From a virus (taxonomy: Duplodnaviria; Caudoviricetes), in the IMG/VR virus record IMGVR_UViG_3300020045_004057, positions 1-32,645 of that record: DNA of 32,645 nt. One strand, 5' to 3'. A program made the position numbers and the translations under genes. The notes below the pieces were generated by a model, which saw only the letters and a program-made list of their open reading frames with translations, did not search any database and had not been told where the DNA came from. Below, one piece after another: positions 1 to 32,645 of this stretch (its first letter is position 1; each line of letters starts with the position of its first letter).

Positions 1-22
1 AAATGATTGGGGATATGAAAAT

Positions 23-1141
23 ATGAAAAACTTAGACTTGGATAAAACGGAAATCGAACTACAGGGTGAAATGAAAGTCGCAATGGAAAAGGGCGATTTT
101 GAAGGGTTTATGGGAACGCAGCTTGCAATGTCTAAAATTGTTGAAGCTAGAATTTTAAAAGAAGCTAAACAATCAGTTGGTGAAAATTACAATGATCAAG
201 CAGTAATGATCAAGCGTGGCCTTGGTGAATTAACCACAGCTGAGACAAAATATTACAATGAAGTAATTGGCGCTGCTGGATTCGCTGGAACTGAAGCGAT
301 CATGCCTGCAACTGTATTTGAACGTGTTTTTGAATATTTGGCCGCCAATCATGCGCTGCTATCTGAAATCAATTTCGTAAATACTACTGCAACCACTGAA
401 TTTATCAGTCGTAATAATGATGTTGTTGCTGCATGGTGGGGTACACTAACCGCTGCTATCACCAAAGAATTGGAAATGGCGTTTAAGAAAGAACAAACCA
501 GCCTCTACAAACTGTCAGCATTTATCCCTGTTTGTAAATCTATGCTCGACCTTGGGCCACAATGGTTAGATCGTTTTGTTCGTGAGGTGTTAGCAGAATC
601 AATGGCAATTGCTTTAGAACTTGCTATCGTTGCTGGTTCAGGTAAAGAACAACCAATCGGTATGATTAAAGATCTAGATGGTGCGGTAGTTGCTGGCGTA
701 TATCCTAGCAAAACAGCCACAGTATTAAACGATCTTACCCCTGCTAGTCTTGGTGAATTGATTATGTCTCCATTAACCAAGGATGGCAAACGTGCAGTAC
801 CTAGCGTGCTAATCGTTGTTAACCCACTTGATTACTGGTCAAAGATTTTCCCTAATACCACTGTGATGAGCGCAGCAGGTACTTATGTATATGGCGTATT
901 GCCTATCCCTGCAAAAATCGTACAGTCGGTAGCGGTGCCACAGGGTACGCTAATTGCTGGCATGGCTAAAGACTATTTTATGGGTGTGGGCTCTACCCAA
1001 AAAATCGAATTTAGCGATCAGTACAGATTCTTAGAGGATGAACGCGTTTATCTTGCCAAGCAGTACGGCAATGGCAAACCTATGGACAATGATTCATTCT
1101 TAGTGTTCAATATTTCGGCAATGACTATTCCTACTGTCTAG
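23..1141 (+). CDS. Major capsid protein, HK97 family
   Basis: 372 aa; HK97-fold-like motifs (IMPATVFERVF, LGPQWLDRFVREVLAE, GSGKEQPIG); upstream of head-tail genes. Confidence 0.92.
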   Translation: MKNLDLDKTEIELQGEMKVAMEKGDFEGFMGTQLAMSKIVEARILKEAKQSVGENYNDQAVMIKRGLGELTTAETKYYNEVIGAAGFAGTEAIMPATVFERVFEYLAANHALLSEINFVNTTATTEFISRNNDVVAAWWGTLTAAITKELEMAFKKEQTSLYKLSAFIPVCKSMLDLGPQWLDRFVREVLAESMAIALELAIVAGSGKEQPIGMIKDLDGAVVAGVYPSKTATVLNDLTPASLGELIMSPLTKDGKRAVPSVLIVVNPLDYWSKIFPNTTVMSAAGTYVYGVLPIPAKIVQSVAVPQGTLIAGMAKDYFMGVGSTQKIEFSDQYRFLEDERVYLAKQYGNGKPMDNDSFLVFNISAMTIPTV

Positions 1142-1151
1142 GAGGTAAACC

Positions 1152-1313
1152 ATGAAAGCTACAGTGATTAAAGTGTTTAGAAATAAAGAAACTGGCATTG
1201 TCAATGAGGTAGGCCAGGAAGTTGAATTGACTAAAAAACGGTATGAGGAAATAAACTCTGCCGTTTTTGGCCCATTCGTTGAAAAAGTAAAAGCCACTAA
1301 AGAAGGTGGCTAA
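1152..1313 (+). CDS. Small capsid-associated hypothetical protein (53 aa, not in ORF track)
   Basis: AGGAGG RBS then ATG 1152; MKATVIKVFRNKETGIVNEVGQEVELTKKRYEEINS...; fills the gap exactly between capsid and connector genes. Confidence 0.8.
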   Translation: MKATVIKVFRNKETGIVNEVGQEVELTKKRYEEINSAVFGPFVEKVKATKEGG

Positions 1314-1583
1314 ATGCTTGATGAACTCAAAGATGCGTTAGGCATTACCGGGACAGATCAAGATACCATGTTAAACAAAATCATCTTGCGTGGTACAGCA
1401 AAAATTGAAGGTTTGGCGGGGTTGACTTTAAACTTTACGCTTGAGGGTAGCCCCAAATACCTTTTATTAAATTATTGCCGTTATGATTATAATAATGCGC
1501 CTGAGTATTTTGAGGAAAACTTTAAATCTGAAATATTGAGGATGCAATTACAGGCGGCGGTGATTGATAATGTTGTTGTCTAA
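1314..1583 (+). CDS. Head-tail connector protein (HK97 gp6/SPP1 gp15-like)
   Basis: MLDELKDALGI..D..L, LLLNYCRYDYN motifs; size and position. Confidence 0.85.
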   Translation: MLDELKDALGITGTDQDTMLNKIILRGTAKIEGLAGLTLNFTLEGSPKYLLLNYCRYDYNNAPEYFEENFKSEILRMQLQAAVIDNVVV

Positions 1584-1914
1584 AGCTGATGCAATGAAAG
1601 CTGTCAATAAAAAGTATGCTGATAAAGTTACCTTGCAAGAATCGGTAAAGGTTGCTGATGGGGCCGGGGGCTATAAAACATCGTGGGTAAGTCGTGGAAT
1701 CATATGGTGTGAGTTTAGAAAGCCGTCTTTAAAAACAGAAGTTGTTGCAGGTGCTATTTCCAGCGTTTTAATTAAGGAAATTGGTATTAGGTATAGGGCT
1801 GATGTAAAAAAAGGCTGGCAAGTGTTGTATGGGGCTAAGGTGTTTAGTATTGAACATACTTACGACTATGGGAAAGAGACTACAATCCTTGTTTGCAAGG
1901 AAGTGATAAAGTGA
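1570..1914 (+). CDS. Head closure / head-tail adaptor (SPP1 gp16-like)
   Basis: DGAGGYKTSW and IRYRADV motifs; ATG 1570 preferred over TTG 1564. Confidence 0.85.
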   Translation: MLLSKADAMKAVNKKYADKVTLQESVKVADGAGGYKTSWVSRGIIWCEFRKPSLKTEVVAGAISSVLIKEIGIRYRADVKKGWQVLYGAKVFSIEHTYDYGKETTILVCKEVIK

Positions 1915-2318
1915 GTATCGGTAAATCTTATACTATTGGCGGGAAAAACGTTGATTATAGTGACAATAGGTTAACCATTGAATTTGACAGGCCAAGTGTT
2001 AGACAAGCGTTAGGAAATTTCAGTAATTACGATGCTAAAACTAGGCGTAAAATCGCTAAAGCTGTTGAAAAATCAATGAAGGAAATAGAACGAGGGGCCA
2101 AAAGTCGAGTACCTGTTAGGACAAGTGAGTTGAAAAAACATATAACGGCTAGTTTCGATCCTGTAACGATGAAAGGATCAATTACTGCCAATACTTTCTA
2201 TGCTCATTTTAGCGAGTTTGGAACTGAAACTGAAAAAGCCCAACCATACATGCGACCAGCCTATGAGTCGGAACGGCCTAACCTTATTAAAGGGATTAAG
2301 GATGCGGTGCAACTATGA
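1911..2318 (+). CDS. HK97 gp10-like neck/tail component
   Basis: AKSRVPVRT, YAHFSEFGT, AQPYMRPA motifs; GTGA overlap with the previous stop. Confidence 0.85.
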   Translation: MSIGKSYTIGGKNVDYSDNRLTIEFDRPSVRQALGNFSNYDAKTRRKIAKAVEKSMKEIERGAKSRVPVRTSELKKHITASFDPVTMKGSITANTFYAHFSEFGTETEKAQPYMRPAYESERPNLIKGIKDAVQL

Positions 2319-2713
2319 TAAAACGTATACCACTAGCAGCCTTGCAAAAGGCATTGTATAGGACGTTGACCGATTGCCAAACAACACCTGTTTATAATTC
2401 AATTCTAGCTGATTCTGTTTTACCGTTAATAAAAATCGGCGCGTTTACATGTAAGCCGAATGGCAGTAAAGATACTGATATTTCCGATGTATCAACCCAG
2501 ATACAAATATTTTCTAACTATGCAGGATCGTTAGAAGTTAACGAAATAGCGAATGACGTAATACATGTGATCGGTGCGGTTGATCTTGATTTGTCTACAG
2601 ATGGGTTTAAATTAATTAGCCAGTCGTATGATTTTTTCGAGTCATTTGAAGACGCAAATGGGTATAGCGCGATAATTACTTTCGTCGCAAAAATACAAAA
2701 TATAGGGGGATAA
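2315..2713 (+). CDS. Tail completion/terminator protein (DUF3168-like)
   Basis: LQKALYRTL N-terminus, size, position before the major tail gene. Confidence 0.75.
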   Translation: MIKRIPLAALQKALYRTLTDCQTTPVYNSILADSVLPLIKIGAFTCKPNGSKDTDISDVSTQIQIFSNYAGSLEVNEIANDVIHVIGAVDLDLSTDGFKLISQSYDFFESFEDANGYSAIITFVAKIQNIGG

Positions 2714-2719
2714 AATATA

Positions 2720-3433
2720 ATGTCAGTAACATTACCGGTAAATCCTAGTACGTCCGTTGCAACATTGGGTAAGGATTATCTATTATACGTCAACACGGGA
2801 ACGGCAGCGGTGCCTATATGGACACTGATTGGTGGTCAGCGTGGCGGCTCACTTGGTCGGTCGGCTGATTCGATTGATGTATCTAGTAAGACCTCCAATG
2901 GGTGGAAATCGGCTCTTGCAGGATTACGGAGTTGGAGTGTCGATCTTGATGGTTTAGTGATGTTACAGGATTTAGGCTTGCAAGTTCTAGATCAAGCATT
3001 CATGGCTGGCTCTGAAGTAAATATAAGATTTGTTTACCCCGACGCTACATTCCAAGGCGGATGGGGCAGCATAACTGATTTTAGCTTAGACGCTCCGCAC
3101 GATGGTGAAGCGAGTTTAAAGGGGACTATTGAAGGAAATGGAGCATTAGATTCTAGAATTGTTGATGCGATTATTCCATTAACAGCTACATTTAGTAAGG
3201 CAGCTCCTATCGCGAAGGTGTTTAATATTACGCCGCTTAATACATTAATTAATAGTGTTGAGGTTAATGACGTAGCGTTAACGGTTACGACTCATTATAC
3301 TTATGTTTCTGCTACAGGCGTATTAACACTTACTGCAGCTTATATGTCTGGATTATCAAATGGAACATATATCGTATTTGTGGATATTCAAAATGGTGGA
3401 GACGTTTCCGTTACTCTTACAGTTACAACATAA
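2720..3433 (+). CDS. Major tail protein (TP901-1 type) with C-terminal Ig-like/X2-like domain
   Basis: GKDYLLYV, GGQRGGSL, IDVSSK, GLRSWSVDLDG, EGNGAL motifs; about 85-aa beta-rich C-terminal extension. Confidence 0.88.
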   Translation: MSVTLPVNPSTSVATLGKDYLLYVNTGTAAVPIWTLIGGQRGGSLGRSADSIDVSSKTSNGWKSALAGLRSWSVDLDGLVMLQDLGLQVLDQAFMAGSEVNIRFVYPDATFQGGWGSITDFSLDAPHDGEASLKGTIEGNGALDSRIVDAIIPLTATFSKAAPIAKVFNITPLNTLINSVEVNDVALTVTTHYTYVSATGVLTLTAAYMSGLSNGTYIVFVDIQNGGDVSVTLTVTT

Positions 3434-3493
3434 ATTACAGCCGTGAGTGAGGGCTTAAACTCACTCTATTAAATTATAAGGGGATTATTAAAT

Positions 3494-3874
3494 ATGAAAA
3501 AAACAATTAACTTTGATTTGTTCGAGAAGGGGCAATCAATCTATTTTGATATATTAAGACTGGCTGAACTTGAAAAAGCATTAGGTATGCCAATTACCGC
3601 GATTATTACCCGGCAGGAAACAGGCATAGGCTTTTGTCTAACAGCTCTTAGAATCGGCATGAAACAGCATTATCGCAGAGGGACAGAAGAGTTTTATGCT
3701 GATCTTATGGAAAAGCATTTTGATAATGATGGAACTCTTGAAGATATTTTAGTACCAATTATTCGCGCTCTGATGGCAAGCGGTGTATTCGGCAAAGAAG
3801 CTATCGAGAAGATTGAAAAGAAAGTTGCTGACGACCAAGAAGCCGATGTAGAGGATACCAAAAAAAACGCATAG
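3494..3874 (+). CDS. Tail assembly chaperone (gpG-like)
   Basis: Lies between the major tail and tape measure genes; ends ...DTKKNA at an A AAA AAC slippery site. Confidence 0.8.
   Translation: MKKTINFDLFEKGQSIYFDILRLAELEKALGMPITAIITRQETGIGFCLTALRIGMKQHYRRGTEEFYADLMEKHFDNDGTLEDILVPIIRALMASGVFGKEAIEKIEKKVADDQEADVEDTKKNA
3862..3868 (+). other. Programmed -1 ribosomal frameshift site A AAA AAC
   Basis: Heptamer in the correct phase; the -1 frame is open (RIDGNGKAHSFYDW) into ORF 3910..4194. Confidence 0.85.
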
Positions 3875-4194
3875 ATGGTAATGGGAAAGCCCATTCCTTT
3901 TATGATTGGTTGGAATGGGCTGAACCTATTGCCTATGGTCCATTAAACTTAATGCCTGGTGCATTTGAACAATTGCAACCTCATGAATTTGTTGATCTAT
4001 GGGATGGTTACAAGTGGCGGCAAGAACAAGAAGAAAACAGGCTTGCATATTTTACAGCCTGTCAAATGTCGGTGCATACCAGTAAGCCTGTATCGCCTAA
4101 AGACTTGTTAAAACCATTGCGACAGACAGTTAAACAACGGGATAGGAAAGATGATGAGGAGTATTTTAAGGAGAAGTTTAAGAATGCGCTGTAA
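3868..4194 (+). CDS. Tail assembly chaperone frameshift extension (gpGT C-terminal part)
   Basis: WAEPIAYGPLNL..LQPHEF..GYKWR; reached via the -1 shift. Confidence 0.78.
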   Translation, partial: RIDGNGKAHSFYDWLEWAEPIAYGPLNLMPGAFEQLQPHEFVDLWDGYKWRQEQEENRLAYFTACQMSVHTSKPVSPKDLLKPLRQTVKQRDRKDDEEYFKEKFKNAL

Positions 4195-4216
4195 ATAAAA
4201 ACCGCCATAAGGCGGC
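4193..4216 (-). terminator. Rho-independent terminator of the antisense moron
   Basis: Minus strand reads GCCGCC-TTAT-GGCGGT-TTTTATTT directly after the stop at 4222. Confidence 0.7.
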
Positions 4217-4221
4217 TAAAG

Positions 4222-4812
4222 TCAGTCTGCATGTTTTATCATTACTGATGTATCAAGTGTTAATTCTTCTAATGCTTTACCTAGTGCCTCTCTGTACGCC
4301 TTATCGAACGATGGAACGCCCATGTAAACGGCAGTACTTGATCCATCTTTGATTATTTGCTTGCTGGTAAGGTATTTGCCAGTATTAATATCTAACAATC
4401 TAACATCACATGTTACGGTTGTTCTAAAGGTAATGGAAAAAAGTCCAGAACTGACGCGCGGAGCATCGTTAGTAATAATTATAAATAATGCATAATCACA
4501 GTTAAGTCCTTTTGATATTTTTTGTATATCCTCACGATTAACCGGCTGGGAGTAATATTGATTTACAACCATTCGGTTATCTTCTTTATATGTCCTTAAT
4601 TCCATTGATGTCATATCGAATGGTAGGACATTAAAATAACCTGCAGGAAATAAACTTTTCGCTTTTTCAGGAACTGTTTTTCTGACCGTCTCGTTATTGA
4701 CAAACGTTACCGGGGCTTCCATGAAAATTCCTATTGTGGTTTTGTCGTTGGGAGCCGCACTAGTGCAAGGCATTATTAGCATAATAAATAATACAATTAA
4801 TATTTTCTGCAT
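4222..4812 (-). CDS. Secreted moron protein with CsgG/TolB-N/LpoB-like alpha/beta fold
   Basis: AAGGAG RBS 8 nt before ATG 4812; signal peptide MQKILIVLFIMLIMPCTSAA; DVRLLDINTGK motif. Confidence 0.7.
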   Translation of the reverse strand: MQKILIVLFIMLIMPCTSAAPNDKTTIGIFMEAPVTFVNNETVRKTVPEKAKSLFPAGYFNVLPFDMTSMELRTYKEDNRMVVNQYYSQPVNREDIQKISKGLNCDYALFIIITNDAPRVSSGLFSITFRTTVTCDVRLLDINTGKYLTSKQIIKDGSSTAVYMGVPSFDKAYREALGKALEELTLDTSVMIKHAD

Positions 4813-4834
4813 ACAAAACACTCCTTTTTATTCC

Positions 4835-4863
4835 AGTTTATACAGTTTGTCTAAAATTATCAA
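4835..4863 (-). promoter_or_regulatory. Sigma-A/70-type promoter of the moron
   Basis: TTGATA-17 nt-TAAACT on the minus strand. Confidence 0.55.
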
Positions 4864-4883
4864 TAAATATCTTTAGTTAGGAG

Positions 4884-7800
4884 GTGATGATAATTGCAAC
4901 AATAGCACAATTAATGGTTAGTGTCGGAATGGATTTAAGTGGATTCAATCGCGGAAATAATGAGGTTAAAGGCAGTTTAAAAAGCCTAGTCGGTGATATT
5001 GCTAAAATATCGGCGGCGGCAATGGCCGGGGTAGCGGTAGCATTAGCCCCCATTGCATCATACGGACTTAAAATATCTAGCGATATGCAACAGGCTAAGA
5101 TTAGCATGGAAACAATGCTGGGTAGCACTGAAAAAGCAGATGCCATGATTAAAGATTTATGGGCGTTTGCGGCATCTACCCCTTTTGAATTTAACCAATT
5201 ACAGACAGCCACAAAAAGAATGTTGGCATTTGGGTTTAGTGCCGAGGATATCATACCGGATTTAACGGCGGTTGGAAATGCGGCGGCTGGTTTAGGAGTT
5301 GGGGCAGAGGGTGTAAATAGGATAACCCTTGCTTTAGGTCAGATGAAAGCTAAGTCAAAGGTTTCCGGTGATGAAATGTTACAATTGACGGAGGCTGGAA
5401 TCCCAGCATGGGGCATACTAGCCGAATCAATAGGCAAATCAACCGCCGAAGTCATGAAGTTAGCTGAGAAAGGCGTAATCCCTGCCGATCAAGCGATACA
5501 AGCATTGTTGGCTGGTATGTCAGAAAAGTTCCCTAATATGATGGAAAAACAATCAAAATCAATGGAAGGGCTGTTTTCTACATTAAAAGATAATGTCACT
5601 ATTGTATTGATTGAGTTATTTAAACCTGCCGTACAATGGCTAACAGACGTAGGACTCCCAAAACTCATTGAAATGACAGGTAATTTTTCCGATACCATAA
5701 AGAATGGCGGCAGTATAACCGAAGCAATTAATTCCATGTTTAGCGGTGGCTTTGACGGTGTTTTATCTCAAATGGGCGTTGTTGGCGAAATGTTACAAAG
5801 CATAGGTAACGCTATTTCATGGGCGAAGGACAACGCTAACCTATTAATACCTGTATTGATAGAATTGGCGGCGGCATTTGTCGCATTGCAGATCATACAA
5901 AGTATATTAGGGCCAATTGAAGCACTTGTTGTTGCTGGAATTGTTCTTGTTAGTGTGATTTCGGCAATTTGTATAGCCATGGGCAATATGGCGGCGGCGG
6001 CGGCAATAGCTCCAATTCTTGCAGAATTAATTGCTGTATTCATGGGGCTAACAATGATATCTGTATATGTTGCTATAGCGGTTTTGGCAATAGGAGCATT
6101 AATAGCTATAGGATACCTGCTTTACGACAATTGGGAACCAATCAAAGCATGGTTTATCGGACTATGGAACGATATAGTTTCATTTGTATCAGACAATATT
6201 ATGGTTCTATGTGCTTTATTCCCCATGCTTGGACTAGCGGCATATGTAATATACGAATATTGGGGTGATGCGGTAAATGCCGCCAATAGGGTAATTACTT
6301 GGCTTGCAGAACAAGTTGCATGGGCAACAGATAAGATTATAAACAACTTTCAATGGTATTTAAAAATGTGGGATGATTTTGTGGGATGGGCTAAGCAAGG
6401 TGTAGCAGATTTTAAAGTCTACCTATCTGATTTAGTTGATTCATTTATTCCTCAGTGGGCTAGTTCGATGCTTAGTGGTGTTCAGTCGTTGGGTCAAAAA
6501 TTAGCTTCAAAGACCGCTGAAATCGGAAAGGCTATGCGAAATAACCTAACAATAGGAACTGTATCTACAGAGGTAAAAGATATCCCTTATAGTTCTGAAA
6601 ATCCCGACTTTACAGGTGGAACAGGGAGCACGGTTTATGGTCCATCGGCAGCACCAGCCGGAATTAAAGCCCCCGACTGGTCAAGTGCTGATTTTACTGG
6701 TGGTGGAACAAGCGGTGGTGGATCAGGCGGTGGCGGTAGTGGAGTATCTGATGAAAAAAAAGCGGCAAATGATGCTGCAAAGGCTTTTGAAGATTTGCAA
6801 AAGGCCGCAAAAGCCACTAGTGACTCCATAAAATCAGAGTGGATCAGCTTAACTGGTACGCAAATGGACGCGCTCAATAATTGGCATGACAAGGAACTTG
6901 ACGATTTAAATAAATCAGCTTCAGCTAATGAAAATTATACTAATGACCTTTCGAGATTAGATGAAATTTACGCAGCCAAAAAGAAAAAAATCCTAGAAGA
7001 TCAGCAAAAAGACTCCAATTCTGTTTGGGATAAAGCCTTGTCTGATGCAAAATCACTAAGCGATCAACTAGCAGAAATCAATCTAACTGGTGGCAGTAAG
7101 CTAAAATTTGATCTAGAGTCTGATGCAATTGGCAAAATAACTGAAATAAAACAGTCGGCCCGCGATGTGGAACAAGATTATTTGTCTATTACAAATGAAA
7201 TGAAATTACAATCCATTGAAGCGTGGACAGCGAACGGCAAGCAATTTACCATAACCAAGAATGGAATGAAAATTGATGCTGCTGAGTTGGCGGCAAGTGT
7301 TATTGCTGGTACGGCTAATATGTCAAATACTCAGGTGGATTTATCACAGGACACAGCAACAAGAATAAAAGCTATTAATGATAAATTAGCAATTGATACT
7401 AATAATAATTATGCATCTTGCAAGGATATTCAGGCTAATATTGATGCAGCATTTGCAGTAAACAGCATGGCTAACTTGCAAAAAACTCTCACTACTGAAA
7501 ACGCAATGAAATTAAGCAGCTATGCAGCTCAACAATCAATGATGGAGACGTATCAAGCGGCGTTTTTAGCAGCTCATTCGACTACGGCTCAGTTAGTTGC
7601 CGATTTATATTCGGGCGCGTTTGGTGGGTTACAAACCGCACTGTCTGGGATATTTGACGGTACTAAAAGTGTTAGCGATGCGTTTAAAGGATTAGGACAG
7701 ACGATGTTAAAAGTTGTTACTGATTATGCAGCTAAGTGGTTAGCAAGTAGACTAATGATGGCTGTATTCGGCAAAACAACAATGGCAGCCGAAACAGCTG

Positions 7801-8330
7801 CAAGCATGGCAGCCGGGGTAGCAACAGCAGTGGCGTGGGCACCAGCTGCGGCAATGGTATCGCTGGCGAGTTTCGGAGCAAATTCGGCACCGGCTATGGC
7901 GGGAATAGCCGCAACTACTGCATTAAGCGCGGGACTAGCAATTGCAGGGCTTGCGACTGGTGGACCAGTGAATGGACCAGGAACAGGCACCTCTGACAGC
8001 ATTCTTACGTGGTTATCTAACGGTGAGTATGTAATAAAAGCTGATGCGGTTAGATCGCTAGGACTTGGCACATTGGATACTCTGAATACTGGTAAAATGC
8101 CTGCATATGCAACTGGCGGGTTAGTGACTGGTAGGTCGTTATCTTCTGTGGGATCTAGTGGATATAATACTAGTATTGATAGCCGTAACGTTGGTAATTC
8201 GGTAGGTGGTCAACCATCGACCATAGCTGTCACCCAAAACAACTACGGAGACATTAACACTGATGCTGACTATGACCGCATGAACGAAGATTTTGGCGAC
8301 TTAATCCAAAGCGCATTGATGGGGGTGTAA
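4884..8330 (+). CDS. Tape measure protein
   Basis: 1148 aa; tape-measure domain (FAASTPFE, LGQMKAKSKVSGDEMLQL), W/F periodic repeats, C-terminal ATGG..GPGTGTSDSI..LSNGEYV; true start may be ATT 4893. Confidence 0.95.
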   Translation: MMIIATIAQLMVSVGMDLSGFNRGNNEVKGSLKSLVGDIAKISAAAMAGVAVALAPIASYGLKISSDMQQAKISMETMLGSTEKADAMIKDLWAFAASTPFEFNQLQTATKRMLAFGFSAEDIIPDLTAVGNAAAGLGVGAEGVNRITLALGQMKAKSKVSGDEMLQLTEAGIPAWGILAESIGKSTAEVMKLAEKGVIPADQAIQALLAGMSEKFPNMMEKQSKSMEGLFSTLKDNVTIVLIELFKPAVQWLTDVGLPKLIEMTGNFSDTIKNGGSITEAINSMFSGGFDGVLSQMGVVGEMLQSIGNAISWAKDNANLLIPVLIELAAAFVALQIIQSILGPIEALVVAGIVLVSVISAICIAMGNMAAAAAIAPILAELIAVFMGLTMISVYVAIAVLAIGALIAIGYLLYDNWEPIKAWFIGLWNDIVSFVSDNIMVLCALFPMLGLAAYVIYEYWGDAVNAANRVITWLAEQVAWATDKIINNFQWYLKMWDDFVGWAKQGVADFKVYLSDLVDSFIPQWASSMLSGVQSLGQKLASKTAEIGKAMRNNLTIGTVSTEVKDIPYSSENPDFTGGTGSTVYGPSAAPAGIKAPDWSSADFTGGGTSGGGSGGGGSGVSDEKKAANDAAKAFEDLQKAAKATSDSIKSEWISLTGTQMDALNNWHDKELDDLNKSASANENYTNDLSRLDEIYAAKKKKILEDQQKDSNSVWDKALSDAKSLSDQLAEINLTGGSKLKFDLESDAIGKITEIKQSARDVEQDYLSITNEMKLQSIEAWTANGKQFTITKNGMKIDAAELAASVIAGTANMSNTQVDLSQDTATRIKAINDKLAIDTNNNYASCKDIQANIDAAFAVNSMANLQKTLTTENAMKLSSYAAQQSMMETYQAAFLAAHSTTAQLVADLYSGAFGGLQTALSGIFDGTKSVSDAFKGLGQTMLKVVTDYAAKWLASRLMMAVFGKTTMAAETAASMAAGVATAVAWAPAAAMVSLASFGANSAPAMAGIAATTALSAGLAIAGLATGGPVNGPGTGTSDSILTWLSNGEYVIKADAVRSLGLGTLDTLNTGKMPAYATGGLVTGRSLSSVGSSGYNTSIDSRNVGNSVGGQPSTIAVTQNNYGDINTDADYDRMNEDFGDLIQSALMGV

Positions 8331-8331
8331 T

Positions 8332-9072
8332 ATGAAATTAGTCAAAGGATTATCTGAATACATTATGCCCTTATTAAGCTCATTAGATAAGGTTGAATTT
8401 AATCGACGCGCTAAATCTGAATCTAAGGCGTTACAACATGGTGGAATGTTGTCCGGTGATACGAATATCGACAGCAGGACCGTAAGCGTTGAGGTTATGC
8501 TTGATACGAGCACTGCTGCTGAATACCAGGCTCAAACGGATGAATTAAAACGGTACTCATACCGCAAAGATCAGAGACTTTATATTACAGACATGCGATA
8601 TATTAATGTTGCGTGTCTGTCTAAATATCAAGAGAGTTATTTCAATGGTTTTTATATGGTAAAGGGTACTGTTGATCTAACATTTTTGGCACTGGATCCA
8701 TTCTTTTATGATGATGCAATGACGGTTGTTGAAGAAATTATTACTGCATCACCTCATACATTTACAGTAAACAATCCGGGTAATATTGATACGCCGACAG
8801 TTATCACAATAACGGCTAATGCTTCAACGACTACAATTAGTTTTAAAAATACTTCAGACAATGATCGACGTTTTGATTATAACGATGTGCAAATGGTTGA
8901 TGGACAAGTATTAATTGTGGACGCTATTAACGGTACGGTACAGCGCGGGACCGATAACACCATTAATAATTTTGGTGGAACATTCTTAAATTTACTGCCT
9001 GGTGACAACTTATTAGAATACACTGGTGGTAATTGCACGATTGAAGTCAGTTATCCAGTGAGGTGGTTATAA
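8332..9072 (+). CDS. Distal tail protein (Dit)
   Basis: FLALDPFFY, NPGNIDT, FLNLLPGDN motifs; immediately after the tape measure gene. Confidence 0.85.
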   Translation: MKLVKGLSEYIMPLLSSLDKVEFNRRAKSESKALQHGGMLSGDTNIDSRTVSVEVMLDTSTAAEYQAQTDELKRYSYRKDQRLYITDMRYINVACLSKYQESYFNGFYMVKGTVDLTFLALDPFFYDDAMTVVEEIITASPHTFTVNNPGNIDTPTVITITANASTTTISFKNTSDNDRRFDYNDVQMVDGQVLIVDAINGTVQRGTDNTINNFGGTFLNLLPGDNLLEYTGGNCTIEVSYPVRWL

Positions 9073-10304
9073 TGAATTTGTTATTAGGTCGTTCTAGATT
9101 AGGCAGACACATTCTTGCTGGTAAAATAAATAAAGCCGCTACCGTAATTGTGGATTACCCACAGACGGATAGCGGTTTTGTTATTAGTTTTTATGATGCC
9201 CTCGGTATTCGAACTGGTCAAATTAGTAGCGAAATACTAACGAGTCCTCTTGCGTCGCTAGAATTTGAAATAACCTCTACAGGGTGTGGGGCATTTACGC
9301 TGACTTTAGATAAAAAAAATGCTATAAGCATCGCCTATAACCAACGGATTGATATAAGCCTGTTTGGTCATGCTATCCCTTGGTATAGCGGTTATGTGAT
9401 AAAAAAACCACAATTAGGTAATACAGATGATTTGAATGTTTACTCAGGATTCGGATTTTTTAATCAGCTTGACGATGTGATTATTAGTAAAACTTATGAG
9501 AATGAAGAAATTTCCAGCATTGTTAATAGCATGATGACTACGGATATTGAATCTAAAACTGATGTAGTTTATAACAGTGGTAAAATATATGCTACTGACT
9601 ACACAGCAACGAAACTTGCATTTGATTATATAAAAGCTAAAGAGTCTATCAAGACTCTAGCAGAATTTGCGACTGATTATATTTACGGTGTAGACGAATA
9701 TCGAGAACTGTTTTTCAAGCCAATAAATATTGAAATCAATGAAAATAGTCGCTTTTGGGTGAGTTATCATGTACAAGATTTCAAGCCAGAAGAAGATACG
9801 AGTACCATCGTTAATTTCTTTTATGTTAAAGGTGGTAGTTTAAGTGGCGAAGGAAGTAATTTATACTCTGATGGTAGTGGGAATCCAATACCATTTTATA
9901 ATCAGCAGAGTATTGATGAATACGGGCGCAAAGAAGACGTATTATCTGTACCAAGTGCCATGTCTGATGTCGATACACAGCGATGGGGTAACGCCGAATT
10001 AGCCCGTAAAAAAATACCGCAAAAATCAGCTAAGGTAGATAAATTTATTAAAGAAATTGCACAGAGAAATATTAGACCAGAGGGCTTGGCTCAAATTACC
10101 ACGGAGGACGGTCTATATACCTATCAATATCCAATTAAGTCAGTAAAGTACAAGTTAAGCAGTAATGGCATCCAATTTAGTATGCAACTTGGCGAATATT
10201 CCAATCGGCTTGACAAATATATAGCCAAACTATACCGTGATGCAAAAAATGCGGAATTCGCTCAATCTTTAAATAATAAGCAATTAAGTGGGGTGACTCC
10301 ATAA
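9072..10304 (+). CDS. Tail hub / baseplate protein (Tal-like)
   Basis: Follows Dit; GCGAFTL and QQSIDEYGRKE motifs; RBS GAGGTGG before ATG 9072. Confidence 0.7.
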   Translation: MNLLLGRSRLGRHILAGKINKAATVIVDYPQTDSGFVISFYDALGIRTGQISSEILTSPLASLEFEITSTGCGAFTLTLDKKNAISIAYNQRIDISLFGHAIPWYSGYVIKKPQLGNTDDLNVYSGFGFFNQLDDVIISKTYENEEISSIVNSMMTTDIESKTDVVYNSGKIYATDYTATKLAFDYIKAKESIKTLAEFATDYIYGVDEYRELFFKPINIEINENSRFWVSYHVQDFKPEEDTSTIVNFFYVKGGSLSGEGSNLYSDGSGNPIPFYNQQSIDEYGRKEDVLSVPSAMSDVDTQRWGNAELARKKIPQKSAKVDKFIKEIAQRNIRPEGLAQITTEDGLYTYQYPIKSVKYKLSSNGIQFSMQLGEYSNRLDKYIAKLYRDAKNAEFAQSLNNKQLSGVTP

Positions 10305-11203
10305 TGCCAGTAGATTACAGGTATAATCCATTTACAAATACTAAACAGCCAATGACGATTACGGGCGAAAGATTGACTGTGCCATTGGTGAGCCCATTCG
10401 TTATTAGATTGGCTGAAGTTCCATTAAAAGAAGTTCCTTCCACGCTAACAATGCGCGTTGTCGATATTCTAGCGACTGCAATTACTACTACAGGGCAGAC
10501 GACGGCAACTGTTGCTAATCCAACATGGTTTACAATTGGACGGACAATAACAATTGATAGCGAGAAGATGCTAATATCTAATATTGTTGGGGCTGTATTG
10601 ACTGTTGTAAGGGCTCAACAAAGTACGGTTGCCGCTACTCACGTAATTTCATCTGACGTATTTATTGAGTCATCTGTGTCAGAGGTTGCTGCCACGCCCA
10701 ATACTGGGCAATATTGGCCTGATTATTCCACAAATGCCGATGGTGACACGGGGTGGAATACTGGAACTATTTTATTTAATAGTACAGATGCTGGTAAAAA
10801 AATAGCAGTAAATTATAAGGGTATGGGCAGTCTAGCGGATAGCCGAATAATACCTACTGGCGCAATTATGCTGTGGAGTGGTTCATCTGCTGCGATTCCA
10901 GCAACGTGGCAATTGTGTGATGGTACAAAAGGGACTCCTAATTTAGTAAATCGTTTTGTGGTTGGGGCAGGTGGAACTTATGCTGTTAATACAACAGGTG
11001 GTGAAGCTACTCATATATTAACTACTGCAGAAATGCCTTCACATACTCACACAGGTACAACCAGAGGTGCTATGGGTGCTATAAGCAGTGGTGCTACCGA
11101 TTATCCTGCTAGTGCATCGACTGTAACAGGTGCAACGGGTGGTGGCAGTGCCCATAATAATTTACCGCCATATTTCGCGTTATGTTATATTATAAAATTA
11201 TAG
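10304..11203 (+). CDS. Tail fibre / receptor-binding protein with tail-collar domain
   Basis: IPTGAIMLWSG..IPATWQLCDG..TPNL..RFVVG and HNNLPPYFALCYIIKL collar/tip motifs. Confidence 0.88.
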   Translation: MPVDYRYNPFTNTKQPMTITGERLTVPLVSPFVIRLAEVPLKEVPSTLTMRVVDILATAITTTGQTTATVANPTWFTIGRTITIDSEKMLISNIVGAVLTVVRAQQSTVAATHVISSDVFIESSVSEVAATPNTGQYWPDYSTNADGDTGWNTGTILFNSTDAGKKIAVNYKGMGSLADSRIIPTGAIMLWSGSSAAIPATWQLCDGTKGTPNLVNRFVVGAGGTYAVNTTGGEATHILTTAEMPSHTHTGTTRGAMGAISSGATDYPASASTVTGATGGGSAHNNLPPYFALCYIIKL

Positions 11204-11214
11204 GAGAGATTAAA

Positions 11215-11691
11215 ATGAAACTTTTTAAGCATCATCCTGATGGCAGTATTTTAATTGTAAATGATGAAAAAAAATATGAAGATGTTATAGAAAACTTTAT
11301 TATCGATTTAGGCGAAGAATACCATCTTCCATGCGGACAAATACTTAGGTCATATCAACCTGATATTCAAAATTATACTTCTGATGGAAACAACCAAATA
11401 TTTCTTGATAATATTTGGTATAAAGGAGACGAATATATTTTATCGATAGATAATCTTAATCAAGCAAAAGCGATCAGAAACATTCCAACGCCACTAATTC
11501 CGCTTACCAAGGCGCAAAAACTCACTATATTAAAAGCAGAGTACGATCCGCAAATACTATCAATTCAAACTCAAATAGCAATTGCAGTATCGACAACAAA
11601 AAACACCACAACCGAAACGGCATGGAGAAATTCACTTACAGCAATTCAAGCAGAGTTTACAACAAAAAGGGGTGCTATTCTAAATGGATAA
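11215..11691 (+). CDS. Probable tail fibre assembly/chaperone protein
   Basis: AGGAG RBS before ATG 11215; follows the fibre gene; Pro-rich linker then helical C-terminus. Confidence 0.55.
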   Translation: MKLFKHHPDGSILIVNDEKKYEDVIENFIIDLGEEYHLPCGQILRSYQPDIQNYTSDGNNQIFLDNIWYKGDEYILSIDNLNQAKAIRNIPTPLIPLTKAQKLTILKAEYDPQILSIQTQIAIAVSTTKNTTTETAWRNSLTAIQAEFTTKRGAILNG

Positions 11692-11848
11692 TATTACGAT
11701 ACAAACAAATTCTATAAATGTTGTTTTGCCAAGATGTTGCATTTGGGACGGTACTAAAATGCTATTAGATATTGACGGTAGTATTACAGGTTGGGGATTC
11801 ACTGTATGGTACTGCCCATTATGTGGCGATGCATATCCTGCTGAATAA
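11684..11848 (+). CDS. Small zinc-ribbon-like protein (54 aa, not in ORF track)
   Basis: AAGGGGTG RBS; MDNITIQ...PRCCIWDG...WYCPLCGDAYPAE. Confidence 0.6.
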   Translation: MDNITIQTNSINVVLPRCCIWDGTKMLLDIDGSITGWGFTVWYCPLCGDAYPAE

Positions 11849-11861
11849 ATTTTAAGCGCAG

Positions 11862-11885
11862 GAGCCGAGGGGCTCTATTTTTATT
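11862..11885 (+). terminator. Weak terminator/hairpin between the tail and lysis modules
   Basis: GAGCC-GAGG-GGCTC-TATTTTT. Confidence 0.5.
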
Positions 11886-11897
11886 GGGGGTGGTGAC

Positions 11898-12176
11898 TTG
11901 GATCAAGCAACACTATCAGAGTTGTTTAATAAAATAAATGCAATTGCTGTCAATGTGGCTACTTTAACCGCAAAGTCTGAAGCTAAAGAAACTAGGTGCG
12001 ATGATCATCAAAAAAAAATGGATGATCACGACTTAAGAATCAGGGCGTTGGAATTAGTTGCATCTAGCGTGGCAGGATCAGACGTTGCTAGTCATAATTG
12101 GAGAGATACACTGATTAACGCTTTTACAATGGCGGCCACGATTGCGGCAACTGTATTTGCCATGAGGTCGGCATGA
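11898..12176 (+). CDS. XhlA/hemolysin-like membrane protein of the lysis cassette
   Basis: Coiled coil with DHDLRIRALE, then a C-terminal hydrophobic segment; first gene of the cassette. Confidence 0.6.
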   Translation: MDQATLSELFNKINAIAVNVATLTAKSEAKETRCDDHQKKMDDHDLRIRALELVASSVAGSDVASHNWRDTLINAFTMAATIAATVFAMRSA

Positions 12177-12406
12177 TGGATAAAATTAAATCAAACTTAA
12201 TAGAGATATTCGCAAGCATGTTTTTCCTATTGTTCATCTTTTGGGCAATAGGTTATTTTTTTAATGCGTTCTCTATTTGGGGTGCAAAATTTGAATTGGA
12301 ATCTTGTTGGGGCGGCTTTGCTGCCCTCTCAGGGTCGGGGACATTAGCGGCAGTGAAATATATCTACGACTCAATTTATAATTCAAATAAGGGGGAAAAA
12401 CCATGA
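12173..12406 (+). CDS. Holin
   Basis: 77 aa, two hydrophobic segments, charged C-tail (DSIYNSNKGEKP); upstream of the endolysin. Confidence 0.7.
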   Translation: MMDKIKSNLIEIFASMFFLLFIFWAIGYFFNAFSIWGAKFELESCWGGFAALSGSGTLAAVKYIYDSIYNSNKGEKP

Positions 12407-12513
12407 GCGGAAACGCGCCACCAAAAGGCTATGAATGGATTTTAATTATATTGATGGGTATTTACTACACAGTAAAAAATATGGTTATTAAATTATTTGG
12501 AGGTAGATCGTAA
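12403..12513 (+). CDS. 36-aa single-TM peptide (not in ORF track)
   Basis: AAGGGGG RBS; ATGA and TAATG overlaps on both sides; MSGNAPPKGYEWILIILMGIYYTVKNMVIKLFGGRS. Confidence 0.6.
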   Translation: MSGNAPPKGYEWILIILMGIYYTVKNMVIKLFGGRS

Positions 12514-13043
12514 TGAAATCATGTATTAATGGCGGACATTGCCCAGGAAAAGACTCAGGCGCAGTAGGTCCAACTGGTCTACAAGAAGCGGACGTAACCA
12601 GCGAGATCATGCAAAAGGTAATGTATTACTTGCAACAGGCGGGGTATTATAACGTGCTCATGGTCCAAGAGAATGAGCTCTATCAAATAACTAATGCCAG
12701 TAATGCGTTCGGTGCTGATGTCTTTGTAAGTATCCATTGCAATGGCGTTGAAAACCGATCTGCCCACGGCACTGAAACATTTTGTTATCGATTCGGCGGC
12801 GATTCGGAGCGATTAGCAAATTGTATCCAAAATCAGATTATCGCATCGATGGGCCTTGGTGATCGCGGAATCAAAGAGGGTAATTTTGCTGTGCTCAGGG
12901 ATACCGACTGTCCAGCAGTATTGGTGGAACTGGCGTTTATCAGTAACGTGGAAGAAGAAGCCATGCTAGCTGATCCAGTAATGCAAGATAAATTCGCGGC
13001 GGCAATTGCTCGAGGGATTACGGATTATCATAATGGCATCTAA
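12513..13043 (+). CDS. Endolysin, N-acetylmuramoyl-L-alanine amidase (Amidase_3), catalytic domain only
   Basis: GH..D.GA, LQE, FVSIHCN, GTETF, PAVLVELAFISN zinc/catalytic motifs. Confidence 0.93.
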   Translation: MKSCINGGHCPGKDSGAVGPTGLQEADVTSEIMQKVMYYLQQAGYYNVLMVQENELYQITNASNAFGADVFVSIHCNGVENRSAHGTETFCYRFGGDSERLANCIQNQIIASMGLGDRGIKEGNFAVLRDTDCPAVLVELAFISNVEEEAMLADPVMQDKFAAAIARGITDYHNGI

Positions 13044-13185
13044 CCTGGTCGAAAATCACTTGCAAGGCATCGTAGACAAAGATAAAAATCACCACATGTC
13101 AAAACGTCCTGGTGATAAATTAATTATCGATGGCGTTATGGGCGGGTGGCATGCCGAGATCGCTAAAAAGAAGAAAGAGGTATAA
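13033..13185 (+). CDS. 50-aa hypothetical protein (not in ORF track)
   Basis: ATG 13033 overlapping the amidase end; MASNLVENHLQGIVDKDKNHHMSKRPGDKLIIDGVMGGWHAEIAKKKKEV fills the gap. Confidence 0.45.
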   Translation: MASNLVENHLQGIVDKDKNHHMSKRPGDKLIIDGVMGGWHAEIAKKKKEV

Positions 13186-13188
13186 ATA

Positions 13189-13629
13189 ATGCTTGATAAA
13201 GCAAAGGAGTTTTTAGTTAATGGGAAAAAGAATATTATCATTGCTGTTATTGTGCTTATTGTTGGTATTGCCTGTTGGTTTATGTTCAGCGGGGGAATAC
13301 CAACTGACGGAGGAGCAATTAACCAAGTTCGAGCAGAACTTGAATCAGCTAGAACAGAACTTGATGTTGCAAACGGAAAGCTCGCAGAAAGCAACGCAAT
13401 TGCTGATGATCTCAGACGAACGAACAATGATATTAGAGCAGAAGTTACAGAGCTCTCAAGAGAGAATAGTGAAGCTAGAGAACTTGTTAGTTCGATCAGA
13501 CAAACAAATAGAGAACTTACAGAACAAATTAATAGAGGCTCAGACCTCAATAGTGAAAACCTCAAACTCGTTAGAGAAAGCCAACGAGGATTTAAAACTG
13601 TACGAGAAACAAGTAAAGTCAGAAATTAG
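13189..13629 (+). CDS. Inner-membrane-spanin-like protein (N-terminal TM plus coiled coil)
   Basis: GAGG RBS; IIIAVIVLIVGIACWFMF TM, Gly linker, long heptad coiled coil; downstream of the endolysin. Confidence 0.65.
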   Translation: MLDKAKEFLVNGKKNIIIAVIVLIVGIACWFMFSGGIPTDGGAINQVRAELESARTELDVANGKLAESNAIADDLRRTNNDIRAEVTELSRENSEARELVSSIRQTNRELTEQINRGSDLNSENLKLVRESQRGFKTVRETSKVRN

Positions 13630-13690
13630 AAAACTTACCTGGCAGCGCAATTTACTGATAATCGGCCTGGGATACATGGTGACAAAATGA
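13220..13690 (+). CDS. Overlapping (+1 frame) secreted coiled-coil protein, putative second spanin component
   Basis: Own AAGGAG RBS 13204-13209; signal peptide MGKRILSLLLLCLLLVLPVGLCSA; coiled coil; hydrophobic C-tail; ATGA-coupled to the next gene. Confidence 0.65.
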   Translation: MGKRILSLLLLCLLLVLPVGLCSAGEYQLTEEQLTKFEQNLNQLEQNLMLQTESSQKATQLLMISDERTMILEQKLQSSQERIVKLENLLVRSDKQIENLQNKLIEAQTSIVKTSNSLEKANEDLKLYEKQVKSEIRKLTWQRNLLIIGLGYMVTK

Positions 13691-13956
13691 TTATTAATGG
13701 CATTGAAACAACCGTCACAGGTGCAATCTCAGAGCAAGAACTAACGATCTATCTCAACCGATTACAGGCTAAACAAAAGTTTAAAATCATCAAGGCCGAC
13801 ATTGTTGTTGATGGTGAGTTTATCGATGTTAATTATAGTTTTGGTCCAATACCATTTGACCGCATACGCCGTATAACTGGATATCTTGTCGGCACTACTG
13901 ATCGATTTTGTGATAGCAAACGGGCGGAGGAACATGATCGCGTTAAGCACGGATAA
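13687..13956 (+). CDS. Stand-alone class III ribonucleotide reductase (NrdD) C-terminal glycyl-radical domain protein
   Basis: RIRRITGYL glycyl-radical loop followed by F..SKRAEEHDRVKH, the typical NrdD C-terminus; only 89 aa. Confidence 0.8.
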   Translation: MIINGIETTVTGAISEQELTIYLNRLQAKQKFKIIKADIVVDGEFIDVNYSFGPIPFDRIRRITGYLVGTTDRFCDSKRAEEHDRVKHG

Positions 13957-13960
13957 AGTT

Positions 13961-14005
13961 AAAGCCACTATCGAGCGTAATTGCTTGGTAGTGGCTTTTT
14001 TATTT
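13961..14005 (+). terminator. Strong terminator ending the late/lysis operon
   Basis: AAAGCCACTATCGAGCG-TAAT-TGCTTGGTAGTGGCTTT followed by a T-tract. Confidence 0.85.
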
Positions 14006-14057
14006 AGAATAAAAGTGGTATAATAAGTAATAAAGTTAAATGAACGGATGGTGCTAT

Positions 14058-14288
14058 ATGGGTAAATACGCATACACAGCAGACCAAGCAATCGAATTGT
14101 TAAAAACAAACGGCATGAAATTAACAAGCGTTGAAGTTATGGACGTTATTGCGTTAATACAAAAACTAAGTTATGAGGTTGACTGTTTGAAATTTGATAA
14201 AAGCGACTTAGATAAAAATGTTAATAATAAGCCAATAACTACCGAACAGTGGAACGAAGCGTGCGCCGGAGCTGGATTTAGAAAGTAA
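14058..14288 (+). CDS. Hypothetical protein, monocistronic moron
   Basis: Extended -10 TGgTATAAT at 14016-14024; GGATGGTG RBS; own terminator. Confidence 0.7.
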   Translation: MGKYAYTADQAIELLKTNGMKLTSVEVMDVIALIQKLSYEVDCLKFDKSDLDKNVNNKPITTEQWNEACAGAGFRK

Positions 14289-14306
14289 ATAACAATAGAT
14301 CATTTT

Positions 14307-14350
14307 AAAAGCCCGTCAGTCCTTAATTGGATTGGCGGGCTTTTTTATTT
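14307..14350 (+). terminator. Rho-independent (probably bidirectional) terminator
   Basis: AAAA-GCCCGTCAGTCC-TTAATT-GGATTGGCGGGC-TTTTTT. Confidence 0.85.
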
Positions 14351-14386
14351 GTCTAAAAATAAATATTAAATATATTGCAAATAACT

Positions 14387-14426
14387 ATATTTGATAGTTG
14401 ACGTTATAAATCAAATATGATATAAT
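14387..14426 (+). promoter_or_regulatory. Near-consensus sigma-A promoter with an inverted-repeat operator
   Basis: TTGACG(14398)-17-TATAAT(14421) with extended TG; ATATTTGAT(14387-95)/ATCAAATAT(14410-18) inverted repeat flanks the -35. Confidence 0.8.
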
Positions 14427-14457
14427 AAAGACAAGATAAAGAAAGGAAGTGCGCAAC

Positions 14458-14781
14458 ATGAACAAACGCGAAATGATGGTACAAGCTCACAAATTAGCTA
14501 AACAAATGGTGGGTAACTACTCAGCTAGATTATCATTAGCGTTGACTCAGTTGTGGGCTTCACTTAAAAAAGGAGTGGCAATCGTGATTGATAAAAAAGC
14601 AAAAATCAACTCAATCGAAATCGCAATGACTCATGTAAGTGATAACGTTAAAGTAGCAAAAAGCCAAATTAAAATGATTGAATGTCTTATCGGATGCGGT
14701 TTAGGGGTTTCAATTAACGAAATCGAAATGATAGCTTATGATATGGGATATTCAGCTACTAAAAAAGCAATGTCTTACTAA
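14458..14781 (+). CDS. Hypothetical accessory protein
   Basis: AAAGGAAG RBS; N-terminal AHKLAK..Y.ARLSLAL..LW module; possible internal in-frame start GTG 14584 with AGGAG. Confidence 0.75.
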   Translation: MNKREMMVQAHKLAKQMVGNYSARLSLALTQLWASLKKGVAIVIDKKAKINSIEIAMTHVSDNVKVAKSQIKMIECLIGCGLGVSINEIEMIAYDMGYSATKKAMSY

Positions 14782-14823
14782 AAAAGTATAGCCAGGTGGG
14801 GCTTAATCCACCGAAAGAGGTTA

Positions 14824-15306
14824 ATGATGATTAAAGTAACTCGTACTAATGTAGATGTTAAGGTTGAGTATATTAGCGACTACAATCAATCTGAAGGTGT
14901 TGCAACCGCGTTTTGTAAGAGTGTTGATGATGCTAAAGCATTGGTTTCCACTATCAAGCAAGCAATCAAGCTAGATTATGGATTCGCTAAATGCCGAGCA
15001 ATATTAGAGGGTGATACTCTTTTTAGTCACGGCGGCAAACGTCCAGGATCAGGTCGCCCAGCAACAGATCGCAGTCCGATCACACGCCAGGTAACAGAAT
15101 TAGAAAAACAGGCGGTAGATAATTTGTTGAAAAACTTAAGGAAAGTAAGCCCTATGGACTTAAAAACAATATTAGACCTCTACGATCAAGGCAATGCTAC
15201 TCTGCTTGATATTGGCCTTGCACTCGCAGATGGTGCAGGGATCGGCAACTCTGAGCAATTACAGAGGGCTATGGAGATTATTGATAGGGATTGTAAGAAT
15301 AGATAG
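14824..15306 (+). CDS. Hypothetical protein with HGGKRPGSGRP (AT-hook-like) DNA-binding motif
   Basis: AAGAGG RBS; GG-x-R-x-G-x-GR motif followed by a short helix. Confidence 0.7.
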   Translation: MMIKVTRTNVDVKVEYISDYNQSEGVATAFCKSVDDAKALVSTIKQAIKLDYGFAKCRAILEGDTLFSHGGKRPGSGRPATDRSPITRQVTELEKQAVDNLLKNLRKVSPMDLKTILDLYDQGNATLLDIGLALADGAGIGNSEQLQRAMEIIDRDCKNR

Positions 15307-15341
15307 CCGTTTTAAAATCTTATAAAGGAGGAGTGGCAGCA

Positions 15342-16499
15342 ATGGCAAAAAGACAATCTAACGGCGATGGCACTCGCGCAAAGCAGATGCCTGATGGACG
15401 TTGGCGTATTGATATGACTATCTCTGATGATGGAGAGAACAAGGGGCGCAAGAGTTTATATGGAAAGACTGAGCCTGAGGTAATAGCAAAGCGGGACAGT
15501 CTTAAAAAAGAAATGGAAAATGGTTGCTTAGTTAGCTCACAGGCTGATAAACTAGCATTAGGAACATGGCTTGATGAATGGTTAGAAGTTTATAAAAAAG
15601 GTAAAATCGGCAGCAATACATATGTTAATTATAGAAATGCTATTAAAATACAAATAAACGATAAATTGCGCAATATGAAATTGAAGAAAATCAGACACGA
15701 TACACTGCAAAAAGCTATCAATGAATTAGGTAAGGAATACAGCGGCGGCACTTGTAGTATTGTAAGGGTTGTGCTACAACAAGCTTTTAATATGGCAACT
15801 AAAAACAAATACATTATTAGCAATCCCGCCATTGGATTAACTGTACCGCCAACCATTAAAAAAGAAGTAGCTCCACTTACAAATAAAGAAGTAAATATAT
15901 TATTAGCTGACCGTAAAAATACAAGAAGCTATTTATATTATGTTCTATCGGTGTATACTGGTGCCAGGATAGGTGAAGTATTAGGTCTGAGTTGGAATGA
16001 TATAGACCTAAAAAACAACATTATTCACATTCGTCATAGCTTGAAACTTAATAAAATCACCAACAAGTATGAAATCGGCCCAACTAAGACAGGAAAATGT
16101 AGAGACGTACCCATATTGCCTAAAATAATCAATGCTATAAAGCAACACAAAGGAAAACAGGCAGAAGAAAAGCTTAAAATAGGGCAGACGTACAATGTTA
16201 ATAATATGGTTTTTTGTGATAATGTTGGCGATCATTTAAAGATAAAAACCATGAGCGATGAAATGAAAAAAACTGTAAAATTATTAGAATTAAATCCTGA
16301 TACTACGCCGCATACACTAAGGCATACTTTTGTTAGTCAATTAATAAGCGCGGGCAACGCCAGCATAACATTAATATCGAAAATTGTAGGACATGCTAAC
16401 ATAACGGTCACGCTTAATACCTATAGTCATTTAATGCCCAATGATATGAAAGGGGCTTTTGAAGCACTTGAAAAACACTTAGAAAAGGTCATTATTTAG
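15342..16499 (+). CDS. int: Tyrosine recombinase (phage integrase)
   Basis: YTGARIGE (R), K, HTLRH (H-x-x-R), GH, TYSH (Y); N-terminal arm-binding and SAM-like domains; AAGGAGG RBS. Confidence 0.95.
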   Translation: MAKRQSNGDGTRAKQMPDGRWRIDMTISDDGENKGRKSLYGKTEPEVIAKRDSLKKEMENGCLVSSQADKLALGTWLDEWLEVYKKGKIGSNTYVNYRNAIKIQINDKLRNMKLKKIRHDTLQKAINELGKEYSGGTCSIVRVVLQQAFNMATKNKYIISNPAIGLTVPPTIKKEVAPLTNKEVNILLADRKNTRSYLYYVLSVYTGARIGEVLGLSWNDIDLKNNIIHIRHSLKLNKITNKYEIGPTKTGKCRDVPILPKIINAIKQHKGKQAEEKLKIGQTYNVNNMVFCDNVGDHLKIKTMSDEMKKTVKLLELNPDTTPHTLRHTFVSQLISAGNASITLISKIVGHANITVTLNTYSHLMPNDMKGAFEALEKHLEKVII

Positions 16500-16508
16500 C
16501 CGATAAAT

Positions 16509-16748
16509 TACCGCAATTAATACCGCAATTGGCGTTAATAATCGTTGTTTTTAAAAAACGTAGATGAACGTAAACGCGGTAAAATCAATGCTAGATACAA
16601 ATTAAATAGCTATTTATACGCTTTTTTACTATACTTTATAGTATTCTAGTAACATGTAAAAAGGTGACACGAATAGCTGTAAACTATGGATTTCTTTATT
16701 GAAATTCAGTAATTATTTTATGTAAATACCACAAATAATACCGCAGTT
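16509..16748. other. attP-like site with integrase arm-type repeats
   Basis: TACCGCAATT x2 (16509, 16521), inverted copy TACCGCGTTT (16572-81), TACCACAAAT (16727) and TACCGCAGTT (16739) flanking an AT-rich core. Confidence 0.75.
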
Positions 16749-16804
16749 AGGTTTTTTTAAGCAAAGATTTTAATAGTTATCGTTGTTATAACTCGTTGCA
16801 ACAT

Positions 16805-16848
16805 AAAAAAAGAGCCTACCAATTAATTATTTTTGGCTAGGTTCTTTT
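16805..16848. terminator. Bidirectional terminator-like hairpin
   Basis: AAAAGAGCCTACCAA...TTGGCTAGGTTCTTTT with A- and T-tracts. Confidence 0.55.
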
Positions 16849-17006
16849 GGTTTTTCTATTTCGTATTTATTAAAAAAATCATCTATAGCCTCTTCTATCA
16901 AGCTAGATATTGATCTTTTAGTGTCTACCGACATTTGGCGTACTGATTCAGCGTGCCATTTCAATAAAGTTGTACCAAACTTCTCTCTGTTCTTTAAATC
17001 TCCCAT
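16827..17006 (-). CDS. Ribbon-helix-helix protein (RHH_3-like, 59 aa, not in ORF track)
   Basis: AGAGGTG RBS; MGDLKNREKFGTTLLKWHAESVRQMSVDTKRSISSLIEEAIDDFFNKY... Confidence 0.8.
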   Translation of the reverse strand: MGDLKNREKFGTTLLKWHAESVRQMSVDTKRSISSLIEEAIDDFFNKYEIEKPKEPSQK

Positions 17007-17024
17007 ACGTTCACCTCTGTAATT

Positions 17025-17066
17025 ATTGTATCATCATAGATAAACGTTGTAAGCTTCGCGAAGCTT
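17025..17066 (-). promoter_or_regulatory. Promoter of the RHH gene with a perfect 16-bp palindrome operator
   Basis: Minus strand CTTACA-17-TACAAT with extended TG; AAGCTTCGCGAAGCTT at 17051-17066 overlaps the -35. Confidence 0.55.
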
Positions 17067-17105
17067 CGAGATTTTTTATCATTATTTTATTTGTCAAGCA
17101 GGAAT

Positions 17106-17121
17106 TAGGACGTTTGTCCCA
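17106..17121. promoter_or_regulatory. Operator-like palindrome TAGGAC-N4-GTCCCA (copy 1)
   Basis: 15/16 identical to the copy at 18089-18104. Confidence 0.6.
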
Positions 17122-17217
17122 AAAGGAAACTACTATGCCACAAAATACCTGTTAAAACTTTCAGCAAGTTTCGCTATAATTACACTAGACGAGTAGCGAT
17201 ATAGGGAGTGATTAACT

Positions 17218-17448
17218 TTCAAGCCAAAACTCAGAGTAGAAGTCCTAAGACTGCAACACAAACTTACTATTAGAGGACTCGCCACTCTGAGTGGGGTATC
17301 TAAAACAGCATGTGGTGATATTGCAACTGGCGTTAAAACAACGCTGACTAAAAAGCAAGCAGACGGACTATGTAGAGTATTTAATTGTACTGCCGCTGAC
17401 TTGTATACGAAAGAAGATGATTGTTATGTTGACGATCCTCATAGATGA
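17218..17448 (+). pseudogene. XRE/Cro-C1 helix-turn-helix gene lacking a canonical start codon
   Basis: Open frame FKPKLRVEVLRLQHKLTIRGLATLSGVSKTACGDIATG...LCRVFNCTAADLY; promoter TTAAAA-17-TATAAT, RBS GGGAGTG and terminator present; TTC sits where the start is expected. Confidence 0.65.
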
Positions 17449-17456
17449 CTTTTCGA

Positions 17457-17486
17457 GGCCGCCTTAATTGTGCGGTTTTTTCTTTT
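17457..17486 (+). terminator. Rho-independent terminator
   Basis: GGCCGC-CTTAATTGT-GCGGTT followed by a T-tract. Confidence 0.65.
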
Positions 17487-17545
17487 GTCGAATTTTATAA
17501 TATTTTGCAAAGTTTAGGTGTTTTGGTAGTATTTTTCTTTAAATG

Positions 17546-17572
17546 TGGTATAATAAATACAAACATACGTTC
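17546..17572 (+). promoter_or_regulatory. Extended -10 promoter with a LexA/DinR (SOS)-like box
   Basis: TGgTATAAT 17546-17554; AAAC-ATAC-GTTC at 17561-17572, one mismatch to GAAC-N4-GTTC. Confidence 0.6.
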
Positions 17573-17603
17573 TATAATTTATAAAAAGGATGATGATATT
17601 TAA

Positions 17604-17765
17604 ATGAATGCAGAGAAAAAAGAGATCAGCGTTGAAATGTTTAAAAACACTCCTAGGCTAATCTCATTAATGAGAAACATTAAAGGATATAAAGTAGATA
17701 TAGATAATTTAACAAATTTAGAAACAAGAAAACTTATATCATTGGCATTAATCGCCAGTAGATAA
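17604..17765 (+). CDS. 53-aa protein, putative SOS-induced antirepressor (not in ORF track)
   Basis: AAAGGATG RBS; MNAEKKEISVEMFKNTPRLISLMRNIKGYKVDIDNLTNLETRKLISLALIASR; converges on the repressor gene. Confidence 0.55.
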   Translation: MNAEKKEISVEMFKNTPRLISLMRNIKGYKVDIDNLTNLETRKLISLALIASR

Positions 17766-18008
17766 TTTAGATATTTTCTTTAAGACGGCCTTCTGCTCAT
17801 TGAGTGGGAGGCTATTTATTTTACCCAAAATCTCTAATTCGTTTTCTGTTAATATTTCAATTTCTTCATTTTCTTTAGCAAATAACAATTCCAATGCAAC
17901 AATTATTTCACTGTTTATTGATCTTCTATTTTTTGCTGCTGAGGCCTTCAGTTTTTCGTGAACGTCAGGTGATAATCTCAATCCTACGTCTTTCGCTTTT
18001 TCAGCCAT
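17748..18008 (-). CDS. Arc-family RHH repressor with C-terminal helical extension (candidate immunity repressor)
   Basis: AAGGAG RBS before ATG 18008; VGLRLSPDVHEKLKASAAKNRRSINSEI is the Arc signature; occupies the CI position. Confidence 0.8.
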   Translation of the reverse strand: MAEKAKDVGLRLSPDVHEKLKASAAKNRRSINSEIIVALELLFAKENEEIEILTENELEILGKINSLPLNEQKAVLKKISKLSTGD

Positions 18009-18039
18009 GTCAATCAACTCCTTTAATACTGTTAACACT

Positions 18040-18068
18040 ATGATAGCATTATGCTGGCAAAGTAGCAA
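18040..18068 (-). promoter_or_regulatory. Leftward (repressor) promoter with TAGCA/TGGCA boxes
   Basis: Minus strand TTGCTA-17-TATCAT with extended TG; AGCAT-T-ATGCT palindrome within the spacer. Confidence 0.65.
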
Positions 18069-18088
18069 CAAAATAATCTTAAAAAAAG

Positions 18089-18104
18089 TAGGACGTTTGT
18101 CCTA
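18089..18104. promoter_or_regulatory. Operator-like palindrome TAGGAC-N4-GTCCTA (copy 2)
   Basis: Lies between the two divergent promoters. Confidence 0.65.
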
Positions 18105-18133
18105 ATATTTGGAAGAATTGTTATTTGTTAGTA

Positions 18134-18170
18134 TTGCATAGTGGGTATGGTGTGGGTATAATGTGGGTAT
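18134..18170 (+). promoter_or_regulatory. Rightward early promoter overlapped by three GTGGGTAT direct repeats
   Basis: TTGCAT(18134)-17-TATAAT(18157); GTGGGTAT at 18141, 18152 and 18163 (11-bp period). Confidence 0.8.
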
Positions 18171-18185
18171 GGAGGTGGTGAAAAC

Positions 18186-18329
18186 GTGGTTAAGCAAGCA
18201 GATGTTAAGACTGGTGCAAGGTTGCCGAGCGAATTAAACGAAAAACTTGAAAAGTGGGCCAGTGATAGAGGGATATCTAAAAATACAATAATTTTGTTGG
18301 CGTTACATGATTACCTGAAAGTTAATTAA
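18186..18329 (+). CDS. 47-aa Arc/CopG-like RHH protein (Cro-position, not in ORF track)
   Basis: GGAGGTGG RBS; GTG start; VKTGARLPSELNEKLEKWASDRGISKNTIILLALHDYL. Confidence 0.8.
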   Translation: MVKQADVKTGARLPSELNEKLEKWASDRGISKNTIILLALHDYLKVN

Positions 18330-18344
18330 AAAGGAAGTGCGTTA

Positions 18345-19100
18345 ATGAGCAACTTAACAATAGTAAAGCAACACGGACAACTAATGGTCGAAAGTCGGCA
18401 AGTGGCTGAGATGGTAGAAAAAGAACACAAACATTTATTGAGAGATATTCAAGGGTATACGGAAATATTAGGACAGTCCAACTTTGGGCTTACCGATTTT
18501 TTCATAGAAAGCACTTACCTTTCAGAACAAAAGAAAATATTGCCTTGTTACTTAATCACTAAAAAAGGTTGCGAGTTGGTCGGCAATAAAATGACTGGCG
18601 AAAAAGGGGTACTGTTCACGGCTGCATATGTTACTAAATTCAACGAAATGGAAAATGAAATTAAACCACTATCGCAACTTGAAATTATAGCGGTAATGGC
18701 ACAAGCGGCGGCAGACCAAGAAAAACAACTTAATCAAATTGCAGAAACGCAAGTTAAACAAGCGGAAGAATTGCAAGGTATCCGCAATGTAGTTGCATTA
18801 AATTCCACAGGCTGGCGTGAAGACAGCAAAAAACTAATTGCAAAAATGGCTGACAAGTTAGGAGGATTTGACCACATTCAAACTGTACGAAAGGAAACAT
18901 ACGTCCAGTTAAACAGAAGAATAGGCGTAGACATTGACCGTAGGTTGTTAAATAAACGTCAAAGAATGGCACTAGAGGGCGTTTGTAAATCAAAATGCGA
19001 TAAGGTTAATTATTTAGACATTATTGCTGATGATAAAAAACTTCTTGAAGCATATTTGGCGATCATCAAGGAGATGGCGATTAAGGCCGGTGTAGCATGA
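18345..19100 (+). CDS. Rha-family regulatory/antirepressor protein
   Basis: ESRQVAEMVEKEHKHLLRDI, FFIESTY, CYLITKKGCE, GEKGVLFTAAYV motifs. Confidence 0.9.
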   Translation: MSNLTIVKQHGQLMVESRQVAEMVEKEHKHLLRDIQGYTEILGQSNFGLTDFFIESTYLSEQKKILPCYLITKKGCELVGNKMTGEKGVLFTAAYVTKFNEMENEIKPLSQLEIIAVMAQAAADQEKQLNQIAETQVKQAEELQGIRNVVALNSTGWREDSKKLIAKMADKLGGFDHIQTVRKETYVQLNRRIGVDIDRRLLNKRQRMALEGVCKSKCDKVNYLDIIADDKKLLEAYLAIIKEMAIKAGVA

Positions 19101-19375
19101 TGGCTAAACAAAAACCAATGATCTTAAACGGCAAACAATACATAGCCGATGAAATAGGAAACCTCATTCCGTTTATCGAGGAAGTTAAAATCAAAGAAGA
19201 CCCATGGAAAGCGGTAAATTCAGTCATGGAAACCTGCAAGATACTTGGAATATCTCGCGGCAGTCTGATGCTAATAGCTAAAGAAGGTAGATTGAAAATA
19301 ATCCAAGCTGGCCCAAGACGTTGGCTAGTCCCTGGCTGGTCTATAGCAGAGTTTATACAGATGCCTAAGGACTAA
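19097..19375 (+). CDS. Excisionase-like winged-HTH protein
   Basis: SVMETCKILGISRGSL..AKEGRL..RRWLVP pattern. Confidence 0.7.
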   Translation: MMAKQKPMILNGKQYIADEIGNLIPFIEEVKIKEDPWKAVNSVMETCKILGISRGSLMLIAKEGRLKIIQAGPRRWLVPGWSIAEFIQMPKD

Positions 19376-19459
19376 CTAGTACACGAATAACAAAAGCGAC
19401 TCACAGCGCCCCACACATCGTCATGGAGTGCGGCAATAGAGAGTGAGTAGGAGCAGAAC

Positions 19460-19528
19460 ATGCAAGCGTTAACCATAGCCCTAGCAATGATAATCATACT
19501 ATCAATAACAATCATAAATGAAGATTAG
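19460..19528 (+). CDS. 22-aa hydrophobic peptide
   Basis: AGGAG RBS; MQALTIALAMIIILSITIINED. Confidence 0.35.
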   Translation: MQALTIALAMIIILSITIINED

Positions 19529-19615
19529 TCCTTATTTTACCTAGCAAAAATGGACAGACCCCACAGTATCAGTATTACCCATTCAGCGAAATTTATACAA
19601 GGTGGTGAAAAATAA

Positions 19616-19981
19616 ATGAATAAATCGCCAAAATGGACAGCTGAGCAGGACCAATACCTAGTGGACCACTATCTAACTGATGATGTCAACGATGTGGCAG
19701 AAAAGTTAGGCCGTACAGTAAATGCAATTAAAAATAGAGTTGCAACTATGCCGGACCTTTACAAGCGCAAGGCATATAACAAGCCTAAGTCAACTAGTAA
19801 GGCAACGGCATATCAAAAAGCTTTATCATCTGACAGATGGCAAGATGCCCAAGACTTTATAAATATGATGGCGAGATTTAAGCGAAGATTGATGCAGGAT
19901 AATTTGATGGTTGGCAAGGATCGGCTGTTTGGTGGATTGCCTGGGGCTTTTAATCAGTACCAAGTTGATATAGGGAGGTAA
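19616..19981 (+). CDS. Myb/SANT-like HTH protein
   Basis: WTAEQDQYL..VAEKLGRTVNAIKNR. Confidence 0.7.
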   Translation: MNKSPKWTAEQDQYLVDHYLTDDVNDVAEKLGRTVNAIKNRVATMPDLYKRKAYNKPKSTSKATAYQKALSSDRWQDAQDFINMMARFKRRLMQDNLMVGKDRLFGGLPGAFNQYQVDIGR

Positions 19982-19985
19982 GAAT

Positions 19986-20210
19986 ATGCCTTGGCTTTGC
20001 GCTCTTTGTGATAAAAAGCTAAATGTAAATAATGCGGATCGCGTAGTACATCCGGTTTACTTTAAGCTGGTGCTAGTATGTCGAGATAAAATATTATGCA
20101 AAAACAAATATGAGGTAACGGCTCCAGTTGTGGTCCATAAGCCAAAAGATAAGGCTCGCGGATCTGCTAAGTATCGTAATAGTCAAAAGTTTCGTGTAGG
20201 GGGTAATTAG
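19986..20210 (+). CDS. Hypothetical Cys-containing basic protein
   Basis: GGGAGG RBS; CxxC...CxxxxxC. Confidence 0.65.
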   Translation: MPWLCALCDKKLNVNNADRVVHPVYFKLVLVCRDKILCKNKYEVTAPVVVHKPKDKARGSAKYRNSQKFRVGGN

Positions 20211-20830
20211 TGAATAGCAATAAGATAATTCTTGATCTATGCGGCGGTACAGGCAGTTGGAGTAAGCCTTATAAAAATGCTGGGTATGATGTTAGGTTGA
20301 TAACCTTACCAACACATGATGTATTCGCCTATGAGCCACCAGGGGGGGTATATGGGATACTAGCGGCGCCAACTTGTACTAACTTTAGCTTATGCCGAAC
20401 AAATGCTAAAACTGCTAGAGATTTAGAACAATCTATGAAACTTGTTAAGCGATGTTTGGAAATAATTTGGCAACAGCAATATCAACTAATACATAAAAAT
20501 TCTAAACTCACTACTCTTAAGTTTTGGGCATTGGAAAATCCAAGAGGTTTCTTAAAATACTTTTTAGGGAATCCACCATTAGAATTTACCCCGGCTGACT
20601 ATGGCGATAACTATAAAAAACGCACTCATATATGGGGAAATTTCAACAATCCAGTTAAAAGCCCGGTGCAATGCACTACTGGTAAGTTTGATGCAATGCT
20701 ACTTGAAGATTTACCTGAGTTACCAGTGGGGTTTGTATACGATAAAGGTTGCGGACTAGATAAACGTCAAGTTAGACGTAGTATTACACCAGCCGGATTC
20801 GCAAACGCATTCTTTAAAGCTAATCAATAA
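20210..20830 (+). CDS. Compact C5-cytosine DNA methyltransferase-like protein
   Basis: Motif I LDLCGGTG, motif IV APTC..FS, motif VI LENP, KKRT, C-terminal RSITP.GFA.AF. Confidence 0.75.
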   Translation: MNSNKIILDLCGGTGSWSKPYKNAGYDVRLITLPTHDVFAYEPPGGVYGILAAPTCTNFSLCRTNAKTARDLEQSMKLVKRCLEIIWQQQYQLIHKNSKLTTLKFWALENPRGFLKYFLGNPPLEFTPADYGDNYKKRTHIWGNFNNPVKSPVQCTTGKFDAMLLEDLPELPVGFVYDKGCGLDKRQVRRSITPAGFANAFFKANQ

Positions 20831-20844
20831 TGGGAGGTTAAAAA

Positions 20845-21102
20845 TTGTCTTCAAAACATAACCACAGCCGGCAGCGCAATTTGCCAGTCAAGCCAATTAA
20901 TTACAAGGAGGCGAGAAAAATGCTACAACAAATTAAAGTATCGAATATCACTGAAGCAAATCAAGTGGTCAGGTTATCCCCTGAACGTGATGGCGGGGTA
21001 GTTGATGTTATCGAAAGTCTTAGCTTTGATCAGGTGTTATGTGGGTTGCTGGCGGTTATGGTAGTTGTCATGTTTGTGGTTTTAGTCAATATTTGGATAT
21101 AG
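20845..21102 (+). CDS. Hypothetical protein with C-terminal TM helix
   Basis: GGGAGG RBS (TTG 20845); second in-frame AAGGAGG/ATG near 20920. Confidence 0.65.
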   Translation: MSSKHNHSRQRNLPVKPINYKEARKMLQQIKVSNITEANQVVRLSPERDGGVVDVIESLSFDQVLCGLLAVMVVVMFVVLVNIWI

Positions 21103-21173
21103 AAAAAACCGCTATTGCAAGTAGCGGCCTTAGGTAAATGATTAACGTGATTATATCACTGGAGGTATAAATA

Positions 21174-21323
21174 ATGCAAGTAGCGGCAATATCGGCAATT
21201 GCAGATTTTAAAGGTAATAACGCCAGTTTTAGAGCTGAATTAGTTAAAAATGAAAAGTTTGTGAGTGGTGGCGGTCGTAGTTTTGCGGAAATATTTGCTG
21301 ATGCGAAGCGGAAGTTGAAATAA
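21174..21323 (+). CDS. 49-aa hypothetical protein (not in ORF track)
   Basis: GGAGGT RBS; MQVAAISAIADFKG...RSFAEIFADAKRKLK. Confidence 0.6.
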   Translation: MQVAAISAIADFKGNNASFRAELVKNEKFVSGGGRSFAEIFADAKRKLK

Positions 21324-21343
21324 ATATTTAGGAGGATGCAACC

Positions 21344-21469
21344 GTGGACCTCACAATCATCGTTGAGGTACTAAAAATTGTAGCTGCATTGGTAGTAGTT
21401 TATGCGGCAGTCAGATTTGGTGAGTATCTTGCGTGGATGCAAATGTTTAGCAGGAGGTATTGGAAATGA
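21344..21469 (+). CDS. 41-aa membrane peptide (not in ORF track)
   Basis: AGGAGG RBS; GTG start; MDLTIIVEVLKIVAALVVVYAAVRFG...; ATGA overlap with the next gene. Confidence 0.6.
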   Translation: MDLTIIVEVLKIVAALVVVYAAVRFGEYLAWMQMFSRRYWK

Positions 21470-21915
21470 CACTAACCAGCGATGACAAAAAAACAATTAC
21501 AAAATTAACGGCTGAAGGTAAAATACCATCCGAAATAGCTAAAATAATGGGGATCAAATATATAACCATATATAACTATACAAACCGAATTGAGAGATCG
21601 GTGCAACAGAAAATATATCGAGATTCAAAGCGGAAACATAAAATTATTGAATTAACATCTACTGATAAGTATGTTGATACTGGCAAGGTAATGCCGCCAA
21701 CATATAAAACAAATTTGACAATAATTGCAGACAAAAATTTAGTGGAATTGGCGTGTCAGCAAATGGGACTAAAGCCGCCAGTGTGCTCGCTGGCTGAACG
21801 ACCGAGTGCTAGTAATATTCGTGGACTGGAAAGAGTCGGTAATAAGTGGGTGGCTAGTGCTGATACAGGGGTGACAGGGAGAGTTAGGCATTGTGGTGTT
21901 GGATCGTTGTTATAA
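21466..21915 (+). CDS. N-terminal HTH domain protein
   Basis: AGGAGG RBS; EGKIPSEIAKIMGIKYITIYNY. Confidence 0.7.
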   Translation: MTLTSDDKKTITKLTAEGKIPSEIAKIMGIKYITIYNYTNRIERSVQQKIYRDSKRKHKIIELTSTDKYVDTGKVMPPTYKTNLTIIADKNLVELACQQMGLKPPVCSLAERPSASNIRGLERVGNKWVASADTGVTGRVRHCGVGSLL

Positions 21916-21928
21916 AAGGGTGACTGCT

Positions 21929-22105
21929 ATGAATTTAAAAGATATTTGCACTCGCGATCTAGTTATGGAGTTGCGTGCTAGGGATGATGTTCAAGAGGTT
22001 GTTAATGAGCGCAGTATGTGTAATTGGTCAGTGGGGGTTGATCGTGGTGATCTGTTGGTTGGTAAGGGTGAGGTAATTATTTTAGCAGTGGAGGGTTTAT
22101 TTTGA
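21929..22105 (+). CDS. Small phage protein (BC1881-like)
   Basis: LKDICTRDLVMELRARDDV...G..IILAV pattern. Confidence 0.55.
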   Translation: MNLKDICTRDLVMELRARDDVQEVVNERSMCNWSVGVDRGDLLVGKGEVIILAVEGLF

Positions 22106-23748
22106 AAATAAAAGCAATTAAAATCAACAGATTCATAGGGTTGGATGAATTTATATATAACCCTGGACCACTTAACATATTCGAAGGTCCAAAGGGCAGT
22201 GGCAAGTCGAGTATCCTTGAAGGTATAGAAACGGCTGTAAGTAATACAAAACGCCGTACTGAGGTTGTCAGGCATGGTAGTGGTGAATCTACATTGTTTA
22301 TTGAAACTGATTCAGGGCTAGAAATTGATCGAAGAATCAGAACAGATAAAGCCGATTACCTAAAATTACGGCAGAAGGGCGACGGAATCAAATCCACTGA
22401 AGCCGAGTTAAGAAAATTTATAAGCGGTGATATTTTTAGGCCGCTGGATTTTATTACAATGGGTGCACAAAAACAGACCGAAATTATTCTAGGCATGATC
22501 AAAATGCAGTACACGGATGAAGAAATTAATGGCTGGTTTGGCGAAAATGTAGATGTTTTAAGCAAGGTCAATACATCAAAGCATTTATTGCAGATCCTTA
22601 AGGATATTGAAGTCGCTAATTTTAAACAGCGGGAAGAAACCAATCGCGAAATTAAGTTGCTGGAAGGTCAAGTCAAGGGGATTGAAGCTGAATTGCCAGC
22701 TAATTATGACGGTGCTGAGTGGAAAGAATTGAAGGTCCAAGATTTTTATAATAAGGTTGCCGAGGTTCAAAAGATTAATAATTTTATAGCTGAAGCCGAA
22801 CGATTACAAATCGGAATTGCTGAAAAGATTGAGTCAATAAAAACGGCGGCTGAAGGAAATAAATCAAAGGTTAAGATTAAATTCACTGAGAAGCGGCAGG
22901 ATTTGAAAGATATTATTGATTTGTCAAAAGGAAAAATCGCAGTAGCTAACAATATTGTGATATCCGCTGCCGATAAAAAGAAAATTGCAAGTAATGATCT
23001 GCAAGTATTAATGAATACAATTATTCAAGAAATTAAAGAAAAATATGATCAAATGGAAAAGGATAGGCATTTGGCAATAGATGCTGAAATCGAAGAACAA
23101 AATACCATTGTATCTGTGCTTGATAAAAAAATATCTGCTAAAGAACAAGAAATATTATCACTTGCTGATCTTGAAAAACAGGAAATTAAGGCAGAGGATA
23201 TCGCCAGCGAGTCAGAGATTGAAAAAGAAAAATTACGAGTCGGTAAAGCTGCTGAATATTTGGAAGTTCATAAAGTTACTGATATTGAGCCATTGCAAAA
23301 AGAAGCTGACAAAGTGGCAGAGAATCAATCTTACTTGCGAGAATGGGACCGCATGTTAGATATCCGAGATGGTAAATTAACCGCTAAAAAGCAGTATACC
23401 GATACCTTGACCAATATCATCACCACTGCTAGAAATAAGCCTGCTGAGCTGTTAAAACAACATAAGCTACCCATTGATGGAATCAGCGTTGATGAAAATA
23501 GCATGATCCGGATTAAAAATATATTACTGGATGGTCTGTCTGATGGCGAGAAATTAGAAGCGGCCTTTAAAATTGCACTTCAGCGGATTGGTGAATTGCG
23601 AATCATGTGCCTGGATGGATTTGAAAAATTAAATGAGTCCGAGCAGCAGAAGATTGTTAAATTGTGTGAGGATAACGACATTCAAGCTTTTGTGACTATT
23701 ACTAAAGATACCGAGAGTGGCAATTTTGAAATTAAGGGGTGTTTATGA
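22102..23748 (+). CDS. SbcC/Rad50-like coiled-coil ABC ATPase
   Basis: Walker A GPKGSGKS, long coiled coil, signature LSDGE, Walker B MCLDGFE. Confidence 0.88.
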   Translation: MKIKAIKINRFIGLDEFIYNPGPLNIFEGPKGSGKSSILEGIETAVSNTKRRTEVVRHGSGESTLFIETDSGLEIDRRIRTDKADYLKLRQKGDGIKSTEAELRKFISGDIFRPLDFITMGAQKQTEIILGMIKMQYTDEEINGWFGENVDVLSKVNTSKHLLQILKDIEVANFKQREETNREIKLLEGQVKGIEAELPANYDGAEWKELKVQDFYNKVAEVQKINNFIAEAERLQIGIAEKIESIKTAAEGNKSKVKIKFTEKRQDLKDIIDLSKGKIAVANNIVISAADKKKIASNDLQVLMNTIIQEIKEKYDQMEKDRHLAIDAEIEEQNTIVSVLDKKISAKEQEILSLADLEKQEIKAEDIASESEIEKEKLRVGKAAEYLEVHKVTDIEPLQKEADKVAENQSYLREWDRMLDIRDGKLTAKKQYTDTLTNIITTARNKPAELLKQHKLPIDGISVDENSMIRIKNILLDGLSDGEKLEAAFKIALQRIGELRIMCLDGFEKLNESEQQKIVKLCEDNDIQAFVTITKDTESGNFEIKGCL

Positions 23749-23948
23749 TGGTTACTGAAATAAACTTAAAAATACAAGAAGTGATAATTCAAAAAGGCTA
23801 TATAAACGATTCCGAAGGGGTTATAAATGATATTACCTTTATAAGTGAATCAGGCGACAGGCTCCACGTGTGCGGATATAACAACACGTTAAAATTACTC
23901 AGCAGTGCAATAGAAAAATATAAACATGGTCAGGGAGGGTTATTGTAA
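23745..23948 (+). CDS. Hypothetical protein
   Basis: ATGA and TAATG coupling on both sides. Confidence 0.6.
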   Translation: MMVTEINLKIQEVIIQKGYINDSEGVINDITFISESGDRLHVCGYNNTLKLLSSAIEKYKHGQGGLL

Positions 23949-24757
23949 TGGCTGACAAGCAACTAGTCCTAGCGGAAACCCACAAAAGTTTACTATCGCT
24001 TTTAACCTCAAAGGCTGATGCATTCCCAAAGGATTTCAACCAAACAAGATTCTTGCAAAATTGCATGACGGTCTTGCAGGACACTAAAGATATCGATAAA
24101 TGTCAGCCTATATCAGTTGCCAGGACATTACTGAAAGGCGCGTTCTTGGGCTTGGATTTCTTCCAAAAAGAATGCTATGCGATTCCTTACGGCTCAGTAC
24201 TTCAATTTCAAACCGACTATAAGGGCGAAACGAAAATGGCTAAGAAATACAGTATTCGCCCAATTAAGGATATTTACGCCAAGGTAGTTCGTCAAGGCGA
24301 CTTCTTTGAAGAAATTATTAAAGAAGGGCAACAATCAATAAACTTCAGACCATTATCATTTAGCAATAACGAGGTTGTGGGGGCTTTTGCAGTCGTGTTG
24401 TACACAGACGGTGGCATGGAGTATGAAACAATGACCACGGAGCAGATAGAGGGCATACGGAAGAACTTTAGTAAGATGCCTAATAGTCTAATGTGGAAAC
24501 ATACACCGGAAGAAGCATATAAAAAAACTGTATTGCGGCGATTGACCAAGAAAATTGAAAAAGACTTCGCCAGCGAAGAACAGGCCAAAGTCTATGAAGA
24601 AAGTTCTGATGTTGAATTTAAAAAGAATGAAGAAAAAGCAGATAGAAAACCTGTTCCTGACATTTTGTATAAGCAGGATGAAATGATCGATGCCGAATTT
24701 ACGGCGGTTATTGATCAAGAATTATCTCACTTTGATGTTAAGGACGGTGAAAAGTAA
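23948..24757 (+). CDS. recT: RecT-family single-strand annealing protein
   Basis: LGLDF..ECYAIPYG, FQTDYKG, GAFAV, EEAYKKTVLRRL motifs. Confidence 0.9.
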   Translation: MADKQLVLAETHKSLLSLLTSKADAFPKDFNQTRFLQNCMTVLQDTKDIDKCQPISVARTLLKGAFLGLDFFQKECYAIPYGSVLQFQTDYKGETKMAKKYSIRPIKDIYAKVVRQGDFFEEIIKEGQQSINFRPLSFSNNEVVGAFAVVLYTDGGMEYETMTTEQIEGIRKNFSKMPNSLMWKHTPEEAYKKTVLRRLTKKIEKDFASEEQAKVYEESSDVEFKKNEEKADRKPVPDILYKQDEMIDAEFTAVIDQELSHFDVKDGEK

Positions 24758-25566
24758 TGGAATTAACTAGAGCCAATTACTTTTCAAAAGAGGCCGAACT
24801 ACTTTATATGGGTAGTTCCTCCCTTAAGGCTTGGAATAATTACAAAGGCGGCTGCGAAGCAAGAGAAGTAGCCAAACGTAAAGGCGAGTGGACAGATAAA
24901 GAAAATCCAGCGTTTTTGTTGGGGAATTACTTACATAGTTGGTCAAGTGGTGACTTGCCAGAGTTTATGGCTAATACGCCTGAGTTATTCAAAAAAGACG
25001 GTACATTGCTTGCTAAATACACTCTAGGCGATGAAATGATAAACGTGTTCAAGCGCGATCCTGCCATGATGCAGATGCGCGAAGGCGAAAAAGAACAGAT
25101 ATTCACTGGTGAAATTAACGGCGTGCCATTTAAAATCCAAGTTGATATTCTAAATGTTGAAAAAGGTTACTTTGCCGACATAAAAACCACTAAGAAAATG
25201 ACAGAAAAATACTGGAATAGCGAAACTAGAACATATGAAACATTTATTCAAAAGTATGATTACCCTATGCAATTTAGCATTTACGCCGAGATTTTGCGGC
25301 AGAACTTGAAAATGGATACTTACCTGGACTGTTACATACTGGCGGTGGACAAGCAGGATGTGCCTGACCATGAAATTATCTTTATGGACGTTGATAGCTT
25401 TATTAAGACAAAGCTGGAAGAAATTGAACTGGTTATCCCTAGAATTATGTCGGTTCGGAATGGTGAGGTTGATCCAGTTCGGTGTGAAGTTTGCGATTAT
25501 TGCCGATCAACCAAAAAGATTGTTAAGCCAATTCATTACTTAGATTTGTTGGAAAACTTATGTTAG
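24757..25566 (+). CDS. PD-(D/E)XK exonuclease (DUF3799/RecE-like)
   Basis: LT..NYFS, G...H, KIQVD, DIKTT, YDYPMQ..IY, C-terminal CEVCDYC; paired with RecT. Confidence 0.85.
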   Translation: MELTRANYFSKEAELLYMGSSSLKAWNNYKGGCEAREVAKRKGEWTDKENPAFLLGNYLHSWSSGDLPEFMANTPELFKKDGTLLAKYTLGDEMINVFKRDPAMMQMREGEKEQIFTGEINGVPFKIQVDILNVEKGYFADIKTTKKMTEKYWNSETRTYETFIQKYDYPMQFSIYAEILRQNLKMDTYLDCYILAVDKQDVPDHEIIFMDVDSFIKTKLEEIELVIPRIMSVRNGEVDPVRCEVCDYCRSTKKIVKPIHYLDLLENLC

Positions 25567-26183
25567 GAAAATACAAATTTACTGATAAAGAAATTAAGGA
25601 AGTTCTTGATTCAATAACAATTATTATAGATAGTAGAGAACAAAAAAATTCCCACATTACCGACTATTTAATAAAAAAGAAAATACCATTTATTGAAAAA
25701 CGAAAACTAGATTATGGCGATTATAGTTTTTTTGTTCCTGCCAATGCTGGCTTAAATATACCGCGCGACATCTACTATTCAAATGCTATCGTTTTTGAAC
25801 GTAAAGCTGATGTAATTGAGGTTATCGGTAATTTATGCGAGGATGGCGGTACAAGATTAGAAAATGAATTTATTCGCAGTCACGGATCTAAGTTTTATTT
25901 CATAATCGAAGGGACTACATACCTAGAAGCTATAAAAGGTAATTACGTTATTTCACCAGGTAAAATATCAAAATATAAAGCTGAAACTCTTATCGATAGA
26001 ATTAAAACTTTTGAAGCAAGGTATGGGATTATTGTCCATTGGGCTGGCGATAAAGTAAGTAGCGGTAACTATATTTACTATACATTTAGGCGATGGCTGC
26101 GCGAACAGTTAAAGGGTGGTGAACTGCATGGATCAGCCCTGCTTATGCCCAACCTGCCAGCACCAGCAGAACCCACTTGCTAA
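25560..26183 (+). CDS. ERCC4-domain nuclease (probable resolvase)
   Basis: IDSREQ, LDYGDYS and ERK motifs. Confidence 0.88.
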   Translation: MLGKYKFTDKEIKEVLDSITIIIDSREQKNSHITDYLIKKKIPFIEKRKLDYGDYSFFVPANAGLNIPRDIYYSNAIVFERKADVIEVIGNLCEDGGTRLENEFIRSHGSKFYFIIEGTTYLEAIKGNYVISPGKISKYKAETLIDRIKTFEARYGIIVHWAGDKVSSGNYIYYTFRRWLREQLKGGELHGSALLMPNLPAPAEPTC

Positions 26184-26283
26184 ATGGTACTGCAAAAAAT
26201 TAAGAGATAGTTGTAGCGGCAAATGTGATGTTTGCGATAAGGCGACTCATTGTGAGGATTATGTAGAGGTAGTAGGGGAGTAA
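26128..26283 (+). CDS. 51-aa Cys-rich protein (not in ORF track)
   Basis: GGGTGGTG RBS; MDQPCLCPTC...C..CSGKCDVC...HCEDY. Confidence 0.55.
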   Translation: MDQPCLCPTCQHQQNPLAKWYCKKLRDSCSGKCDVCDKATHCEDYVEVVGE

Positions 26284-26318
26284 TTCCCCTTCCTAATCTA
26301 GTTAATTGAGGTGATTAG

Positions 26319-27182
26319 ATGGCAGAAGAAAAACGTTATTACTGGCTAAAATTTTATGATACTTTCTTTTCAGAAAAAGAGATTAAAAAGCTGAGAAAAA
26401 TAGCTGGTGGTGATACGTACACAATAATTTATTTAAAATTGCAGCTTCTTAGTTTGAAAAATAATGGAACTTTGTTGTTTGAAAATATTGAAGATACTTT
26501 TGCCGAAGAATTAGCCCTAGATATTGACGAAGAAGCTGAAAACATCAAGTTTACGCTCATGTTTTTACGGAAATATGGACTGATTGAAGAAGTTAATAGC
26601 GCAGAGTTTATTTTACCTAAAACTGTAGAGTCGATAGGTAGCGAGGGCCAGTGTGCTGCAAGGGTTCGCAAGCATCGCAACAAGAATAAAACGTTACTTG
26701 GTAACACACCTGTAACAGCATGTAACATTGAAGCGTTACAGAATGTTACATGTAACGGAGAGAAAGAGAAAGAGAAAGAACTATATATAGAACTAGATAT
26801 AGACAAAGAAACGTCATTTGATGAATTTTGGCAACAATACCCTAATAAAAAAGCTAAGAAAGATGCAGTTAAGGCGTGGGGCAAGTTAAAACTTACTATT
26901 GGATTGATTGATTTAATCATGGGATCGCTTGTAAAACACAAAATGTCAATTGATTGGGTAAAGGATAACGGTAAATTTATCCCTTATCCTGCAACGTGGC
27001 TAAAGGGTGAGCGGTGGAATGATGAAGTCGAAGAAGCGCAGACAGCATTATTTGCCAATAAGCGTAAGTTATCGAAAGCAGATCAGGACATGGAAGAACT
27101 GGGGAGGATGATGGCTGACTATGACAGGTGCAATGCTGAAAAAAATAATGGATCTGTGCCGTGCCAACTACCCCGACTATAA
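26319..27182 (+). CDS. Replication initiator (phage replisome organiser N-terminal domain)
   Basis: KRYYWLK...IKKLRKIAGGDTYTIIYLKL N-terminus; FDEFW..YP.K..K and FIPYPATWL..ERWND C-terminus. Confidence 0.9.
   Translation: MAEEKRYYWLKFYDTFFSEKEIKKLRKIAGGDTYTIIYLKLQLLSLKNNGTLLFENIEDTFAEELALDIDEEAENIKFTLMFLRKYGLIEEVNSAEFILPKTVESIGSEGQCAARVRKHRNKNKTLLGNTPVTACNIEALQNVTCNGEKEKEKELYIELDIDKETSFDEFWQQYPNKKAKKDAVKAWGKLKLTIGLIDLIMGSLVKHKMSIDWVKDNGKFIPYPATWLKGERWNDEVEEAQTALFANKRKLSKADQDMEELGRMMADYDRCNAEKNNGSVPCQLPRL
26691..26780. repeat. Iteron-like GTAAC/GTTAC cluster, probable replication origin
   Basis: GTTAC 26693, GTAAC 26701, TGTAAC 26711/26721/26751, GTTACA 26735/26745, followed by a purine-only AGAAAG tract. 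Confidence 0.7.
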
Positions 27183-27687
27183 CACTGACTATAAGGCTAA
27201 AGGCGTACTATGGATGGACGAATTTATAAAACAGCCGGACGACCTAATGGAAACGGCAATCAGGTCATGCATAACATTCGGCAAAAAGTTTCCGACCATT
27301 GCTGACATTGCCGATGCTATAAAAGACTTGCGCTATGTAGAGCAGGTAAAACCTAAACAATTAGCGTGGGACGTAAAGCGATCAAACGGATTGCATCAAA
27401 AAATAATGGATATGGCAACTGGCAAGACCGACACAAAAGTATATCTACAGACTTTAGATATTAGTAAGCAGCTAGAATATGCCAGTAAGTTTTTCCCCGA
27501 TATTTCAGCAGAATTAGTATTGCGAAACCTGCCCGAGTTTATGCAGGGCATGGAATATGATGAAATGTGCTGGTCTTGTAGGACAATGAAACAGGCATGT
27601 GTCGGATATAAGCCAAAGCATGTGCTAGGTAGTGATGGATGGGTGTCTAACCAATGGGCAAAATGCGAAAAAATTGAAAGAAGGTAA
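27121..27687 (+). CDS. Helicase loader/inhibitor (SPP1 G39P-like N-domain)
   Basis: MT...KIM....NYP, LW..F, KFPTIADI motifs; follows the initiator. Confidence 0.7.
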   Translation: MTGAMLKKIMDLCRANYPDYNTDYKAKGVLWMDEFIKQPDDLMETAIRSCITFGKKFPTIADIADAIKDLRYVEQVKPKQLAWDVKRSNGLHQKIMDMATGKTDTKVYLQTLDISKQLEYASKFFPDISAELVLRNLPEFMQGMEYDEMCWSCRTMKQACVGYKPKHVLGSDGWVSNQWAKCEKIERR

Positions 27688-27692
27688 ATAAT

Positions 27693-28283
27693 GTGGATGA
27701 TATTAAAAAAGAGATAAGAGATCACTGGTTTAAAGATCATGTTGCCGCGTTGACACAGCATGGTGATTTGCAGGTTATTGCATGGCGCAATCCTAAATGT
27801 TTTTCGTATGCTTGTAGATATACTTTTGACAGGGAATTCGTTTATATCTCTGGCGATATTGGAGAAGCGGTATTTAGATTAACATGGAGTGCTAGTATTC
27901 ATTCCTTTAACAATATACACGTTCACTACTTTCATGAAAAACTGAGCGCTTACTTTGGATCTAGGTATAAATTCAGCTCAGAAAAAGCGGTTAAGGGCCT
28001 CAGAGAGTGGTTAAAAGACTTGAAAGAAAATTATCATCGAAAATATGATCATGATGAAATGGCAAATTTATTCACCGAAGCAAGGGAATGTTCCAGCACG
28101 AAAGAATGGGCTTTTATTGTTAATAGTCACCATGATTTCATAAGTGGATTAGATCAGGATTATTTCGAATGGTTTTATAATATTGGCAATGAAATACCAG
28201 CAAAGATACACGCATATCTAATAGGATTACAGATGGCATCTGAACAGCTTGCAAAATTAGAAGAAATTAAAGGCGGTAAATAA
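27693..28283 (+). CDS. Conserved phage hypothetical protein
   Basis: HWFKDH, YISGDIGEAVF, YFHEKL motifs. Confidence 0.7.
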   Translation: MDDIKKEIRDHWFKDHVAALTQHGDLQVIAWRNPKCFSYACRYTFDREFVYISGDIGEAVFRLTWSASIHSFNNIHVHYFHEKLSAYFGSRYKFSSEKAVKGLREWLKDLKENYHRKYDHDEMANLFTEARECSSTKEWAFIVNSHHDFISGLDQDYFEWFYNIGNEIPAKIHAYLIGLQMASEQLAKLEEIKGGK

Positions 28284-28284
28284 C

Positions 28285-28692
28285 ATGAACAAATTTATAG
28301 GTGTTGGCAGACTGACTCGCGATCCTGAGGTCCGTTACACTCAAAGCGGTAAAGCGGTAGCCAGTTTTGCAATAGCAATTGATAATGGTTTTGGCGACAA
28401 TAAGCGAGTTGATTTTATTAATATAACGGTTTGGGATAAATTAGCCGAAGTTTGCGGAAACAACCTTGCAAAAGGTCGCAGGGTGCTGGTCGAGGGGCGT
28501 TTACAAATTGGAGAATATGAAAAAGACGGACAAAAGCGCAAAACTGCTGAGATTGTAGCACAAAATATTGAGTTTTTGGATTATAAAGATGGTGGACAGG
28601 CCCCGGTGAATAATCAACCTGTTAAAGGTGGCAGTAGTCCTGCTGATGGAATGGGTAGTGAAGTATTTCCCGAAGAAGAAATCCCATTTTAA
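28285..28692 (+). CDS. ssb: Single-stranded DNA-binding protein
   Basis: MNK..VGRLTRDPEVRYT, KGRRVLVEGRLQ, acidic EEEIPF tail. Confidence 0.95.
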   Translation: MNKFIGVGRLTRDPEVRYTQSGKAVASFAIAIDNGFGDNKRVDFINITVWDKLAEVCGNNLAKGRRVLVEGRLQIGEYEKDGQKRKTAEIVAQNIEFLDYKDGGQAPVNNQPVKGGSSPADGMGSEVFPEEEIPF

Positions 28693-28706
28693 GGGAGCTG
28701 TAAAAA

Positions 28707-29114
28707 ATGCAAGTGCTGCAACTGAACATATTTGAAAGCAATCCCCATGAAATATATCAACGACCTAAAAAGCCGTGGGATTCATCAGCTAGAAATAAAT
28801 TTTTAGTAAATCTTAATAACTTTGAACCACCGCCATTATCGGAGTTGCGAACTACTCCTAAACGAGAAAAAACCGTGTCTGAGATATTAAAGGTGGGCGA
28901 TATAGTTAAAACCAGTTATGGGACAGGGCCATATAAGGTGCAGGTTATTACTGAAATCAATACCTATGGTTACCCACCTTGCTATTCGTTGTCTCTCAGT
29001 AATATTAATTGCAATAAAATTGATTCGTGGATAAACGAGATTGTGGCGGTCGATGGTAGATTGTTAAAACTATTTAAGGGTAATGAGGATGAAATTTTTA
29101 TAATTAAGGATTGA
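28707..29114 (+). CDS. Hypothetical protein
   Basis: AAGGGAG RBS; 135-aa ORF in the operon. Confidence 0.7.
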   Translation: MQVLQLNIFESNPHEIYQRPKKPWDSSARNKFLVNLNNFEPPPLSELRTTPKREKTVSEILKVGDIVKTSYGTGPYKVQVITEINTYGYPPCYSLSLSNINCNKIDSWINEIVAVDGRLLKLFKGNEDEIFIIKD

Positions 29115-29183
29115 TTAAACAGCAAGCATGCCTATGTGCCCAATATTGCTGTAGGTATGCTTGTAAATAAATGAGGGGGAATA

Positions 29184-29597
29184 GTGATGAATAATGGAGA
29201 CTGGACATTCAATGACCAAGAAGATGGTAATTGGTCAAACGATCAATTTAGCACTAAAGAAGAAGCAATTACAGCCGGAATAGAATATGCACAGGAAGAA
29301 GGATGGTCTAATCTGTACGTTGGTATGGTGCAAGAAATCCCTGTAATATCTCCTATAGATGCTGATGATGTTATTGAAAAAACAGCGGAAAAAATAGACG
29401 AAGATTATGGCGGCGATTATGATCCAGGCGAAAGATTTGATGACAGTTTGCAATGTGGTGATAATGATCATTTACAAAAGTTACTTGACGAAGCTTTTTA
29501 TAAATGGGTTGAGGACAGAAATATTAAATGCCCATGTTTTACGATTGAAAATGTTGAGCAAGTTATGGTGCCGGACAGAATGGAGCGTGGAGAATGA
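29184..29597 (+). CDS. Acidic hypothetical protein
   Basis: GAGGGGG RBS; FSTKEEAI motif common in early phage proteins. Confidence 0.72.
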   Translation: MMNNGDWTFNDQEDGNWSNDQFSTKEEAITAGIEYAQEEGWSNLYVGMVQEIPVISPIDADDVIEKTAEKIDEDYGGDYDPGERFDDSLQCGDNDHLQKLLDEAFYKWVEDRNIKCPCFTIENVEQVMVPDRMERGE

Positions 29598-29917
29598 TGG
29601 ATGCTAAACAGGCAGTAGAATATTTGAGAAATTGTACGCGTAAAAGTGATTTATTTGATTTTGGAATAGCCGACTTTATCGAACAGGAAGCGGAAAAGAT
29701 TGATATTAAATGTTGTGGTAATTGCGATATCACTTGTACAGATAATAATAACCAGCAAGAAAAATACGCTGAGCTGGGGCGGTTAGTTGCAAAAACAGTT
29801 GAAAATTGCTCATATTTTACAGAAAAAGGTCTTTCAGATAAGTGTAACTCTCTTCCTTTTTCGCCATGCAAATATATTGAATGGTGCCCAAAATATAGAA
29901 TTAAATCGGAGGTATGA
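29594..29917 (+). CDS. Cys-rich hypothetical protein
   Basis: ATGA overlap; KCCGNC motif. Confidence 0.68.
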   Translation: MMDAKQAVEYLRNCTRKSDLFDFGIADFIEQEAEKIDIKCCGNCDITCTDNNNQQEKYAELGRLVAKTVENCSYFTEKGLSDKCNSLPFSPCKYIEWCPKYRIKSEV

Positions 29918-29920
29918 CTA

Positions 29921-30382
29921 ATGCAAACTAAACTGCAAGAGATAAGGGATCGGGCTGATAAGGCGACTGTTGGGCCGTGGAAGTTATGGGGAATGGATGT
30001 AATGCATGATCCTGTTGGTGATAGTAACATTGATACAGCTTTATTGATCGCGAACACAGAAGATCCACACCGGGGGTTAAGGACTTTTAATGCTGAATTT
30101 ATCGCCCATGCCCGTCAAGATGTGCCGTATTTACTGGATGCAATTGAAAGATTGGAAAATTTCATTGAGAAAGTATTAAATCAGGATATTGATGTAGTAA
30201 ATATAGCATCGTCTTTACAACAATCACAGGATAGGGAACGAGTTTTGCGGGATGCGTTGCAAAAGGTTGAGCATATGGCTCTCACTGCAGAATTATTTGG
30301 TCAAAAAGTATATTCAATGTTTGCTGATGACCGCGATGAAATATTAAAAGCAATTAAACAGGAGGACAAACAAAATGCTTGA
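29921..30382 (+). CDS. Ead/Ea22-like protein
   Basis: LQEIRDRADKATVGPW...NAEFIAHARQDVPYLL motif. Confidence 0.7.
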   Translation: MQTKLQEIRDRADKATVGPWKLWGMDVMHDPVGDSNIDTALLIANTEDPHRGLRTFNAEFIAHARQDVPYLLDAIERLENFIEKVLNQDIDVVNIASSLQQSQDRERVLRDALQKVEHMALTAELFGQKVYSMFADDRDEILKAIKQEDKQNA

Positions 30383-30755
30383 TCTTGCAAAATTGTACAG
30401 GTTAGCTGGATCTGAAAGCGCATTGGTTGGAGCTATTCAGACCTTAGAATATTATTATAAAACTCAGGTTGAATCAGCTAAGAAATATCTAAATAGTAGC
30501 CATTACGATCAATTTGGGCATGTTCAATCAGAAAACTATGAAGAAGAAGAAGCACAAATAAAATGGCTAATGCGTGGAGACGATGAAAGCAAAACAGAAT
30601 TTGGCATGGAATTGCTTGACGGTCAATATACAAGACAGACATTGCTGGAGATTTTATTCAGCAAAGATGAGATTGTCGAACTGCATAGATTAGTCAAGGC
30701 GAAGAATAAAGCTAGAAACTATCACATAAAGCAGAATAATGGTGTAGCTGATTGA
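30375..30755 (+). CDS. Hypothetical protein
   Basis: AGGAGG RBS; 126 aa. Confidence 0.7.
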   Translation: MLDLAKLYRLAGSESALVGAIQTLEYYYKTQVESAKKYLNSSHYDQFGHVQSENYEEEEAQIKWLMRGDDESKTEFGMELLDGQYTRQTLLEILFSKDEIVELHRLVKAKNKARNYHIKQNNGVAD

Positions 30756-30793
30756 TATGATAGTCGTGAATACTAACTCGTTAGAATCGAAAT

Positions 30794-31102
30794 ATGGAGG
30801 GGTTAACGGTGATGGATTACGCCAAGCAACATGTCAGCGATATTTGCGCAGCTATGGCAAGGAAAAATGAGCAAGCCAAAACAACTTATATAAATCTTGC
30901 TGAGCGCATGGATAAGCCTAAAATATCCAAGCAACAACAATATTGGCAGGAACGAGCCGATAGTTTATACATGCTGACTAAAAAGACAATGGTGGTAGTT
31001 AGTTTAGGTCATGATAATTGGCAAGTGTGGGGCAAGAATATTGCTGATAAATGCGGTGCTGAGTATGTTTACGAGACAGGGGGTAGCGATAATGTTGGTT
31101 GA
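30794..31102 (+). CDS. Hypothetical protein
   Basis: ORF track; true start probably ATG 30812 after GGAGGGG. Confidence 0.65.
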   Translation: MEGLTVMDYAKQHVSDICAAMARKNEQAKTTYINLAERMDKPKISKQQQYWQERADSLYMLTKKTMVVVSLGHDNWQVWGKNIADKCGAEYVYETGGSDNVG

Positions 31103-31238
31103 GTTAACTAAACGACAGATTGAGTTGCTGAGAAAACCACTACACGAGACTATTATGGAGCAAAGAGTAGGATTATATACGGAATATAACCAATTGGCTA
31201 TGATTTTGGATGAAGCGGTGGAGGAAATTGATAGTTAA
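31092..31238 (+). CDS. Small hypothetical protein
   Basis: AGGGGGT RBS; MLVELTKRQIELL... Confidence 0.55.
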   Translation: MLVELTKRQIELLRKPLHETIMEQRVGLYTEYNQLAMILDEAVEEIDS

Positions 31239-31387
31239 AATAGTGGTGTGAGTTTTGAATGTGGCGTGCAGGGCTATTTGAATATCTTGCGAGTATGAAT
31301 GTATAGGTTAGGGGTATTTGATAGCCTTGTACAGCCATTTTGGGATAATTATTATTATGGAATAATTGATATGGGATGGTGTGTGGG

Positions 31388-32185
31388 ATGAAAGTTAAGA
31401 TAATAAAATGTTGTAATCCCAGTTGGTGGTATTCTGAGAAAATTGGAGATGTGTTTAAAGTGTCAAATATATCTGGTCACGAATGGGAGGTAACGGAAAG
31501 GATATTTATAGGCGTTCGTCTTTTAAAGATCGATGCTGAAGTGGTGGAAGAAGTTGAGGATTGTTGCAATTGTGCATTTGGTAAATTAAATAGAGAATCA
31601 TATCCTTGTAATCGTTGTGAAAAATGGATTGATGATTGCTCTGAGAGTAAATGGGAAAAGAAAAGTAAATTTGTGGGGTTTAAAATCAAACAAGATAAGC
31701 GTAAAAAATTACACGATACGTGTAATTGTCTTAATAACGGTACGGGTGAATTAATTAGCGAGGATTGTAATATTCACGGCAAGGCGGTAATGGACGCGAT
31801 AGAAAATATTAAACGTTGCATAACATGCCAATTTAACGTAGATAGACCTACTGATAAATGTTGGCCATATTGTGTTCCTAATAATCGTAGAAATTGGCAA
31901 CAACAGACTGAAATAGTAACCAATGAGCATGGCGCCAAGCAATCAAAATCAGAGTATTGCTGGATAGATATTGATTCTAAGTCATTATTGAAAGTTGCCA
32001 AGTTAAGCGCAGCGGGGCGCGAGAAGTATGGTGCTGATAACTGGCGCAAGATATCAGTTTTGGACCATGTTGGACACGCTATAAGTCATTTGTTTTTATA
32101 TCTGGCTAAAGATACTAGTGAGGATCATTTGAGTCATGCAGCGTGGAGAGTGTTGGCGGCTATGGGGGTTGAAAGTAATGGCTAA
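31388..32185 (+). CDS. Cys-rich N-terminal modules fused to a dATP/dGTP diphosphohydrolase-like (DUF5664) domain
   Basis: C-terminal GREKYGADNWRKI..DH..HA..H...EDHLSHAAWR; CxxC motifs upstream. Confidence 0.75.
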   Translation: MKVKIIKCCNPSWWYSEKIGDVFKVSNISGHEWEVTERIFIGVRLLKIDAEVVEEVEDCCNCAFGKLNRESYPCNRCEKWIDDCSESKWEKKSKFVGFKIKQDKRKKLHDTCNCLNNGTGELISEDCNIHGKAVMDAIENIKRCITCQFNVDRPTDKCWPYCVPNNRRNWQQQTEIVTNEHGAKQSKSEYCWIDIDSKSLLKVAKLSAAGREKYGADNWRKISVLDHVGHAISHLFLYLAKDTSEDHLSHAAWRVLAAMGVESNG

Positions 32186-32480
32186 ACAGATTAATTGCGG
32201 GATTTGTGCCTATCATGGCAATACAGTAGCAATGACATTAATTAAAGATCATTTTGAGTGTCCTGAGTGTGGGGCTCAAACATACGATAATGATGCTGGT
32301 GACGATTGTTTTGTTAGAAATTACAAGCAGCAGCAGAAAGAATATGTAAGTCGGAGTTTTCAGCCAGGAACTCATGTTGTAGGTGGTGGAGATGCTGTAG
32401 GAAAATCTAAAACAGAAGCAATGAAAAAGAAATCAGTCGGTGCATTGCGACATAGTTTGGATGAGCCTAGATATTATTGA
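32178..32480 (+). CDS. Zinc-ribbon protein, last early gene (possible late regulator)
   Basis: CGIC...CPECG; GGGGG RBS before ATG 32178. Confidence 0.65.
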   Translation: MAKQINCGICAYHGNTVAMTLIKDHFECPECGAQTYDNDAGDDCFVRNYKQQQKEYVSRSFQPGTHVVGGGDAVGKSKTEAMKKKSVGALRHSLDEPRYY

Positions 32481-32497
32481 TTAGTAACGGTAATTTG

Positions 32498-32526
32498 TTG
32501 ACAATCTTGACATATTAAGATATTAT
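32498..32526 (+). promoter_or_regulatory. Sigma-A promoter at the early/late boundary
   Basis: TTGACA-17-TATTAT; a second TTGACA at 32507. Confidence 0.65.
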
Positions 32527-32575
32527 TGAAAATAGATCCGACACTCTAGAGGGTATTTAACAAAATAATACATAT

Positions 32576-32604
32576 GGGCCGTCCAAATTGGGCGGTCTTT
32601 TCTT
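32576..32604 (+). terminator. Rho-independent terminator
   Basis: GGGCCGTCC-AAATT-GGGCGGTCT-TTTCTT. Confidence 0.75.
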
Positions 32605-32645
32605 ATGCCTAAAAATAAATGATGGAGAGGATGATATGCCAGGAT

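What the first reader, a model, noticed from the sequence alone, without database searches (positions are those of the whole stretch)
13189..13690. Nearly fully nested coiled-coil gene pair: candidate new two-component spanin for diderm Firmicutes
Seen: two genes overlap by 410 nt in the +1 frame, each with its own RBS, just downstream of the endolysin. The same DNA encodes a hydrophobic N-terminus and a long coiled coil in both frames. ORF1 has a TM anchor, Gly linker and coiled coil (i-spanin architecture; its VGIAC fits only a relaxed lipobox). ORF2 has a signal peptide ending CSA|G with no canonical lipobox, a coiled coil of about 110 aa, and a hydrophobic tail (WQRNLLIIGLGYMVTK). Established: Rz/Rz1 spanins are often +1 nested, but Rz1 is a short Pro-rich outer-membrane lipoprotein sorted by Lol; from my recollection, Negativicutes have an outer membrane but no recognisable Lol pathway. 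Inference: a lipoprotein-independent spanin whose second subunit anchors in the outer membrane by its C-tail and zips with ORF1, SNARE-like, to fuse the membranes.
Basis: partly seen in the sequence, partly recalled or inferred. Interest (0 to 1): 0.82.

Follow-up and report, generated by a model that had tools for sequence, protein, structure and literature searches.

The report
Lipoprotein-free spanin of Negativicutes phages
Viruses of Negativicutes, two-membraned gut and soil bacteria that lack the usual route for sending lipid-anchored proteins to their outer membrane, keep two rod-shaped proteins written in the same DNA next to their cell-wall-cutting enzyme, and these likely act as a new kind of membrane-fusing clamp that would open the outer membrane so the virus can escape.

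Summary
Observation confirmed and extended. ORF1 (13189-13629) and ORF2 (13220-13690, +1 frame, 410 nt overlap) follow an Amidase_3 endolysin. Both frames are under selection: the ORF1 frame is open in all 91 loci with an ORF2 profile hit (69 distinct), where about 8 stops are expected; both frames keep a heptad pattern and length changes come in 7-residue steps. The pair follows five unrelated endolysin families (55 of 67 viral loci). ORF2 matches 143 of 401 Negativicutes genomes but only 1 of 315 LpxC-negative Bacillota genomes. Neither protein keeps a lipobox, so it fails the o-spanin definition. New here: some ORF2 relatives replace the short hydrophobic tail with beta-strands ending in an outer-membrane-protein-type aromatic motif. 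Related prophages lacking the pair carry one gene in its place, with an N-terminal membrane anchor and a homologous beta tail. Best reading (0.7): a lipoprotein-independent two-component spanin, with a single-chain counterpart. Binding has only weak predicted support; localisation and fusion are untested. No description found in the literature searches listed.

The parts
13189..13629 (+). ORF1, 146 aa: basic N-terminus, 24-residue uncharged anchor, Gly/Pro linker, coiled coil of about 110 aa with a basic C-terminal tip; i-spanin-like subunit (inferred)
   Evidence: weak Rz-like PHROG hits (phrog_89 E 2e-5; 15 of 76 family members hit phrog_89 at E<=1e-3); family alignment
13220..13690 (+). ORF2, 156 aa, +1 frame inside ORF1: signal peptide (SPase I type by pattern), acidic Y-x-I/L-T-E-x-x-L tip, coiled coil of about 115 aa, QRN motif and 11-residue uncharged tail; proposed outer-membrane subunit (inferred)
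   Evidence: no curated Pfam match and no PHROG match below E 1e-3; beta-tail variants
13177..13181 (+). SD-like GAGGT before ORF1
   Evidence: sequence
13204..13209 (+). SD-like AAGGAG before ORF2, inside the ORF1 coding sequence
   Evidence: sequence
12513..13043 (+). Endolysin, N-acetylmuramoyl-L-alanine amidase (Amidase_3), 176 aa
   Evidence: Pfam E 2.1e-45, phrog_435 E 4e-53
11898..12513 (+). Three small hydrophobic ORFs (92, 77 and 36 aa) before the endolysin; holin candidates (inferred, no holin family hit)
   Evidence: the 77-aa ORF hits phrog_28789 of unknown function, as does a gene before the endolysin in L003

Best explanation
The nested pair is most likely a two-component spanin that works without a lipoprotein: ORF1 is predicted to sit in the inner membrane by its N-terminal helix, ORF2 is predicted to be exported and to hold the outer membrane by its C-terminal tail, and once the endolysin removes the wall their coiled coils would zip together and fuse the two membranes. 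Shown: both genes are selected as proline-free heptad helices of matched length, sit in the lysis cassette, are almost confined to Negativicutes and keep no lipobox. Inferred: each helix (family median 95 aa, about 14 nm at a recalled 0.15 nm per residue) is too short to cross a 24 nm periplasm alone, but the two tip to tip can. The basic ORF1 tip would meet the acidic ORF2 tip, and an antiparallel zipper would bring the ORF1 anchor next to the ORF2 anchor. The shared DNA forces every heptad indel onto both helices, which keeps them in register. The anchor comes as a short hydrophobic helix (most members; either pre-inserted or thrown into the outer membrane like a fusion peptide) or as about four beta-strands likely inserted by BamA as part of an oligomeric barrel.
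For: Dual coding: the ORF1 frame is open over at least 80% of the ORF2 match in 91 of 91 hit loci of 94 examined (69 distinct), while the third frame holds 7-27 stops; 8.4 stops expected on average. Also open in 51 of 51 family-level loci, 20 of 20 and 73 of 73 (threshold 78%, some are fragments). In 56 measurable pairs, heptad periodicity beats stop-free recodings of the partner gene in 51 (ORF1) and 52 (ORF2), and Pro is below expectation in 56 of 56 in both frames. The motif-to-motif distance was 60, 67, 74 or 81 aa in all 35 measurable of 67 representatives. Context: the nearest upstream gene of 110 aa or more is a peptidoglycan hydrolase in 55 of 67 viral loci (2 just under cut-off), from five unrelated Pfam families; no canonical-lipobox ORF in the window by my pattern scan. 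Range: 143 of 401 Negativicutes-class genomes against 1 of 315 LpxC-negative Bacillota genomes; the window's capsid has 80-82% identical homologues in 2 of 101 genomes of that class. No lipoprotein: canonical lipobox in 6 of 67 ORF1 and 1 of 67 ORF2; LolA over cut-off in 0 of 151 genomes, agreeing with PMC5007114, PMC10665443 and PMC13018214. Topology: uncharged run of 17 or more in 58 of 66 ORF1 anchors and 0 of 66 ORF2 tails. Beta-tail variants keep Gly, Trp and a C-terminal or near-terminal Phe in 19 of 19 aligned sequences; AlphaFold2 gives one helix (10-79) plus four strands (strand pLDDT about 56-72). A single-chain gene with an N-terminal anchor and a homologous beta tail (hhalign probability 94.8, E 5.5e-8) stands after the endolysin-position gene in two prophages that share the window's capsid and lack the pair. 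Charge profiles favour antiparallel pairing in 47 of 56. Complex prediction gave weak support: score 0.34 against best control 0.00, runs agreeing in at least 86% of contacts, partner pLDDT at least 80. The mark was reached by 116 of 157 solved complexes and 2 of 215 mismatches, but at 0.60 or under by only 18 of the 157 and by both mismatches.
Against: No experiment exists. The window's own ORF2 has the helical tail, for which no route to the outer membrane is known to me; outer-membrane anchoring is carried over from the beta variants. One clear family member lies in G521, where LpxC, LpxB and Omp85 were not found; it sits on a 4.2 kb phage-like contig of uncertain binning. In 12 of 67 viral loci the nearest large upstream gene is not a recognised hydrolase (four are tail-like, one a restriction enzyme). 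The Rz-like PHROG hits are weak and may reflect only anchor plus coiled coil. The basic ORF1 tip is not more basic than the overlap forces (15 of 56), so only the acidic stretches are independent charge evidence, and the loci are related. Fold searches gave nothing specific. I inspected only about 50 of the more than 200 matches behind the 143-genome tally; weak ones may include EnvC-like proteins. PMC13018214 reports a predicted outer-membrane lipoprotein (SonB) in diderm Firmicutes, so a lipoprotein route is not excluded.
Confidence: 0.7

Rival explanations
1. Outer-membrane breach without fusion: the pair bridges the envelope or delivers ORF2, whose basic-hydrophobic tail (or an oligomeric beta-barrel) permeabilises or tears the outer membrane, as a disruptin-like or pore-forming step.
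For: The tail is short, hydrophobic and flanked by basic residues (median net charge +3 just before it); four-stranded tails could build a barrel as oligomers. Every range and context result fits this reading too.
Against: It does not explain a membrane-anchored partner helix of locked equal length and heptad register, nor a single-chain form that carries both anchor types.
Confidence: 0.13
2. Inner-membrane lysis accessory: both proteins stay at the inner membrane (ORF2 by its C-tail) and regulate the holin, or activate or scaffold the amidase in the manner of an EnvC-type coiled coil.
For: Tails end in Lys or Arg, like a stop-transfer anchor; the ORF2 profile weakly matches the N-terminal coiled coil of M23/EnvC-like proteins; accessory inner-membrane lysis factors exist (Lcc6, bioRxiv 2024.01.23.576932 abstract).
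Against: The pair follows five unrelated endolysin folds, so a specific activator is unlikely; tails are shorter than standard TM helices (0 of 66 reach 17 uncharged residues); beta tails with an OMP-type ending replace them; the pair is almost missing from monoderm genomes, which also have holins and amidases.
Confidence: 0.09
3. Not a lysis function: a lysogenic-conversion or superinfection-exclusion membrane complex, or a virion part, placed at the end of the late operon.
For: In four loci the pair follows a tail-like gene; late-operon ends often hold morons (recalled).
Against: Position after the endolysin in 55 of 67 loci across unrelated phages; exchange with another two-anchor gene at the same place; a signal peptide is unusual for a virion part.
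Confidence: 0.05
4. Canonical Rz/Rz1: one of the two is a lipoprotein with a divergent lipobox (VGIAC in ORF1 or LCSA in ORF2) sorted by an unknown route.
For: +1 nested layout; a Cys lies near the signal end in 51 of 67 ORF2 and 38 of 67 ORF1; non-consensus lipoboxes such as AWAC work (PMC6139136).
Against: The Cys is not at a fixed place and is missing in many members (relaxed lipobox 13 of 67 ORF2, 17 of 67 ORF1); ORF2 has a second, C-terminal anchor and is Pro-free, unlike Rz1.
Confidence: 0.03

Closest known systems
Lambda Rz/Rz1 and overlapped two-component spanins (Kongari et al. 2018, PMC6139136)
   Same: Second gene in the +1 frame, extending past the first (the 'overlapped' layout); place in the lysis cassette; first protein with an N-terminal TM and periplasmic coiled coil; weak PHROG Rz-like hits.
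   Different: The second protein is not a lipoprotein, has no proline-rich region, is as long as the first, is one long heptad helix and carries a C-terminal anchor; both starts lie within a few nucleotides in most relatives.
T1 gp11 unimolecular spanin
   Same: The single-chain relative found here also has an anchor at each end and stands in the lysis cassette where the pair would be.
   Different: [quoted passage not shown]
Veillonella parvula MlaD and OmpM (PMC10665443 section 8; PMC13018214 passages)
   Same: Host envelope proteins that reach the outer membrane with a long helix plus a C-terminal beta-barrel where Proteobacteria use lipoproteins.
   Different: They have 10- or 16-stranded barrels in one chain and act in lipid transport or tethering; no sequence relationship was tested or found.
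Trimeric autotransporter anchor; SNARE and class I fusion bundles (recalled)
   Same: Helix followed by four strands ending in an aromatic residue (anchor); helix zippering between two membranes (fusogens).
   Different: No Pfam YadA-anchor match among the hits shown and no structural match; the zipper would be antiparallel.

Membership tests
Two-component spanin (Rz/Rz1 type) | i-spanin: N-terminal inner-membrane TM with a periplasmic helical domain | tested here: met
   24-residue uncharged run in the window, 17 or more in 58 of 66; heptad helix; sequence-level test only
Two-component spanin (Rz/Rz1 type) | o-spanin is an outer-membrane lipoprotein with a lipobox Cys | tested here: not met
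   Canonical lipobox in 1 of 67 ORF2, relaxed in 13 of 67; Cys absent in 16 of 67; LolA over cut-off in 0 of 151 host-class genomes
Two-component spanin (Rz/Rz1 type) | Embedded, overlapped or adjacent gene pair in or near the lysis cassette | tested here: met
Two-component spanin (Rz/Rz1 type) | Found in phages of hosts with an outer membrane | tested here: met
   143 of 401 Negativicutes-class genomes against 1 of 315 LpxC-negative genomes; the exception is unexplained
Two-component spanin (Rz/Rz1 type) | The two subunits form a complex across the periplasm | tested here: inconclusive
   Weak support, 0.34 against best control 0.00; no interface given
Two-component spanin (Rz/Rz1 type) | Required for outer-membrane disruption; fuses inner and outer membranes | not testable with these tools
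   Needs knockouts and a fusion assay
Unimolecular spanin (T1 gp11 type) | One protein with an N-terminal lipobox and a C-terminal TM, beta-rich periplasmic part | tested here: not met
   ORF2 has no conserved lipobox, is helical, and its tail is under 17 uncharged residues in 66 of 66
Trimeric autotransporter anchor / BAM substrate (beta-tail variants) | C-terminal amphipathic strands with a terminal aromatic residue | tested here: inconclusive
   Pattern and four predicted strands present (the motif definition is recalled); no family or fold match; oligomer not modelled

The most novel reading that the evidence does not exclude
Negativicutes phages, which descend from Firmicute phages and face an outer membrane without a Lol pathway, evolved their own class of spanins anchored by protein instead of lipid: a nested antiparallel coiled-coil pair whose shared DNA locks the two helix lengths, with a helical or BAM-inserted beta anchor, and a single-chain inverted form that uses the same beta anchor. 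They would be bacterial fusogens of independent origin.
Probability: 0.6. Interest if true: 0.88.

Novelty: new variant of a known kind. Interest (0 to 1): 0.8.

Why it matters
Spanins are defined and searched for by a lipobox (PMC6139136; a 2025 survey dropped o-spanin candidates without one, PMC12596118), so phages of hosts without Lol look as if they have no way through the outer membrane. This family gives a named, testable candidate for a whole class of gut, rumen and soil bacteria, in which Veillonella parvula is genetically tractable. It predicts a search rule for other Lol-less diderms: after the endolysin, an N-terminal TM plus a C-terminal beta-signal, in one gene or a nested pair. 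If it fuses membranes it is a minimal two-helix fusogen, and a clear case of an almost complete gene overlap kept because it holds two partner helices at equal length.

Tried and rejected
Single-protein scans of viral contigs with window ORF2 and with the close ORF1 alignment, and the first genome scan, found nothing; only broader alignments did. tblastn against GenBank phages: no match for ORF2, and only E 0.6 Streptomyces hits for ORF1, treated as noise. The exhaustive protein-representative search never ran, so relatives outside Bacillota were not searched sensitively. One search was meant as a monoderm control, but the genome titled Fusicatenibacter drew essentially the same class sample as Dialister and has LpxB and Omp85, so it is neither a monoderm exception nor a control. 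The 'Poribacteria' hit is on a 2.3 kb contig and falls among rows from Negativicutes-class genomes in the tree; mis-binning is likely but unproven. Seventeen weak phylum-level matches were dropped after inspection: most are 384-476 aa or longer proteins, many ending in an M23-type motif (recalled); in two of them the -1 frame was also open. Loci L011-L013 had no profile hit. Fold searches of the beta-variant model returned generic coiled coils or nothing (best Z 6.8 and 3.0). The tree of 84 coiled coils was too poorly resolved to count origins of the beta tails. Pfam gave no curated match for beta variants. The ESM Atlas gave unnamed Bacillota and Uroviricota clusters only. Name look-up for the G521 contig proteins gave no organism. 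Earlier scan notes held nothing relevant. ORF1 as a lipoprotein was rejected: its Cys is invariant only among the 9 closest sequences and not in the family.

Full report
Observation. The window is a partial temperate siphovirus-type record: head, tail, lysis, integrase and replication modules in Firmicute order. ORF1 (13189-13629, 146 aa) and ORF2 (13220-13690, 156 aa) overlap by 410 nt with ORF2 in the +1 frame, 145 nt after an Amidase_3 endolysin. Each has an SD-like motif in this genome. Neither protein reaches a curated Pfam cut-off; ORF1 weakly matches Rz-like PHROGs (phrog_89 E 2e-5), and ORF2 matches nothing below E 1e-3.

Both frames are real. An ORF2 profile search returned 191 proteins, 120 listed. 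In fetched loci, 91 of 94 sequences (window included) had an ORF2 profile hit. In all 91 (69 distinct) the ORF1 frame was open over at least 80% of the match, while the third frame held 7-27 stops; ORF1 ends 55-136 nt before the ORF2 stop. Synonymous recoding of ORF2 predicts 8.4 stops on average in the ORF1 frame, 14.2 in the window, where 0 of 1000 recodings were stop-free. The same layout held in 51 of 51 family-level genome loci out of 68 examined, 20 of 20 mid-scoring loci and 73 of 73 hit loci out of 74 (threshold 78%, fragments included). Openness is not the whole signal. Against recodings forced to be stop-free, the heptad pattern was in the top 5% in 51 of 56 measurable pairs for ORF1 and 52 of 56 for ORF2, and proline was below expectation in 56 of 56 for both (in the window itself ORF2 was at the 6% level). 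The spacing between two ORF2 motifs was 60, 67, 74 or 81 residues in all 35 of 67 representatives where both could be found. In 48 of 67 the two starts, as picked by my script, lie -2 or +4 nt apart, so one ribosome-binding site can serve both.

Context and range. The nearest upstream gene of at least 110 aa was a peptidoglycan hydrolase in 55 of 67 viral loci: Amidase_2, Amidase_3, GH25, glucosaminidase or peptidase M15 (one further locus had no upstream sequence). In the other 12 it was tail-like (4), a restriction enzyme (1) or unassigned. A pattern scan found no canonical-lipobox ORF in the window, which is incomplete at both ends. Of 15 named genome hits, 13 are titled Negativicutes; the one titled Fusicatenibacter has LpxB and Omp85 and draws the Negativicutes class sample, and one is a 2.3 kb contig in a Poribacteria bin. 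The profile matched 143 of 401 genomes of that class (about 50 matches inspected). In 401 genomes across the phylum, 86 had LpxC and 20 matched the profile. On inspection five were true members: four LpxC-positive (one is the search centre) and one, G521, without LpxC, LpxB or Omp85 hits, on a 4.2 kb phage-like contig. The family is thus a Negativicutes trait rather than one of all diderm Firmicutes, with one open exception. The window's capsid has 80-82% identical homologues in 2 of 101 Negativicutes-class genomes, which supports a host in that class.

Not a lipoprotein system. A canonical lipobox occurs in 6 of 67 ORF1 and 1 of 67 ORF2 sequences. LolA reached the cut-off in 0 of 151 genomes of the class, while the control rang in E. 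coli. Passages in PMC5007114, PMC10665443 and PMC13018214 report no Lol pathway in Negativicutes; the last also describes a predicted outer-membrane lipoprotein, SonB, so another route may exist.

The anchor of ORF2. The common tail has an uncharged run of 8-16 residues (median 13; none of 66 reaches 17), against 15-26 for the ORF1 anchor; it is a poor standard inner-membrane helix. In three groups of relatives the tail is replaced by beta-strand sequence. In group A, 19 aligned sequences keep Gly, Trp and a C-terminal or near-terminal Phe, ending for example in GYKFKF, GWQINF or GLQYRF, the alternating ending I recall as the signature of outer-membrane beta-barrel proteins. AlphaFold2 models group A as one helix plus four strands (mean pLDDT 79.8, strands about 56-72; from a single sequence, 64.8). 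Fold searches were uninformative and the tree could not count origins.

A single-chain counterpart. The two prophages that share the window's capsid have no hit to the ORF1 or ORF2 profiles in the 19-20 kb fetched. After the holin-like and endolysin-position genes they carry one gene of 206-207 aa: N-terminal uncharged run, short coiled coil, and beta-strands ending KIGLRYTF. In G103 the preceding gene is an Amidase_3; in G059 it has no Pfam hit. It has weak Rz-like hits (phrog_8821 E 1.4e-4), and its tail is homologous to ORF2 beta-tail group B (probability 94.8, E 5.5e-8). It matched 20 of 126 class genomes. In 28 loci, 27 lack a canonical lipobox and none holds the pair within the 1.5-3 kb flanks; the upstream gene was a Pfam peptidoglycan hydrolase in 12 of the 24 that had one. 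So one anchor module is used either on the second subunit of the pair or at the end of a chain that also has the inner-membrane-type anchor, as two-component and unimolecular spanins alternate in Proteobacteria.

Mechanism. Shown: selection on two matched helices, lysis-cassette position, host range, no lipobox. Inferred: ORF1 is N-in in the inner membrane; ORF2 is exported by signal peptidase I cleavage and holds the outer membrane by its C-terminus. Median periplasmic lengths are 95 and 95 residues, about 14 nm each, against a periplasm of 24.2 nm in V. parvula (PMC10665443 section 8); neither spans alone, both together can. Net charge per fifth runs -0.7, -1.5, -1.4, -1.6, +1.8 along ORF1 and -3.0, -0.5, +0.2, +0.1, +2.8 along ORF2, and antiparallel pairing scores better in 47 of 56. 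Only the acidic stretches exceed what the overlap forces (56 of 56), not the basic ORF1 tip (15 of 56). An antiparallel zipper would bring the two anchors together after wall removal. Complex prediction gave weak support: 0.34 against a best control of 0.00, contacts agreeing at 86% or more, partner pLDDT at least 80; the mark was reached by 116 of 157 solved complexes and 2 of 215 mismatches, at 0.60 or under by only 18 of the 157 and both mismatches; no interface was returned.

Comparison and novelty. It works like an overlapped two-component spanin but is not a member by the defining test, since the second subunit is not a lipoprotein (definitions from PMC6139136: abstract and passages; 'Firmicutes' and 'Selenomonas' do not occur in its main text; supplements not read). 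A 2025 survey filtered o-spanins by lipobox and does not mention Negativicutes (PMC12596118, passages). The comparative study of Negativicutes prophages has no occurrence of 'spanin' (bioRxiv 606087, passages; supplements closed). Searches (listings and abstract starts only) showed no description of this pair; the library lacks most subscription papers. Also read: PMC11784454 (passages) and bioRxiv 2024.01.23.576932 (abstract and section 8). Verdict: a new variant of a known kind, interest 0.8; spanin function 0.7, untested.

Noticed in passing
L257:15825-16448 (+), L258:1221-1841 (-), L259-L286: Single-chain gene family in Negativicutes prophage lysis cassettes: N-terminal membrane anchor, short coiled coil, C-terminal beta-strands with an OMP-type ending; matched 20 of 126 class genomes. 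Candidate inverted, lipoprotein-free unimolecular spanin; deserves its own study.
   Followed up: partly
window 13687-13956 (+): 89-aa ORF whose start overlaps the ORF2 stop; its C-terminal 32 residues match the C-terminal end of anaerobic ribonucleotide reductase NrdD (Pfam E 1e-5, below cut-off; phrog_487 E 2e-4). A stand-alone NrdD-tail protein of unknown role.
   Followed up: no
window 13961-14005 and 14311-14350: Two hairpin-plus-T-run stretches seen by eye after the lysis cassette, likely intrinsic terminators; not scanned with a tool.
   Followed up: no
window 13033-13185 (+): Possible 50-aa ORF between endolysin and ORF1, overlapping the endolysin stop; no family hit.
   Followed up: no
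L001:4970, L002:4925, L006, L009: ORF1 homologues appear to start at CTG four bases before the ORF2 ATG; others have only ATT or GTG candidates. Weak start codons may set the ratio of the two proteins and explain missed annotation.
   Followed up: no
L040, L042, L043, L065, L087, L089 (gene upstream of the pair, about 190 aa); L257:15235-15813: Genes in the endolysin position with no Pfam or PHROG match; possible unrecognised endolysin families.
   Followed up: no
L104 / G002: Genome titled Fusicatenibacter saccharivorans has LpxB and Omp85 and draws the same class sample as Dialister; the title is probably wrong.
   Followed up: partly
L162 (G521:C153:1-296): Clear copy of the pair at a contig end in a genome without LpxC, LpxB or Omp85 hits; mis-binned phage contig or a real monoderm exception.
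   Followed up: partly
window 4222-4821 (-): 199-aa gene against the direction of the tail operon with a signal-peptide-like start and no PHROG hit; likely moron.
   Followed up: no
L186, L190, L208, L217, L177: ORF2 copies with a truncated, extended or frameshifted C-terminal tail; decayed prophages or assembly errors.
   Followed up: no
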